Positions 1 through 64,000 of a stretch of DNA of 64,000 nt are shown here, in pieces (within the stretch, counting starts at the first letter, position 1; every line of letters begins with the position of its first letter). Below the pieces are notes generated by a model, which saw nothing but the letters and a program-made list of their open reading frames with translations, was not told the DNA's origin and did no database searches. The stretch is from Nitrospirales bacterium (GTDB lineage: Bacteria; Nitrospirota; Nitrospiria; Nitrospirales; UBA8639), in contig CBDCWC010000003.1 of the NCBI GenBank assembly GCA_965223295.1, positions 576,001-640,000 of the forward strand, read 5' to 3'. Position numbers and translations under genes: made by a program.

Positions 1-236
1 TCATTGAAGGAGCCCTAATTGGGGGGCTTGGAGGTGCATTCGCTGTTGGGTTTCTGCGAGCTGGATTCGAGTTTTTTCAACATAAAACGCACACCTTAAG
101 CGTCATTGGCGGCTTTTCATCAGTTTTTGAATTTTTCCCCTTTTCCCTTGCCCTACTCCTCATTACCGGAGGAATCTTGTTAGGATGCCTCGGGACACTG
201 ACGAGCATGTATGGATGGATGCGATTTCGGCTATGA
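1..236 (+). CDS. ftsX: Cell division permease FtsX, 3' end (runs off the window)
   Basis: Frame from nt 3 reads IEGALIGGLGG...LLGCLGTLTSMYGWMRFRL*, a hydrophobic FtsX-type C-terminus. Its TGA overlaps the envC ATG. Confidence 0.8.
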   Translation, partial: IEGALIGGLGGAFAVGFLRAGFEFFQHKTHTLSVIGGFSSVFEFFPFSLALLLITGGILLGCLGTLTSMYGWMRFRL

Positions 237-1432
237 CTATTTTTCGAACCTTCTTGCTCACCACGATCTGCCTGTCTGTACTCAACCTGTCGCTAAATCT
301 TCCGCCTGGATTAGGTGCTGACCCCTCGGCTATCAAAAATGAGGTCAATCAGGAGCGCCAGCGCCTGGAAGAATTAAAGAAAAAAATCGCAGAGACCAAA
401 AAAAAGGCCTCGAAAGCCAAAAAAAAGCATGGGTCAGTCCTCAAAAATATTGAACAACTTGATCAACGGCTGTATCGCAAAAAAAAGGAACGGAACCGAA
501 TTGACGCACAAATAAAGAAAAAAGATCAGGAACTGGCTATTCTTGGTGATCAAATTACCGACTTGGAGAACAATATCCACAAGCATGCTGATGCCGTTTC
601 AGCTCGACTTCGGTTGCTATACATGGAGGGCCGAACGGGCTACCTTAAAACCCTGTTTACGGCTCATACGTTTGCCGATGCGGCTCATCGCATGGATTAT
701 ATTGCCTGGCTGGCTCAACGAGAGCATGAACTTGTCCGACAATTTCAAGAAGACCTGACCAATTTACAACTGTTGAAGGATCAACAGGCTGAGGATCGCG
801 AAGCCTTGCTTGCCTTACAAGGTCAAACACGACATACGATAAAGGAAATTTCCGGACTGAAGCAAAAGAAACGTACCGTGTTGGTCAGCCTCTCCAAAGA
901 AAAAGATACTCATGAACGCACGGTAGAAGATCTCCAGCGATCGGCTGAACAAGTCGATAGCCTGCTCAAAGCTTTAGACCAACGATTTAAAATAGCCCAG
1001 TCACGGTTGCGGAAAAAGCCTGCCAAACTACCTTCGCTTGGGTCGTTTCTATGGCCAGCTAAAGGAAAGGTCGTGTCATTTTTTGGTCGACAAAAACATC
1101 CCACCTTTGATACGTATGTCAACAAAAAGGGCATCGAGATCCAAGCTCGTGAAGGGAGCCCCATCCGTTCAGTCACAGACGGGAAGGTCGTGTATGCGGA
1201 TTGGTTGAAGGGTTACGGGTTGGTCGTCATCGTGGATCACACTAATGGCTTTTACTCACTCTACGCCCATGCCTCTAAACTATTGGTAGCCGAGGGCAAC
1301 ATGGTCACTACCGGACAAATCATTGGGCATACCGGAGCAACAGGTGTGACGGAAGACGATACGCTGTATTTTGAACTTCGAAAAGGTACGACGCCGATCG
1401 ATCCTCTCAAATGGCTCGCCAAGCGACCTTAA
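233..1432 (+). CDS. envC: Murein hydrolase activator EnvC (coiled coil + M23 domain)
   Basis: Signal/TM segment, long coiled coil, and C-terminal M23 domain (GYGLVVIVDH, YAH, LYFELR) with degenerate Zn ligands. Lies between ftsX and ctpA. Start taken at ATG 233. Confidence 0.9.
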   Translation: MTIFRTFLLTTICLSVLNLSLNLPPGLGADPSAIKNEVNQERQRLEELKKKIAETKKKASKAKKKHGSVLKNIEQLDQRLYRKKKERNRIDAQIKKKDQELAILGDQITDLENNIHKHADAVSARLRLLYMEGRTGYLKTLFTAHTFADAAHRMDYIAWLAQREHELVRQFQEDLTNLQLLKDQQAEDREALLALQGQTRHTIKEISGLKQKKRTVLVSLSKEKDTHERTVEDLQRSAEQVDSLLKALDQRFKIAQSRLRKKPAKLPSLGSFLWPAKGKVVSFFGRQKHPTFDTYVNKKGIEIQAREGSPIRSVTDGKVVYADWLKGYGLVVIVDHTNGFYSLYAHASKLLVAEGNMVTTGQIIGHTGATGVTEDDTLYFELRKGTTPIDPLKWLAKRP

Positions 1433-1459
1433 TCGATTAACTTAAAGAGGGAATACCAC

Positions 1460-2785
1460 ATGTCACAAGAAAGATTTTCGACTGTCCTGATTTCTGGTCT
1501 CATGTTGACCGCTATTCTGTTTGTCGGAATTTTCATCGGGAAAGGCGGAGATCAAACGGGGCATGCCAGCGAATCCTACGAAGAATTGCAGGTATTTGCA
1601 GAAGTCCTCTCCCAAGTCAAAAAGCATTATGTCGAAGAAACCAAAACGAAGGATCTAGTCCAAGGGGCCCTACGTGGCATGTTGGCCGGCTTGGACCCCC
1701 ATTCTTCCTTTATGACCACGGATATGTTCAAAGAAATGCAAGTGGAAACCAAGGGGGAATTTGGCGGGTTAGGCATTCAGATTGGGATTAAAGACAACCG
1801 GCTGACCGTCATTGCTCCTATAGAAGATACTCCCGCCTTCGCTGCTGGTATTCAGGCTGGGGATACGATTGTCCAAGTTGATGAAACTCCGACGAAAGAT
1901 CTAACCCTGATGGAAGCCGTCCAACATATGCGCGGTCCTCGAGGAACGTCTGTCGATTTAACAGTCTTACGTGAGGGCCTGGATGAACCGTTAGTCTTCA
2001 CGATTACCCGCGATATCATCAAAATTCAAAGTGTGCGCTCGAAACTCTTGGAAGGGAACTTGGGCTATGTACGACTGAGTCAATTTCAGGAAGCCTCATC
2101 AGAAGATTTAACCAAAGAACTGGAGAAATTAACGTCCAAAGACAAAGACATTCAAGGTTTAATTTTGGATCTGCGGAATAATCCCGGAGGCTTGTTAACA
2201 GCCGCCGTCGGTGTTTCAGAACAATTTTTGGAAGCCGGACGTTTAGTTGTCTCTATCCAAGGCCGGAATGGGAAAAAGGATGAATACCGAGCGCGGTCCA
2301 ACAGCAAACATTATGAATATCCTATGATTGTCCTGGTCAATCATGGTTCGGCCAGCGCATCCGAAATCGTCGCGGCTGCCATGCAAGATTGGGGGAAAGC
2401 GGTCGTCATTGGCACCACCAGCTTTGGCAAAGGGTCGGTACAAACCATCCTTCCTCTTTCCGATGGCTCAGGGTTGCGATTGACCACAGCGAAATATTAT
2501 ACGCCCAAAGGCAAATCCATCCATAAAATCGGGGTCCAGCCAGATATTGTCATTGATCCGAAAGCTATTCAATCGGCAAAGAAGGAAGAGGCGGATGAGA
2601 AGAAGGACGGGAAGAAATCAACCGTCAAAGAAGCGAAGACTTCAAAGTCCGACACAAAGCCACCTGCGACAGAAGAGGATCCCGATGCCCCTCAGCCCGT
2701 TCCACCAGAAGATGTGCAATTACTCAAGGCCGTGGAAATGTTGAAATCCTGGAAAGTCTTCAAACAAATAAAGCCAGCAGCATAA
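1460..2785 (+). CDS. ctpA: Carboxyl-terminal processing protease, S41 family
   Basis: LDPHS, PDZ (GLGIQI), DLRNNPGG, SASASEIV and SFGKGSVQ motifs. Confidence 0.95.
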   Translation: MSQERFSTVLISGLMLTAILFVGIFIGKGGDQTGHASESYEELQVFAEVLSQVKKHYVEETKTKDLVQGALRGMLAGLDPHSSFMTTDMFKEMQVETKGEFGGLGIQIGIKDNRLTVIAPIEDTPAFAAGIQAGDTIVQVDETPTKDLTLMEAVQHMRGPRGTSVDLTVLREGLDEPLVFTITRDIIKIQSVRSKLLEGNLGYVRLSQFQEASSEDLTKELEKLTSKDKDIQGLILDLRNNPGGLLTAAVGVSEQFLEAGRLVVSIQGRNGKKDEYRARSNSKHYEYPMIVLVNHGSASASEIVAAAMQDWGKAVVIGTTSFGKGSVQTILPLSDGSGLRLTTAKYYTPKGKSIHKIGVQPDIVIDPKAIQSAKKEEADEKKDGKKSTVKEAKTSKSDTKPPATEEDPDAPQPVPPEDVQLLKAVEMLKSWKVFKQIKPAA

Positions 2786-2795
2786 AATGTGAACA

Positions 2796-2868
2796 GAAAA
2801 AAGGGAAATGTGCAAAGCAGGAAGGAAGAATGTGAATCCTCTGCATGATTATTCACGTTTCCCTTTTT
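2796..2868. terminator. Probable bidirectional terminator between convergent genes
   Basis: aaaaagggaaatgtg ... cacgtttcccttttt inverted repeat with A and T tracts. Confidence 0.5.
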
Positions 2869-2876
2869 ACGTCTGG

Positions 2877-3113
2877 CTAGAGATTGAGCACAATGGCCGT
2901 ATTCGTTTTCGTAATGCCATCTACTCCACGGATGCGGGTCATGACCAAGTCGTTTAGTTCTTCTAAAGTTTCCGCTTCAACCTGGGCAATCAAATCATGA
3001 GGTCCAGTGACAGGACACACAGCCTTCACACCTTGAATCCTGGTTAAAGTTTTATACGCACTTTTCGTATGATTGCCCGTCGTTTCAATAAGCACGAATG
3101 CAGAAATCGTCAT
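2877..3113 (-). CDS. Stand-alone Lrp/AsnC ligand-binding domain protein
   Basis: AFVLI...VTGPHDLIAQVEA...IRGVDGITKTNT pattern; 78 aa, no HTH. Confidence 0.85.
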   Translation of the reverse strand: MTISAFVLIETTGNHTKSAYKTLTRIQGVKAVCPVTGPHDLIAQVEAETLEELNDLVMTRIRGVDGITKTNTAIVLNL

Positions 3114-3230
3114 AATAGTGAATCCTCTTTACAAACAGATGTGATCGTTTCTTATGCTCTTGCCAATCCTTGACGGAAAATTATAGCCGATGATGAAGTG
3201 CCCATGTCACACCATACGTTCATTCATTGG

Positions 3231-3701
3231 CTATTGCTCGTGACATACGGTACGCCTACTCCGAATAGCCTCCAGAATTTCTTCACTTCTCGCCCCTAAT
3301 CCTGGAAGAGTCCGTAGAAGGTGTGATTGAGCCAAGGCTTCTAAATCCTCCCACGTTCTTATCCCTAGTCGATAAAACAGATCATGGGCAATTGGCTCTG
3401 AAAAACCAGGAAGATGAACCCATTCGCGAATCGTTTCAGGGAGAGGCGTTTTGAGTTCTTCATAGGTTCGAATACGACCTGTTGCAAGAAACTCCCGAAT
3501 CTTACTTTCTAAATCCTTCCCGATACCTGGAATTTTTCGCAAATCCCCCCGGTCCGCAACATTCCCAACCTCTTCCGATAGAGCCAGAAGCGAATCGGCA
3601 GCTTTATGATACGCTTTTACTTTAAAGGGATTTTCTCCTCGTGCTGACAACAACCCAGCCATCGAGGCAAATATGGCAGCTAACTCCTGGTTGATCTTCA
3701 T
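3231..3701 (-). CDS. DNA polymerase X N-terminal (lyase/HhH) domain-only protein
   Basis: GENPFKVKAYHKAA and IPGIGK are PolX N-terminal motifs; second HhH LPGLG; no palm or PHP domain. Confidence 0.8.
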   Translation of the reverse strand: MKINQELAAIFASMAGLLSARGENPFKVKAYHKAADSLLALSEEVGNVADRGDLRKIPGIGKDLESKIREFLATGRIRTYEELKTPLPETIREWVHLPGFSEPIAHDLFYRLGIRTWEDLEALAQSHLLRTLPGLGARSEEILEAIRSRRTVCHEQ

Positions 3702-3865
3702 CGTAGAGCCGTCAATGAGAGATGTGTCAGCATAATCGCAGATATCAAGAACACATCTATATCATCATTCATTGTATGCGATACACGGCAAGCAAAACTA
3801 GTTGATCTTGATAAGTCCTTCGCCCCACGTCTAAAGGGGATACGCCTTTTGAAAAGTTTTGTTCA

Positions 3866-3895
3866 TTGACAAGAATTTCAAGAGTCCCGTAGGAT
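3866..3895 (+). promoter_or_regulatory. Candidate sigma-70 promoter for thiSGE
   Basis: TTGACA-18 nt-TAGGAT. Confidence 0.4.
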
Positions 3896-3946
3896 CGTTT
3901 TTGACACTCACCCGCCAATAAATAATGTATTCATTCATGTTTGATC

Positions 3947-4186
3947 ATGAAAATTTTTGTCAATGGAGAAGAACAAGAACGGACCATACCTCTCACCGTG
4001 GCCAACCTCCTCCAGGAATTGGATTTACAAACCCAACACGTTGCGGTGGAAGTCAATCTCAAAATTCTTGACCGCTCCGACTTCCCCACCTGGAATCTTC
4101 AAGAAGGCGATAAGGTAGAAATTTTAAGCTTTATGGGTGGAGGTTCACCGAAGCATCGATTCTCAACAAGGCAGAACTTCTTATGA
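3947..4186 (+). CDS. thiS: Sulfur carrier ThiS with C-terminal extension
   Basis: IFVNGE...VAVEVN...[16 protein letters not shown] followed by 13 extra residues; directly upstream of thiG. Confidence 0.9.
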
Positions 4187-4968
4187 GTAAGAATCCTCAC
4201 AATGATCCATTAATAATCGCAGGACGTGAGTTCCGATCACGGCTTTGGGTAGGAACCGGCAAATATAAAGATTTCAAGGAAACACGCCTTGCCATTGAGG
4301 CGTCCGGCGCCGATATCGTCACAGTGGCCGTTCGCCGCGTCAATATTACCGACAAAAATTCAGAAAATCTGCTGGACTATATTGACCCTAAAAAATATAC
4401 CATTCTTCCCAATACCGCGGGATGTTATACCGTCGACGATGCGGTTCGTTATTCCAGATTAGCCCGTGCCGCGGGAGTTTCAGACCTCGTGAAACTGGAA
4501 GTCATTGGCGATGAACGAACATTATTCCCTGATACCGCAGGTCTCATTGAAGCGGCTAAAATTCTGATCGCCGAAGGTTTTGTTGTTCTCCCCTATACGA
4601 ACGATGACCCCATTGTGGCCAAAAAACTGGTGGATATTGGGTGTCCAGCTGTCATGCCTCTAGCCGCGCCGATTGGTTCAGGCTTAGGCATTCGCAACCC
4701 ATACAATCTCAAGATACTCATGGAAAATGTGAACGTCCCTGTCATTGTTGATGCAGGCGTTGGTACAGCATCTGACGCCGCGTTGGCTATGGAATACGGG
4801 GCTGACGCTGTTCTCATGAATACGGCCATTGCCGGAGCCAACGACCCTATCATGATGGCCACCGCCATGCGCTACGCCGTAGATGCCGGACGACTCGCAT
4901 TCAAGGCCGGGAGAATTCCGCGTAAGCTTTATGCCACAGCGAGCAGCCCCATTGAGGGTATGTTGTAG
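4183..4968 (+). CDS. thiG: Thiazole synthase
   Basis: [41 protein letters not shown] motifs. Confidence 0.97.
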
Positions 4969-4979
4969 TCACTCTGGCA

Positions 4980-5606
4980 ATGCCTCTCCCATCGCTGCCC
5001 CGCCTGTATCTTCTCACGGATCGCCAGAACACCTGTCAACGACCTCTCCAGGCCGTTGTTCGCCAAGCTGTCGATGCTGGAGTCCGCATGATTCAAATTC
5101 GTGAAAAAGATTTAGACACACGTCAATTGATGGACTTAACTCAAACGCTCTTACCACTGCTTGCACGACAAAAAGGATTCTTATTATTAAATGATCGAGT
5201 CGACCTCGTCTTAGCCCTTAAGGTAGATGGCGTACATCTGCGTTCAGATAGTCTTCCCCTTCCAATCGCTCGACGGATGTTAGGAACGAAAAAATTGATT
5301 GGCGTCTCAACACATTCCGTCAAGGAGGTTCGACAGGCAGAACGTGACGGCGCAAATTTCGTGGTCTTGGGTCCCATTTTTGAAACTCCTTCAAAACAAC
5401 GCTACGGTCCTCCCTTAGGTCTCTCAACTTTAGACACGGCTTGCCGGGAAAGCCGCATACCTCTTTATGCTATTGGCGGTATCAACTCCAAGAACGTTTC
5501 CTCAATCATGTCAACAGGCGCCTACGGTATTGCCGTCATCTCCTCCATTCTTCAAGCCGAAAACATACAGAACAGCACCCGCGAGCTGCTTTCACAACTC
5601 TCTTGA
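4980..5606 (+). CDS. thiE: Thiamine-phosphate synthase (ThiE/TenI family)
   Basis: QIREK, NDRVD, GVHL, GVSTHS, GPIFETPSK, AIGGI motifs. Confidence 0.9.
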   Translation: MPLPSLPRLYLLTDRQNTCQRPLQAVVRQAVDAGVRMIQIREKDLDTRQLMDLTQTLLPLLARQKGFLLLNDRVDLVLALKVDGVHLRSDSLPLPIARRMLGTKKLIGVSTHSVKEVRQAERDGANFVVLGPIFETPSKQRYGPPLGLSTLDTACRESRIPLYAIGGINSKNVSSIMSTGAYGIAVISSILQAENIQNSTRELLSQLS

Positions 5607-5802
5607 TTTGTCAACAAGCATATCATCCTTCCGCAGCACGATACATTGGTTGACCCTTTTTTTTTTCAGGTGGTAGAATTCTTCAAGTCTTCTTTCTCGT
5701 GTTTCCCGTTGACAGTCCTCACCTCTATTGGTAAGGGAGACTCCCTCAAAGGAGTTATTGTCTTCATCGTTCGAGGAATTGTAGAAACGAATTGAGACGA
5801 TT

Positions 5803-7485
5803 ATGGGAATGAGAAAAACCGACGATCCCGCCCGAGAGATCCAAAAATTGCGGTCAGAGCTAGAGTCTTTAGAATTAGAAAGACAACAGCACTATGAATC
5901 TCGGCATCGGCTCGATCAAACCCAACGGAAAAATGAGCGCTTGGCCTCAAGTCTTCAAGAAGCCAAAACACAAATTGAAGCGCTCCGTAAAGAAGTTGAA
6001 AAGTTAACGGCTCCGCCCTCGACCTTTGCCATCTTTTACAGCACAAATCCGGATGGAACGGTGAATGTTTCTCTCGGCGGACGTAAACTCCGCGTCAGCC
6101 TCCATCCTTCTATTGCTTTAGACTCGCTCCAAACTGGGCAGGAAGTGATTCTGAACGAAGGACTGAATATCATCGAAGCACGAAGTTATGATCCGCAAGG
6201 TGAAATTGTGCATCTCAAGCAATTACTTGATGATGGGCGTGCAGTCGTCAGCTCACACCTGGACGATGAGCGTGTGGTTGAAATTTCCGACCACCTCAAA
6301 CCACAGTCCTTAAGTGTCGGCGATCATCTCTTGTTCGAATCTCGTTCTGGCTATGTCACAGAAAAACTACCTAAAGGCGAAATGGAAGAACTGGTCATCG
6401 AAGAAGTGCCAGATATTGCCTATGATCAGATCGGAGGGCTCGAAAAGGAATTGGAACAAGTCAAAGACGCCGTCGAACTTCCATTTCTTCATCCAGATCT
6501 TTTTGCCGAGCATCACTTATCTCCACCAAAAGGTGTACTTCTCTATGGACCACCTGGATGTGGAAAAACCTTGATTGCAAAAGCCGTTGCCAATTCTATT
6601 GCGAAAAAGCTTGGACATCTCAAAGGCAAAGAGATCCGCAGTTATTTCCTACATGTGAAAGGGCCAGAACTCCTGAATAAATACGTGGGCGAATCAGAGC
6701 GCCAAATCCGAGAAGTCTTTGCCAAGGCCAAAGAGAAAGCGTCTTATGGTCATCCGGTTATCGTCTTTTTTGATGAAATGGATGCCTTGTTTCGAACGAG
6801 AGGAACTGGAATTTCATCAGATATTGAATCGACGATTGTGCCACAGTTCCTGTCAGAGATAGACGGCGTGGAAAGTCTTCGCGATGTGATAGTCATCGGT
6901 GCCAGCAACAGACAGGACTTGATTGACCCTGCCGTCCTTCGGCCTGGCCGATTAGACATCAAAATCAAAATCCCTCGTCCAGACAAACAGGGAGCCAAAG
7001 ATATTCTTGGGAAATATCTCATGGCTGACCTTCCACTTGCCGAATCCGTGATGACGGAGCAAAAACACGATCGGCCTGCCTGCGTTCAACATCTCATCGA
7101 TACGACGGTAGAAGCCATGTATGCCAAAACAGAGGAAAATCAGTTCCTTGAGGTCACGTATGCAAATGGAGAAAAAGAAACGGTGTACTTTAAAGATTTT
7201 TCCAGCGGTGCATTAATCGAAAGTATCGTGGCTCGCGCCAAGAAGCTCTCCATCAAACGTACGCTGGCAGGAGGCGAGAAAGGTCTGACGAATCAGGATT
7301 TTCTAGATGCGATTCGGGAAGAATTCAAAGAGCAGGAAGATTTGCCAAATACAACACATCCTGATGATTGGGCAAAAATCGCGGGGAAAAAAGGTGAAAA
7401 AATCATTCACGTCCGAACCTTGACCGATGATGGGGACGCCGAATCTCGTGAAATCCAGACTATGAACGTCGGTCACTATTTTTAA
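5803..7485 (+). CDS. arc: Proteasome AAA+ ATPase (ARC/Mpa)
   Basis: N-terminal coiled coil, OB region, GPPGCGKT, KGPELLNKYVGE, EDLPNTTHPDDWA, C-terminal HbYX-like GHYF. Confidence 0.96.
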   Translation: MGMRKTDDPAREIQKLRSELESLELERQQHYESRHRLDQTQRKNERLASSLQEAKTQIEALRKEVEKLTAPPSTFAIFYSTNPDGTVNVSLGGRKLRVSLHPSIALDSLQTGQEVILNEGLNIIEARSYDPQGEIVHLKQLLDDGRAVVSSHLDDERVVEISDHLKPQSLSVGDHLLFESRSGYVTEKLPKGEMEELVIEEVPDIAYDQIGGLEKELEQVKDAVELPFLHPDLFAEHHLSPPKGVLLYGPPGCGKTLIAKAVANSIAKKLGHLKGKEIRSYFLHVKGPELLNKYVGESERQIREVFAKAKEKASYGHPVIVFFDEMDALFRTRGTGISSDIESTIVPQFLSEIDGVESLRDVIVIGASNRQDLIDPAVLRPGRLDIKIKIPRPDKQGAKDILGKYLMADLPLAESVMTEQKHDRPACVQHLIDTTVEAMYAKTEENQFLEVTYANGEKETVYFKDFSSGALIESIVARAKKLSIKRTLAGGEKGLTNQDFLDAIREEFKEQEDLPNTTHPDDWAKIAGKKGEKIIHVRTLTDDGDAESREIQTMNVGHYF

Positions 7486-7574
7486 CTAAACCATAGTCCA
7501 CTGAATGGGCCAGATGAATATTTCTCAAAAAAAGCTGGCTCATTCCCTGGAAGAAGTCAATACCAATGACCCAC

Positions 7575-7695
7575 GGGAATGGTCAAAAAAGTCGCCCAGC
7601 AAGTCCGCAGTCATTTTGATGCGCGGAGCGTACTTCCAGTACGTGAGCACGACAAAATGGCGAGAACGCTGGTGTTGGCTTTTTTCACCATTCCC
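7575..7695. repeat. MITE-like element, subtype 1
   Basis: About 17-bp TIR gggaatggtcaaaaaag/cttttttcaccattccc; core tacgtgagcacg..aaaatggc.agaacgc shared with the copies at 11067 and 40936. Confidence 0.8.
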
Positions 7696-7709
7696 TGCAT
7701 GAGGTTTCC

Positions 7710-9185
7710 TTGCTACGAATTCTTGGTACTGAAACTGAATATGGGATCATCGCCCGCTCTCCTCAGCACCCTGACCCTGTCGACAACTCCCTTCGATTAA
7801 TTAGCCACTGCCCTGGACTTCCTGCTCCCACTGCCTTGTGGGATTACGAAAATGAAAATCCTTTCTTTGACGCCAGAGGGTTTAAGGTTGAAGGGGAACC
7901 TGAACGGCCAGGGGCCCATTACAATCGACAACTCAATAAAATCTTGCCCAATGCCGGACGCTTATATGTGGACGGCGCTCACCCTGAATATTCTACTCCC
8001 GAATGCAGCAATCCTCGGGAAGTGGTCACATATGAACGAGCTGGAGACACCTTGGTTGGAGACTGTCTGGCAAGGTTGAATGCGAGCGTACATGACGATG
8101 AATTTCTCGTATACCGCAATAATTCAGATGGCAAAGGCAACAGTTTCGGGTATCACGAAAATTATCTCATCTCTCGCACGATACCGTTTGAACACATCGC
8201 CAAAATGCTTCTGCCATTTTTTGTCTCCCGTCAGATTTTCTGTGGCACTGGAAAAGTCGGAGCAGAAAACGGCACCGATCCCGTCTCATATCAAATTTCA
8301 CAACGGGCTGATTTTTTGGAATGCGTGTACGACCTTAACACGATGGTCAATCGCCCCATCATGAATACAAGGGACGAACCCCATACACAACCATCGCAAT
8401 TTCGTCGGCTCCACGTTATCGTGGGTGATGCCAATATGTCTGAGGTTTCCACCTTTCTTAAAGTCGGCACAACCGCCATTATCATGGACATGCTAGAGAA
8501 TCACGGAACACTCCCTCAAATTGAGTTGGCAGATCCCGTTCAAGCTGTCAAACAAATTTCTCGCGATCTCACGGTCAAGCAATCGTTACAGTTAGAAAAT
8601 GGGCGACACACTAACCCCCTTGCGGTTCAGCACGCCTTCCTCAATACAGCGCATGAATTTTACACCACTCACGAACTATCTCCCATCACCAAAGAAGTCC
8701 TCATACGCTGGGAATCAGTTCTTGAAAAATTAGACCGAGACCCTGCAGACCTGAAACATGAAATTGATTGGGTAGCTAAACAGGCCTTGATTGAATCCTA
8801 TATGGAGCGGAAACACTGTTCATGGCAAGATCCTCGTATTGCCATGATGGACTTACAGTATCATGATGTACGACCGTCTAAAGGCTTGTATTACGCATTG
8901 GAACGAGCTCACAAAATTGAACGATTGACCCATGATGAAGAGATTCAACGCGCCATGCACACGGCTCCACCCCATACCCGTGCATATTTCCGAGGGGCCT
9001 GTCTCAAACGATTTCCTCAACAGGTTTATGGCATGAGTTGGAGTTCTGTCTTGCTGGAGTCATCAGATTCCACGATTACACGTATTCCTCTTCTTGATCC
9101 GTATCGTGGGACTCAGTCACTCACACAAGAGTTGTTTCAGGACATTGACTCAGTTGATCAGCTATTATCACGGCTTGCTCGATAA
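7710..9185 (+). CDS. dop: Depupylase/deamidase Dop (PafA2)
   Basis: GTETEYG, WDYENE, NAGRLYVDGAHPEYSTPEC, NTRDEPH, RRLHVIVGDAN, DLQYHDV; TTG start with GAGG RBS. Confidence 0.95.
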   Translation: MLRILGTETEYGIIARSPQHPDPVDNSLRLISHCPGLPAPTALWDYENENPFFDARGFKVEGEPERPGAHYNRQLNKILPNAGRLYVDGAHPEYSTPECSNPREVVTYERAGDTLVGDCLARLNASVHDDEFLVYRNNSDGKGNSFGYHENYLISRTIPFEHIAKMLLPFFVSRQIFCGTGKVGAENGTDPVSYQISQRADFLECVYDLNTMVNRPIMNTRDEPHTQPSQFRRLHVIVGDANMSEVSTFLKVGTTAIIMDMLENHGTLPQIELADPVQAVKQISRDLTVKQSLQLENGRHTNPLAVQHAFLNTAHEFYTTHELSPITKEVLIRWESVLEKLDRDPADLKHEIDWVAKQALIESYMERKHCSWQDPRIAMMDLQYHDVRPSKGLYYALERAHKIERLTHDEEIQRAMHTAPPHTRAYFRGACLKRFPQQVYGMSWSSVLLESSDSTITRIPLLDPYRGTQSLTQELFQDIDSVDQLLSRLAR

Positions 9186-9227
9186 CGAAAGCAATCAAAG
9201 AATCTCAGTTAACCGAATACGACGAAC

Positions 9228-10070
9228 ATGAATTCTGACAAATTGCCATTTCCCAATTTTTCTTCTGATCTCTGTTCCAGTTTTTACCAGTTTCTGTCCT
9301 CCCAACGGCCAGAATTGTTACCGATGGCTCGATGGGGAACATCCCCCAGTCACACAGAGACTCATGACCGCTGGAATCCCAACCACCAACTCCCTCCCTG
9401 GCCACATGGCACCACAGTTCTAGCCTTTACCTACCATAATGGCGTGTTAATAGCTGGAGACCGTCGTGCAACAGAGGGATATCAAATTGCGGCCAATCGT
9501 ATGGATAAGGTCTTTCAAACCGATGAACTTTCAGCCATGGCTATCGCAGGGGCGGCAGGGCCCTGTGTGGAAATAGCAAAACTTTTTCGAATTGAGTTGG
9601 AACATTACGAAAAGCTTGATGGGAAACCCCTCACTTGTGAAGGAAAAGCGACGCGACTGGGGTACATGGTCAAAGCCAATTTCCCGATGGTCATGCAGGG
9701 ACTCGTGGTCATTCCCCTCTTTGTTGGGTACGATCAGAAACGCGAAATTGGTCGTTTGTTTAAATATGATATTACTGGCGGACGCTATGAAGATTCGGAA
9801 TTTCACGCCGTTGGTTCTGGGGGAAAGGATGCACGGCTCACATTAAAGGAACATTTTCGTAAGCAATTACCGGAAGACCAGGCTGTTCGTATTGCCATTC
9901 GCGCCTTATCGAATGCCGCTGAGGAAGATGTGGGCACCGGAGGTCCGGACTTGCTTCGAAAAATCTTCCCTCTGGTCAAGTTGGTTGATGCACAAGGCGT
10001 GCGGGACGTGGAAGATTCCATCCTCGCGACCATCTGCGAAGAATTAGCAGCACAAGCACAGGAATCATAA
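9228..10070 (+). CDS. prcB: 20S proteasome beta subunit
   Basis: Propeptide, then PHG|TTVLA, AGDRRAT, VGSGG. Confidence 0.95.
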   Translation: MNSDKLPFPNFSSDLCSSFYQFLSSQRPELLPMARWGTSPSHTETHDRWNPNHQLPPWPHGTTVLAFTYHNGVLIAGDRRATEGYQIAANRMDKVFQTDELSAMAIAGAAGPCVEIAKLFRIELEHYEKLDGKPLTCEGKATRLGYMVKANFPMVMQGLVVIPLFVGYDQKREIGRLFKYDITGGRYEDSEFHAVGSGGKDARLTLKEHFRKQLPEDQAVRIAIRALSNAAEEDVGTGGPDLLRKIFPLVKLVDAQGVRDVEDSILATICEELAAQAQES

Positions 10071-10073
10071 GTC

Positions 10074-10757
10074 ATGGCTATGCCATTTTATGTCTCCCCC
10101 GAACAAATGATGCAGGACCGGGCGGAGTATGCCAAAAAAGGCATCGCAAAAGGTCGTTCGATCGTTGCCATGGAATATGATCAAGGTGTGCTGTTTGTCG
10201 CGGACAACCCTAGCGCATCGCTCTTTAAAATTTCCGAGATCTATGACAGCATTGCCTTTTCAGGGGCTGGGCGATACAGCGAATTTGAAAATTTGCGAAA
10301 GGCAGGCATTCAACATGCCGACATGAAGGGCATGATGTATAGCCGGGAAGACGTGACCGCCCGATCTTTAGCCAATGGCTATTCACAAATGTTGGGGACG
10401 ATCTTCAGCCAGGAAATGAAACCGTACGAAGTCGAACTGCTTCTAGCGCAAGTTGGCGAGAAGCCAGAGGAGAACGAACTCTATCGCATCACATTTGATG
10501 GTAGCATTATTGACGAACGCAACTTCACCGCCATCGGCGGACGCTCAGAAGCCATCTTGACTGTTTTGCGTAAAACAATCTCAGAAACACCTCCTTCTCT
10601 CACTACGGCTCTACAGTTATGCCAACATGCCTTTGAAGAGGGTGCTGATCATAAAACTGGGCTGGAAGGCCTCGAAGTGGCCCTATTGGATAGGTCACGC
10701 GCAGGCCGAAAATTCCGTCGAATTGAAACCTCCGAAGCCTCGGCTCTTCTTGCCTAA
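10074..10757 (+). CDS. prcA: 20S proteasome alpha subunit
   Basis: MPFYVSPEQMMQDRAEYAKKGIAKGRS, KISEIYD, YSREDVTAR. Confidence 0.96.
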   Translation: MAMPFYVSPEQMMQDRAEYAKKGIAKGRSIVAMEYDQGVLFVADNPSASLFKISEIYDSIAFSGAGRYSEFENLRKAGIQHADMKGMMYSREDVTARSLANGYSQMLGTIFSQEMKPYEVELLLAQVGEKPEENELYRITFDGSIIDERNFTAIGGRSEAILTVLRKTISETPPSLTTALQLCQHAFEEGADHKTGLEGLEVALLDRSRAGRKFRRIETSEASALLA

Positions 10758-10815
10758 TCACTTTCTGGCTTTCAGATCATCAGGGATAAAGGCTTGCCCT
10801 CGGACAGTTTCCATC

Positions 10816-11058
10816 ATGCCACCTCCTAAGAAGCAATCATCCTTTTATGAAGTCTCCATTTCAACTAGACCACCACACCACGAGCCCCGACCCACCTCGA
10901 CGCGTTCATGCAAACAGGGGCTGTTGAAAGGCGAAGCCGAGGACAGCAACAACGGGTTGCAAGTCACCCTACACCTCGAAGACGTCGAAACGCTCGTCTG
11001 CGTGAATCGTGACCTCGAAGAAATTCAAGTGTTCGAGTTTATACAAGTTCCCGCATAA
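10816..11058 (+). CDS. Possible small hypothetical protein or gene fragment
   Basis: C-terminal half (LQVTLHLEDVETLVCVNRDLEEIQVFEFIQVPA) looks protein-like; contains a ggggctgttgaa repeat scar at about 10917. Confidence 0.25.
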   Translation: MPPPKKQSSFYEVSISTRPPHHEPRPTSTRSCKQGLLKGEAEDSNNGLQVTLHLEDVETLVCVNRDLEEIQVFEFIQVPA

Positions 11059-11066
11059 GAAATCAG

Positions 11067-11194
11067 CATGGGTCTGTTGAAAAAATCCCGCCCAGTAAGG
11101 CCACAGCCATTTTTTCGCGCGCAGCGTACTGGTCCTACGTGAGCACGGAAAAATGGCCAGAACGCCGCTGATGGCTTTTTTGAACAGACCCATG
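11067..11194. repeat. MITE-like element, subtype 1
   Basis: TIR catgggtctgttgaaaaaa/ttttttgaacagacccatg; core shared with 7575 and 40936. Confidence 0.85.
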
Positions 11195-11569
11195 TTCTTT
11201 CAAACGCATTCCGTTTTTTCCGTCGCCTGTCCCTCGCCTATTAATAATGAATGTGTGTGTTTCTCTTCATTCCTGCCCTTAAGGCGTATGTTTTTCCCTT
11301 CACGTTCACCCACCTAGACTGCTTGCCTCTTTTAGCCTACACCTTTGTCTCTGTTGAATCTATTAAAAAATTCAGTCTACCTAATGTAAGGAACATACAT
11401 TGCACGGGTTTTGTCCAACGTTTGTTGAAAAATGGCTTTAACGAAAAGGGTGCTGAAGAAACGAGCATTCCACTGTTTTCACATCAACCAAATTCCTAAT
11501 CACAGGCGACTTATTCCCTGACAGGCTCCACCTAACACGTTAACCCTCTACTCGTGAAGGAGGATCAGG

Positions 11570-12277
11570 ATGACCCTCATGTCAATTTTCTCCAGATTGA
11601 AAAATGGCCATTCACTCAAAAACCCTCGATACTCAATCCATGAACAGCTGTCGCTCGCTCGCCCGCGAGCGCTGAAGTATGATGACCCCGACAACCAAGC
11701 GTTTGACGTTCACGTCAGTTGCGTGGCTTCGAGCAAACAACCTGTTGTGTTGTGGAAGCACGGAGAGACAGATGTGACTGACATAGCTGGTATGATCCAT
11801 AGACACAGCCCCTTTGCCGCGCAACAGATTGCGACGGTGTCTTGCCGGACAAACCCTTTTGAAACTTGGGCACAGGCACTGGCAGACCTCATCGACCCCG
11901 ACCAGCCAGCAAAAGATATCGGACAATCTGAAAACGGAGCCGCTGTTCGTCCTGGCGGAACATTGTTTCTCAACGATCTCGAATTCCTACCCCATGAACT
12001 ACAAACTCTTCTGCACGCACTACTCAACGAAGAAAGGATTATTCGATTCCCTGGCGCACACACTCCAGAGGCAGAAATCAGAGTTATCACTTCGTCGACG
12101 ATGGACATTTGGAGGAAATGTCAAGACGGACTATTTCATGCCAATCTCTTCTTCCAACTGAATCGATTAACGGTCCACTGCGGATCTTCTTCGCGGCATT
12201 CAGCTCACGCCCATCCGGAAATACGGCCCGTGTTCGAGCAGCCGGAATTAGCTTACGCCACGAGCCCTACGGATTAG
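11570..12277 (+). CDS. Degenerate sigma-54-interaction (bEBP AAA+) domain protein
   Basis: GGTLFLNDLEFLPHELQTLL, IRVITSS and GLFHANLFFQLN match the bEBP core. Walker A is degraded, GAFTGA and HTH are absent. Strong AGGAGG RBS. Confidence 0.75.
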   Translation: MTLMSIFSRLKNGHSLKNPRYSIHEQLSLARPRALKYDDPDNQAFDVHVSCVASSKQPVVLWKHGETDVTDIAGMIHRHSPFAAQQIATVSCRTNPFETWAQALADLIDPDQPAKDIGQSENGAAVRPGGTLFLNDLEFLPHELQTLLHALLNEERIIRFPGAHTPEAEIRVITSSTMDIWRKCQDGLFHANLFFQLNRLTVHCGSSSRHSAHAHPEIRPVFEQPELAYATSPTD

Positions 12278-12312
12278 ATCTTCACATCTTACGCTCACAG
12301 TCGTACTTTACT

Positions 12313-12413
12313 GGGTCTGTTGATAAGAAGCCGTCGCCTACTCTGCCAGATTTCAATGGGCTACGAAGGTTGACGGCGGCTTCGCGCAGGCGAGTGGACT
12401 TTTTTGAACCGAC
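12313..12413. repeat. MITE-like element, subtype 2 (degenerate)
   Basis: gggtctgttga...gcctac...ggctacgaagg...gcggcttcgc...ggacttttttgaacc, similar to 40176 and 62022. Confidence 0.7.
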
Positions 12414-12704
12414 GCCAGAAGGAAACCAACTCGATCGCATCACATTTGATGGCCGTATTATCGACGAACGCAACTTCACCACCATAGGCGGATACTCTGA
12501 AGCCATCTTGACCGGACTTCGCAAAACTATCTCAGAAACTCCTCCTTTCCTCACGGCTCTATAGTTATGCTAGCAAGCCTTTGCGGATGATGCCGATCAT
12601 AAAACTGGACTGGAAGGGTTAGAAGTCGACCAGTGGATCGGTCACGAGCAGGCCACAAATTCCCTAGAGTATCGACGTCTGAAGCCTCAAGTCCCCTGGG
12701 CTAG
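12414..12704 (+). pseudogene. prcA: Decayed duplicate of the prcA 3' end
   Basis: Aligns to 10463-10757 (RITFDGRIIDERNFTTIGGYSEAILTGLRKTISETPP), followed by in-frame TAG codons and indels. Confidence 0.9.
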
Positions 12705-12834
12705 CTACGCAGCTTCTCTTCTCCGACAGGCGATACCTTCTCAGGTTGAACATTCATAAACAGAGGTGTATTCTGGATTAGGCGCTTATACTCTACACAC
12801 GAAATTCTTCAACAACGCTCTCAATAGGGCAGCC

Positions 12835-14211
12835 ATGATTAAGCGAATTGTCGGCCTCGAATGCGAATATGGGCTCACATTTTCACCAACCGGACGTGTC
12901 TATCTCCCTATTGAAAAAATTCTCGGCTACATCTTCGAGGGGCTTATCCCCAATAGCTGGCCCTCTAATGCTTTTCTCACAAATGGCGCTCGATTCTATC
13001 AGGATACCGGGTGTCATCCCGAATATTCGACACCGGAATGCGATGACCTCATTGAGTTAGTCGTTCATGACAAGGCCGGAGAACGAATATTAGAAAATTG
13101 TCTCCCGATTGCGGAAGAACGGTTACGGGAAGAAGGACTCTCCGGAGATATTTTTATTTTCAAAAATAATACCGATTCGCTGGGCAACACCTACGGCTCA
13201 CATGAAAACTTTCTCATGCGGCGAGATGTCGATTTTTGGAAAGTGAGCGAGCAACTCATCCCGTTTTTTGTCACTCGCCAAATATATTCGGGCGCAGGAA
13301 AAATTCTTCGAGTATCCGGCAGATCTCAATTTTTTATTTCTCAACGGGCACAACATATTCATGAAAAGACTTCTTCCTCTACCACATCTTCCCGAAGTAT
13401 TATCAATACCCGAGATGAACCTCATTCTGATGCGGAGAAATACCGCCGCCTGCACATCATTCTTGGAGATTCCAACATGTCGGAATTCTCCACCTATTTA
13501 AAAGTGGGCACGGCCATGATCGTCCTCTCCATGATTGAGGATGGCTATACCATTCCCGACATCGAACTGGAAGAGCCGGTCAAAGCCATCCGCGATATTT
13601 CTCGCGACCCCACATTAAAGAAAACGGTCAAACTCGAAGACGGACGGGTCTTAACAGCCCTGGAAATTCAGCAAATATTTTGGGAGCGGGCAGGCGAATA
13701 TTTACAGACTCAACCTCCCAATAAAATATTGACCGAGGTTCATGAAGAATGGGGACGAGTCTTACGGCTTCTTGAGCATTCGCCCATGCAATTGGTCAGA
13801 GAAATCGATTGGATTACAAAAAAATGGATGTTAGAAAATTACATGGCCAACAAATCTTGTGGATGGGATGACCCACGACTCAGTATGATGGACCTTCAGT
13901 ATCATGACATCAATCGACAACGGGGACTCTTTTATGTCTTAGCCGAACGACATGGAATCAAAAAACTCGTGAATGAAGAAGCTATTGAACAGGCCAAAAC
14001 ACATCCTCCACAAACCACGCGCGCAAAAGTCCGAGGAGATTTCATCCGATTTGCCCGAGCTAAGAATCGGTCGTATACTGTTGATTGGACGTATCTCAAA
14101 TTGAATGGTTATTGGGAAGAAACGATTCTCTGTATGGATCCCTTCTGCCCCTTCAATCCCCGCGTAGATGAATTACTGAGCCAAGTACCGCACAGTCGAC
14201 TTTATCCATGA
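12835..14211 (+). CDS. pafA: Pup-protein ligase PafA
   Basis: KRIVGLECEYG, FLTNGARFYQD, HPEYSTPEC, SSSTTSSRSIINTRDEPH, PPQTTRAKVRG, VDWTYLKL. Confidence 0.95.
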   Translation: MIKRIVGLECEYGLTFSPTGRVYLPIEKILGYIFEGLIPNSWPSNAFLTNGARFYQDTGCHPEYSTPECDDLIELVVHDKAGERILENCLPIAEERLREEGLSGDIFIFKNNTDSLGNTYGSHENFLMRRDVDFWKVSEQLIPFFVTRQIYSGAGKILRVSGRSQFFISQRAQHIHEKTSSSTTSSRSIINTRDEPHSDAEKYRRLHIILGDSNMSEFSTYLKVGTAMIVLSMIEDGYTIPDIELEEPVKAIRDISRDPTLKKTVKLEDGRVLTALEIQQIFWERAGEYLQTQPPNKILTEVHEEWGRVLRLLEHSPMQLVREIDWITKKWMLENYMANKSCGWDDPRLSMMDLQYHDINRQRGLFYVLAERHGIKKLVNEEAIEQAKTHPPQTTRAKVRGDFIRFARAKNRSYTVDWTYLKLNGYWEETILCMDPFCPFNPRVDELLSQVPHSRLYP

Positions 14212-15125
14212 TCACCCTCGCTATTTCTTCAACCATCGTACGAGGGTTGTCCAGCTTATGCCTGGGCATATTTTGTTTCATCCTCTTCAGCTTCACGCCT
14301 ATTCCGTTTTCCCATGCAGAAGAACGGCATCATTCAGAAGCCAAAAGACAATTCACTGGAAAGCAAGGAGAAATCCTATGGATTGAGATCCCGGTCAACA
14401 ATTCAACAGCAACAGTCCGAGGTCAACTCTTTAAGCGCATAATCCCGTTCTTCCCGCATACCGATACCAGCTTTGCGGGCATCGTGGGACTGGATATGCA
14501 AGACCCCCCAGGCATGTATACATTAGAAGTGACGATCCATGACTCGAAGCAGACAACACAGCTAAATTATTCCATTACCATTCACAAAGAAGACTATAGG
14601 GTTCAACACCTCAAATTGCCAAAGAATAAAGTAGACCTCGATTCAAAGACTTTGAAACGAGTCCAACTCGAACAAAAAGAAATGTCGGAAGCCTTTCGCC
14701 ACATCAGCTCAGAACCTTTATGGAATGAAACCTTCCTAGAACCCGTCAAAGGTAGGATAAGCGGCCGCTTCGGCAGTCGCCGCGTCATCAATGGGCAACA
14801 CAAACGCCCGCATTCAGGTGAAGATATTGCCGCTCCAACAGGCACACCAGTCAATGCCATCAACCGGGGTAAGGTCGTCGCTACCGTCGATCACTTCTTC
14901 TCCGGCAAAGGCGTGGTCATTGATCATGGAGTTGGATTGTTTTCCATGTATTTTCATTTGTCAGAAATTGACGTTCAACCAGGCCAAATTCTTAGCAAAG
15001 GAGACGCATTAGGAAAAGTCGGCGCCACAGGAAGAGCGACCGGCCCGCATCTGCACTGGGGAATTCGCCTCAACGGGGCCCGTGTGAATCCTTATGCTCT
15101 CACGACACTTCCTATCAGGAAGTAG
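14208..15125 (+). CDS. Exported M23 family metallopeptidase
   Basis: Signal peptide; HSGED (HxxxD) and TGPHLHW motifs; ATGA overlap with pafA. Confidence 0.9.
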   Translation: MITLAISSTIVRGLSSLCLGIFCFILFSFTPIPFSHAEERHHSEAKRQFTGKQGEILWIEIPVNNSTATVRGQLFKRIIPFFPHTDTSFAGIVGLDMQDPPGMYTLEVTIHDSKQTTQLNYSITIHKEDYRVQHLKLPKNKVDLDSKTLKRVQLEQKEMSEAFRHISSEPLWNETFLEPVKGRISGRFGSRRVINGQHKRPHSGEDIAAPTGTPVNAINRGKVVATVDHFFSGKGVVIDHGVGLFSMYFHLSEIDVQPGQILSKGDALGKVGATGRATGPHLHWGIRLNGARVNPYALTTLPIRK

Positions 15126-15166
15126 GCAAGACTTTCATTCTTCCGTTTCTTACTCCTCGCTTTACC

Positions 15167-15730
15167 ATGGATTATCTCTGCGTTTTTTGCGGATCAAGCC
15201 AAGGCATCAACCAGGACTATGCATCCACCGCCCGACAATTGGGTCGGATTCTCGTTCAGGAAGGCTTTGGGCTCGTATATGGAGGCGGAAACATCGGACT
15301 GATGGGAATTTTGGCCTCAACCGTTCTGGAGTCAGGCGGACAGGCTATCGGCGTTATTCCAAAACAATTAGCCGACCAAGAATTACTACATACCCAACTC
15401 ACAACGTCACATATTGTTGACACCATGCATGAACGCAAAGCACTCATGGCCAAGTTGTCTGCAGGATTTGTGACGCTCCCAGGCGGATTTGGGACGTTAG
15501 AAGAATGTTGCGAGATGCTCACCTGGGCACAGCTCAAGATTCATGATAAACCGTGCGGGATCCTGAATTGTTTTGGGTTTTTTGACGGGCTTTTAGCCTT
15601 TCTAGACCATCAAGTCACACAAGGATTCGTCACCCCCAAGAACCGGGCGCTCGTGCTAAAAGGCCATGACCCAGCATCACTCATCGATTTGATGAAGCCT
15701 CACCTCAACAGAGGCGTACCACCTCATTAA
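15167..15730 (+). CDS. LOG family nucleoside-monophosphate phosphoribohydrolase
   Basis: CVFCGSS, VYGGGNIGLMG, MHERKALM, PGGFGTLEE. Confidence 0.93.
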   Translation: MDYLCVFCGSSQGINQDYASTARQLGRILVQEGFGLVYGGGNIGLMGILASTVLESGGQAIGVIPKQLADQELLHTQLTTSHIVDTMHERKALMAKLSAGFVTLPGGFGTLEECCEMLTWAQLKIHDKPCGILNCFGFFDGLLAFLDHQVTQGFVTPKNRALVLKGHDPASLIDLMKPHLNRGVPPH

Positions 15731-15737
15731 AACAGAT

Positions 15738-16526
15738 TCAATACGCCGCAGGACGCGAAAGGGGGCGACTGGTCATCAATTCCATCGCACGAAGGTTATC
15801 AAACGAAAACGCGCCACCTCCCATCACGACTAATCCGACTTTTCCTTGTTTGAATGACTGATCATAGACATCAATCAGCAAATGATGATCAAAAAATATC
15901 TCTGTAAATTCTTTGCTAATAATGGTGTTCCGTTGAATACGAAGAAAATGCCATTCGGATGATTCGGGAATCACTTCCTCACGGGCAAGTTCCTCGGGCT
16001 GCCCATCTTTCACCACATAGGCAATAATTTCGTTGGCTTTCGGCTCAACCACGACCGCATAAAAATTTTTCGCATCCTGTATCCCATAGGCTAAACCTGC
16101 TTTACTTGAAGGCGTACCCGATCGCATTTTCATCCTGACCGAAAGATCCACATACTCAACTGTCACGTCTTCAGCCAGTAATAACTGATAGCACTCGCCT
16201 TCGCGACATGACAGTTCTTGCTCAACCAGATTCGGCTGACTAGGTGCCGTCTGATCTTTAGCCACTGCCCAGCCTCCATTGTCAGTCTTCCCTCCAACTT
16301 CTTGAGAAAACCCTTCTGGCAAATTGGCCAAAGTAGAGGTATCAAACTTCCATTCTTGGAACAAAGGCGGTGTTGTTTTATGAAAGGGTTTAGGCAACTC
16401 TTGAGGTTGATCGCTGGCAAGGGTCCCGAATGGAGAACAAAAAAAACATACGCCAACGATCAGACTGATCAATGCCCCTTTAGCAAAAAGATTATTTGCA
16501 ATGAACTCTTCATTATTTTGAAGCAT
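15738..16526 (-). CDS. Exported beta-sandwich (concanavalin/DUF1080-like) protein
   Basis: Signal-like hydrophobic stretch; WHFLRIQR and GKVGL...FDNL C-terminal pattern. Start uncertain. Confidence 0.6.
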   Translation of the reverse strand: MLQNNEEFIANNLFAKGALISLIVGVCFFCSPFGTLASDQPQELPKPFHKTTPPLFQEWKFDTSTLANLPEGFSQEVGGKTDNGGWAVAKDQTAPSQPNLVEQELSCREGECYQLLLAEDVTVEYVDLSVRMKMRSGTPSSKAGLAYGIQDAKNFYAVVVEPKANEIIAYVVKDGQPEELAREEVIPESSEWHFLRIQRNTIISKEFTEIFFDHHLLIDVYDQSFKQGKVGLVVMGGGAFSFDNLRAMELMTSRPLSRPAAY

Positions 16527-16727
16527 ACTATGTTCCCCAACCTCGAAGTTCAGCATACCCACGATCATATTAACTCTCCCCACTATGTTGAAAAATGTAA
16601 ATAACCATGGCTTATTTCTCCACAAGCCCTCAATGATACGAGTTCTCTTGTGACGACGACAACCCCCTTTTTTGGACAACGCCTAACAACGAAGGATTGA
16701 ACGACTTCACCTTTCTTTTAGCCTAAA

Positions 16728-16741
16728 CCTTCGACAAGCTC
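16728..16741. repeat. REP-like CTTCGACAAGCTC motif
   Basis: Same core as the copies at 21246 and 18473. Confidence 0.45.
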
Positions 16742-16797
16742 GAGCGCAAATTTCTCTTAAAATTGCCCTTGTTCGCCCATCTTTGGTAGCGTGATTC

Positions 16798-18405
16798 ATG
16801 AGAATCACCGCTCACCGATATCGTAACGCATGCATTCTCATCATGTGCTTATCTCTCTGTTTCCTCGGAGAAACATGGGGGCAATCGTCAAAACATCAAA
16901 TTCTCTCAGACGCCAGTTCAATCTCGAGCGAAGACGAGGCGCTCAAGGATCTCATACCTCCCGATTCAGTCATTTCTCTGACACTTCGGGATGCGGTCAT
17001 GAAGGCTCTTGAACATAATCTGGATATTCAAGTCAGCCGGCATACTAGAGATACACGCATTACCGATATTGTCTTGGAACAAGCCAAGTTTGATCCCACG
17101 GTTCAGCTTGGAACACGATATGATCGCCAGGTCTCCCCGCTCAACCGGCCTGTCTTCGGGTTTGGAGGCGTCACACTCGGCACTGGACCCGATAATTTTG
17201 ACCAAAACGACACACAGTTCAATTTGGGCTATTCGCAACGTCTCCTCACAGGAGGTTCTTACGATCTCACCTTTGATACCGGACGAAACTCTGTTGCCGG
17301 ACCAACAGGGTTTCTCTTTAACCCTTCCTACTCCAGCAACCTGTCAATCACGCTCACCCAACCTCTCCTGCGAAACTTTGGCTCCACCATCAATCAGACG
17401 TTGATCACCGTCGCTCGCAATGCGGCAGCGGTCGAACAACTGCTGTTAACCCAACAAATCATTTCCGTCATCGCGCAAGTCGAGCAGACCTATTGGGAAC
17501 TGGTCTTTGCCCGAGAAAATCTAAAAGTCGCATTTGCTACATTAAGGGCAGCTGAGGAGCTTCTAGCAAGTAACAGGGAGAAGGTGAAGGCTGGCGTCAT
17601 GGCTGAAGTGGAAGCGTTACAGGCACAGGCAGGCGTCGCAAATCGTATTGAACAAATTTTACTGGCGAAACAATCGGTTGAAGACCAGGAAGATCAATTG
17701 CGGCGATTATTAAGTCAATCAGAATGGAATTTGACCCAAACCACCCCGATCGTTCCACTGGACCAACCCATTCAACATCGATCGCGCGTTCCTCTAGAAG
17801 CGACGGTCAAACAAGCACTCAGAGACCGACCGGAAGTTTTACAAGTAAAAAAAAATCTCAACAGCGCACAGGCTCAGACTCAATTCGCCAACAATCAATT
17901 GTTGCCGGACCTCTCCTTTCAAGGCGGACTAGGTTTAGCAGGGCTGGGAAACGACCCCAATAATAGTTGGGATCGTATGATCAGCACGGATTTCTACAAT
18001 ATGGGTGGTGGGTTAACCTTGAGCTACCCCTTGGGCAATCGTGCGGCTGAAAGTCAGTACCAACGACGCACATTGGAAACGCACCAACAACAAGCTTCAC
18101 TTCTGCGTACCCGCCAACAAGTTATTTTGGATGTCAAAGAAGCCATCCGCCAGGTCGATACAAGCTACAAACGGATCCGCACGAATCAAACCGCGCGTCG
18201 CCTCTCAGAAAAACAACTCAATGCTGAGCAAGAACGCCTGCAGTTAGGACTGAGTACTACGCGAGTCGTCCTAGAATTCCAACGAGACTTGCAAACAGCC
18301 CAAAGCCTGGAACTCCGCGCGATTCTGGACTACAATCAATCCCTCTCCCGCCTCCGCCTTGCTACCGCCTCAACACTTGACTATTACAACATCCAGGTCC
18401 AATAA
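16798..18405 (+). CDS. TolC-family outer membrane efflux protein
   Basis: Signal peptide, ALEHNLDI, LTQPLLRNFG, YWELV, LLPDLS, EQERLQLGLST. Confidence 0.9.
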   Translation: MRITAHRYRNACILIMCLSLCFLGETWGQSSKHQILSDASSISSEDEALKDLIPPDSVISLTLRDAVMKALEHNLDIQVSRHTRDTRITDIVLEQAKFDPTVQLGTRYDRQVSPLNRPVFGFGGVTLGTGPDNFDQNDTQFNLGYSQRLLTGGSYDLTFDTGRNSVAGPTGFLFNPSYSSNLSITLTQPLLRNFGSTINQTLITVARNAAAVEQLLLTQQIISVIAQVEQTYWELVFARENLKVAFATLRAAEELLASNREKVKAGVMAEVEALQAQAGVANRIEQILLAKQSVEDQEDQLRRLLSQSEWNLTQTTPIVPLDQPIQHRSRVPLEATVKQALRDRPEVLQVKKNLNSAQAQTQFANNQLLPDLSFQGGLGLAGLGNDPNNSWDRMISTDFYNMGGGLTLSYPLGNRAAESQYQRRTLETHQQQASLLRTRQQVILDVKEAIRQVDTSYKRIRTNQTARRLSEKQLNAEQERLQLGLSTTRVVLEFQRDLQTAQSLELRAILDYNQSLSRLRLATASTLDYYNIQVQ

Positions 18406-18472
18406 GCTCTCCTATACCTGCTGTCTACACGAAAAACCAGCTGCTCTTGGAATTCTGCAAACATTGTTTGCA

Positions 18473-18498
18473 CCCTTCGACATGGATCAGGACTAGCC
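18473..18498. repeat. REP-like CCCTTCGAC...CAG repeat at the left edge of the island
   Basis: cccttcgacatggatcaggactagcc resembles 21252 cccttcgacaagctcagagcaggcc. Confidence 0.45.
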
Positions 18499-18682
18499 TA
18501 ACGAGTTACTCTAGGCTTCATCTAACGTCTGCCTTATTCGAGCGATAAGACAAGGTATCAATGGTTGTGGGTTTTCTGGCCGACAATGGACCTGGTCCTC
18601 TGTGAGGAAACCACGCATATAAGATGAATCACTATTGTCTGTCTTGAGAAAACTTACGAATAATGGATCTAGAAGCTAGTCA

Positions 18683-19510
18683 CTAGGCCCGCACCACTTC
18701 TTCCAATTCTGGTAGTTCACGCTGAGGAATGAGACGATTGAGGTTATTGGGTCCATGGCCAGTTTGAGAAAGTTGAAACAGTGCATCACTTTCAGGCTCG
18801 ACCGTCCCAAAGAGCCAATCATAGAGAGGCATAAATAAGGAGTAATTGGCTTCCCAGCGAGAATGATGCAAGCTATGAAAACTTGGCGTATAGACTAACC
18901 ATTTCAAGGGGGAACGTCCGTACCACTTAGGAAAAAACTCAACATTGCAATGACCAATGCTATTCAAGAAGTCAAAAACCAGGAAATAGACAAAGAACCC
19001 GAGAGGCGTCAGATGGCCCATCCACCCGACAATCAAGACCGTCAGTGCAAAAAGCACGAGGTAGCTCAAGCGTTCAAAGAGTGTAAAGGTATACCCCGAA
19101 GGCGGACTGGGAACCGTGGCTTTATGATGCTTGATATGATGCTTACGGAGCGTAGGATTTCGATGCAGAAGGATATGATAGCCATAATAGATTGGCTCCG
19201 TCACAAACATATGCGTCAACGTCAGTGCCATGAAACCAATGGCCGTCTGATTAAAGGTTGGCAGGCTTTCCCATTCAATGAAGAGGAGCACACCCCAATA
19301 CGTCAATAGTGCAAATCCTGCCGCATCCACAAAAAACGGCACGGCCCAAAATTTTTCCCGTTCGAATTGTTCTGCAGGAATAGGTATCTGGTAAATGCGT
19401 TGGCGTTCCGCAGACGCTGAACGAGAAATCCAAGAAATCAGACAGACCAACCCGACACGAAGCAAGGCCCAACTCAGAAAAAACATCCCAAAATACCAAT
19501 TGATTTCCAT
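18683..19510 (-). CDS. Membrane di-iron fatty acid hydroxylase/sterol desaturase superfamily protein, CER1/CER3-like
   Basis: His boxes HILLH, HIKHH, HSLHH; GHCNVE, YTPSFHSLHH and NYSLFMPLYDWLFGT motifs; several TM helices. Confidence 0.88.
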   Translation of the reverse strand: MEINWYFGMFFLSWALLRVGLVCLISWISRSASAERQRIYQIPIPAEQFEREKFWAVPFFVDAAGFALLTYWGVLLFIEWESLPTFNQTAIGFMALTLTHMFVTEPIYYGYHILLHRNPTLRKHHIKHHKATVPSPPSGYTFTLFERLSYLVLFALTVLIVGWMGHLTPLGFFVYFLVFDFLNSIGHCNVEFFPKWYGRSPLKWLVYTPSFHSLHHSRWEANYSLFMPLYDWLFGTVEPESDALFQLSQTGHGPNNLNRLIPQRELPELEEVVRA

Positions 19511-19527
19511 GTGAAAATTCCTCTCAT

Positions 19528-20682
19528 CTACATGGCATAGGCCATGCTAACCCGGTTTTCCTGTGAGACATGAGTAAATCGACGAGTACGCGCTTTCTTC
19601 TTTTTCTTATCAACCCGTAAATGGTCATAATACGTGCGAATAATTGAAGCCAGAGAGTCGACCTCTACGGATTCAAACACTTCAGGATGATCTTTGAGTA
19701 CGGCCCGGAGCTTGTGAGTTTGAAAATTCCAAGTTTGCGTGGAATACACTCGGTTCGGCTCAATGAGCTTTTCAAGTTTTTGTTCGAGTAAAGACTCCGC
19801 TTGTTCATAGACTAGAGTCAGACCAATTTCGTTGGCGACCGTTGAGAGCAACGTCCTTGTATTCATATTTTCGGCACTCACGAGATGGAACACTTCATGA
19901 TGCTGTCGATGCTCTGTCGTTTGCGACAACCATTGTGCTTGATTGATTACCGTATCAATCGAGACGAGATTCGTGGCTGCCTCCGCAGGAATTTGGAGAC
20001 GGATCTGAGAAGTGAGCTTGCTCAGGGTAAAGAAACCTCGAGCAAACATATACAGGCCATATGGTTTAAAATTACACCATCCGGTCTCCTGATGGCCGAT
20101 TACAATCGACGGCCGCACAATAGTCAGCGGATTTCCTCTATTGCCTTGCTGCGACGCGTGAGACAATGTCTGTTCTGTGAGGAATTTTGTGACTTGGTAG
20201 GAGTTGCCTAACACGGGAAGGAGATGCAAGGCTTCATCAACATCAGCCCCAATATTCCCTCCAACATACGCTGTCGACATGTAGTAGAACCGGTTGGCAC
20301 GAGCACTTGTTTCCGAAAACTTTTGATAGAGCAACACACTATTTCGCACATTATTCTCATACGAATTTGCGAGATTCTCTGAGGCATAATTCATGTCCGC
20401 CGCACAATGCCATACCTCGACAACCTCTTCCCAAAATGTCAATCGATCTAATTCATGAGAGAAATTTTCGTGATCAATATCTTCAATATGTAAATTCTTG
20501 AGCACCTGGGGAGACACATCGTAGCCAAATCCACGCATTGCCGCCGTAATGCTTTGCAGCGTCCGACTTCCATCAGGGTCATTTCGTGACAAGCAAATCA
20601 CCTTTTTCCCACTCGCCAGAAACGCACCTGCTAACGCGCCGCCAATAAACCCAGTACCGCCGGTAATAAGAATATAAGCCAT
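19528..20682 (-). CDS. Extended SDR, fatty-acyl-CoA/thioester reductase (male-sterility NAD_binding_4)-like
   Basis: ITGGTGFIG, WHCAA, YMSTAYVGG, YQVTK (YxxxK), IVRPSIVIG. Confidence 0.85.
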   Translation of the reverse strand: MAYILITGGTGFIGGALAGAFLASGKKVICLSRNDPDGSRTLQSITAAMRGFGYDVSPQVLKNLHIEDIDHENFSHELDRLTFWEEVVEVWHCAADMNYASENLANSYENNVRNSVLLYQKFSETSARANRFYYMSTAYVGGNIGADVDEALHLLPVLGNSYQVTKFLTEQTLSHASQQGNRGNPLTIVRPSIVIGHQETGWCNFKPYGLYMFARGFFTLSKLTSQIRLQIPAEAATNLVSIDTVINQAQWLSQTTEHRQHHEVFHLVSAENMNTRTLLSTVANEIGLTLVYEQAESLLEQKLEKLIEPNRVYSTQTWNFQTHKLRAVLKDHPEVFESVEVDSLASIIRTYYDHLRVDKKKKKARTRRFTHVSQENRVSMAYAM

Positions 20683-20816
20683 GATGACTATTCTCTCCTT
20701 CCCAATTTTTTTACAAAAACTCGTACAGATGCCGGAATCGTAGAGAGAGGTTCTCGTGGTATCGAAAACTGGTTGCGCCTATCTTTGATTTCTTTGTTCT
20801 CTGTATTGGACATGAA

Positions 20817-20832
20817 AGCAACAGCTATGCCA
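20817..20832 (-). promoter_or_regulatory. Sigma-54 (-24/-12) promoter for the reductase/desaturase operon
   Basis: Minus strand reads TGGCATAGCTGTTGCT with correct GG-N10-GC spacing, about 135 bp upstream of the start. Palindrome tttcagatttttgaaa at 20995-21010 may be a UAS. Confidence 0.7.
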
Positions 20833-21220
20833 TGACCAATCGCATTCAGAAATTTGGCGTGATACTTTGGGAAAGGGTTGTGGAAAAAAAGAAAAAGCTG
20901 AGCACGAAAAGCGTCAATAAGTCCGTGAGGGCAAGGGACTGGATTGATGCCGATGACATGAACCGGACGACGAGAATCCAAACCAGATGCCTCGTTTCAG
21001 ATTTTTGAAATTGTTATGACAAAAATTTGGCCTGCTAACGTATCTTTGCAACAATGCGCGACAGACTGTTCCTTTCTGGCGGCTTCCTGAAGATATTTTC
21101 ATGATTGTCGAACAACGCTCATTCTCCTACGTCGAGAGAATCCAAAGCTCAAAAGTTATCCAAATAGATACAGAGCATATCTATTTGGATACGAATTCGT
21201 CTTTTCATATCACCTCTACC

Positions 21221-21276
21221 AGAGCTCTTGAAAAAAGCCACCAGCGGCCTGCCCTTCGACAAGCTCAGAGCAGGCC
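21221..21276. repeat. Partial MITE left end plus REP-like hairpin
   Basis: gagctcttgaaaaaagccaccagcgg (as at 40176) followed by ggcctgcccttcgacaagctcagagcaggcc. Confidence 0.6.
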
Positions 21277-21593
21277 ATTTGAATCGGTCCGTAGATGATG
21301 ACTGGCAAGGATTTCCTAACGAAATACGGCCTTTGATCTCCTCATTAGTCAACACTCTCCTTACTAGATATGTCTTCCATTGTATACGCTGGTTGCACCC
21401 TTGAGTTGATTGAGCTTCGATCGAGGTGCAAGAAGAGAACTCTGTGAATTCTTCCATTATTTGAAACATTCAACCCGCACATGTGAACCAATATCCTTCA
21501 ACTCTTTGACAAGAACTCCCAGTTCCCTGAGGCTCACCCCTCCTGCTACCATAAGATAACGACACGGCATCCCTATTCATGTGATTTGCCCTC

Positions 21594-22730
21594 ATGTCTG
21601 GAAAGGTCTTATCCACAGTTTTTCTACTCATTCTGGCTTCGGGCATTGGCCTCTATGCCTATCTGCCTGATTTTCAATCGGATGCTTCGGAAAAATCCCA
21701 ACTGGAAACCGTTGAAGTAGTGCGCAGTTCTCTGCAAACGCGAGTATCAGAAACCGGAACAATCCAGCCTTCAAAAACAATCGAAATTAAATCGCAATTT
21801 TCCGGGGAAGTTGCACAATTGTTTGTTTCAAGTGGGAAGCCTGTCAAAAAGGGCGAAGTGCTGGCGATTATTCGTCAGGAATCGATCCAAGCTCGCCAAG
21901 TTGCGCAACTTCGGGCCGCTATTCAAGAAGAACGTCTCAATGTGAATACCGCCCAACGGGAATGGGTTCGCTCTCAAGCCTTATTTAAGAAAGGCTTCAT
22001 TGCCCAGCAGGCCCTGGAGAACGCCGAGCATGAATACCAACGTACATTGGTCCGCTTAGAACTGGCCGAACGCCAATTGCTACTAGCGCTAGGTGGGAAT
22101 AAAGAGTTATTTGAACGTTACCAGGAAAACCCAACACAGAGCAGTCGTCCGGAAGAATTCCAGGTCCGCTCTCCAACGAATGGCACCGTATTAGAGGTTC
22201 TTGTCAATCCCGGAGAGATTATTACTTCAGGAACGGCCACATTTGGTGGAGGCACCGTGCTCATGAAAGTAGCGGATCTTTCACGCATGATCGTCAAAGC
22301 CAAAATCAACGAAGTGAATGTCCCACGAGTGGCCGTTGGTCAAGAAGTTGATATTCGCTTAGACGCCCTTCCAGACCAACACTTCAAAGGACGAGTAAAC
22401 GCGATCGCTGCGCAGGGTGTGAAAGAAGAAAATATCGTCACCTATGATGTGACGATTGCCATCTTAGATTCAAACCCGGCTCTCAAACCCATGCTCACAG
22501 CTAATGTAGATATTGTGACGAGGCAATTGGACGATGTGCTCACCATCCCATTGAATGTCCTCAAAGTAAAAAATGGGGATGATATCGTCGAAGTGCTCAC
22601 AAATGGAACATCAAAAACTCAGAAAGTACGAGTCGCATTTCGAACCGATACCGAAGCAGTCATTACGAAAGGCCTCCAAGAACATGATCAAGTCGTGATC
22701 CCAAAATTTAAGCCAACCACCGAAAATTAA
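21594..22730 (+). CDS. Efflux periplasmic adaptor (MacA-like)
   Basis: N-terminal TM, lipoyl half motifs (IKSQFSGEV, VRSPTNGTV), coiled hairpin, INEVNV. Confidence 0.9.
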   Translation: MSGKVLSTVFLLILASGIGLYAYLPDFQSDASEKSQLETVEVVRSSLQTRVSETGTIQPSKTIEIKSQFSGEVAQLFVSSGKPVKKGEVLAIIRQESIQARQVAQLRAAIQEERLNVNTAQREWVRSQALFKKGFIAQQALENAEHEYQRTLVRLELAERQLLLALGGNKELFERYQENPTQSSRPEEFQVRSPTNGTVLEVLVNPGEIITSGTATFGGGTVLMKVADLSRMIVKAKINEVNVPRVAVGQEVDIRLDALPDQHFKGRVNAIAAQGVKEENIVTYDVTIAILDSNPALKPMLTANVDIVTRQLDDVLTIPLNVLKVKNGDDIVEVLTNGTSKTQKVRVAFRTDTEAVITKGLQEHDQVVIPKFKPTTEN

Positions 22731-22753
22731 TCACTCCTTCAGTTACATGGTCA

Positions 22754-23464
22754 ATGCTCATTACCTTACGCCAAATCAATAAAGTCTACTTCACAGGTGA
22801 CATTGAAGTTCATGCTCTGCGGAACGTGAGTATTACTATTGAGTCCGGCGAGTTTGTGGCGATTATCGGGCAATCGGGTAGCGGGAAAACAACATTGCTA
22901 GATATTTTAGGCTGTCTCAGTCATCCCACACATGGAGAATATTGGCTCAACGGCGCGCACATTCATACCTTGCCCGACTCGGAACTCACGACCATTCGCA
23001 ATCAACAAATTGGGTTTATCTTTCAGACCTTCCACCTCTTACCACGCAAATCTGCCTTAGAAAATGTGCAACTCCCGCTTATGTATGCTGGAACCAACCG
23101 CGCTCAACAACAAGAACGTGCCCTTGAATTACTCACCATGGTGGGGCTTGAAGATCGAGTGCATCATCATAGCAACCAATTATCAGGTGGGCAGCAGCAA
23201 CGAGTCGCCATTGCCCGCGCCCTAGCCAACCATCCTTCATTACTTCTCGCAGACGAACCGACTGGCAATTTGGACAGCCAATCTGGACACGAAATTTTAT
23301 CAATATTCGAAACCCTCCATCGTCAGGGACAAACCATTGTCATGATCACACATGACCCACTGATCGCTCAACGCGCTAGTCGGCGTATCACACTCTTAGA
23401 CGGACGAGTGCTATCTGATGAATCGACTGCATCCCCGGCACTAGAAGTGCTTCAAGAAATCTAG
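22754..23464 (+). CDS. ABC ATPase, MacB/LolD type
   Basis: [33 protein letters not shown]. Confidence 0.95.
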
Positions 23465-23472
23465 AGACCGCC

Positions 23473-24693
23473 ATGCTTGGAGCCATTTTTCGTGATGCCC
23501 TAAAAAATCTGTCTGGCAATATGCTGCGTTCCGGCCTGACCATGCTAGGCGTAATTATTGGTGTCGCTTCGGTCATTGCCATGATGGCCATTGTAGAAGG
23601 TGGACAGGTCTGGTTGGTCAGTTCTATAGAACGCTTAGGCACCAATCTGTTGTTTGTTTGGAAAAAACGGTTGACCATGGAAGAAAAACGGATGTTTGCC
23701 GGACGAAATCTTCAGCTGCGTTATGACGACACCTTGGCTGTTCGAGACCACTTCCCCGAACTCACCGTTGCACCTATCATCGAAATTGATGGGCAAGTCA
23801 AAGCTGGAGAACGAGATTACAGTGGAAGCATCACTGGCACATCACCCGAATTTAGCGAGATCCGCAACTTTCGACCAGCGGTTGGACGTTTTTTGCAAAC
23901 TACTGATGTTCATACCTGGAACCGAGCCGCGGTGCTCGGAAAAACCATTGCAGAGGTCCTGTATGGATCGCAAGCGGCGGTAGGACAGCAACTGAAAATT
24001 GGGGAGCATCGATTTACGGTGGTTGGTGTCATGGAACCCAAAGGAGAAGTCTATGGACAAGATCGGGACGAAATGATTTTTATTCCGGTGACCACCGCTC
24101 TACGTTTTTTTAAAGGCACGGACAAAATTGGGTCAATGGTCATTCACGTGCCGAACCGAGATGATATGGAGGAAGTCACACATCAGCTTCATCAATTTCT
24201 TATCCAACGTCATGACGGCGTTGATGATATTCGCGTGCGTAATCAGGGCGATTTTCTCGGAGCCATCGACCGAACCATTTGGACTTTTCGCATTGTGCTT
24301 GGCGGAATTGCCATTGTGGCATTATTGGTGGGAGGCATTGGGATTATGAATATAATGCTGGTCACGGTCACAGAACGTACCCGCGAAATTGGCTTACGGA
24401 AAGCCATTGGCGCGAAGCGCCGTGACATTCTGCTCCAATTTCTCATTGAATCTACCACGATCAGTGTGATTGGGGGATGCTTTGGAGTCATCCTGGGAAT
24501 CTTTGCCGCCTATGGCTTTGGAAATTTTGTCGCGCAATCCATGCCTGGCGGAGGTGATTGGGGCGCCGTCATCAAACCCGCCGCCATTGCCATCGCCTTT
24601 GTGTTTGCCGTCAGTGTGGGAATTCTATTTGGACTGTTCCCGGCCATGAAAGCCTCAAAACTTGACCCCGCCGAAGCCCTGCGTTACCAATAG
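23473..24693 (+). CDS. MacB-type ABC permease
   Basis: RSGLTMLGVIIGV, GGIGIMNIMLVTVTERTREIGLRKAIGA, LDPAEALRY. Confidence 0.95.
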   Translation: MLGAIFRDALKNLSGNMLRSGLTMLGVIIGVASVIAMMAIVEGGQVWLVSSIERLGTNLLFVWKKRLTMEEKRMFAGRNLQLRYDDTLAVRDHFPELTVAPIIEIDGQVKAGERDYSGSITGTSPEFSEIRNFRPAVGRFLQTTDVHTWNRAAVLGKTIAEVLYGSQAAVGQQLKIGEHRFTVVGVMEPKGEVYGQDRDEMIFIPVTTALRFFKGTDKIGSMVIHVPNRDDMEEVTHQLHQFLIQRHDGVDDIRVRNQGDFLGAIDRTIWTFRIVLGGIAIVALLVGGIGIMNIMLVTVTERTREIGLRKAIGAKRRDILLQFLIESTTISVIGGCFGVILGIFAAYGFGNFVAQSMPGGGDWGAVIKPAAIAIAFVFAVSVGILFGLFPAMKASKLDPAEALRYQ

Positions 24694-24722
24694 CCGAAAA
24701 AATCTACACTGGACGTTCCTCG

Positions 24723-25415
24723 ATGTACACCTCTCCAGAACGAGTAACGTGGCTTGCCTTCCTTCCCATCGGAGCCACAGTTGGCTTCTATTCCCTTCCG
24801 CTTGTATGGCAGTCGAACATGCTCATTCAATTCATTCCACAAATGTTCGCCTACCTGTCGCTGGGAGTCTGGAGTTACTACAACAGGAGTTGCTTAGCCA
24901 AACTTGGACTAGAAGCAGCCAGATTTCTCCTTGGAGTAAGATGGGGAACGATCACTGGAATAGTTTTAGGCAGCGTCAATACATACATCATTCTATTCAT
25001 CATGCCTAGGTTGGGAGGAGATATCACCTTTCTCCGAGACACTCCCCATGCCCAGATTCCTTTTTGGGTCATGATACCTTGGTTCATTTTCTTTATTGCC
25101 ACTGCCGTTGAACTCAATTTTCGTGGATTCCTACTAGGACGATTACTCGAGTTTTTCTCCACGCATGATCGGCTTCCATCACTTCCTCTATCCAAAAACC
25201 TATGCCTGCTACTCCCCTTGCTTCTCTCGGCCCTCACGTTTTCCTTTGATCCATTTATGGTATCCACATTTGGCGCTTTACATTGGATCGCACTTTGGGA
25301 TGGGCTTATATGGGGATGGCTATGGATACGCTTGAAAAATCTTTACGCGGTCATCACCGCTCATGCGGTTGAGGTCCTGATCCTATACTTGAGCGTCCGT
25401 ACAGCATTACTTTAG
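24723..25415 (+). CDS. CPBP (Abi/CAAX) family intramembrane protease-like protein
   Basis: Multi-TM; VELNFRGFL (degenerate EExxxR) and AVITAH. Confidence 0.7.
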   Translation: MYTSPERVTWLAFLPIGATVGFYSLPLVWQSNMLIQFIPQMFAYLSLGVWSYYNRSCLAKLGLEAARFLLGVRWGTITGIVLGSVNTYIILFIMPRLGGDITFLRDTPHAQIPFWVMIPWFIFFIATAVELNFRGFLLGRLLEFFSTHDRLPSLPLSKNLCLLLPLLLSALTFSFDPFMVSTFGALHWIALWDGLIWGWLWIRLKNLYAVITAHAVEVLILYLSVRTALL

Positions 25416-25484
25416 GGGTCTGTTGATTGCCAAGGGCTTCATGGCGAAATATGGCTTTTGATATCTTCATGATTCAACACTCCC
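25415..25484. repeat. Short MITE derivative (left end plus tail)
   Basis: ggggtctgttga fused to gccaagggcttcatggcgaaatatggc...tcttcatgattcaacactccc, near-identical to 40294-40350. Confidence 0.8.
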
Positions 25485-25597
25485 TTTAGGCTCATTTTGT
25501 CCCAGCTGTCGGTTCGACTACAATCCTATTTGAAAACTCGGCTGGCAGCATTGAGCAAGAGTTCATTTTCGACTCTTAAAACGTTAGAGGAGATTTC

Positions 25598-25936
25598 ATG
25601 TCAGAACTCGTGAAATACATCTTGTATTTTTTTATCGGTGGCACTCTTGTGAGTGTCTCCACCTATTTGGGAAGTCATGGAAAAGGCTTTGTGGCGGCAT
25701 TGGCCAGTACATTGCCGGTCATCAGCGGGGTGACGTTTATCCTCATCTACCTCAATGCCGGCAATGCACCGACCGTCTCATTTGCTAAAAATCTCATTTG
25801 GCTATCGCCTCCATGGTTTATCTATGTAGGCACGATGATTTTTGGCGTTTCAAAGTTAGGTTTCTGGCCAGCCTATGGGTTAGCCATTGGACTCTATATA
25901 GCAGGGATTGGCATAACCCGCCTCGTTCTTCATTAA
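25598..25936 (+). CDS. Small membrane protein (DUF3147/GlpM-like)
   Basis: YFFIGGTLV...ALASTLP pattern, four hydrophobic helices, GAGGAG RBS. Confidence 0.7.
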   Translation: MSELVKYILYFFIGGTLVSVSTYLGSHGKGFVAALASTLPVISGVTFILIYLNAGNAPTVSFAKNLIWLSPPWFIYVGTMIFGVSKLGFWPAYGLAIGLYIAGIGITRLVLH

Positions 25937-25971
25937 CCTTATTGAAAGTGGCTCATGGAAAGGTCTTATGC

Positions 25972-26391
25972 ATGACAGACTTTATTAAACCCAGTGTGCA
26001 TGCCTTGCTCGTCTGCGACACCATTATTATTGATAGTTTGACTGGCAAGAAAAGTATAATCGGCGCCTTTACCCATTTGTGGGCCAAAACCTTTCCTTGC
26101 CAACACCCCCAAGTCGGCGTGTATTTCTCGTTAACCGACGCCGAAGGCCAATACGCATTTGAGATTCAATTGGTCTACTTGGACAAAGACCAGATGGTCG
26201 GGAAAGGTTCGCTTCCACCACTAGAAATTCACAATCGACTGGCCACCCATGACTTCGGCGTGAACATTCCGTATTTAGTGTTTCCCGGCCCAGGGAAATA
26301 TGAATTTCGCCTCTATGCGGATGGGAATTTCATTACCCAAAAGGACTTCCAAGTCATCCAACAAGAACCTTCATCGAATTCTCAGGAATAA
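25972..26391 (+). CDS. Conserved hypothetical beta-sandwich protein (DUF6941-like)
   Basis: ALLVCD..IID..TGKKSIIG.F and FPGPGKYEFRL pattern. Confidence 0.7.
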   Translation: MTDFIKPSVHALLVCDTIIIDSLTGKKSIIGAFTHLWAKTFPCQHPQVGVYFSLTDAEGQYAFEIQLVYLDKDQMVGKGSLPPLEIHNRLATHDFGVNIPYLVFPGPGKYEFRLYADGNFITQKDFQVIQQEPSSNSQE

Positions 26392-26493
26392 CCGCACCCC
26401 CCATCGTCACTAACACAAACAAGCTATTGCGTTATAAAAAATTTCTCATATACTCTTGAGGTAAAGTCAATAAATCTCTTAAGGAGGCACATA

Positions 26494-26859
26494 ATGAGAA
26501 CGCCTATAGCACTCGGCCTGATACTCATAGCTGTTTTAGTCTCCGGATGTAGTTCAACCGGATCGTTGGGAATTGTCACAAAGAGTTCTGCCGATCCAGC
26601 AGCTCTTCTTCAATCAGCTCAAGGCTTCGAAGAACTGGGGCAGACTGAAGGCCGAGGCTGTCGGCATTTCGTAATTGGAATCATTCCCTTTGGAAATTCT
26701 GACATCGAAGAAGCCGTCAACGATGCACTGAAGAAAACAGGCGGGGATGCGCTGATTAATGTCAGTACGGAAACGAGCCTGTATGGATTCATTCCCATCT
26801 ACAACGTCTATGCCTTTACCTGCACAACAGTCAAAGGGACAGCGATCAAATTCAAATAG
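26494..26859 (+). CDS. Small lipoprotein (TRL/Bor-like)
   Basis: Lipobox LVSGC; two further Cys; GDALINV; AAGGAGG RBS. Confidence 0.75.
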   Translation: MRTPIALGLILIAVLVSGCSSTGSLGIVTKSSADPAALLQSAQGFEELGQTEGRGCRHFVIGIIPFGNSDIEEAVNDALKKTGGDALINVSTETSLYGFIPIYNVYAFTCTTVKGTAIKFK

Positions 26860-26871
26860 GCTTATCCATCT

Positions 26872-26904
26872 GCCCCTTTCATCATTTGGATGAAAGGGGC
26901 CTTT
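26872..26904 (+). terminator. Rho-independent terminator
   Basis: gcccctttcatc-loop-gatgaaaggggc hairpin right after the stop. Confidence 0.65.
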
Positions 26905-27142
26905 ACTTGCTGCCTGAAGGCTTGCACCCATCATTCCTACCCATTCCACGTAATACTCTCTACTGAGCAACAACCTCCAGCAACACCACCGTATCTCGAC
27001 CAAGATTTCTGGCCCTCTGAAAACCTTTCAACTTCCTCACAGACCCACCGAAGAAATAACCTGGATCAGGATAATCACGCGCGAACTGCACGACAAGATT
27101 TTGTTTTTCATTGCCTGCAGAAAAATAAGCAGGGAGGATTCT

Positions 27143-28072
27143 ATGACCCACCGTTATTCTTCAACGAAAATATCAAAAATCATCTTAATCCTTTCGCTTC
27201 TTCTGGTCTTAAATTATCCCACCGTCGCAACTAGTCAAGTAGTGGGACGTGGCTATAACAATAGTATGATTTACAAGATTCAAGGGGAAACCAATACCGT
27301 CTATCTCTTAGGATCTTTACATGCCCTTGCCGAAGAATACTATCCTCTGACGAGGGCGTTTTCTTATGCCTACTATAATTCTCAGAAATTAGTATTTGAG
27401 ATTGCTCCCGAAATACTTTTTTCAAAAGAAACTGGAAACAGGGGAGAGCACTATTCTACTTTTCAAAATGGAATGACCCTCAAACAATGCTTAACACCAA
27501 AAACCTACCAAAAACTAGCAAAACATTTGCTGAAAATGGGAATTAGCATTGAAGAAATTAAAAATTATAAACCCTGGAAAGCGTACCTACTTGCGAGTGG
27601 TGGGTTGGATTCGTCTAAAGACTTCAGGCCTGATTTGGGCATTGAAAGGTACTTTTACCAAAAGGCCAAAGATGCAGGAAAACCTATTGAAGGCTTAGAA
27701 ACTCCTCAAGATCAATGGGATGCGTTTGACAAACTCACCTTTAAAGAACAAGAGGCAATGATCATAGAAGTATTAAGAGATCGCTCTAAGCTCGAAAAAG
27801 AATTCGCTCAACTGGTAAATAGTTGGCACCGGGGAGATTTAAAAGGCATGGCAAAGCATGTGGAAAGCTATAAAATCTTCCCAAAATATTATGACGGCAT
27901 CCTTGTTCGCCGGAACCACAATTGGGTCCCTAAAATTGAAAAGTATTTAAAGGACAGCAAAAATTATTTTGTTATTGTGGGAGTGGCCCACTTGGCTGGC
28001 GAAGACGGCCTCATTACTCTTTTAACGGACAAAGGCTATGAGCTGGAGCGCGTTTCGTATGTCATGCCCTAA
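27143..28072 (+). CDS. TraB/GumN family protein
   Basis: YLLGSLH, GIERYF, GLET, RNHNW, VGVAHLAG. Confidence 0.9.
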   Translation: MTHRYSSTKISKIILILSLLLVLNYPTVATSQVVGRGYNNSMIYKIQGETNTVYLLGSLHALAEEYYPLTRAFSYAYYNSQKLVFEIAPEILFSKETGNRGEHYSTFQNGMTLKQCLTPKTYQKLAKHLLKMGISIEEIKNYKPWKAYLLASGGLDSSKDFRPDLGIERYFYQKAKDAGKPIEGLETPQDQWDAFDKLTFKEQEAMIIEVLRDRSKLEKEFAQLVNSWHRGDLKGMAKHVESYKIFPKYYDGILVRRNHNWVPKIEKYLKDSKNYFVIVGVAHLAGEDGLITLLTDKGYELERVSYVMP

Positions 28073-28086
28073 CTCATCTTTGTCCT

Positions 28087-28899
28087 TCACTTTCCTAGAG
28101 CCTCATCGACTCCTCTCCTAGCTATCCAATCAATCGCCTGCGGCCAAGACAGCTTCACCCACCGCCCTAACTTTCCTCTTAATGAAGGAATAACGAGACG
28201 TCTACGCCGCTCCATCGCTTGAACAACGATATTGGCACACGCTTCGGAACCTAAGAATGAATCATATCCAGGAAGATGGAGACCAAGCGATTGGCCATCG
28301 ACACCTAGGCTTCTTTCAAAAATTTCGGTCTGCACAAAATCTGGCGCCACAATCGTCACACTCACTCCCGTTTCCTCCAGCTCTATACGCAAGGACTCAA
28401 AAAATCCGTTCATGGCATGTTTGCTGGCGCTATAAATGGCATGCGAAGGAATCCCTGTAAAACTGGTCACACTGGAAATGGCGACAATACGCCCACGCGT
28501 TTGCTTGAGGAACGGCAATGCGAATTTCGCACAATACACACTTCCCATAAAATTCACATCCATGACCTGCTGAAATTGAGAGACATCTTGCACATCTTCA
28601 ACCGTTGCCCACATGGACATCCCCGCGTTGTTGACTAGCACGTCTATGCGGGAAAACATATCAACTGTCGCCTGGATCATCTTTCTACAAGCTTGAGAAT
28701 CGGCAACATCCGTAGGCACCACCAAGGTTTCTGCGCCTAAACGCTCGCAGGTGACAGCGACTTCTTGCAATCGATTTTGATCTCTTGCGACTAATGCCAA
28801 CTTTGGAGATTGGGGAGCGAGCGCATAGGCCAATGCTTTGCCAATACCCGCTGAAGCTCCAGTAATGATGATCACCTGATCAGCCCAGACACGCGGCAT
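28087..28899 (-). CDS. Classical SDR oxidoreductase
   Basis: ITGASAGIG, VNNAG, YSASK. Confidence 0.92.
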   Translation of the reverse strand: MPRVWADQVIIITGASAGIGKALAYALAPQSPKLALVARDQNRLQEVAVTCERLGAETLVVPTDVADSQACRKMIQATVDMFSRIDVLVNNAGMSMWATVEDVQDVSQFQQVMDVNFMGSVYCAKFALPFLKQTRGRIVAISSVTSFTGIPSHAIYSASKHAMNGFFESLRIELEETGVSVTIVAPDFVQTEIFERSLGVDGQSLGLHLPGYDSFLGSEACANIVVQAMERRRRLVIPSLRGKLGRWVKLSWPQAIDWIARRGVDEALGK

Positions 28900-29052
28900 A
28901 TATCCTCCATATCATCTTTCAATAAACCTTTCTTACTGTTACACTTTTTATGCTGAATACCCAAACCTGAAATGTTGATCAGTCAACAATCTCATCGTGT
29001 AAAAACCTAGGCAACCCAGAGATTTTCTCTCACCACCATAACATGTTCATGT

Positions 29053-29667
29053 ATGAGTGACACACGTTCACCACAGGCATCTTTTCATCTCGAGCTCCCT
29101 GCCTGGGTCCCCGGATTTCTTGCCCAACAGCCCACGGCATTTCCAACCCAAGAAAGTCGAATGGATTTCGCGATTTCGTTGGCTCACCTAAATTGCGAAC
29201 AGGGCACCGGAGGACCCTTTGGCGCAGCCGTGTTTTCTACCACCACTCATACATTAATTGCGACAGGGGTCAACCTGGTGAAACCGACTCGCTGCTCCGT
29301 CGCACATGCAGAAATTGTGGCACTCATGCTGGCCCAGCAAAAGGTTGGTTCTCATGACTTAGGTGCGCCCGGACTTCCCTCCCATGAATTAGTAACGAGT
29401 TGCGAGCCCTGCGCCATGTGTCTCGGGGCCATTTGCTGGTCGGGTATCCGGCAACTCGTCTGTGGAGCAAGGGGAAGCGACGCAGAAGCCATTGGATTTG
29501 ATGAAGGTTCCAAGCCGCCAGACTGGATATCAACTCTGACTGAACGTGGAATTACCGTGATCACAGATATTGCGCGCTCTCAAGCCACTCAAGTCTTACA
29601 AAATTATGTCGAACAGGGCGGAGAGGTATATAACGGCAGGCAAGGACCAATGGAAACGTCAGGTTAA
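29053..29667 (+). CDS. Nucleoside/guanine deaminase (CDA superfamily)
   Basis: GGPFGA, AHAE, EPCAMC, GFDEG. Confidence 0.9.
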   Translation: MSDTRSPQASFHLELPAWVPGFLAQQPTAFPTQESRMDFAISLAHLNCEQGTGGPFGAAVFSTTTHTLIATGVNLVKPTRCSVAHAEIVALMLAQQKVGSHDLGAPGLPSHELVTSCEPCAMCLGAICWSGIRQLVCGARGSDAEAIGFDEGSKPPDWISTLTERGITVITDIARSQATQVLQNYVEQGGEVYNGRQGPMETSG

Positions 29668-29678
29668 GGAGAATCACT

Positions 29679-30458
29679 ATGACATCACCCCGTAAAAAAA
29701 CGACAGCACGAGTTAAACCTATTACGCTTGCTATCGATATAGGAGGATCGGGGATCAAAGGCATTCTCCTCAATCCTACTGGAAAGACAATCGGGGACCG
29801 TATTCGAATTCCGACCCCACAACCTTCTACACCACGAGCGGTTTTTACTAGCATTGCCGAACTGGTCAAAGGCCTTGAATCTTTTGACCGTGTTTCAGTG
29901 GGATTTCCCGGAGTTATCCAGCAAGGGCAGGTGAAAACTGCACCAAACCTCGAGCAGTCATGGCCAGGCACCCATCTCATGAAAGAGCTAGAACGACAAC
30001 TCAAAAAGCCAGTCCGTGTGACCAACGATGCCGATGTTCAAGGTTTTGGTGCCATCAAAGGCAAAGGGGTTGAACTGGTCATCACCTTGGGCACAGGATT
30101 CGGCACAGCCCTCTTTGTCAACGGAACCCTGGTACCTAATTTAGAAATTGCTCACCATCCATTTCGCAAGGGCCACACCTATGAAGAAGAATTAGGCGCG
30201 CCAGCGCTCAAAAAAATTGGTAAAAAGAAGTGGAACAAGCGGCTAAGCGAAGCGATAAAGACCTTAGACCGCGTGATCAATTATGACCACCTTTACTTTG
30301 GGGGAGGAAATGGGAAAAAAATTACATTTGACCTCCCAGCAAACGTAACCATTGTCCCAAATGTCGCAGGCCTGTTAGGAGGCATCGCTCTCTGGGCTGA
30401 TACATCTGGAAGTTCAGCGTCAATCACACGTCGACGAAATACCAGAGCCGTGAGGTAA
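29679..30458 (+). CDS. ROK family kinase, polyphosphate glucokinase-like
   Basis: IDIGGSGIKG, VGFPG, NDAD, TLGTGFG, PNLEIAH, GGGN. Confidence 0.85.
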   Translation: MTSPRKKTTARVKPITLAIDIGGSGIKGILLNPTGKTIGDRIRIPTPQPSTPRAVFTSIAELVKGLESFDRVSVGFPGVIQQGQVKTAPNLEQSWPGTHLMKELERQLKKPVRVTNDADVQGFGAIKGKGVELVITLGTGFGTALFVNGTLVPNLEIAHHPFRKGHTYEEELGAPALKKIGKKKWNKRLSEAIKTLDRVINYDHLYFGGGNGKKITFDLPANVTIVPNVAGLLGGIALWADTSGSSASITRRRNTRAVR

Positions 30459-30493
30459 TCTTCTTTCCAATTTTGGTCAGCCATCTAATACAA

Positions 30494-30649
30494 GAGTGTT
30501 GAATCATGAAGATATCAAGGGGGATACTTCGCTAGGAACCTATTGACCATGATAGGGGCCTCGGGTCCGTTCAAAAAAGTCCGCTCGCCTGCGCGAAACC
30601 GCATCGGCGAAGCCAGGGAACGCCACTGACGGATTTTTTCAATAGACCC
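30494..30649. repeat. MITE-like element, subtype 2, with tail (inverted)
   Basis: gagtgttgaatcatgaagatatcaa tail plus gggtccgttcaaaaaagtccgctcgcc...ttttttcaatagaccc. Confidence 0.75.
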
Positions 30650-30733
30650 AAGAGAGATTCTCCATTCACGTCACTTCACTCATCCACTACTTGCATTCTT
30701 GATTAACCCCATAGACAATCTTTGAGAATGAGT

Positions 30734-31123
30734 ATGGTCTCTTATGGATTACCGCAACTCCTTTGGGTAGGGCTAGGTGGATTTCTGGGTTCCATCTGCC
30801 GTTTTATCATGGCCGGAGCATTCAATCGATTCAGCCCGGCTTTCGGGTTTCCTATCGGTACGCTCTCCGTAAACATCCTGGGCTGCTTCCTAATTGGCCT
30901 GCTGCATGGACTCGCAGAAACCCGATCCGTCCTTGGACCAGACATCCGCGTCTTTCTCTTCATTGGCGTCTTAGGCGGATTCACAACCTATTCCACCTTT
31001 GGCTTTGAATCCCTTGCTCTTCTGAAAGACGGCGCCCTCCTTAAAGCCTTCACCAATATCATCTTTCACATTCTTCTTGGTCTCTCTGCTGTGTGGATCG
31101 GCGACACTCTCGGCCGGACGTAA
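30734..31123 (+). CDS. crcB: Fluoride channel Fluc/CrcB
   Basis: GGFLGSICR, FPIGTLSVNILGCFLIG, GVLGGFTTYSTF. Confidence 0.95.
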   Translation: MVSYGLPQLLWVGLGGFLGSICRFIMAGAFNRFSPAFGFPIGTLSVNILGCFLIGLLHGLAETRSVLGPDIRVFLFIGVLGGFTTYSTFGFESLALLKDGALLKAFTNIIFHILLGLSAVWIGDTLGRT

Positions 31124-31140
31124 ACTCCACTATTGACTAC

Positions 31141-31186
31141 ATAAGGGGTCAGACTCGAATTTGTTAATTCGAGTCTGACCCCTTAT
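31141..31186. repeat. Perfect 21-bp-arm palindrome (REP-like / terminator)
   Basis: ataaggggtcagactcgaatt-tgtt-aattcgagtctgaccccttat. Confidence 0.8.
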
Positions 31187-31262
31187 ATTTTATGGCACTT
31201 GGCGAGAAGAGCAGAAACACGGTACAACCATAGGTCTTTTTTTCTTGCCAGCAACTAAATTT

Positions 31263-34085
31263 ATGGTCAAAAAGAAATCCAAGTCCGCACTCCTTCAAGA
31301 TGAACTGATTATTGAAGGGGCTCGGCAGAATAATCTTAAAAATATTTCTCTTCGGATTCCGCACAACGCGGTCACTGTTATCACGGGCGTGTCGGGTTCC
31401 GGGAAATCGTCGTTAGCGTTTGACACACTCTTTGCGGAAGGACAATGGCGCTATGTGGAATCACTGTCTTCTTACACCCGCATGTTTTTAGATCGTGTCA
31501 AGCGGCCAGACGTTGATCGCCTCAGCAATATTCGACCTTCGATTGCCTTAGAACAAAAAAACTCTATTCGCACTTCCCGTTCGACTGTAGGTACCACCAG
31601 TGAAATTTCAGATTATCTACGATTGCTGTTTGCGAAAGTTGGACGCCTTACCTGTCCTGACTGCAAGCTTGAAGCCATTGCCCATTACCCCGCTAGCGTG
31701 GCCCTGGGATTGCTTGACGAGTTTCCCAAACAACGGGTTCTTATATGTTTCCCTAAACCCACGCCTCATCCGGATGCCTTCGAATCCATGAAAACTGGCC
31801 TCTTAAAACAAGGCTTTATTCGCATCGTCATCAACGATCAGGTCATCAACTTGAGCACCGACCATGTTCCCTCTTCCCTGCCATCAGAGCTATTCGTTGT
31901 CGTTGACCGTCTGACTTTAGAGCCGGATTCACGGAGTCGGTTAGTTGAAGCCCTGGAAACAGCATTTCGTGAAAGTGAAGGACAAGCCGTTGCCATCATC
32001 GGACATGCCCAACCCATCGCGTATAGTTCCCATCTCTCTTGTCCCGGATGCAATCAAACCTTCCCTACTCTACGACCCGTTTCTTTTTCTTTTAATCACC
32101 CGCTAGGGGCCTGCCCCGAATGCAAGGGATTCGGCAACATCTTACGCTACGATCAGCAATTGATCATTCCCGACCCTGAAAAATCTTTACAGGATGGCGC
32201 CATTGAACCCTGGACCAAGCCGTCAAATCTGTGGTGGCAAAAAGAAATGCTTAAAGCCTTCAAAAAGAAACGACTCGACCCGACTACACCCTACAATCAA
32301 CTCACCAAAGACGAGCAGGAACTGATTTGGAACGGTGAAGGTCGCATTGAAGGTATTCATGATTTTTTTGAGCACCTGGAAGGGAAGCGCTACAAGATGC
32401 ACGTCCGGGTGTTCTTGAGCCGGTATCGCAGCCCTTCTCTCTGCACCAACTGCCAGGGAACCCGCTTACGGCCTGAAGCGCTGTTGGTAAAAATTCATCA
32501 GTGCCATATTCATGAAGTCTGTGGGTGGTCACTCGCCGATCTTCACACATGGCTCAAATCTTTACCGCTGAGAGAATTTGAAGATGCCATTGCTACCGAT
32601 CTATTGAAAGCATTGCAGTCAAAGCTCTCCTTTCTATTGCGCGTCGGCCTAGACTATCTCACGTTAAACCGGGAAATGCGTACTCTCTCCGGAGGCGAGG
32701 CTCAACGCATTCATCTAGCGACCCAACTCGGCAGTCAACTGGTCGGCACACAATATGTCTTAGATGAACCTACGATTGGCCTTCATGCCAGAGATACCGA
32801 TGCCATGAGCAAGATTTTGCGAGAATTGTCGGAAAGAGGAAACACCGTTATTGTCGTAGAACATGATCCGCAGATCATTCAGCAAGCCGATTATATTGTC
32901 GAGATGGGACCGCAGTCAGGTGATCAAGGTGGACAGGTCGTGTGCGCGGCCCCCTACAAAACCTTTCTCAAGCACCCTCAGGCCCTGACCGCACAATATT
33001 TGCGTGAAAAGCGAACCATTCCCCTTCCTCTGAAACATCGTTTAGGAAACGGAAAGAGCTTACGATTCATTGGTGTACGCGAACAAAATCTTAAAAATCT
33101 CAACGTTAAGATTCCACTTGGGACGCTTATCTGTATCACAGGTCCATCAGGATCAGGAAAAAGCACCTTGGTTGAATCTACCATCTATGCAGCCCTCGCA
33201 CGTTTTTTCAAAATTAGTTCACCTCCGCAACCGCACCTTGAAAACCTGACAGGCACGGAACATCTTCGTACCGTCTGCCTCATTGACCAAGAACCTATCG
33301 GGAAAACTCCGCGTTCCAACCCCATCACCTATCTGAAGGCCTATCAAGACATTCGAACTTTATTTTCGCAATCCCGGGAAGCTCGCGCACATCGACTCAC
33401 CCCCGCACATTTTTCCTTTAATACCGGAAAAGGCCGATGCGCCCAATGCCAGGGGAACGGCTATGAAAAATTAGAAATGTATTTCTTGGCAGATATGTAC
33501 CTACCCTGCGAGCAATGTGAAGGCAAACGATTCAAAGACAAGATTTTACAAGTCCACGTCAAAGGGCATTCTATTCATGACGTACTCAATCTCACCGTCG
33601 ATCAAGCGATTGGCTTTCTCGAAGGTTCCTGTCCTTCAGCCCTCAATGGCTTGCAGATCCTTCAACAACTTGGACTAGGCTATCTCACACTTGGGCAACC
33701 GGCGAACACGCTTTCTGGCGGCGAAACCCAACGGCTCAAGATCGCAAGAGAACTGGCGAATGCCACAAAACGGACGGCCGCAACTCCACGACCCAAGGGC
33801 ACCCTATACATCCTGGATGAACCCACACGAGGCTTACATCTAGAAGACATCACCCATTTACTCGAAGTGTTAAACCAACTGGTCGATGCGGGACATACCG
33901 TGTTAGTCGTGGAACATCATCTCGATATCATCAAATGCGCAGACTGGGTGATTGATCTGGGACCCAGTGGCGGTGAATCCGGCGGCTACATCGTCACGCA
34001 AGGAACCCCGGAAGAAGTAGCAAAAAACCCAAATTCTATTACCGGGAAATACCTGAAATATCTATTCGCTTCAAACAAACAGTAA
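31263..34085 (+). CDS. uvrA: Excinuclease ABC subunit A (UvrA family)
   Basis: Two ABC domains (GVSGSGKSSLAFDTL, GPSGSGKS), LSGGE twice, CxxC zinc fingers. Confidence 0.93.
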   Translation: MVKKKSKSALLQDELIIEGARQNNLKNISLRIPHNAVTVITGVSGSGKSSLAFDTLFAEGQWRYVESLSSYTRMFLDRVKRPDVDRLSNIRPSIALEQKNSIRTSRSTVGTTSEISDYLRLLFAKVGRLTCPDCKLEAIAHYPASVALGLLDEFPKQRVLICFPKPTPHPDAFESMKTGLLKQGFIRIVINDQVINLSTDHVPSSLPSELFVVVDRLTLEPDSRSRLVEALETAFRESEGQAVAIIGHAQPIAYSSHLSCPGCNQTFPTLRPVSFSFNHPLGACPECKGFGNILRYDQQLIIPDPEKSLQDGAIEPWTKPSNLWWQKEMLKAFKKKRLDPTTPYNQLTKDEQELIWNGEGRIEGIHDFFEHLEGKRYKMHVRVFLSRYRSPSLCTNCQGTRLRPEALLVKIHQCHIHEVCGWSLADLHTWLKSLPLREFEDAIATDLLKALQSKLSFLLRVGLDYLTLNREMRTLSGGEAQRIHLATQLGSQLVGTQYVLDEPTIGLHARDTDAMSKILRELSERGNTVIVVEHDPQIIQQADYIVEMGPQSGDQGGQVVCAAPYKTFLKHPQALTAQYLREKRTIPLPLKHRLGNGKSLRFIGVREQNLKNLNVKIPLGTLICITGPSGSGKSTLVESTIYAALARFFKISSPPQPHLENLTGTEHLRTVCLIDQEPIGKTPRSNPITYLKAYQDIRTLFSQSREARAHRLTPAHFSFNTGKGRCAQCQGNGYEKLEMYFLADMYLPCEQCEGKRFKDKILQVHVKGHSIHDVLNLTVDQAIGFLEGSCPSALNGLQILQQLGLGYLTLGQPANTLSGGETQRLKIARELANATKRTAATPRPKGTLYILDEPTRGLHLEDITHLLEVLNQLVDAGHTVLVVEHHLDIIKCADWVIDLGPSGGESGGYIVTQGTPEEVAKNPNSITGKYLKYLFASNKQ

Positions 34086-34701
34086 ACATAAATGAACGGG
34101 ATACGAGGCTAGAAAAAGCTGCCTCCTTTTCCCATGTCCACCCGTTATTTTTGTTTTTTTGTTTTGATTTTTCGGTTTTAACAACCTCCCATTTTTCTAT
34201 GTACTTTTTACTTGGATTTCCCCATCCTAGTCGGATAAGAGCCACAAGAAAACATACTCCAGAAAAAAGTAACAATTTAAAATGCTGGTTTTCATGGTTT
34301 TCAATTACTACAGAATAGCGTATAGAACAGGGAATAACTAATGAAAAGATGCCTAATCCACCGTATACCAGGAGGACCATAATATTTAGGTTGAACCAAG
34401 CACTCTCAGACATTGGCGCCAGACGCGATTCCCATCCACCATTTTCTTCATGAAATACGCGTAAATAGGTGGCTATTTTTGCATTTGCTCTTCCCGCATA
34501 CCATGTTAATACAGCCATTGAGCTGAGGAATAACCACAAGAGTGAAGTAATTAATGACCATTCGACTACAGCCGTATTTTTCTGGACTGCGTCAAGACCT
34601 AATATTGCAGAAACAAACGTAATACTTGCAGTTAGAATCATGAAACGCCGATTCTGCCATGCAAGGATTTCCTCTCGAAGACTTTCATACTCTGAAGACA
34701 C
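34039..34701 (-). CDS. AT-rich hypothetical membrane protein (cassette-like)
   Basis: GTG start with GAAGGAG RBS; about 4 TM helices; lower GC than neighbours; 3' end overlaps uvrA. Confidence 0.6.
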   Translation of the reverse strand: MSSEYESLREEILAWQNRRFMILTASITFVSAILGLDAVQKNTAVVEWSLITSLLWLFLSSMAVLTWYAGRANAKIATYLRVFHEENGGWESRLAPMSESAWFNLNIMVLLVYGGLGIFSLVIPCSIRYSVVIENHENQHFKLLLFSGVCFLVALIRLGWGNPSKKYIEKWEVVKTEKSKQKNKNNGWTWEKEAAFSSLVSRSFMFTVCLKRIDISGISR

Positions 34702-34878
34702 AAGACTGCTCCTTCAATCAAAATCTGAGTGCATAATAAACTTTTGGCCGAACCGCATAAAAGACAGACCTACCCATGTCACACGCCTAGGAACTTTCAA
34801 AAAAAAGACATGATCGCAGGATTATGAGGTCTTACGCGGATCCCCTATCAACCCATTCACATCGCGTCCAGCAGACGC

Positions 34879-35006
34879 CTATTTGCTCCGGTTGAGGATA
34901 TAGATGTAGATCATTGTGGTATTGACATCTAGACTGCTGAACGATCTCTGAATAGTTCGAAGCTCATCCCTGTCTTCGAGCAAGTGGGTGGCGAACGAAT
35001 TCGGAA
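34879..35006 (-). pseudogene. Integron-integrase (tyrosine recombinase) C-terminal remnant
   Basis: FR(frameshift)SFATHLLEDRDELRTIQRSFSSLDVNTTMIYIYILNRSK* resembles the IntI motif RHSFATHLLE.GYDIRT.QELLGH.DV.TTMIYTHVLNR. Confidence 0.75.
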
Positions 35007-35114
35007 GTCTAGGAATCCTGGACTAAAGGCTTAAATAAGTCAAGAAATTTGAGAGCCAGCTAGAAGTGCCATTTTCACTAACAATATCTTGGTTCACAAC
35101 AACATCCGATGATC

Positions 35115-35580
35115 GACCGCTAGACCCAACGCAAGGAGAAAAATTGGCAGAATTCTCATGTAGGTGCACACATGATTCCACTGCTACCACTTTTTTCGGT
35201 AGAAGAGCCAAGGCTCTGCCGATTCACTTTTGGCCGTTTCGGCCAATCTACTATTGAGGGGTACATTGAAAAGCATTGTAATCCCAAACGGACCCAACAG
35301 ATAGATCACTGCACACGCGAAAAAAACACGCGCCCAAGTAAGCTGAGTTTGAGTACCAATAGGCCCGCAACAATTAGACACAGAATCAGATTCTCCATAA
35401 AGAAGATGAATAATATGAGATTGATGATCGTTTCACTAATCCGCTGCATAGCGAACATGCCATATTACGTCTGCAGGTCATCCAACGCACGCATCACGAA
35501 ATTAGAGAACGCAAACAACAATCCAGTCACCACCCCTGAGAATCCGTAATAGCGATGACGACGATGAATGGAAGATATTC
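35115..35580 (-). pseudogene. DUF1772/anthrone oxygenase family membrane protein, disrupted
   Basis: Pieces GVVTGLLFAFSNFVMRALDDL, GMFAMQRISETIIN and YLLGPFGITMLFNVPLNSRLA in broken frames with an internal stop. Confidence 0.7.
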
Positions 35581-35843
35581 GTTCGTTGAATTAAAAGCTA
35601 GGGAAGAATTTGGAATTTTTGTTACTAGCAACCAACGCAGTGGTTACCGAAAACAGGACATCGCCTCACACTGTCGCACTCAAAACCGAGGGGATCATTG
35701 ATTGATACAGGAAAAATTCTTCATTAAGGGCTGAAAGAAGTCAAGATTGATGCGACCACCTTGGTTGATTTGGTATCGTTTCCCTTCCTGAACAAGAACA
35801 TTCAATTTCCCCTCTCTCGTTTAGCTCAAAGGAGTCACAAGTC

Positions 35844-38294
35844 ATGTCGGATTTTGAAAAGCTGGGGACGTTCTATTTAGGGCGGCCGTATGACCTGGCC
35901 AACAAAACCGCTAAGCCCGGCTTGCTCTTATATGACTCCAAGGATTTGGTGACCCATGCAGTCTGTGTAGGCATGACGGGCAGCGGCAAAACTGGCCTGT
36001 GTATTGGCTTGTTGGAAGAAGCGGCCATCGACAATATTCCGGCGATCATTATTGACCCTAAGGGTGATATCGCAAATCTTCTTCTGACATTTCCGGACTT
36101 AACCGGAAGCGATTTTCTTCCCTGGATCAACCCTGATGACGCCCAGAAAAAAGAACTCACGCCCGAAGCCTACGCGAACAAGGAGGCCGCGAAATGGAAA
36201 GCGGGACTTGAGTCTTGGGGACAAGATGGCGCCAGAATCGCACGCCTTCGAGAAGCTACGGACTTTTTGGTCTATACGCCTGGGAGCACAGCGGGACTTT
36301 CGGTTTCCATTCTCCAATCGTTTTCGGTGCCTTCTCCTAAAATTTTTGAAGATGCCGAACTCCTGGGCGAACGCGTGGCCACGACAGCCACCAGTTTACT
36401 CAATCTCATTGGCGTAGATGCTGATCCCTTGCAAAGCCCTGAACATATTCTGCTGGCCAATATTTTGAAGACCTCCTGGGAAGCTGGACAAGACCTGACG
36501 CTCTCTTCGTTGATCCAATCTATTCAATCTCCACCTTTTTCTAAGTTAGGTGTGATGGACTTGGAGTCGGTGTTCCCCTCAAAAGATCGATTTGCCCTGG
36601 CTATGCGGTTTAACAATTTATTAGGCGCTCCCGGGTTTTCTGCCTGGCTGGAAGGGCAGCCATTGGACATCGATCAGATTCTGTATTCGCCAAGCGGGAA
36701 GCCTCGTATCGCAATTTTTTCTATCGCACATTTGAATGACACGGAACGGATGTTTTTTGTGAGTCTACTCCTCACACAAATGGTGAGTTGGATGCGCACA
36801 CAATCTGGCACGACGAGTCTTCGGGCCCTTCTCTATATGGATGAAGTCTTTGGCTTTTTTCCTCCCACGAAAAATCCACCATCGAAGACTCCGATGCTCA
36901 CAATGCTAAAGCAAGCCCGCGCCTATGGCTTGGGAGTCGTGTTGGCAACACAAAACCCAGTGGACCTGGATTACAAAGGCTTGGGGAATACAGGAACGTG
37001 GTTTATTGGCCGCCTACAAACTGACCGGGATATGGCCCGCGTGCTGGATGGATTAGAGGGTGTAGCGGCCAGCATTGATGGGACTTTTAATCGTCAACAT
37101 ATGGAACAGACTATCGCTGGCCTTGGCAACCGAGTCTTTCTGATGAATAACGTGCATGACGATGGACCGGAAATCTTTGAGACCCGTTGGGTCTTATCCT
37201 ACTTACGAGGGCCATTGACGCGTACACAGATCAAGACCTTGATGGACCCCGTGAAATCCAAGACCATTGAGGAGACAGAGACAGCTACTCAAAAAGGTCT
37301 ACCACCTCAGTCCTTCTCAGCTTCAACTGTAGGAGTCACGAGCCAGCGCCCAGCCTTGCCTCCTGAAATTTCTCAATATTTCCTACCAATCCGTGGCTCA
37401 CGGCCTACAAATTCGAACTTGATCTATGAACCCCGATTATTGGCATCGGCCGAAGTCCACTTTTTGGATGGACGAAGGAAAATTGATGAGTCTCGAGACC
37501 TAACTGTTCTTCTTCCCATCACCAATGACGCAACCCCCGTGGATTGGGATGACGCGACGAATACGGACCTTTTCCCTGATGACCTTGAACGCACTCAAGA
37601 AAAAGGGGGGATTTTTGGGGAATTGCCTGCTCCAGCTAACCAAGTCAAACATTATAAGAAATGGCAGAAGGACTGTATCACCTGGATCTACCGCAACCAA
37701 ACACTCCAGATTTGGAAAAATCCGGCCTTGAAAGTAACCTCGCAATCTGGCGAATCTGAGCGAGACTTTCGGCTTCGCGTTCAACAACTTATGCGTGAAA
37801 CACGAGATGCGAAAACCGAAACCTTGCGGAAAAAGTATGCAAAAAAAATGTCTCGACTGGAAGACCGCATCCGCCGTGCCGAACAAGCTGTGGAACGTGA
37901 AGAGGAGCAAGCCACACAACAAAAATTCCGAACCGTCATTTCCTTAGGCGCCACCGTTCTTTCGGCGTTTTTAGGAAGAAAGGCCGTCAGTCGTTCATCC
38001 ATGGGTAAAGCGGCCAGCACAATCCGCGGCCTCAGTCGCTCACGCAAAGAGAGTCAGGATATCAATCGCGCGGAAGAAAATGTCGAGGCTCTTAAACAAC
38101 AATTAGCGGATCTAGAACTCGAACTCGCACAAGAAACGGAAGAATTAGCTTCTGAATTACAGACTCAATCCGAAACATTGGAATCCATTGCCATCCGGCC
38201 AAAGAAATCAAACATCACCGTAAAACTTTTTGGATTAGGCTGGGTCCCTCATTGGCAAGATTCGCAAGGACAACAAATGCCCGCCTGGAAGTAA
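35844..38294 (+). CDS. HerA/FtsK-like P-loop ATPase (DUF87/DUF853-like) with C-terminal coiled coil
   Basis: HAVCVGMTGSGKTG, IIDPKGD, LYMDE, KQARAYG, LATQNPVDLDYK. Confidence 0.85.
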   Translation: MSDFEKLGTFYLGRPYDLANKTAKPGLLLYDSKDLVTHAVCVGMTGSGKTGLCIGLLEEAAIDNIPAIIIDPKGDIANLLLTFPDLTGSDFLPWINPDDAQKKELTPEAYANKEAAKWKAGLESWGQDGARIARLREATDFLVYTPGSTAGLSVSILQSFSVPSPKIFEDAELLGERVATTATSLLNLIGVDADPLQSPEHILLANILKTSWEAGQDLTLSSLIQSIQSPPFSKLGVMDLESVFPSKDRFALAMRFNNLLGAPGFSAWLEGQPLDIDQILYSPSGKPRIAIFSIAHLNDTERMFFVSLLLTQMVSWMRTQSGTTSLRALLYMDEVFGFFPPTKNPPSKTPMLTMLKQARAYGLGVVLATQNPVDLDYKGLGNTGTWFIGRLQTDRDMARVLDGLEGVAASIDGTFNRQHMEQTIAGLGNRVFLMNNVHDDGPEIFETRWVLSYLRGPLTRTQIKTLMDPVKSKTIEETETATQKGLPPQSFSASTVGVTSQRPALPPEISQYFLPIRGSRPTNSNLIYEPRLLASAEVHFLDGRRKIDESRDLTVLLPITNDATPVDWDDATNTDLFPDDLERTQEKGGIFGELPAPANQVKHYKKWQKDCITWIYRNQTLQIWKNPALKVTSQSGESERDFRLRVQQLMRETRDAKTETLRKKYAKKMSRLEDRIRRAEQAVEREEEQATQQKFRTVISLGATVLSAFLGRKAVSRSSMGKAASTIRGLSRSRKESQDINRAEENVEALKQQLADLELELAQETEELASELQTQSETLESIAIRPKKSNITVKLFGLGWVPHWQDSQGQQMPAWK

Positions 38295-38497
38295 TCATTT
38301 CGCGAATCGCGAACTCCAGAGAAAGACCCTATTTTTTTCTCTGCCCCTTTCCTTTGAGACCATAATCCCGTATCGTATTTCACATACTGCCTAGAAACTA
38401 TTTCTAGTCGGGCTCAAACTCCCTCTCCATTCCGTCAGCATGGAATTCAGACCTCATGTCAGGCGGTTCATCATTCTCTTCAATCGGAGGTATTGCT

Positions 38498-38926
38498 ATG
38501 GAACTCATTCAGCAACTTGTTAGTAGCTTAGGCGTCAATGAAGATCAAGCGAAGGGCGGAGCAGGGCTTCTCTTCAATTTAGCCAAAGAAAAGTTAGGTG
38601 ACGGGGATTTTCAACAAATCGCCAATGCAATCCCTGGGGTGAGCGACCTCTTGGGTGCAGCACCGGCCCCCTCCACCGCAGCTTCTGCAGGTGAAGGCAT
38701 CATGGGCGCACTGGGTGGTGCCGCAGCGGCCTTAGGAGCTGGGGACTTAGGCGACAAAATGGAAGGCCTCGGCAATCTGGCTAATTTAGCGAGCGGGTTT
38801 TCACAACTGGGCCTAAGCTCCGACATGGTTGGGAAGTTTGCTCCTATCGTCTTATCCTTTGTCCAAAATCAGGGCGGCGACGGAATCAAAGGCCTATTGG
38901 AAAAAGTCCTCAGCCCTTCAGCATGA
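38498..38926 (+). CDS. DUF2780 family protein
   Basis: MELIQQLVSSLGVNEDQAKGGAG, FSQLGLSSDMVGKF; GGAGG RBS. Confidence 0.8.
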   Translation: MELIQQLVSSLGVNEDQAKGGAGLLFNLAKEKLGDGDFQQIANAIPGVSDLLGAAPAPSTAASAGEGIMGALGGAAAALGAGDLGDKMEGLGNLANLASGFSQLGLSSDMVGKFAPIVLSFVQNQGGDGIKGLLEKVLSPSA

Positions 38927-38990
38927 CATGTCGGGGCTTGGCTCTCTTGATCGCGTGATCCCAGTATATTTATTCAACCCGGCATAAAGG

Positions 38991-39692
38991 ATGGTAAAGA
39001 TGGATACTCAGTTTTCTCGAAAACGAATCAGCCCTGTGGCTTCGCTCTTTTTGTGTGCATTGATCATAGCTGGGACTGGTTCCTTAATGGGTTGCCAAAC
39101 AGCTTATTATGCAGGTATGGAAAAAATTGGCTACCATAAACGTGATCTGATGGTCAGCGATGTAGAGAAGGCTCGTGACGCACAGCAGGAAGCCAAAGAA
39201 CAATTCAAATCTGCGCTGGATCGGTTCACAACCGTTCTCAGTGTGAAAGGCGGAGAACTTCAAGAAAAGTACGATACGTTAAATGCGGAATACGAACGGA
39301 GCGAAGCCAAGGCCCAAGCCGTTCGAAATCGAATCGACTCGGTTGAAGATGTCTCTCAAGCCCTCTTTGCCGAATGGGAGGCCGAACTCAAGGAATACTC
39401 TAGCGCAAGTTTACGGCGAGACAGCCAAACCAAGCTTACCCGGACCCGCACACAATATGCCAAACTGATTAAAGCCATGAAGCGGGCAGAAAGTAAAATG
39501 GATCCTGTCCTCGGAAAATTTAAGGACCAGGTCCTCTATCTGAAACATAATCTCAATGCCCAGGCCCTTGCGTCACTCAAAGGGGAACTGGGCGCAGTGG
39601 AAAGTAATATCAATCTCTTGATTAAAGAAATGGAAACCTCCATTCAACAAGCCAACGCCTTTATTTCTACAATGAATAAAGGCAACTCATAA
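38991..39692 (+). CDS. DUF2959 family lipoprotein
   Basis: Lipobox LMGC, YYAGMEKIGYHKRD, DQVLYLKHNLNAQA. Confidence 0.85.
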   Translation: MVKMDTQFSRKRISPVASLFLCALIIAGTGSLMGCQTAYYAGMEKIGYHKRDLMVSDVEKARDAQQEAKEQFKSALDRFTTVLSVKGGELQEKYDTLNAEYERSEAKAQAVRNRIDSVEDVSQALFAEWEAELKEYSSASLRRDSQTKLTRTRTQYAKLIKAMKRAESKMDPVLGKFKDQVLYLKHNLNAQALASLKGELGAVESNINLLIKEMETSIQQANAFISTMNKGNS

Positions 39693-39723
39693 ATCCACGT
39701 TCCCATCAGAGAGGAGCAACACC

Positions 39724-39975
39724 ATGGGTATTATTTCCTGGATTGTGTTTGGTTTAGTGGCGGGGTTCTTAGCAAAGTTTATTATGCCCGGGAAAGACCC
39801 CGGCGGGATTATTATCACGATTCTCATCGGACTGGTCGGCGGTGTCATTGGAGGATTTATCGGCACAACGCTCGGTTGGGGTGATGTGAACGGATTTGAT
39901 ATTCGAAGCCTCGGCTTGGCAATCGTCGGCGCCTGCATCTTATTATTTGGTTATCGAAAAATAAAAGGGGCTTAG
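39724..39975 (+). CDS. GlsB/YeaQ/YmgE stress response membrane protein
   Basis: MGIISWIVFGLVAGFLAKFIMPGKDPGG. Confidence 0.92.
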   Translation: MGIISWIVFGLVAGFLAKFIMPGKDPGGIIITILIGLVGGVIGGFIGTTLGWGDVNGFDIRSLGLAIVGACILLFGYRKIKGA

Positions 39976-40082
39976 CCGTACGATGTTTTATGAACGGTAG
40001 GTTCACCCTCATCCTTACCTTCTCCCTCAAGGAGAAAAGATCTTAAGAGCCTCCAATTGATAGCTCAGAGCCTCTAGTCACT

Positions 40083-40120
40083 GAAGCCTCCTGTTTCTCT
40101 TTCATAGAACAGGGGGCTTT
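40083..40120 (+). terminator. Hairpin terminator
   Basis: aagcctcctgtttct...agaacagggggcttt. Confidence 0.5.
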
Positions 40121-40175
40121 CAGCTTACTCTTTCCAACCCCACCTCGCCTCGTTCTCCCTACCTGTGCCTCCTGA

Positions 40176-40350
40176 GAGTCTGTTGAAAAAAGCCACCAGC
40201 GGCGGTCCCTGCCTTCGCCGGGCCTACTTCGCCACAGTGGCTACGATGGCTGGAAGCGGCTTCTGGCATGCGAGCGTTTTTGAACAGACGATCGCCAAGG
40301 GCTTCATGGCGAAATATGGCCTTTGCTATCTTCATGATTCAACACTCCCC
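40176..40350. repeat. MITE-like element, subtype 2, with tail
   Basis: gagtctgttgaaaaaagcc...gccttcgccgggcctacttcgccacagtggctacg...tttttgaacagac plus tail ending ttcaacactcccc; near-identical core at 62022. Confidence 0.85.
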
Positions 40351-40418
40351 TAGCTGAAACGTCAAAACCATCGTCAATAGAGGGGAAATGTCTCCCTAGA
40401 ATCGGCCATTATCAACAT

Positions 40419-40714
40419 CTGAGCACAATTTCTGTGGACAATTTTTCCAGGACGGTCAATAATCCATTTTTTTATTTTTTTTCGAAAACAAATAGAAAAA
40501 TGAATGTCAAGAATAAACATCATTCTACCTTTAAGACGATGCCAAAAAATTTACACCACAAAATATAGTGGTTTAAAAAAAAATCCATACAATGCCTAAT
40601 TTTTATGCAATTAGCTCATTTGCATGTGAATACTGTAGGAATCGACTGTAGGACTGCCAGAAGACCCCATGTTATCCACAAAATTTGGGGAATAAATTTA
40701 TCTAGATATGGTCT
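40419..40714. promoter_or_regulatory. AT-rich cluster of NrdR-box-like and DnaA-box motifs
   Basis: CCACAAAATATAGTGG (40556-40571), TATCTAGATATGGTCT (40699-40714), perfect TTATCCACA (40672-40680), TGTGGACAA (40433-40441), minus-strand TTGACA (40505-40510). Confidence 0.55.
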
Positions 40715-40935
40715 ACATTTTGCCCGATTGAAGATACGCATATTTTTGATTTCTTAGAAACAACACTCCCCGAAAAACTACCTTTTTCTCTTCACGGTAT
40801 TTCTCCAGACATCTGAAAAAATCATTCAAAATCAAAGGTATTTTCCCATGGTTTGTTATCTGGGAGATATTCACCCATGTATCTAATTTTCACAGAGAGC
40901 TAATTCTGCTCTTCGGATAGATTTTTTACCTGCAT

Positions 40936-41130
40936 GGGGCTGTTGAAAAAAGCTGCCAGCAGCGTTCTCCCCATTTTTCCGTGCTCACGTCATGCCAGGA
41001 CGATCCGCGCGAAAAAATGGCTGCGGCCTTGCTGGACAGCCTTTTTTGAACCGCCCCGAACCTTTTGATCGCCCTCGGCTTCTTGGAGAACTATGACTCT
41101 TGATATCGTCATTATTATTCAACACTCCCC
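40936..41130. repeat. MITE-like element, subtype 1 (inverted core), with tail
   Basis: ggggctgttgaaaaaagc...ccatttttccgtgctcacgt...ttttttgaaccgcccc, outer end ttcaacactcccc. Confidence 0.85.
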
Positions 41131-41296
41131 TGCATATCTTTTGACAAACAAGAAGCTCCGTCTTTTTTCTAACATGATGGGACTTTGGGTAGTCTACGTT
41201 GACCTTTTTTTTCTATTTTGATACAAAAATTCTAGTTTTTCTTTATTTTCTTGTCTTAATCTTCTTTAAACAGTGGTGTAATTGGAGGGCTTGATG

Positions 41297-41893
41297 ATGT
41301 CCAAACACAGGCAACCACTTTGGACAACACAGCAACCCAGACAAGCATTTTTGACAAGACGGCTTTTCCTAAAATCATCAGTGGCTGGGTTACTAATTGC
41401 CAGCAGTCGATTCCTCTTTCCAGATTCAGCCCCAGGACAGGCACTCCCGGAAGGGCAACTTCGTTTCTATAATGTGAATACGAAAGAACGGCTGGAAGTG
41501 AGGTATCGGAGTCGAGCCGGAGAGTACAATCAATCGGCACTAGATACTTTGAACTACTTTTTACGATGTCCTCACACAAACCAGGTCTGTGAAATAGACT
41601 TGCACTTGTTGGAACAAATCAATCAGATTGAAAAACAGGTGGGGAAAGGGAAAGAAATTCGTATTTATTCAGCGTACCGCTCTCCTTCCTATAATAATTT
41701 GTTGATTCGGCGTGGGCATGGAGCAGCCCCAAAAAGCTTGCATACCATGGGGAAAGCCATTGATTTTTCTATCCCAGGCATTCGACTCTCAACCGTACGT
41801 CGAGCAGCCTTTCACCTCAAACAAGGTGGAGTTGGGTATTATCGCCGCCAAGGCTTCATCCATCTCGATACTGGCCCTGTCCGCTATTGGTAA
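41297..41893 (+). CDS. YcbK/MepK-like (DUF882, peptidase M15) Tat-exported peptidoglycan peptidase
   Basis: Tat motif TRRLFLK; SAYRSP.YN, SLHTMGKAIDF, GGVGYY, FIHLDTG. Confidence 0.9.
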   Translation: MSKHRQPLWTTQQPRQAFLTRRLFLKSSVAGLLIASSRFLFPDSAPGQALPEGQLRFYNVNTKERLEVRYRSRAGEYNQSALDTLNYFLRCPHTNQVCEIDLHLLEQINQIEKQVGKGKEIRIYSAYRSPSYNNLLIRRGHGAAPKSLHTMGKAIDFSIPGIRLSTVRRAAFHLKQGGVGYYRRQGFIHLDTGPVRYW

Positions 41894-41927
41894 GTCTGTT
41901 TGAAAATCATCCCCTATCCGACCAACA

Positions 41928-42743
41928 TTACCCTTCTGCCTTGACCATATGAAGTGTCCGTTGCGGAAAGGGAATCGTGAGCTTTTCACTGTCAAATTGT
42001 TGCTTCAGAGTTTTCGTAAGATCAAACTTAACCGGCCAGTAATCCCCAGCTCTGCACCAGACACGGATCGTGAGATCCACTGAGCTCTCTCCAAGGTTCC
42101 CCACAACGACCATAGGAGCTGGATCTTTGAGAATCCGTACATCTGCCCCTGCATTTTGCTTCACAACATTGATCGCTTTGTCAATATCGTCTCCGTAATC
42201 AATCCCCATCACTAAGTCCACCCGCCGGGTCTCATGATGGCTATAATTTTTGACCACCGTACCCCAGACCTGGCTGTTCGGCACGAGAATCTGTACATTA
42301 TCAGGCGTGGCCAATTCCGTCACAAATAAGGTGATAGACTTGACCGAACCCGCAATACCTGCCGTCTCAACAAAGTCCCCCGCTTTAAACGGTCGAAAAA
42401 ACAAGAGCATCACGCCAGCTGCGACATTGCTCAACGTCCCTTGTAAGGCCAAACCAATGGCTAAACTGGCTGCGCCCAAGACTGCGATCAAACTTGTTGT
42501 TTCAATGCCAAATTGCGACAGAACGGCTAGAATGGTCGCAATAAGCACGACATACCGCGCCAGATTGGCCAGGAACCCCTTCAACGTTTCATCGACGTTT
42601 CCTGACCAACTGAGCCAATTTGCCACTCTTTTCTGAACCCAATTGGCCACCATTTTCCCAACAATCAAAATAGCAATGGCGCCAATTACCCTCAGTCCAT
42701 AAGTCGTGAGTAAGGTGAGGCCTTCTTTCATCGCTTCTTCCAT
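41928..42743 (-). CDS. mscS: Small-conductance mechanosensitive channel
   Basis: GAASLAIGLALQGTLSNVAAG, RPFKAGD, VPNS, IPFPQR. Confidence 0.93.
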   Translation of the reverse strand: MEEAMKEGLTLLTTYGLRVIGAIAILIVGKMVANWVQKRVANWLSWSGNVDETLKGFLANLARYVVLIATILAVLSQFGIETTSLIAVLGAASLAIGLALQGTLSNVAAGVMLLFFRPFKAGDFVETAGIAGSVKSITLFVTELATPDNVQILVPNSQVWGTVVKNYSHHETRRVDLVMGIDYGDDIDKAINVVKQNAGADVRILKDPAPMVVVGNLGESSVDLTIRVWCRAGDYWPVKFDLTKTLKQQFDSEKLTIPFPQRTLHMVKAEG

Positions 42744-42945
42744 AACACTCCTCCTTCAATTGAAAAAACCGGGAAATTGTACGATGGCACGACAAATCAC
42801 TATCAATGCCTCCACTGAAATCAAGTGGTCGACATTCCTAAGGAAGTAATTGATAAGAGAGCCAAAGTAAAAGAATAGAGAACAGGGTAAGCAGAGGACA
42901 TGATCACATGAACGTCGTTCTTGTAACCCAGACCATCAGGCATTG

Positions 42946-42972
42946 GGCAGGGCCACCTTTGTGGCCCTGCCA
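42946..42972 (-). terminator. Hairpin downstream of the CmpX-like gene
   Basis: ggcagggccac-cttt-gtggccctgcc. Confidence 0.55.
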
Positions 42973-42990
42973 CACGAAAGAAGTTGGTCG

Positions 42991-44454
42991 CTATCGTTCT
43001 CCACGCAACCGGCCGAGCCAATGTTCCATCTGTTTTCCCGCGGCTTCACGTCCACCAAGACCAAATGACAGGGCCACGGCCACTGCAATGGCTCCAAGAG
43101 TTAATCCGAACGCGAGGTTCACGATATCATCAGCCAAACCCATAGCCCGCAACCCCATGGCCAGCACAAGACCTAGAATCGCAAATCGTGCAATTCCCGC
43201 CAACATCCCAGCCTGGCTGCCCTGTATTCGTTGAATCCCCTCATAGGCCACGTTCGACAACCAAAACCCTACTCCAATGATCGCACTGCCCAATAATACT
43301 TGGCCGCCAAATTGGATAAACATGGCAACTAATTCAGATATTTGTACAAAACCTAATCGATTGGCCGCCTCAACAACCGCAAATAACATAATGAAAAATA
43401 CCACAATCTTCCCAACCATTTGAGAAGGGGTTACCGTCCCCTGAAACACTTGCTGGAGCCCCACTTTCACTGGAAGATTGTCCAGCCCCATCCCTCCTAA
43501 TAAGCTGGTTAAGAGATTGGAAATTAACCGTGAGACTAAAAAGGCGACAGTCAAAATAATCGCCGCAGCAAAAATATTCGGAATGGCACTCATCATGGAA
43601 TTCAACATTTGGGTCGCGGGAACGGTAATCACGTCAATATTGAGGGCTTGAAGAGCCGCAATCAACGCGGGCACCAAAATGAGAATATATACAACCAAAC
43701 CCACCAAATGTGATAAGGACATAGTGCCATGAAGACCAGCTCGTTCCCCTATCCCATCGGCCCCACTTGCGGCCAAGAGATTACTCACCAAATCTCGAAC
43801 GATTTTGGCCACAAACCAGCCGACACATCCAATGATCAGCGCTCCAAAAATATTCGGAACCATCCCCAACATTTCATTGACCATATCTTGGACAGGAGCT
43901 AACAATCCATTGAGTTCCAACGTACCAAGGATCGCAGGCAGGAATAGTAAGATAATCAGCCAAAACAACACGTTCCCTAAATTATCACTCATCGGACTCA
44001 TCCCAGCATTGGACGTGAGCGTGTCATCCAACTTTGTGGCCTGCAACCCCTTACTCACGACTGTACGAACAATAGTTGCCAGAACCCATGCCACTAAGAG
44101 CAACACGCCGCCAGCTACCAGCTTCGGAACAAAAGCCAACACTTGATCGAGCAGTCCTCGAAGTGGCCCGGACACTAATTCCAAATTTAAGGCGTTAAAA
44201 AATCCAACCAAGACAAGTAACAACACTAAATAAAACAAGGCAGAGGCCGTCCCCCCTTCAACATCCATCGACGATCCAGTTGTTGTCCCAAGACGCTTAT
44301 TCAACTCAAGAGCCTCAAGCCCTTTCCTAACCCCCGCTCGAATCGCGACGGCCACAAACCACCCGATAATAAGAACGCCGACCGCCCCAAGAACACCTGG
44401 AAGTGTCGATCCAAGCGTTTCCTGTAATGTTTCTGTTAATTTGGTCATGTCCAT
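42991..44454 (-). CDS. CmpX-like membrane protein with four MscS TM-helix repeats
   Basis: Repeated P.I.GA..I...GW.VA units; C-terminal ALSFGLGGREAA; AAGGAG RBS before ATG 44454. Confidence 0.85.
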   Translation of the reverse strand: MDMTKLTETLQETLGSTLPGVLGAVGVLIIGWFVAVAIRAGVRKGLEALELNKRLGTTTGSSMDVEGGTASALFYLVLLLVLVGFFNALNLELVSGPLRGLLDQVLAFVPKLVAGGVLLLVAWVLATIVRTVVSKGLQATKLDDTLTSNAGMSPMSDNLGNVLFWLIILLFLPAILGTLELNGLLAPVQDMVNEMLGMVPNIFGALIIGCVGWFVAKIVRDLVSNLLAASGADGIGERAGLHGTMSLSHLVGLVVYILILVPALIAALQALNIDVITVPATQMLNSMMSAIPNIFAAAIILTVAFLVSRLISNLLTSLLGGMGLDNLPVKVGLQQVFQGTVTPSQMVGKIVVFFIMLFAVVEAANRLGFVQISELVAMFIQFGGQVLLGSAIIGVGFWLSNVAYEGIQRIQGSQAGMLAGIARFAILGLVLAMGLRAMGLADDIVNLAFGLTLGAIAVAVALSFGLGGREAAGKQMEHWLGRLRGER

Positions 44455-44819
44455 GGATAACTCCTTTTTTGAAGATTCACTGTGGTTGACCAACGATTTG
44501 GACAGCTATTAATCGGTAAGGAACTCAAGAGAGAAAAAGTCCAGGTTAGCAAACAGATACGTTCTTCCTTTCACCTAGACCGACACGTTCTTGCAGTCAG
44601 AAATTTTAACTGAAAGAATTCCATTATATATGCAGCTTTTTTGTCTATCCTGTCGTAAAAGTCTTTTTTACGCAAGGGGTTGAAGAACATTATCTTCAAA
44701 AAACCTTGAGAAGATCCATGATGGGTTGTGGGTAGAGAAAGATCAAAATTGAGAGACAGGTAGGTATTGAGCAAAATTGTTAGCTTTGCCACTCAGCACA
44801 GCGGCAGGAACATTAGGGC

Positions 44820-44928
44820 AAAAAAAAGCCCTGGGGCAACTTCCACATCCTCATTTCGACTGACGAAAGGGTACCCCCTCTAAAGCCCCCCTCGTCACGA
44901 AACAAGGAATTAGGAAATCGCCCTGGGC
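44820..44928 (-). other. About 100-nt imperfect long hairpin ending in a U tract (extended terminator or 3'-derived sRNA)
   Basis: Nested pairings gccc/gggc, ttcc/ggaa, tcct/agga, ttcg/cgaa, tgacga/tcgtca; minus strand ends in a T8 tract. Confidence 0.5.
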
Positions 44929-44991
44929 AAATTCTTTTCTCTCAGCGGCTCAAAAACTTTCAACTCTTTTTGTGAGAAATCTCCCCATGAT

Positions 44992-45564
44992 CTACCGCGA
45001 CCAAACCTGCGCCATGGCTTGCCCAATTTTCCGGTAATCCAGAGGCTTCCATAAAATTTGGTAGGCGCCGTTGTTAAAAAATTGAGCAAAATTCATACTC
45101 CACTTCTGATCCGCCAACACAACAAAGTACACACCTCTCTGAACAAATTCTTGTACCCGGAGTCGAATGTGATCAGATTCACTGTCTCCCAAATACGATC
45201 CATCTATAAAAACGACCTGCTTCGATGAAGGAATTTCGTTCCAAAACACATCTTGGCAGTCTGACACATCTTTACTTTGAAATCCTTGAAACCTCAAAAT
45301 TCCTCGAAGAAATCCCCGAACCAATGGATCTGGCGAGAGAATACAAACCTCTCTACAATTTTGAGATGTCAACGTCACGCCCTCCCCAATGCCTGGTCCG
45401 AAGTTGTCAAACTGTTCATCCTCAATTGGGCAAAGCATTGAAGCCTGAACCGTTTTTCTGCCTTGTTCCATAGATGTACCCCAGCTAGAATTTCTCGGCT
45501 CATGCACCACAGCAGATAATGTATGTTCATTGCTTATCGCTTCGTGTGTCATGTTGTTCACCAT
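44992..45564 (-). CDS. Atypical receiver-domain-like protein
   Basis: C-terminal half follows the CheY-fold pattern (CILSPDPLVR...VFIDG...VVLAD...ILWKPLD) but lacks the N-terminal acidic pair. Start uncertain (ORF is open to 45612). Confidence 0.6.
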   Translation of the reverse strand: MVNNMTHEAISNEHTLSAVVHEPRNSSWGTSMEQGRKTVQASMLCPIEDEQFDNFGPGIGEGVTLTSQNCREVCILSPDPLVRGFLRGILRFQGFQSKDVSDCQDVFWNEIPSSKQVVFIDGSYLGDSESDHIRLRVQEFVQRGVYFVVLADQKWSMNFAQFFNNGAYQILWKPLDYRKIGQAMAQVWSR

Positions 45565-45680
45565 CGTCCTTGGAGAAAAAATATGGTTACTCAATCTATA
45601 TTGACGTTCCATGACTATCAGGATCTTGAAAAAATTCAGTTGAGTAATTCGTTCTCTTAATTACTTTCCATTCTTCCATT

Positions 45681-45805
45681 CCAAAAACAGTGCCAAACAT
45701 AACATGTTGAATTTTAAATATATTTTACATATTCACCAAACATAAAAATCTCATAAAGACACAATTGAGTGTGTCAGACTGTCTCAACAAGAACGACCTG
45801 ACACA
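45681..45805 (-). promoter_or_regulatory. Candidate sigma-54 promoter with upstream activator sites
   Basis: Minus-strand TGGCACTGTTTTTGG (45681-45695), AT-rich spacer, inverted TGTGTCAG/CTGACACA (45770-45805) and GACACA/TGTGTC (45758-45775). Confidence 0.5.
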
Positions 45806-45918
45806 ACACAGAGCTATGGTTTTTGGGAAGTCTACGAACAAGAAAGAAAGGAAAAAAGAACGGAACCCAGTTCCCTTTAAAAAAAAAGAGAACAAGGTTC
45901 CACACATGCTGGAAGGAC

Positions 45919-46977
45919 TTAGGATTCGAAAGCGTACCCAAGGGTAAAGAGATATTGCGTATCAGTCTTTTTAGCTCCAGGCGCTGGCGTATTATCACGC
46001 CGCCAATTCACCTGAAACGTCGAAATGAAATTCTCTACCATGGTCCAACGCAAACCTTGCTGCGAGGTGATGTAATAGTCGCTTCTTTTTTCTAAGGAAG
46101 GATAGCCCTGGTGTTGGTGGAACAAGGTCAAGGAAGGCAAGACCGGCCAATTGAAGTTCACAGCCCATCGACCGGTAACATTACTTCTATCTTCTGCCCG
46201 CTTGAAATCTTCATTGAAAAATCCGATGCCCAGTTCAACCCCCAACTGCATTTTCGAAAAATACGGACTAGAGAAATCCCCTTCGTCGATAAGCTGATAT
46301 CCCGGACCCGTAAACACTGATGTTCGGAGATTCAGATCTTGAAACGTATCTTGTTCAAACAAGGCTCCCGCATAAGCATAGAACCGTTTAGTCACAAAAA
46401 AGTCTAGTTTAATGGTCCCAAAAGCATTACGCGCGTTTAATTCTCCGCTCGTTTCAGTATATAAATATCTTCCTAAAATTGTCAGTCGCAACCGGTCGCT
46501 TCTGGCAATCAGCTCACCAAGAAAGTTGTAGGTCTCTAGTTCGGTATTTCCCTTAACAATTGCGGCACCAAAATTCAAATTTCCTGTATAGGTCACAGAT
46601 TTTTTGATTGGTGGATTCACAGCCATCACAGACTCTAAGGCGACGGGAATGGGTTCACTGAGCATATCCGTTCTAATTCCAAGTGTCCCCGGCCCCAGCA
46701 TCGTGGGTTTTCCTTGGAGAACGGTCCCACTATTCAGGACCACAGTGACGGGATCTTCAGAGGTCAACCCATCAACCTCTGACCATTTAATTTTTATTGG
46801 ATCCCCATCATGAAATACCGTGTTAACTGTAATAAACCCTTTCGTCATCTCCAGAATTTCAACATAGAGTTCGCTTCCATCCTTTAAAGAAAGTTTTCCA
46901 AAAGGTTCCGCCATACCCTTAACAGGTATCAGACCTATCGTAAGAAACATGGCCCATGCCAAAAGCTTCCTGCTCAT
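45919..46977 (-). CDS. DUF481-family outer membrane beta-barrel
   Basis: Signal peptide, GNTE, FQDLNLRTSVFTGPGYQ, DNTPAPG, C-terminal LGYAF. Confidence 0.85.
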   Translation of the reverse strand: MSRKLLAWAMFLTIGLIPVKGMAEPFGKLSLKDGSELYVEILEMTKGFITVNTVFHDGDPIKIKWSEVDGLTSEDPVTVVLNSGTVLQGKPTMLGPGTLGIRTDMLSEPIPVALESVMAVNPPIKKSVTYTGNLNFGAAIVKGNTELETYNFLGELIARSDRLRLTILGRYLYTETSGELNARNAFGTIKLDFFVTKRFYAYAGALFEQDTFQDLNLRTSVFTGPGYQLIDEGDFSSPYFSKMQLGVELGIGFFNEDFKRAEDRSNVTGRWAVNFNWPVLPSLTLFHQHQGYPSLEKRSDYYITSQQGLRWTMVENFISTFQVNWRRDNTPAPGAKKTDTQYLFTLGYAFES

Positions 46978-47237
46978 TGGACCTCCTTGTATGGTGAAAT
47001 AAACAGAGTAATTACCCGTATTTGAGGCATGATGCCCTCAAAGATTCATAGACGAATGACGAGGAAGATAATTGATCGGGAGGGGGTGACTGAACCAATA
47101 AACTGTACTGAAATCTTTTTCGGATTGTGCACAATAATTTTTAACCGCTACTCACAAAACACTTTACCATATAGAATACGGCGTTTTTGGGATTGGCACA
47201 ACCTTTTCGTGGGAAAATTTTTATTGTGATTTGAATA

Positions 47238-49004
47238 TTATTCCACAGCTATTCCTAAGTCGTTCAGACGACGGTACAGAGTGGATCGACTGACACCAAG
47301 AATTTTTGCTGCGCGTGAACGTTTCCCTTGGGCTTGTTCCAAGGCCGACAGGATCTCTTCTCGCTCATCCTTGGGAGAATGTTTCCCGACTCTCATCTGC
47401 TCCGCTGGCGTGGCGATTTCTGGCGGAAGATCGGATGGCTGAATACTTGAGCCACAACAATGGATCAACGCATAGTCAAATGTACCTTTGAGTTCTCGAA
47501 CATTTCCTGGCCAATCATATCGCAGCAATGTATGCATAGTATCTTGGGCAATCTCTCGTACGTCATGTTTCTTTGTAATCGCCCGAGCATGAGCTAGGAA
47601 TGCTTCGCTCAGTAAGGGAATATCTTCACGCCGTTCCCGCAAGGGAGGAAGCTCCAGTCGTGCTACACGAATTCGATACAGCAAATCAGCCCGAAACGCT
47701 CCCCTATCAACCAAAGCTTGTAAATTCTGATTCGTGGCGGCAACAACACGAACATCAACTTTTCGTGCGCGAGACTCACCCACACGAATAATTTCTCCTT
47801 CCTGTAATACACGCAACAATGTCGTCTGAATCGTGAGAGGCATATCCCCTATTTCATCCAGAAAAATTATGCCCCCATCAGCGGCTTCAAAAAAACCTTC
47901 ATGGTCAGTAGCCGCTCCCGTAAATGCTCCACGTTTATGCCCAAATAACTGGCTTCCCAATAACGAGTCCGTCAGCCCCGCACAATTTACCGCTATAAAG
48001 ACCTTGTCCTGTCTGACACTTAATCGATGCAGGGCTTTGGCAACCAGTTCTTTCCCTGTTCCAGTTTCCCCTTGGATCAAGACCGGGACATCAACAGGAG
48101 CAATATCCTGAATTTTTTTGTAAATATTCTGCATGGCCGGACTTTTTCCAATGAGATTTTCAAAATGGGCAGGGCCCGTCAGTTGTCGTCGAAGAGATTC
48201 AATTTCTGTTTTATCTTGAAAGAAGAGAATAATCCGTCCAGAATCTCGCGGATCATCATGCACATCCACTTCAATTTCTAGCCATGCCTGATGTTTTTTC
48301 TGTAACGAAAGGCCCACAGGGCTGCGATGACTATCGGTCAAACGTATTTGTTCCTGCACTTGTTGGTACTGTTCCTCGGTGAACGGCAAAGAATCAGTCC
48401 ACAACGAACCCACGAAGGCCTTGGAATCTATGGCTAACAAATCGCATACGGCCGGACTGACATAGGTAATGCTCCCCCTGGCATCAACCATTACCGTTGC
48501 CAGTTGTAAGTGGTCCAGCACAGCCATCACCTCATCGCGAATATGCTCACTTTCCGCAAGCTGTACTTGAACATGTTTTCGAACCTCACGTTCCTGGCCG
48601 TGCAATAAGTGATCTTCCCGTGCTTTCTGCAGGATCGGTTGCAACGGCACTTGCTCTGGTCTAAACCGTTGGATAATCAAAAAACGCCGTGTACCCTGAA
48701 TGAGTGCCGTGGCTTCCATATAACTCTCATCCTTCAGAAGAGCCTGTTCGCTCCATAGTCCTGATGACACCATCCCCTGTTCATGGGTTTCCCAAAACTT
48801 TGTGGCCTCAATCAAAAAACACGGCAGGAAACATGACTGGAGGACAAAATCTGTGGGATCAATTAAGGCATGATCTGAAGAAGCGGAACGAGGATACCAA
48901 CTCGGAACAACCCCAATGGTTCGGTATTCAGCCCCTGATTCAACTTCCAGGATCAAGGCATCAAAAACGTTCAGAATTTCCGAGTAAGGATCTTGGGTAT
49001 TCAT
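47238..49004 (-). CDS. PAS-containing sigma-54-dependent activator with unknown N-terminal domain
   Basis: GETGTGKE, SQLFGHKRGAFTGA, FLDEIG, WPGNVREL, Fis-type HTH; PAS-like middle region; no receiver domain. Confidence 0.93.
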   Translation of the reverse strand: MNTQDPYSEILNVFDALILEVESGAEYRTIGVVPSWYPRSASSDHALIDPTDFVLQSCFLPCFLIEATKFWETHEQGMVSSGLWSEQALLKDESYMEATALIQGTRRFLIIQRFRPEQVPLQPILQKAREDHLLHGQEREVRKHVQVQLAESEHIRDEVMAVLDHLQLATVMVDARGSITYVSPAVCDLLAIDSKAFVGSLWTDSLPFTEEQYQQVQEQIRLTDSHRSPVGLSLQKKHQAWLEIEVDVHDDPRDSGRIILFFQDKTEIESLRRQLTGPAHFENLIGKSPAMQNIYKKIQDIAPVDVPVLIQGETGTGKELVAKALHRLSVRQDKVFIAVNCAGLTDSLLGSQLFGHKRGAFTGAATDHEGFFEAADGGIIFLDEIGDMPLTIQTTLLRVLQEGEIIRVGESRARKVDVRVVAATNQNLQALVDRGAFRADLLYRIRVARLELPPLRERREDIPLLSEAFLAHARAITKKHDVREIAQDTMHTLLRYDWPGNVRELKGTFDYALIHCCGSSIQPSDLPPEIATPAEQMRVGKHSPKDEREEILSALEQAQGKRSRAAKILGVSRSTLYRRLNDLGIAVE

Positions 49005-49179
49005 GTGTTAGTTGTTTTCACATAGCTTGATTTTTGAAGAAGACAAGAAACTCCTCTTTTAACTAAACACTTAGAGGGATAGATGAAACCAAGAGTCGAG
49101 GAGGTAGTCCCAAGCCCTGCTGCCAACCAGATGACGTGCCATCTGACCTACTGCAGCTTGAGGAAAAGAAAAACTCTTG

Positions 49180-49680
49180 TTATTGGACCTTAAGCATCTG
49201 CTTGGTCAGTTCAATAAAGGCCAATTCAACACCCTCTCCAGTCTTGGCGCTGGAGTGAAGGACAAGACAGGCATCATGAGCCAAATCTTCATACATCTCA
49301 GGGTCGACTTGCCATGATTCACGAAGATCGTATTTATTGATGACAAGGACATACGGAACAGATCCCAGAGATTGGATAGCTATCTGGTGCAAAACACGCG
49401 CACCCTCGAGTGACTCTTGCCTTGTTCCATCAATTACCAATAAATATCCTGCTGAACCATGCAAGTATGAGGCCCGCACTTTCTGGTAGTCATCATCCCC
49501 ATACAGATCCCAAAGGATCATTAAGATTTCTTGACCAGAAAGGTGAACAGTCTTTTGATCAATTCTGACGCCAATGGTGGTATGGTATTTTTCTGAAAAC
49601 TGGCCAGTGACAAATCGCTTCACCAAACTTGTTTTTCCGACAGCAAATCCACCCAGCATGCAAACTTTTTTTTTAATCAC
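49180..49680 (-). CDS. Rab-like small GTPase (prokaryotic Ras superfamily)
   Basis: G1 GGFAVGKTS, G2 YHTTIG, G3 WDLYG, G4 NKYD, G5 SAK; 166 aa; no prenylation motif. Confidence 0.92.
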   Translation of the reverse strand: MIKKKVCMLGGFAVGKTSLVKRFVTGQFSEKYHTTIGVRIDQKTVHLSGQEILMILWDLYGDDDYQKVRASYLHGSAGYLLVIDGTRQESLEGARVLHQIAIQSLGSVPYVLVINKYDLRESWQVDPEMYEDLAHDACLVLHSSAKTGEGVELAFIELTKQMLKVQ

Positions 49681-49691
49681 TCCTTGCCCTT

Positions 49692-51458
49692 TTATTGACG
49701 CCTTTTGGGTACATGATCTGATGGAACAATCACCTGGAAGACGACATGACGTCCTTGAGATACGTCGTTGCCATTTAAAGATCGCGCCGCCCCCATGCCT
49801 GCTGGCCTGAATTTGATTGCCTCGAAAGAACCGTTTGTCAGTTCCTTCAGGACAGCCCTCGCTCGCAACAAACTCAAATTTTTATTCACCTCACTTCTCC
49901 CATCAGGACTCGTAAAACCTTGAATATGAATAACAGCTGAAATGCCTAACATGCTAGCCTTCTGATCGAATATCTGAAGCATCTCAGCAATATCGATGAG
50001 AGTAGACCGTTGGCTTTGACCAATTCTTGATTCTCCAACGTCAAATACAATCATTTGGCTTTCTAAATTGGCTTGTAGTGTCTCAAGTTGTTTCATATCT
50101 GTATCAACCAGTTGTCCCATCTCAATGTGAGCGACCCCAGGAACTAGGGGTCCTAACAGTTGAGCCTGTTCAATCCATGCATGCGAGGCCTCTCCCATCA
50201 GAACCAATGTTGTGCCTTCTCCCCCGACCACAACAGAACTTGGAGGACGTAACTGAATCATGGCTCGCTTGTGTACAAATTCCGGAGTGAGGTCCATAAA
50301 GGGTTCTAAACGAAATACGACCTCTTCCGAGGAGTAGCCCAACTCTGAACGAATCTTCTCGGGATTGATGGCTAAAGGGTCCCTTAACCCATAAAAAATC
50401 GTTGGTAATCCCTCATCTTGAATCGACGTCACAACCAATCCAGGTTCCTGACCAACCCGCTCCAAGAATTGAGCCCATCGTTGTTGATCCGAACGGGCCT
50501 GAAACACCCAAATCCCCAAGCCGAGCAACAGCAAGCCCAACAGGATCCAGAACGCGAACGGAAGACCTTTGGACTTTTTCTCAAATTGCGCTTGCAAACA
50601 ATCTTCTAAAGAAAGACGAGTCTCTTCAAAAGATGTGGTATCACCTGTGAATGACTGCAAGAGCTCTGAGAATTGCGCATGGATGGTCTCGAGCGTTTCT
50701 TGGAAAACCTCTCGTAACTCCATCGGAGGTGCTCCACGAATGACTCCTGCCAAAATTGCTCCTGAACCCTGTTCAATCCATACCGTCAAATCGCCTATTC
50801 GAAGTGACTCCAAACCATCATCTTGTTTTTGCCCAAACGAATCACGAACAAAGTCCTGGATGGCGGTTAACATCCCAGATATCATTTCCTCACCTTGTCC
50901 GCTTATTCCTTCGGCCACCACATGATTTAACAAGAGTCCCGTTTTCTTGTGGATGAGAAACACCTGTTCGACTCGAAACCGTAGAGTATGTAGTAACACC
51001 ACTTCGGCAAAGGATTTACCGGTCCTGAATGCTTCCCAACGCCATTGGAGGCCTTTCCAGGACATGCTATATTCCAGCGTTTGATTCAGTGACTGGACCA
51101 TCCCTCGCATAGCCCGAGCGATAGCCTTTCGGATCGCGGGGCCTAAGATGGGAGCAATAGAATCGCTGATGAGTTGAGGCGATTGTTTAATCGAAAGCGA
51201 AAGCGCCTCCTGAGTGATGGGAATCATGGAAGACAGCAATCGTGTATCTTGCTGCGCACGGATCCGAATAGCATCCGGCAACACACGGCCGACATCCTGC
51301 GGCTCAAGAATGTAGTGATCCAGACGGTTTTTCAGACGCTCTAGCTCAGTCTGTTCAGGAGCTAGGAGTAATTGACGAAGATGAGAAAATCCCCCAGATT
51401 CTTTAACAGAAAACTTTGCAGGAGGGTTGGAAGAAGGAGAGCGTGGTTTGCCAGCCAT
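49692..51458 (-). CDS. Bitopic protein: cytoplasmic helical plus longin-like region, TM, periplasmic region ending in an OmpA-like domain
   Basis: TM FAFWILLGLLLLGLGIWVF; OmpA-like IVFDVGES, IQGFTSPDG, NKNLSLLRA, RHVVF. Confidence 0.85.
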   Translation of the reverse strand: MAGKPRSPSSNPPAKFSVKESGGFSHLRQLLLAPEQTELERLKNRLDHYILEPQDVGRVLPDAIRIRAQQDTRLLSSMIPITQEALSLSIKQSPQLISDSIAPILGPAIRKAIARAMRGMVQSLNQTLEYSMSWKGLQWRWEAFRTGKSFAEVVLLHTLRFRVEQVFLIHKKTGLLLNHVVAEGISGQGEEMISGMLTAIQDFVRDSFGQKQDDGLESLRIGDLTVWIEQGSGAILAGVIRGAPPMELREVFQETLETIHAQFSELLQSFTGDTTSFEETRLSLEDCLQAQFEKKSKGLPFAFWILLGLLLLGLGIWVFQARSDQQRWAQFLERVGQEPGLVVTSIQDEGLPTIFYGLRDPLAINPEKIRSELGYSSEEVVFRLEPFMDLTPEFVHKRAMIQLRPPSSVVVGGEGTTLVLMGEASHAWIEQAQLLGPLVPGVAHIEMGQLVDTDMKQLETLQANLESQMIVFDVGESRIGQSQRSTLIDIAEMLQIFDQKASMLGISAVIHIQGFTSPDGRSEVNKNLSLLRARAVLKELTNGSFEAIKFRPAGMGAARSLNGNDVSQGRHVVFQVIVPSDHVPKRRQ

Positions 51459-51596
51459 AACAAATACCTTAGCCTACCATTACCCCGCCCTCAGCACCGG
51501 ATCTTGACAAGCGCCACTAATGGCAAAAGAGAAAAGCGCCTTCTCACAGAAACAAGCACCATGGAGATGTTGGTCAACTGGCGCATCAATTCCTCT

Positions 51597-52223
51597 TTAG
51601 GAATCCTGGGTATGGTGCTCACTGGCTTTTAAACGAACAGCGAGGTCCATTAACATTTCCGATAACACAGCCCGATCAGTTTTATCGGCTTTGAGCTCTT
51701 GGAACCCTTGGTCAACCTGAGCCTGTAATTGTGCAATCTGTTCCAAATAACTGTCTGAAATTTCCTGCTTTTGTTGGGTCAGATTAACTTCAATCGTTGA
51801 AAATTGTTGCGTGGCCTTTGAGTCCAACCCGGAGAGTCGCTCTTCTAACGTTTTCCCTAGTTGTTCAATAACCGATCTCACATCTTCGACGTCTGCGGTT
51901 CTGGCGCTCTGCTCTTTTTGAAATTGCTCTGCGACCCGATGCATTTCCCCATTCAAAAATTGCTTGAGTTCATCTACTGAATTGGAGAGATCAGCCCGAA
52001 GCGTCGCACTTTCCTCACGCAATTGGCTTTCCAAAGCAGCGAAGCGATGCTCAAATTCCCGGCTTTGTGCACCAAATAAAATATCCCTGACTTTCTCTAA
52101 ATTCCCTTCCTCCAGTTTGCCCTCCACTTCAGAATGTGCCGCAGAGGTTGACTGACGTATTGAGGAGCTAGAAACTTTATACGAGAGAGATTTTGATGGT
52201 TTAGAGGGCCCAGCTTTATTCAT
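51597..52223 (-). CDS. Cytoplasmic coiled-coil protein
   Basis: NLEKVRDILFGAQ, heptad-rich body, KTDRAVLSEMLMDLAVRL. Confidence 0.8.
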   Translation of the reverse strand: MNKAGPSKPSKSLSYKVSSSSIRQSTSAAHSEVEGKLEEGNLEKVRDILFGAQSREFEHRFAALESQLREESATLRADLSNSVDELKQFLNGEMHRVAEQFQKEQSARTADVEDVRSVIEQLGKTLEERLSGLDSKATQQFSTIEVNLTQQKQEISDSYLEQIAQLQAQVDQGFQELKADKTDRAVLSEMLMDLAVRLKASEHHTQDS

Positions 52224-52615
52224 AGTTTGTCACCCCATCATATTACTTACGCCTAGGAAAGATCACTTAGTCCAACGAATCCTACCACCACTAGAAAATC
52301 GGAACAAGTGAAAGAAAGAGAAACTACGCCCTTTTCCGGAAAACCTCAAAACCACAGTAGACTTCTCACCGTTTGCAAAGGTCCAGCACTACTATATCTC
52401 AAATGCGCTGGAGCACAGAATGCCACAGAAGGACTAGCCCCAGAAGCAATGCTGAAAACACCATCAACAAGCCTCAATTTTTCATGAAAAACACAAATTA
52501 ATCAAGGGACTTTGGACGACAGTCTGGGAACCGGGATGGAATCGAACGTGGCTAAGAAGCAAAATACAGAAAGGAACGACGACCCTCTAAGAGGTGGAGT
52601 CAAATACCTTCAGTG

Positions 52616-52822
52616 CTAATCTTTTTCAGGCTCGGACCCACCATGCTTGTGCGTCACGCGATCCTCATCAAATAATTCAGCCATCTCTTGAGCCATAATG
52701 TCATTATCGTGTGGAAGAGAAACGACAGACAATTCTTTTTTAATTTTTGGAGGTTGTGGCGTCAAATCTTGGTCTTCAGCCTTGGCAATTTTTTTCTCTT
52801 CCGATTCTTGTGAGTCATCCAT
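52616..52822 (-). CDS. Small acidic hypothetical protein
   Basis: 68 aa, D/E-rich, GGAGGAG RBS upstream, follows the Zn-finger gene. Confidence 0.55.
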   Translation of the reverse strand: MDDSQESEEKKIAKAEDQDLTPQPPKIKKELSVVSLPHDNDIMAQEMAELFDEDRVTHKHGGSEPEKD

Positions 52823-52846
52823 TTTTTCAGATCTCCTCCATAGTGA

Positions 52847-53209
52847 TTATTCAAAGGATTCCAAAAAAGACTGCTCTGTAAACTTCAACTGACATGCCTC
52901 ACATGTCACAAAATAAACTGATTCGCGAATGGAAACTACTGCTCTAAAGTCCAATAACACCCCACGATGCCGACAAGAAAGACAGGCGATTTCCTTAAGG
53001 CGATAGGGGACATCCGGCTGAGTTTGGAGATAAAACTCCATATCTGTGTGAACTGGGAAGGTATAAAAACAATCCCGACAAATCGCTTTCCATTCACCAT
53101 CCCCTGCGGCCGTTGTCCGGGAATCAATCCCAAAACGATTACCCTTACAAATCGCACATTTGGCTTCACCCAATCGTTGCTCAACTTCTTGAATACTTAA
53201 TTGTACCAT
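52847..53209 (-). CDS. Hypothetical protein with four CxxC pairs (double Zn-ribbon)
   Basis: CAIC, CRDC, CLSC, CEAC. Confidence 0.75.
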   Translation of the reverse strand: MVQLSIQEVEQRLGEAKCAICKGNRFGIDSRTTAAGDGEWKAICRDCFYTFPVHTDMEFYLQTQPDVPYRLKEIACLSCRHRGVLLDFRAVVSIRESVYFVTCEACQLKFTEQSFLESFE

Positions 53210-53380
53210 CTGTGTTCTTTCATTTTATTGCACCATTCTTCTCGTTCTTCAGTATAGGTAGCTTGCGGAGCTCCCGCAACTACAACCATCCCTTCTGCAA
53301 CAAGAAACTCACAGGCGAGGCTAAATTTCTTCCTTATTTGCCTTGTGTTTTTCTCTTCCTTAGCCGAAAAGGTCATCACT

Positions 53381-53809
53381 ATGATCAGCTATATCGACCA
53401 TCAACTTTATATTGGCGACAAAACAGACGCTGAATCTCCCCCTGCATTTATCAACGCCGTTCTCTGGACCGCGGGAGATATACGACTTTCGCCACCTCCG
53501 AATACCCTCTTCGGCAGACTACCTCTGAACGAATACACGGAGCCAGACCCCATTGACTTAAAAATGGGTATCGAGTGGTTAGCCCAGCGTTTACCGGAGC
53601 ATCACATTCTCGTTGCCTGTCGACAAGGATTTGGCCGGTCCCCCTCGGTTATCATCGCCTATCTTTGTTGCGTAGTTGGGCTTCCCTACTACCAAGCTCA
53701 CGACCTGCTCACCCAAAAGCGTCCAGGAACAACACCCCTTCCCCGGTTAGATTCCTTAGTCGAGCAATTACGAGAAACATCACCTGTTCTGACTCCATCT
53801 ACTCACTAA
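53381..53809 (+). CDS. Dual-specificity/tyrosine phosphatase-like protein
   Basis: ILVACRQGFGRSPSVIIAYL (CX5R motif). Confidence 0.85.
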   Translation: MISYIDHQLYIGDKTDAESPPAFINAVLWTAGDIRLSPPPNTLFGRLPLNEYTEPDPIDLKMGIEWLAQRLPEHHILVACRQGFGRSPSVIIAYLCCVVGLPYYQAHDLLTQKRPGTTPLPRLDSLVEQLRETSPVLTPSTH

Positions 53810-53957
53810 CTTTTTTCAATTCCTGGTCTTCTTACTTTCTCTCAGTTTCTCTAGCGAGTATATCGATTGCCCAACAAAACCTTCCGGCATCGACAAGAAA
53901 TCTGCTACTTTCCATAAAAACCCTCTCGTTTAGCCAATGATTTGCATCAGTAAGTCT

Positions 53958-54046
53958 GGCCTTTTTTCAACAGACCCGAGGCCTCTGACATGTGACGTTG
54001 CAGAGACGAAATGTGGCCATTGATATCATGATGATTTAACAGCTCC
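53958..54046. repeat. MITE right end plus tail
   Basis: ttttttcaacagacccgaggcctctgacatgtgacgttgcagagacgaaa...tgatatcat matches 62125-62209. Confidence 0.75.
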
Positions 54047-54077
54047 ATTCACTTGATTTTCTCAGAAAACCTTCTTG

Positions 54078-54908
54078 ATGCCTGAACTTCCTGAAGTCGA
54101 AGTGGTTGTGCAACAGTTGAACACCCATGTGCTTGGAGCAACGATCAAGACATTGACTATCCCACGGGCAGATATCGTTCGTTCTGGACATTCCCTTGCT
54201 CCATGGTTTCAGCAGGCCAAAATTACGCATATACATCGAATCGGCAAATGCGTCCTCATGACCTGCCAACGTTCTCAGAATACCCGATATCTCCTCTCGG
54301 AATTGGGTATGACGGGATTGTGGTTTTTTAAGGCAGACCTGGCAAGTTCGCCCCAACACATCCATTGCACCATCACCCTATCTGGCTCAAAGACCAAAGA
54401 ACTTCATTATTGGAATCCTCGACGATTTGGCCGACTCTGGTTCTTTGAGTTATCTGGGTTAGAATCGTTCAGGCAACGCCGATTCGGGCTAGATGCCTTA
54501 ACAATAACCCAAGAAGCCTTTTGCCATCTCGTCCAAGCCACTCGTGGCCAACTAAAAGCCTTTTTGCTGAATCAACATTGGCTAGCCGGAATTGGCAATA
54601 TCTATGCGAATGAAATTCTGTTTCGCTCAAGAATCCATCCTTGTGCCAAAGGGAATCATCTTCGACGAACATCCTGCCAACGGCTCTACCACACAATGCA
54701 ACACGTATTACGGGAAGGAATCGCAGCTGGAGGATCGTCTATTCGAGATTTTTGTGCTCCAGATGGTTCACGCGGGCACTTTCAAGAAGCCCATCAGGTG
54801 TATCAAAAAGATGGCCAGCCTTGCCCACGTGGCTGCCCCGGCCAAATTAAACGATTACAACAAGAACGTAGTTCGTTTTTCTGTCCATCCTGTCAAAAGA
54901 AGCGCTGA
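54078..54908 (+). CDS. mutM: Formamidopyrimidine-DNA glycosylase (Fpg/Nei)
   Basis: N-terminal PELPEVE, LGMTG, PRRFG, AGIGNIYANE, C-terminal zinc finger. Confidence 0.93.
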   Translation: MPELPEVEVVVQQLNTHVLGATIKTLTIPRADIVRSGHSLAPWFQQAKITHIHRIGKCVLMTCQRSQNTRYLLSELGMTGLWFFKADLASSPQHIHCTITLSGSKTKELHYWNPRRFGRLWFFELSGLESFRQRRFGLDALTITQEAFCHLVQATRGQLKAFLLNQHWLAGIGNIYANEILFRSRIHPCAKGNHLRRTSCQRLYHTMQHVLREGIAAGGSSIRDFCAPDGSRGHFQEAHQVYQKDGQPCPRGCPGQIKRLQQERSSFFCPSCQKKR

Positions 54909-55014
54909 CCCAAAGAACGTTTCCTTGAGGCCGGTATAGGCCTTTGGTAGAATAGCGCCTGTCTAAGAACAGTCATGACAATTTGGGATTGGAGGAGGGT
55001 GATTCACGCCGTCT

Positions 55015-55998
55015 GTGCGAAAAATTAAACTACGAGAAGGGGTAGATTTAGCCAATCTCTTTGGGCCACAGGACCTGCACCTCAAAATGATTGAAGGGGA
55101 ACTGCAGATTCATATGGCCGCACGAGGCGATGAAATTACCCTGGATGGGCAACCTGATTCTGTCAAGCGAGCTGAACATATTCTTCAGGAGTTAGCGGAT
55201 TGGACGCGAACACATCATGAATTGAAACCAGAAGATATTTCAAGAGCCATCCGAGCCACTGAGGAAAAACGCGACATTCCCCTCAAACCTTACACCTTCT
55301 CCACAGGCACCCTTTCAACGACAAAGGGCACCGTCAATCCCAAGACACCAACACAGCAAGTCTACCTTCAAGCCATTAAACAATCCGATCTGGTCATTGC
55401 CATCGGTCCCGCCGGAACTGGGAAAACCTATCTGGCGATGGCCATGGCACTGGCAGCCCTCACCCACAAACAAGTTAGCCGCATTATTTTAGCGCGCCCC
55501 GCGGTTGAAGCCGGTGAACGTCTAGGTTTTCTTCCTGGAGATCTCTTTGCCAAAGTCCATCCCTACTTACGGCCTTTGTATGACGCCCTCTATACCATGA
55601 TGGATATTGAACGGGCCAATCGTCTCCTAGAGCGGGGGGACATTGAAATTGCACCTCTGGCCTTTATGCGAGGAAGAACATTGGATGATGCCTTTGTAAT
55701 TTTGGATGAAGCGCAAAATGCGACGACTGAACAGATGAAAATGTTTCTGACACGACTGGGTATGAACTCCAAAGCCATCGTCACAGGAGATGTAACGCAA
55801 ATCGATTTGCCTGATTCACAGAAATCCGGGTTAACGCAAATTGCCGAAATTCTCACAAACATCAAAGGAATTCAGTTCGTCTATTTTTCTGAACAAGATG
55901 TTGTGCGTCATCGATTAGTCAAAGCCATTATTCAAGCCTATGACCGATATGAACAGGATAACGAGTCACAAAACGGCCAAGAAGGATCCGTGGCCTAA
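55015..55998 (+). CDS. phoH: PhoH-like ATPase
   Basis: GPAGTGKTYLA, RPAVEAGERLGFLPG, APLAFMRGRTL, DVVRH. Confidence 0.95.
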   Translation: MRKIKLREGVDLANLFGPQDLHLKMIEGELQIHMAARGDEITLDGQPDSVKRAEHILQELADWTRTHHELKPEDISRAIRATEEKRDIPLKPYTFSTGTLSTTKGTVNPKTPTQQVYLQAIKQSDLVIAIGPAGTGKTYLAMAMALAALTHKQVSRIILARPAVEAGERLGFLPGDLFAKVHPYLRPLYDALYTMMDIERANRLLERGDIEIAPLAFMRGRTLDDAFVILDEAQNATTEQMKMFLTRLGMNSKAIVTGDVTQIDLPDSQKSGLTQIAEILTNIKGIQFVYFSEQDVVRHRLVKAIIQAYDRYEQDNESQNGQEGSVA

Positions 55999-56004
55999 TG
56001 CCCC

Positions 56005-56454
56005 ATGGCTATTTGGTTCCGTACCCATCTTCGACGCGTGTCTGTCCACGCCAAATCCATTCAACGCGTTACGCAAACGATCGTAAAGTATACCGGGTCT
56101 CCCAACGCAGATTTGAGCCTCTCGTTAGTTGGCAGGACACGGATGCGCAGTCTCAACCGGCAGTATCGCGGGCGGGATTATCCAACAGATGTCCTCGCCT
56201 TCCCAATGGAGCCGATGGGAAAACGGCCACAACCATTTTTGGGAGATATTGTGATCTGCTTGCCAATTGCGATCACTCAAGCCCCTCGATTCGACAATAC
56301 CCCAGACCAAGAAGTACTTCGACTCTTAATTCACGGGATTCTGCATCTTCAGGGTTATGACCATGAACGTTCTTCACAAGAAGCGAAGCGGATGCAACGA
56401 AAAGAACGCTCCATCACTAACAAGCTGTCGCCACCACCACGGCTTCTTGTCTAG
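56005..56454 (+). CDS. ybeY: rRNA maturation endoribonuclease YbeY
   Basis: LNRQYRG.DYPTDVLAF, HGILHLQGYDH. Confidence 0.95.
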   Translation: MAIWFRTHLRRVSVHAKSIQRVTQTIVKYTGSPNADLSLSLVGRTRMRSLNRQYRGRDYPTDVLAFPMEPMGKRPQPFLGDIVICLPIAITQAPRFDNTPDQEVLRLLIHGILHLQGYDHERSSQEAKRMQRKERSITNKLSPPPRLLV

Positions 56455-56496
56455 AATAGAGACTTCCGCACTTACCACCCTCACCTTCTTTTCTGT

Positions 56497-57423
56497 ATGA
56501 GCTGGCTCCAGCGTCTTCAAGATGGGTTAGAGAAAACGCGTCAAAACGTGCAAAGTTCTTTGCACCGTATGATTGGAGGGCAACTTGACCCAGCCGTGAT
56601 GGAAGATGTTGAAGGGAGCCTTTTGCAGGCCGATATGGGTGTTCGAACCGTGCAACGGTTTCTCGATGAGGTGAACGCTCAAACAGGCCCCTTTCAATCT
56701 GCCACCCCACTCGAAATCTTACAGAATCTTCTTCTGGATATACTAAAGAAAGCCGAAACAGAGCCACTGGAAGACATGATTCGCCGAGGACCTAAACCGT
56801 TTGTTGTTCTCACGATCGGCATCAATGGGGTTGGGAAAACCACCACTATCGCCAAGCTTGGACATCGCTTCAGTCAGGCTGGACTGTATACGCTCTTTGT
56901 GGCCGGAGATACCTTTCGCGCCGCAGCCATTGAACAACTAAATATTTGGGGGAAGCGGGCGGGCGTGGACGTGATTAAACATCAACAAGGTTCTGACCCC
57001 GCAGCTGTCGTGTTTGACGGCATTGTCGCCGCCAAGTCTCGAAATGTCGATGTGGTGCTGATCGATACGGCCGGCCGGCTTCATACGAAAATCAATTTGA
57101 TGGATGAATTAAAAAAGATTAAACGTATCATCCAACGTGAAATGCCTGATGCACCTCACGAAACACTGCTCGTCTTAGACGGCACCCTAGGACAGAACAC
57201 CATCGCCCAGGCACGGCAGTTTCATGAATCACTCGGGGTTACGGGATTAGCGTTGACGAAACTTGATGGGACTGCCAGAGGCGGCGTGGTCATCGCTATT
57301 GTCGAAGAACTCAATCTGCCCGTTCGGCTCATCGGCGTCGGCGAGAAAGAAGAAGATCTTCAAGATTTCAAAGCTTCCGCATTCGTTAAGGCCTTATTAC
57401 CTCCAGAAGCCCCTTCTGCCTAA
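56497..57423 (+). CDS. ftsY: SRP receptor FtsY
   Basis: GINGVGKTTT, DTFRAAA, DTAGRL, TKLDGTARGG. Confidence 0.96.
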   Translation: MSWLQRLQDGLEKTRQNVQSSLHRMIGGQLDPAVMEDVEGSLLQADMGVRTVQRFLDEVNAQTGPFQSATPLEILQNLLLDILKKAETEPLEDMIRRGPKPFVVLTIGINGVGKTTTIAKLGHRFSQAGLYTLFVAGDTFRAAAIEQLNIWGKRAGVDVIKHQQGSDPAAVVFDGIVAAKSRNVDVVLIDTAGRLHTKINLMDELKKIKRIIQREMPDAPHETLLVLDGTLGQNTIAQARQFHESLGVTGLALTKLDGTARGGVVIAIVEELNLPVRLIGVGEKEEDLQDFKASAFVKALLPPEAPSA

Positions 57424-57424
57424 T

Positions 57425-59572
57425 ATGGTTGTCCTTCGTTTTCTCGTGTGGTTGATTCTCGGCAGCATCATGATGCTGCCTCACATTCTTGAAGCCGCTT
57501 CTCCCCCATCCATACATCACAGACTAACTCTTGGGTTAGACCCTGAGACCCATCGACTCACCGCTACGGATGTTCTTCAATTAACCCAGAACTTATATAA
57601 CTGCCCACCCCTTGCGTTTGCATTGAATCCCAATTTAACCCTAGATCGTGTTGAGATAGACGGAAAATTAGCCACAGTTTCAAAAGCCCCTAACGGTTCA
57701 TCCGAGGGACAAAAGCTCTTCACAAAATGGATCATCGAATATCCTCTACCTCAACAAAAACAATCGGACTCATCCCCTATTTTGACAATCGTCTACCATG
57801 GTCCCATCAATGATTCCCCGGCTGCATCAAGTGGACTTCGCTTTGTGAGACCAGACAAAACCAACGGCCATATTGGAAAAGAAGGTATCTACCTCTCATC
57901 AGAAACATTTTGGTACCCAACCTGGAAGCAGCATCTCGTCACATTTGATCTGGAAGTCACATTGCCTTCTGACTGGCACTCCATCACTCAAGGAGAAGAA
58001 ATCCAGCAAACGATGACGCAATACAATCGAATCAGCCAATGGCGCGTTGCCTCTCCAACAGAGGCTCTGACTTTGGCCGCCAATACTTATGTGGTTCAGA
58101 AAAAACCATGGCGGAATATTCAACTCGCGACGTACCTGTTCCCCAAAGACGCAGCTTTAGCCGAACAATACCTGAAGGCCACCGCCACCTACCTGAAACT
58201 GTATACGAAACTCTTAGGTCCTTATCCCTTCTCGAAATTTGCTGTTGCCGAAAACTTTTTCCCAAGTGGTTTGGGGATGCCTTCATTCACCTTACTCGGA
58301 CAAGGGATCGTCCGGCGAGGCTACACCCAACCATACTCACTTGGTCACGAGATTGTGCATTCCTGGCTCGGCAATTCTATATTCAATGACTTCGGCAAAG
58401 GCAATTGGGTGGAAGGTCTCACCACTTATCTCGCCAACTACTATTATGATGAAGCGACAGGCAACCAAGCTGCTGCCAGCAAAACCCGGAGGCGGATGAT
58501 GGATGAATACAATCTGTACGCCACGCAAGGTAAGGACTATCCTATCCGTCAATTCCACCATAAGGAAACCCGAATCGATAACGCGGTGGGCTATCAAAAA
58601 ACCGCGCTCGTCTTTCATATGCTCAGACAAGAAATCGGTGATGACGCATTTTTTCAGGGCGTTCGTCATATCATTCAGGAAGGAACAGGGCAATTCTTTG
58701 AATGGCAAGATCTGAATAGGGCGTTTTCTAAAGTCTCAGAAAGAGACCTGAACGAATTTTTTGAGCAATGGGTTGAGCGTCCTAGCGCTCCATCGTTACA
58801 CCTCACGGATATTTTTGTTCAATCCGATTCGATCAGACCAGGCCATTCAATTCTAACTGGTACCATCGCGCAAAAAGATCCGATATACACACTGCCTCTT
58901 CCCATCCAAGTGAATCTTGAAGATGAATCAACTTTCACCTCTACACTCGCACTCGATCAGGTAAAAAACCCCTTTAACTTGAATCTCCCCAGTAAACCAA
59001 CATCAATTACACTTGATCCTGAACATCATTGGCTTCTGCGCCAGGAACGCCAACAGTTACGTCCCATGCTGAACGCCTGGGAGACGGCCACTCGTCGTAT
59101 TGTGATTCAGGCAACATCCTCATCAGAAGAAGAACTAGCGAGCTTCAAGGCGCTCCTCGGACGACTTCAAGGACAGTCTGATATTGAAATACAGCACCAC
59201 AATTCTCCCGCAATAACAGAAGAAGCTTCCTATCTCATCATTGGCACACCAGCCCACCAACTATTAGGCTCACAAGCCCTGCCAACTTGCCAGGAACATG
59301 TTGAGGTCAAATCCGAACGTGTCACCATTTCCAAGCAGCCATTTGAAGGCCCTAACATGGCCTTTCTCATCACCTGTCCACACCCAAAATACCCGAACCG
59401 CACCGTCTCGTTCTTTTTTGGGCTTTCTCCAAACGCCGTCACCCCCGTCGCTAGACTCCTCTTCTTTTATGGGTGGGATAGCTATTTAGTCTTTCAACAA
59501 GGCAAAGTTGTTGCCCGAGGGATGTTTCAGCCAGTACACTCTGCACGTGAATTTCCTATTCCAACACCATAA
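57425..59572 (+). CDS. Exported M1 family aminopeptidase
   Basis: Signal peptide; HEIVHSW (HExxH), NWVEGL, GYQK. Confidence 0.88.
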   Translation: MVVLRFLVWLILGSIMMLPHILEAASPPSIHHRLTLGLDPETHRLTATDVLQLTQNLYNCPPLAFALNPNLTLDRVEIDGKLATVSKAPNGSSEGQKLFTKWIIEYPLPQQKQSDSSPILTIVYHGPINDSPAASSGLRFVRPDKTNGHIGKEGIYLSSETFWYPTWKQHLVTFDLEVTLPSDWHSITQGEEIQQTMTQYNRISQWRVASPTEALTLAANTYVVQKKPWRNIQLATYLFPKDAALAEQYLKATATYLKLYTKLLGPYPFSKFAVAENFFPSGLGMPSFTLLGQGIVRRGYTQPYSLGHEIVHSWLGNSIFNDFGKGNWVEGLTTYLANYYYDEATGNQAAASKTRRRMMDEYNLYATQGKDYPIRQFHHKETRIDNAVGYQKTALVFHMLRQEIGDDAFFQGVRHIIQEGTGQFFEWQDLNRAFSKVSERDLNEFFEQWVERPSAPSLHLTDIFVQSDSIRPGHSILTGTIAQKDPIYTLPLPIQVNLEDESTFTSTLALDQVKNPFNLNLPSKPTSITLDPEHHWLLRQERQQLRPMLNAWETATRRIVIQATSSSEEELASFKALLGRLQGQSDIEIQHHNSPAITEEASYLIIGTPAHQLLGSQALPTCQEHVEVKSERVTISKQPFEGPNMAFLITCPHPKYPNRTVSFFFGLSPNAVTPVARLLFFYGWDSYLVFQQGKVVARGMFQPVHSAREFPIPTP

Positions 59573-59606
59573 GCATTTTATATATTCTAAATTTTTCTTT
59601 GATTTT

Positions 59607-59640
59607 CCCCTCCTTTATAAGGAGGGGCTAGGGGAGGTAG
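59607..59640. repeat. REP-like hairpin
   Basis: cccctcctt-tat-aaggagggg followed by ctaggggaggt. Confidence 0.6.
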
Positions 59641-59651
59641 AGACAACATTC

Positions 59652-60755
59652 ATGTTTCAGAAAATCAAAATGACAAACCTGTTAGCATGCGCAATCTTGA
59701 CGGTCGTTTTCTTTGATCTTTCTTCCCTAGCATGGGCAACTGATTCAAAAACGAAGTCGGCAGAGAAACCCCAACCCGAACCACATCTTGCCAACATTCA
59801 GCAACTCACCTTTTCCGGAAAAAACGCTGAAGCCTATTTCTCCCCCGACGGCTACAAACTCGTGTTCCAATCAACGTTAGAACCCGACGGCAAAACCTTA
59901 CGATCCTGCTACCAGATTTACACCATGAATCTTGACGGTTCGAACGTCCGTCGAGTCAGTACCGGTCTTGGCGGTACCACCTGCGGTTATTTTTTTCCGG
60001 GAAGTCGACGAGTCCTCTTTTCCTCCACCCATTTCAATGGTATGCACTGCCCGCCAAAACTTCCACGAACCAAACACTACCGATGGGCCCTAGATAATTA
60101 CGACATTTTTTCTATGAATATCGCCGGAACTGATTTACAACGCTTAACCTCAACACCAGGATACGATGCGGAAGCCACCATTGCCCCAAACGGACGGATT
60201 ATGGTGTTTACTTCCATTCGAGATGGCGACTTGGATCTCTACTCGATGAATGTCGATGGCAGAGACGTCAAACGATTAACAAAAGAGATAGGCTACGATG
60301 GCGGGGCGTTTTTTTCTCCAGACAGCAAGCGTATCGTCTATCGAGCTCATCATCCTCAAGCTAAAGACGAAGTAAAAGCCTACCGTGACTTATTAGCTCA
60401 AAACCAAGTTGAGCCCTCTCGTTTGGAAATTTTTGTAATGAATGCAGATGGCTCTAACAAAACCCAGGTCACGGACAATGGGCGATCCAACTTTGCGCCA
60501 TACTTCTTTCCAGACGGCAAGCGCATCATCTATTCTTCGAATCTCGCCACTCCACTCGATCATCAAGGACGCCCATCATTTCATCTTCATACGATTGAAG
60601 ACGATAGCACCAAGCCTGAACAAATTACCTTTAACGGAAACTTTAATAGTTTTCCCATGTTCTCCCCGGATGGCAAACAACTGGTCTGGTCCTCAGACCG
60701 CAATGCCACCAACAAAGGAGAATTCAATATTTTTATCGCCGATTGGGTTCCTTAA
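59652..60755 (+). CDS. TolB-like beta-propeller (PD40 repeats), exported
   Basis: Repeats EAYFSPDG, GYDAEAT, GYDGGAFFSPDS, FAPYFFPDG, FPMFSPDG. Confidence 0.88.
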   Translation: MFQKIKMTNLLACAILTVVFFDLSSLAWATDSKTKSAEKPQPEPHLANIQQLTFSGKNAEAYFSPDGYKLVFQSTLEPDGKTLRSCYQIYTMNLDGSNVRRVSTGLGGTTCGYFFPGSRRVLFSSTHFNGMHCPPKLPRTKHYRWALDNYDIFSMNIAGTDLQRLTSTPGYDAEATIAPNGRIMVFTSIRDGDLDLYSMNVDGRDVKRLTKEIGYDGGAFFSPDSKRIVYRAHHPQAKDEVKAYRDLLAQNQVEPSRLEIFVMNADGSNKTQVTDNGRSNFAPYFFPDGKRIIYSSNLATPLDHQGRPSFHLHTIEDDSTKPEQITFNGNFNSFPMFSPDGKQLVWSSDRNATNKGEFNIFIADWVP

Positions 60756-60830
60756 ATTTTGCCTCGCCCCCAAGTGGCGAGGTGAGGGTGAGCGGAAGGA
60801 TTAAGAAAAACTCAAAGGCACCAATTCATC

Positions 60831-61931
60831 GTGACTAGCCACCCACCTTTGCCTAAGTCACCCGCTTCTCTCATCATCGAAAAACATGCCTCAAGCTTAA
60901 TAATCGCACTCTCTCTCCTTCTGTTCCTCGGGTTGTTTATTGCCATGGGACAAGTGGACCATCCCACCCTCGACATCGTCCATGGCTTTACAGACCCGCT
61001 AGTCGATGAAATTGGCGACATTGGAAATGAACTAGGAGACGGCCTCACGTTAGTTTTCATTTCCTTAGCTATTGGTGGAGTTGGGCTGTGGCTCAATGCA
61101 GAACGCTGGAAATACGCCGGCCTCTTTTCGTTACTCGCACATGGAATCAGCGGGTTAATCACACAAATTCTCAAACATAGTCTCAGTCGTCCCCGGCCAC
61201 GACTGATGGATACCACGTCATGGGAAATCGGCCCAACGTTAGAAAGTGGCCTAGATTCTTTTCCTTCAGGCCACACTTCCGGATCATTTTCCGTCGCAAT
61301 GATTTTCGCGTATTACTTCCCCAAAGGACGACTCGTCTGGTTTGGACTGGCTAGCTTTGTTGCTCTATGTCGCGTGATTAAGGGTTCGCACTTTCCAACA
61401 GATGTACTGGGAGGTCTATTAGTCGGCATTGGAACCGGATTGGTCTTGGTCTACTCCCGCGACACCTGGAAGGAAGCGACGACACAAACATTGGCAAAAG
61501 GCCTCCCCTGGCTCATCGCAGCCTTTGGCTTCTTCTGGATTCTCATTCCTCATCCAGGCATTGAACTGGAACCAGACTTTTCGCTCGTCATTGGCCTCAT
61601 TATGATCATGGCAGGATTGGGACTTCGCCTATGGTGGATACGGGAATGTTCAATCAAAGATTCTCACTCTAGTTTAAGCGTACCAATCTGGCCCCGCCTT
61701 CTCATGGGTCTCGGCCTAGCCATAACTACAGGCAGTCTCATTGTCCTAGGAGTCAGCCTCTTAGCGAGTATCATCTGGTGGATTGCAAGCCAGCCTCGTT
61801 CTTCTTCTCACGCAAAAATAGCCGAATCCCCCCTGTTCATTTCTCATCCTATTGGAAATGAAGCAATCTTAGGATTCTGCATGATGACTATGGCTTTACT
61901 TGTTTTCTCCTTTCGACTCAATACTCTCTAA
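60831..61931 (+). CDS. PAP2 family membrane phosphatase
   Basis: K....RPRP, SFPSGH, RVIKGSHFPTDV. Confidence 0.88.
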   Translation: MTSHPPLPKSPASLIIEKHASSLIIALSLLLFLGLFIAMGQVDHPTLDIVHGFTDPLVDEIGDIGNELGDGLTLVFISLAIGGVGLWLNAERWKYAGLFSLLAHGISGLITQILKHSLSRPRPRLMDTTSWEIGPTLESGLDSFPSGHTSGSFSVAMIFAYYFPKGRLVWFGLASFVALCRVIKGSHFPTDVLGGLLVGIGTGLVLVYSRDTWKEATTQTLAKGLPWLIAAFGFFWILIPHPGIELEPDFSLVIGLIMIMAGLGLRLWWIRECSIKDSHSSLSVPIWPRLLMGLGLAITTGSLIVLGVSLLASIIWWIASQPRSSSHAKIAESPLFISHPIGNEAILGFCMMTMALLVFSFRLNTL

Positions 61932-62021
61932 GACACCCGATCATTAGGTACAGATGGATAAATTGGTCAGTCAACCGAAAAATTGCTGACTCACTCAGCT
62001 TTCTAATGACATCAACAACAT

Positions 62022-62209
62022 GGGTCTGTTGAAAAAAGCCGCAGCGGCGTTCCCTGCCTTCGCCGGGCCTACTTCGCCACAGTGACTGCGAAGGCTGAAA
62101 GCGGCTTCGCACTGGCGAGCGGACTTTTTTTGAACAGCCCAAGGCCTCTGACATGTGACGTCGTAGAGACGAAATTTGCCTGTTGATATCATCATTATTC
62201 AACAGCACC
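62022..62209. repeat. MITE-like element, subtype 2, with tail
   Basis: gggtctgttgaaaaaagcc...tttttttgaacagccc plus tail ending ttcaacagcacc. Confidence 0.85.
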
Positions 62210-62466
62210 AACATTTAAAATACGAGACTTTGCGCACCTCGTTTCTTTTTTCCTTACATGATAGAATTACTTAACCTAGGCCGGTAGATACTGCCAAATG
62301 ATATGAGAAAAGAACCATTCTCATTTCTCTTTTTTGATTTCATGAAACATTCCTCATCAATTTCTTTGAATAGATAGATCGAAGCCTTGCAATGGGTCTT
62401 CCTTCGCGGCCTTGTGTTTTCTACAGCTTATTTTTTACCAAGCCTCTCACATAAAAATCGGCTGAG

Positions 62467-63099
62467 ATGTCCCAAAAACGAACCTATGAAGAATTACAGA
62501 AACAGGTTGAGGAACTCACAGAGAGAGTTCAGAAAGCTGAGGAATTTTGTAAGAACGCTTTTGAGAAAAACCACTCCATCATGCTTCTTATTCACCCAAA
62601 GAATGGGAAGATTCTCGACGCAAATATTGCAGCACGCGAATTTTACGGATATACCAAAGATGAGCTCATGGATATGACAATTATGAACATCAATACACTG
62701 CCAGAAAAAAAAGTTTCTGAAAAGATGCAACAAGCAAAACAGAGGAAACAAAAGCACTTCAACTTTTCCCATAAACTGGCTAGTGGAGAACTCAAAGAGG
62801 TTGAAGTGTTTAGCGGACCTATCACAATAGACAAGGAAGAGGTGTTATATTCAATTGTTCATGATGTTTCTAAACGGAGAAAATATGAAAAAGAGAGAGA
62901 AGTCCTTATTGGAAAACTCGAACAAGCCCTGACTGAAATCAAGACCTTACGCGGTATATTGCCTATCTGCTCGTCTTGCAAAAAAATTCGAGACGACAAG
63001 GGATATTGGAATATTTTGGAAACCTATATCCGGCAGCATTCAGAAGCAGAATTTACTCATGGAATTTGCCCAGAGTGTACAAAACATTTATATGTATAA
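62467..63099 (+). CDS. PAS domain protein with C-terminal Cys-rich (ICxxCKKIR...HGICPEC) domain
   Basis: PAS (DANIAAREFYGY), coiled coil, LRGILPICSSCKKIRDDKGYW...FTHGICPEC. Confidence 0.85.
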   Translation: MSQKRTYEELQKQVEELTERVQKAEEFCKNAFEKNHSIMLLIHPKNGKILDANIAAREFYGYTKDELMDMTIMNINTLPEKKVSEKMQQAKQRKQKHFNFSHKLASGELKEVEVFSGPITIDKEEVLYSIVHDVSKRRKYEKEREVLIGKLEQALTEIKTLRGILPICSSCKKIRDDKGYWNILETYIRQHSEAEFTHGICPECTKHLYV

Positions 63100-64000
63100 G
63101 TCAAAACTTCATCTGACAGACAGCGAGTCCAGGTTGGATTACGCGGCCAACATTTTCTCCTTCGCCAACGTCACACTATCTTCCCACGTTTGTCTTGGCG
63201 TCTTGCCGTAGCACCATCGCCCCGATGTGTCCGTTGCTCATTGTACGTTTGTATCCAGGCATCCAAATCGACCTGTAACTCTTCAAGTGTGTGATAGATC
63301 TTTTTGCAGAATGTCACGCGATAGAACTCATTCAGCAGGGTCTTATGAAACCGTTCGACGATCCCATTGGTTTGTGGACTCTTGGTCTTGGTCCGGGTGT
63401 GATCAATGTTTTCGACGGCCAAATAGAGTTCATACTCATGCCGCTCCGGCGCCCCACAGTATTCGGTGCCTCGATCCGTCAGCACGCGACTTAACAGGAT
63501 TGCATGCTCCGCAAAGAACGGCAGGACACGGTCATTGAGTAAGTCAGCCGCCGTGATGGGTGTTTTCCGATCATAGAGCTTGGCAAAGCCCACCTTGCTA
63601 TAGGTATCGATAAACGTTTGCTGATAAATCCGCCCAACACCCTTGAGTGTGCCCACATAGAAGGTATCCTGGGCGCCACAGTAGCCCGGACATTCACTCT
63701 CAAACTCCCCATGAGCTTCTTTGTCAGCCTTTGCTTTCTCCAACGCCACGACTTGGGCATCGGTTAAGACCAGCCCTTCTTGAGCCACCTTGGCCTCTAG
63801 GGCTTTCAGGCGTTTCCGCATGGTCTCTAAATCATGCCGGAGCCAGATGTATCTCACCCCCGCCGGCGAGAGCGTGATCCCTTCTTTCCGTAACTCATTG
63901 GCCATACGCACTTGGCCCCACGCATGTTGTTCAATGGTCAGGGTAATCAGGGACTCTTCCACTTCCGGGGCGACCCGATTCTTCGCAATGGGCTTCCGCC
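63093..64000 (-). mobile_element. IS481-family element (runs off the window); transposase frameshifted near the C-terminus
   Basis: DDE motifs [26 protein letters not shown]; the alternative frame continues RWCYGKTP...KEKMLAA* to 63139; end tgtataagtcaaaacttcatctgaca (63093-63118). Confidence 0.9.

Follow-up and report, generated by a model that had tools for sequence, protein, structure and literature searches.

A candidate hydrocarbon-forming cassette in Nitrospirales: a CER1/CER3-like membrane di-iron protein encoded beside a putative thioester reductase

Introduction

Bacterial hydrocarbon routes include AAR/ADO, OleABCD, OleT and UndA/UndB. Two adjacent genes in a Nitrospirales genome, situated in the window (the whole 64-kb stretch of DNA analysed here), raise the question of whether a membrane enzyme of the CER1 type, coupled to a separately encoded reductase, adds a new route to these. 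If so, the enzyme would be a small prokaryotic version (275 aa, no WAX2 domain) of one that is hard to study, which could open the way to bio-alkane engineering and to work on the mechanism, down to its C1 co-product and electron donor. PMC5414326 (2017) notes that activity in vitro had been demonstrated for the cyanobacterial ADOs alone and not for CER1, and a search of PDB copies turned up no structure of CER1. The bacterial clade described below also bears on the origin of the plant cuticular alkane machinery, for which the accessible portion of PMC13510223 (citing Chaudhary 2021) describes a WAX2-only prokaryotic precursor fused with a generic ERG3/FAH protein.

The reading preferred here is that the two genes form a cassette, probably controlled by sigma-54, which converts an acyl-thioester via an aldehyde to a Cn-1 hydrocarbon; its probability is put at roughly 55%.

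Organization and genomic setting of the cassette

The features of the locus are as follows.

19528..20682, minus strand: gene 1, a 384-aa extended SDR of the NAD_binding_4/thioester-reductase type
18683..19510, minus strand: gene 2, a 275-aa membrane di-iron protein of the FA_hydroxylase superfamily, CER1/CER3 N-terminal-domain type
19511..19527, minus strand: 17-bp intergenic spacer containing the ribosome-binding site of gene 2, read off the sequence
18406..21593, no strand assigned: about 3.2 kb from the TolC-like gene to the macA-like gene, comprising the cassette and its regulatory region
20817..20832, minus strand: sigma-54-type -24/-12 element TGGCATAGCTGTTGCT, preceding the ATG of gene 1 by about 135 nt
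20994..21010, minus strand: partly palindromic conserved block TTTCAAAAATCTGAAAC, preceding the -24/-12 element by 168-179 bp

The reading frames and the gap between them agree with the two-gene arrangement described in the original prediction, and a purine-rich ribosome-binding site precedes the ATG of each gene. In all five genomes of the genus that lack the pair, the TolC-like gene lies next to the MacA-like gene, with approximately 110-340 bp between them; relative to these genus-mates, the 3.2-kb cassette region is an insertion. The borders of the insertion were sought by comparing the intergenic DNA with that of the pair-less genomes, and these regions are too diverged. In four of the eight Nitrospirales loci (L019-L022), the pair sits in unrelated surroundings and hence behaves as a cassette. 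Near the pair, there is no gene for an electron donor, for a cyclase or other triterpenoid enzyme, or for ether-lipid synthesis.

The element TGGCATAGCTGTTGCT is the sole TGGCAY-N5-TTGCW match within the window. With an expected number of 0.13 and at least one match in 13 of 100 shuffles, the promoter match is weak taken alone. In L015, L016 and L019, the -24/-12 element is found again in front of the SDR gene, at the aligned position, and GG-N10-GC variants occupy this position in L020 and L021. Together with the presence of rpoN in the genome, this uniqueness and retention uphold the near-consensus sigma-54 promoter proposed earlier, and the cassette is probably under sigma-54 control. The block TTTCAAAAATCTGAAAC is also unique in the window (0/100 shuffles) and keeps its spacing in L015, L016 and L019, forming a candidate site for an enhancer-binding protein.

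Gene 1 encodes a putative thioester reductase

Gene 1 matches the Pfam family NAD_binding_4 (PF07993) with 87.3 bits (1.2e-24, cut-off 20.1) and the thioester reductase model TIGR01746 with 71.8 bits (6e-20), below the cut-off of 213.35. Its top hit in the PDB is the reductase domain of MxaA (4u7w, 6e-6). In this alignment, the GxxGxxG motif, the Thr (T137), the Tyr-x3-Lys motif (Y162 and K166) and the CL(S/V)R motif (R33) line up; the GxxGxxG motif and the Thr, Tyr and Lys residues are invariant in seven orthologues. Furthermore, gene 1 is the best NAD_binding_4 match of the genome and, among the matches listed, the only end-to-end one (model positions 1-256 of 258). The FAR/thioester-reductase motifs first noticed in gene 1 are thereby borne out. 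Judged by its sequence, the Nitrospirales SDR is a divergent member of the thioester-reductase family, and we propose it as an NADPH-dependent reductase of acyl-thioesters to aldehydes.

BLASTP of the SDR against CER1 gave no similarity to the WAX2 part, and an origin of gene 1 as a detached WAX2 domain was therefore rejected. Relatives of P0258, an SDR homologue of 36% identity, were found in none of 400 genomes in the class of G044.

Gene 2 and its affinity to CER1/CER3

Gene 2 matches PF04116 over model positions 2-132 of 132 (76.4 bits, 3.6e-21, cut-off 31). The His boxes are H112-x3-H116, H125-x2-H128-H129 and H212-x2-H215-H216, accompanied by H187, and all nine His residues are invariant across 21 sequences. 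Every motif string quoted in the original prediction, together with its three His boxes, is present exactly. The AF2 model is helical (pLDDT 93.2); Foldseek against the PDB returned nothing significant, the best being Scs7p (4zr0, E 0.77), and phmmer against the PDB returned nothing relevant. A complex prediction of the hydroxylase with the SDR scored 0.00 in two runs in which the controls did not fold, and so bears on binding in neither direction.

Beyond its own bacterial clade, the best matches of gene 2 are CER1/CER3-type proteins, such as Citrus CER1 (1.3e-33, 36% identity over 87% of the query). Among longer proteins, all eight matches combine PF04116 with PF12076, including named CER1 and CER3. 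phmmer, run exhaustively against 1.84 billion representatives, yielded 1379 matches, and 25 of the 91 Pfam-scanned proteins from the top 150 carry CER1-like_C over its cut-off. In an IQ-TREE phylogeny of 70 rows, a clade of 52 rows (support 95/95) unites all 25 CER1-like_C rows, a reductase fusion and a bacterial clade of 16 rows (90/86) from Nitrospirales, Gammaproteobacteria, Legionellaceae and Parachlamydiales. Rows named 'Delta7-sterol 5-desaturase' or 'sterol desaturase family', as well as Nitrospirales paralogues, lie outside the 52-row clade. A FastTree phylogeny of 140 rows agrees. Identity between the bacterial clade and the characterised eukaryotic CER1/3 clade is 33-40%. The motifs YTPSFHSLHH and NYSLFMPLYD of gene 2 are identical to those of CER1 rows and GHCNVE to that of CER3 rows, and the outgroup rows mostly have NYG at the corresponding motif position.

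These best matches, motifs and clade support a di-iron domain of the N-terminal type that is closer to CER1/CER3 than to the other superfamily members compared, in line with the predicted likeness to CER1/CER3 over a generic sterol desaturase. A grouping with ERG3 or OlsE was not seen, in a tree built without canonical ERG3, ERG25, AGMO and FA2H sequences; the OlsE model (NF052566), the only NCBIfam match, is weak at 20.2 bits against a cut-off of 475. As for the suggested relation to the ancestor of CER1/3, the bacterial clade does join CER1/3, but it is sister to a eukaryote-type clade of 34 rows (91/58) and not nested inside it, and a link to that ancestor is only possible. Transfer between bacteria and eukaryotes may have occurred in either direction.

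The anticipated absence of the WAX2 part, with a separate reductase upstream, was confirmed: gene 2 contains PF04116 only and stops at residue 275, and gene 1 carries NAD_binding_4. Lacking the CER1-like_C domain, gene 2 is filed as a homologue of the CER1/3 N-terminal domain and not as a member of the family.

The same results bear on a demethylation of sterols or hopanoids, in which the di-iron enzyme would be an ERG25-like methyl oxidase and the SDR an ERG26-like 3-beta-hydroxysteroid dehydrogenase/decarboxylase. Eukaryotic C4-demethylation pairs the same enzyme superfamilies, and the SDR has weak NCBIfam matches to HpnA (1.9e-11) and SdmB (1.7e-4). This account is highly improbable: NAD_binding_4 is the best family of the SDR, which has no match to 3Beta_HSD at E 0.01 or better, gene 2 stands apart from the 'sterol desaturase'-type rows, and the neighbourhood is free of cyclase and triterpenoid genes.

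Conservation of the pair and its partners

The reductase lies directly upstream of the FA_hydroxylase gene in all eight Nitrospirales loci, with SDR orthologues of 59-82% identity, as it does in all five orthologue-bearing genus-mates (a set overlapping the eight loci) and in the metagenome locus L048. In other bacteria, 10 of the 12 loci have a thioester-reducing enzyme no more than 2 kb from the di-iron gene, and 6 of these 12 non-Nitrospirales loci have a NAD_binding_4 reductase within that distance. The neighbours are as follows.

L023: stand-alone reductase over the TIGR01746 cut-off
L024: reductase fragment at a contig edge
L027 and L031: NAD_binding_4 reductase as a convergent neighbour
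L049: AMP-binding plus NAD_binding_4 protein of 1046 aa
L050: AMP-binding protein, then a PP-binding plus NAD_binding_4 protein
L025, L028, L052 and L058: overlapping HMG-CoA-reductase-family gene upstream
L029 and L051: no recognisable reductase

The partner enzymes are mutually non-orthologous (at most 24% identity), which indicates that the association was assembled on more than one occasion, with the reduction of thioesters to aldehydes at its centre. In addition, the fusion protein P0074 (664 aa, cluster of 5) joins NAD_binding_4 to the hydroxylase in operon order. The presumed conservation of the gene pair thus holds within Nitrospirales and is extended by its recurrence in other phyla and by the fusion. 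The bacterial clade shows that bacteria possess a specific hydroxylase of the CER1 type that already has a reductase as its partner. The idea of a split reductase and decarbonylase pathway is supported with respect to the conserved pairing with a CER1/3-type enzyme, but 'split' is imprecise, because the reductase encoded upstream belongs to NAD_binding_4, is unrelated to WAX2 and is not a domain split off from it.

The neighbourhoods contain two further elements. A FadL/TodX outer-membrane channel for hydrophobic compounds adjoins the gene in L025, L027, L028, L031, L052 and L058. Genes of envelope-lipid metabolism are also found, namely LpxD/BamA/Skp (L025, L028 and L052), LpxA with PMT_2 (L049) and PMT_2 (L020 and L021), and such loci fit a modification of membrane lipids equally well. 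In that case, the di-iron enzyme would hydroxylate, or oxidise in some other way, the acyl chain carried by a lipid of the outer membrane (lipid A, ornithine lipid or other), and the reductase would act on the same lipid or its precursor. Lipid hydroxylases are the best-known members of the superfamily, the one weak NCBIfam hit of gene 2 is OlsE, and the nearest solved fold, Scs7p, is a sphingolipid alpha-hydroxylase; however, the former match falls far below its cut-off and the latter is not significant. The TolC/MacAB setting in the window, which might point the same way, came from insertion into an existing operon, and the Nitrospirales neighbourhoods vary. Moreover, the AMP-binding, carrier and reductase partners in L049 and L050 activate and reduce free carboxylates, none of which hydroxylation needs, and gene 2 groups with the hydrocarbon-forming clade. 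An envelope-lipid role is consequently considered unlikely.

The partners in L049 and L050 also speak to the cleavage of ether lipids in the manner of AGMO, whereby an alkylglycerol would be cleaved by the di-iron enzyme and the fatty aldehyde so released would be reduced by the SDR. Alkylglycerol monooxygenase, another member of the superfamily, does produce an aldehyde. Nevertheless, these partners make aldehydes and do not consume them, genes of ether-lipid synthesis are missing nearby, and gene 2 falls with CER1/3 in the tree, leaving this explanation only the slightest chance.

Proposed pathway

In the proposed hydrocarbon pathway, gene 1 would use NADPH to reduce acyl-CoA or acyl-ACP to a fatty aldehyde, and the di-iron enzyme encoded by gene 2, the proposed aldehyde-to-hydrocarbon enzyme, would remove the aldehyde C1 to give a Cn-1 alkane or alkene. 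The cassette would work like the CER1/CER3 system, with an unrelated reductase in place of the aldehyde-forming WAX2 domain. Since the closest characterised relatives of gene 2 are the alkane-forming CER1/CER3 domain, the cassette probably makes hydrocarbons. CER1 uses cytochrome b5, and some eukaryotic relatives of gene 2 have a fused Cyt-b5 domain. We infer the substrates and the aldehyde intermediate, a hydrocarbon as the product, the source of electrons, control by sigma-54 and any export of the product.

According to the available text of PMC13326499 (2026), the homologous domain of algae and plants forms the hydrocarbon, and the partner fused to it forms the aldehyde. The same text reports that His-motif mutants of this domain lose hydrocarbon formation in algal CER1/3 and AtCER1, and that the domain takes aldehydes from a separate protein, AtCER3. 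The words 'bacteria' and 'prokaryot' do not occur in that text. A literature search found no paper describing a bacterial pair of CER1-type hydroxylase and reductase, and a hydrocarbon route of this kind has probably not yet been described in bacteria.

Counting against the hydrocarbon reading are the sister position of the bacterial clade, the divergence of the SDR, the lack of a nearby electron-donor gene, the envelope-lipid neighbours, the two loci with no recognisable reductase, and the range of reactions in the FA_hydroxylase superfamily, which extends to hydroxylation, desaturation and ether cleavage. The enzymes of NAD_binding_4, whose Pfam name is 'Male sterility protein', include alcohol-forming fatty acyl reductases, and the SDR may yield either an aldehyde or an alcohol. 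On a rival reading, its product would be an aldehyde or, after four-electron reduction, a fatty alcohol; the di-iron enzyme, as a tailoring oxygenase, would then hydroxylate or desaturate that product to diols, hydroxy-aldehydes or unsaturated alcohols. A hand-over of aldehydes is instead suggested by the fusion and by the variety of aldehyde-forming partners, and the nearest characterised relatives of gene 2 turn aldehydes into hydrocarbons (PMC13326499, available text). A wax-ester synthase (WS/DGAT) was not found in the genome, nor was PF12076; the control genomes gave no match to either, and these blank searches carry little weight. Tailoring of this kind is regarded as quite unlikely.

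Beyond the hydrocarbon pathway itself, a wider and only tentative interpretation would see a third bacterial route to alkanes and alkenes, of the membrane type, in which a stand-alone CER1-type decarbonylase was repeatedly coupled to available aldehyde-forming enzymes, and in the bacterial clade the pre-fusion state from which eukaryotic CER1/3, and so plant cuticular alkane synthesis, was assembled. The couplings, which are no less doubtful, would be to a stand-alone thioester reductase, an adenylation-carrier-reductase and an HMG-CoA-reductase-like enzyme and, in eukaryotes, as part of the pre-fusion interpretation, to the AAR-like WAX2 domain.

Comparison with known systems

Plant CER1/CER3 and the algal bifunctional CER1/3 (PF04116 plus PF12076) possess a homologous di-iron domain (33-37% identity) with the same His boxes in a shared, supported clade. 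They follow the same proposed logic, in which a reductase taking thioesters to aldehydes is coupled to an enzyme taking aldehydes to hydrocarbons (PMC13326499, in the part available). Unlike these, the cassette is bacterial, has neither WAX2/CER1-like_C nor cytochrome b5, encodes a separate, unrelated NAD_binding_4 reductase upstream, carries a sigma-54-type promoter and belongs to a clade sister to the eukaryotic one.

The cyanobacterial AAR/ADO system employs the same proposed two-step chemistry, from acyl thioester through aldehyde to Cn-1 alkane, with two genes. However, ADO is a soluble ferritin-like di-iron protein (PF11266), whereas the second enzyme of the cassette is an integral-membrane His-box protein, and the reductase is an SDR and not AAR. 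PF11266 had no match in the genome and did match in the control, Synechococcus elongatus.

Carboxylic acid reductases and terminal thioester-reductase domains (TIGR01746, such as MxaA) share their fold and catalytic residues with gene 1 and the partner reductases, and the set is complete in L049 and L050, with adenylation, carrier and reductase parts. Unlike the TIGR01746 enzymes, the SDR in the window stands alone and scores below that cut-off.

The 'sterol desaturase family' proteins and OlsE have PF04116 and the membrane His-box architecture in common with gene 2. In contrast to gene 2, the 'sterol desaturase family' proteins fall outside the clade of CER1/3 and its bacterial relatives, and neither they nor the Nitrospirales paralogues have an adjoining reductase. 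The orthologue P0019 is itself named 'sterol desaturase family' by NCBI. The automatic JGI label on P0027, P0034 and P0050 is 'aldehyde decarbonylase', a similarity already registered by annotation pipelines.

Organization of the two-gene unit

The host genome is a Nitrospirales genome of 3.78 Mb in 3 contigs. Both predicted ORFs are present in the window, separated by the predicted 17-bp gap, and a purine-rich ribosome-binding site precedes each of them:

19528-20682, minus strand: gene 1, SDR/reductase, 384 aa
18683-19510, minus strand: gene 2, di-iron FA_hydroxylase, 275 aa

Gene 1 matches Pfam NAD_binding_4 at 87.3 bits (cut-off 20.1) and, more weakly, the thioester-reductase model TIGR01746 (71.8 bits, below the cut-off of 213). 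Its top solved relative is the MxaA terminal reductase domain (4u7w, E 6e-6), in which the GxxGxxG site, the arginine of CL(S/V)R and the Thr/Tyr-x3-Lys residues correspond to those of gene 1; these are invariant across seven orthologues, and the thioester-reductase motifs originally claimed for gene 1 are thereby borne out. Gene 1 is also the top NAD_binding_4 match in the host genome, with the sole full-model span among the matches listed. As a divergent SDR, it could be alcohol-forming instead of aldehyde-forming.

Gene 2 matches FA_hydroxylase (PF04116) at 76.4 bits and carries the three expected His boxes (HX3H, HX2HH and HX2HH) together with H187, all invariant in an alignment of 21 sequences. 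Its AlphaFold model predicts, confidently (pLDDT 93.2), a helical membrane protein.

Relationship of gene 2 to CER1 and CER3

The word-indexed search ranks 31 close relatives of gene 2 on top (query coverage 59-100%), the named one being a Nitrospirales 'sterol desaturase family protein'. Directly after them come a transcript from a eukaryote and a Taxus protein with PF04116+PF12076. All eight longer proteins matching gene 2 contain PF04116+PF12076, including Citrus CER1 (E 1.3e-33, 36% identity, 87% coverage), a Lotus CER1-like protein and Sesamum CER3. Searched exhaustively with phmmer, 1.84 billion representatives yield 1379 matches at E <=1e-3, 29 of them at E <=1e-30. The Pfam scan covered 91 of the best 150 of these 1379 matches; CER1-like_C (the WAX2 domain, PF12076) lies over the cut-off in 25/91 and just below it in 4 more, Cyt-b5 is additionally present in two, and one, P0074, is an NAD_binding_4 + FA_hydroxylase fusion.

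For the phylogeny, the hydroxylase domain was excised from 178 sequences, 45 covering <72% of the model were removed, and 7 Nitrospirales-genome paralogues were added, giving 140 rows for FastTree; 70 rows hand-chosen from the 140 were used for IQ-TREE (LG+C20+F+G4). Both trees agree on the placement of gene 2. A 52-row clade (support 95/95) unites the fusion and all 25 CER1-like_C rows with a 16-row bacterial clade (support 90/86) of Nitrospirales, Gammaproteobacteria, Legionellaceae and Parachlamydiales, which is sister to the characterised enzymes rather than nested among them. P0122 ('Delta7-sterol 5-desaturase'), the P0154 cluster ('sterol desaturase family') and the Nitrospirales paralogues fall outside. 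ERG3, ERG25, AGMO and FA2H are presumed to lie outside as well, going by their absence from the best 150 matches and by the position of the labelled outgroups. A reading of the pair as ERG25/ERG26-like demethylation is poorly supported, with gene 2 placed away from the sterol-desaturase-type rows and gene 1 without a 3Beta_HSD match.

The motif columns agree with the trees: gene 2 shares YTPSFHSLHH and NYSLFMPLYD exactly with CER1 rows and GHCNVE with CER3 rows, and most outgroup rows have NYG at the corresponding columns. With the OlsE model, gene 2 reaches 20 bits, where the cut-off is 475. Search ranking, clade and motifs thus agree with the original prediction of CER1/CER3 likeness over a generic sterol desaturase, and gene 2 is homologous to the N-terminal domain of CER1/3. 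Since WAX2 is absent, as had also been claimed, gene 2 lies outside the two-domain CER1/CER3 family.

Several related architectures are observed. P0074 (with P0205-P0208; 664 aa, metagenomic) sits in the eukaryote-type clade; P0150 (1098 aa) joins an NAD-binding/CER1-like_C region to FA_desaturase and FA_hydroxylase; a C-terminal cytochrome b5 domain occurs in the CER1/3-type proteins P0054 and P0070. The host genome encodes a second FA_hydroxylase (G000:C2:15719-16123; L013, ORF 829-2028; 400 aa, domain residues 225-359), a distant paralogue whose long branch lies beyond the CER1-type clade.

Conservation and patchy distribution in Nitrospirales

Orthologues of gene 2 (E <=1e-124) occur in 6/25 genomes of the genus, host included, and were not found in the 16 genomes of other genera in the order, where the matches are paralogues (E 1e-12 to 1e-6). 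The pairing is conserved: the reductase gene lies directly upstream in 5/5 other orthologue-bearing genomes, in 8/8 Nitrospirales loci of a species-level genome collection, a set that probably overlaps the former, and in the metagenome locus L048. The flanks of the cassette in the window are:

16798-18405: TolC-like outer-membrane gene
21594-24693: macA/macB-like genes

Such surroundings (MacB and MacA on one side, TolC on the other) are found only in L015-L018; around L019-L022 the genes are unrelated to these, among them a group II intron reverse transcriptase and an IS110 transposase. In pair-less relatives, the TolC-like and macA/macB-like genes form one contiguous cluster, the TolC-like and MacA-like genes being adjacent in 5/5 pair-less genus-mates. 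Because neighbourhoods vary and these genes adjoin where the pair is lacking, the pair with ~0.9 kb of upstream DNA is a ~3.2-kb insertion in the window, and it behaves like a cassette with a patchy distribution. Close to the two insert ends, at 18456-18477 and 21381-21402, stand the copies of an imperfect 22-nt direct repeat (77%, both copies ending in TTGCACCCTT), which may be an insertion trace or chance. PMT_2 genes (ArnT-like glycosyltransferase family) stand near the cassette at L020:2178-3905 and L021:1372-3093 in Nitrospirales, and at L049:4773-6296 in a distant bacterial locus. Elsewhere in the window, the ORF at 12766-14211 presumably resembles a Pup-ligase/deamidase-type protein.

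Putative promoter and upstream DNA

The sequence TGGCATAGCTGTTGCT at 20832-20817 is the sole TGGCAY-N5-TTGCW match in 64 kb; 0.13 are expected by chance, and 13/100 shuffles contain at least one, so the match taken alone is weak evidence of a promoter. A sigma-54-type element is also found at the aligned position 5' of the reductase gene in the orthologous loci L015, L016 and L019; L020 and L021 have GG-N10-GC variants there, with diverged flanking DNA. Sigma-54 is encoded in the host genome. The predicted sigma-54 promoter is thus recovered and recurs. Further upstream lies:

20994-21010: 17-nt partly palindromic block, unique in the window

Its spacing to the promoter (168-179 bp) is maintained in L015, L016 and L019; the block is a candidate activator site. 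A perfect 14-nt inverted repeat (TATCCAAATAGATA / TATCTATTTGGATA, 7-nt spacer) is also present upstream of the cassette at 21157-21191.

Neighbouring genes in other bacteria

Twelve other bacterial-type loci with usable flanks were compared, all with a short hydroxylase and no WAX2. Their neighbours within 2 kb are as follows:

L023: stand-alone NAD_binding_4 reductase directly upstream (261.7 bits; TIGR01746 cut-off 213)
L027, L031: NAD_binding_4 reductase as convergent neighbour, FadL/TodX alongside
L049: AMP-binding+NAD_binding_4 protein, 1046 aa, overlapping the hydroxylase start
L050: hydroxylase, then AMP-binding, then PP-binding+NAD_binding_4
L024: NAD_binding_4 reductase C-terminus at a contig edge
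L025, L028, L052, L058: HMG-CoA-reductase-family gene overlapping upstream, FadL/TodX downstream
L029, L051: neither type of gene recognisable

In the L024 genome, another contig end carries AMP-binding and the first half of NAD_binding_4, and the two fragments probably belong to a single gene. The reductase partners are mutually non-orthologous (<=24% identity, or motifs alone in common). The HMG-CoA-reductase-family neighbours score 289.6 against a TIGR00533 cut-off of 441.8, and the Parachlamydiales genome of L025 lacks any strong NAD_binding_4 protein. Partner identity varies by lineage while the proposed chemistry stays constant.

In the Parachlamydiales-type loci, the divergent HMG-CoA-reductase-family gene, the CER1-type hydroxylase and the FadL/TodX channel form a three-gene unit after LpxD:

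L025:4827-8211
L028:4719-8129
L052:2743-6132
L058:1784-5193

The other 74 metagenome loci are mostly eukaryotic-type FAH+WAX2 fusions by local HMMs. Fragments of CER1-type hydroxylases occur on very short, possibly contaminant contigs of two isolate assemblies (L026, 1.9 kb, Flagellimonas; L030, 1 kb, Steroidobacter).

Proposed pathway

In PMC13326499, hydrocarbon formation by algal CER1/3 and AtCER1 is traced to the N-terminal His-box domain, which uses aldehydes provided in trans by AtCER3, and aldehyde formation to the AAR-like C-terminal WAX2 domain, which has a catalytic Cys as well as an NADPH site. The bacterial clade has the same di-iron domain, unfused, beside a predicted thioester-to-aldehyde enzyme. 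From these domain roles and partner enzymes, homology and gene association make acyl thioester to aldehyde to Cn-1 hydrocarbon the most likely function of the cassette. Gene 1 would reduce acyl-CoA or acyl-ACP to an aldehyde with NADPH, and gene 2 would convert the aldehyde into a Cn-1 alkane or alkene; C15-C17 products would be expected because of bacterial acyl pools, and their transport may fall to FadL/TodX or to other exporters. AGMO-like ether cleavage is poorly supported because the partners are predicted to produce, not consume, aldehydes. Modification of outer-membrane lipids by the pair stays in play because several loci adjoin envelope-lipid genes (LpxD, LpxA, BamA, PMT_2); the FA_hydroxylase superfamily also includes hydroxylases, desaturases and ether-cleaving enzymes, which counts against the hydrocarbon reading.

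CER1/CER3 combine FAH and WAX2, whereas in the cassette gene 2 lacks WAX2 and the reductase is separate. The word 'split' originally proposed fits the separate upstream reductase, but gene 1 is not a split-off WAX2; that idea was rejected as BLASTP finds no similarity to the WAX2 part of CER1. The cassette is unrelated to the AAR/ADO pathway, and ADO has no match in the host genome. In the published scheme, as far as the accessible text of PMC13510223 (citing Chaudhary 2021) goes, prokaryotic WAX2-only proteins fuse with a generic ERG3/FAH protein, and that text does not mention a bacterial CER1-type hydroxylase clade. No description of a bacterial CER1-type hydroxylase + reductase pair was found in the literature searched. 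Annotation pipelines have already picked up the similarity, as shown by JGI, which automatically names some relatives of gene 2 'aldehyde decarbonylase'.
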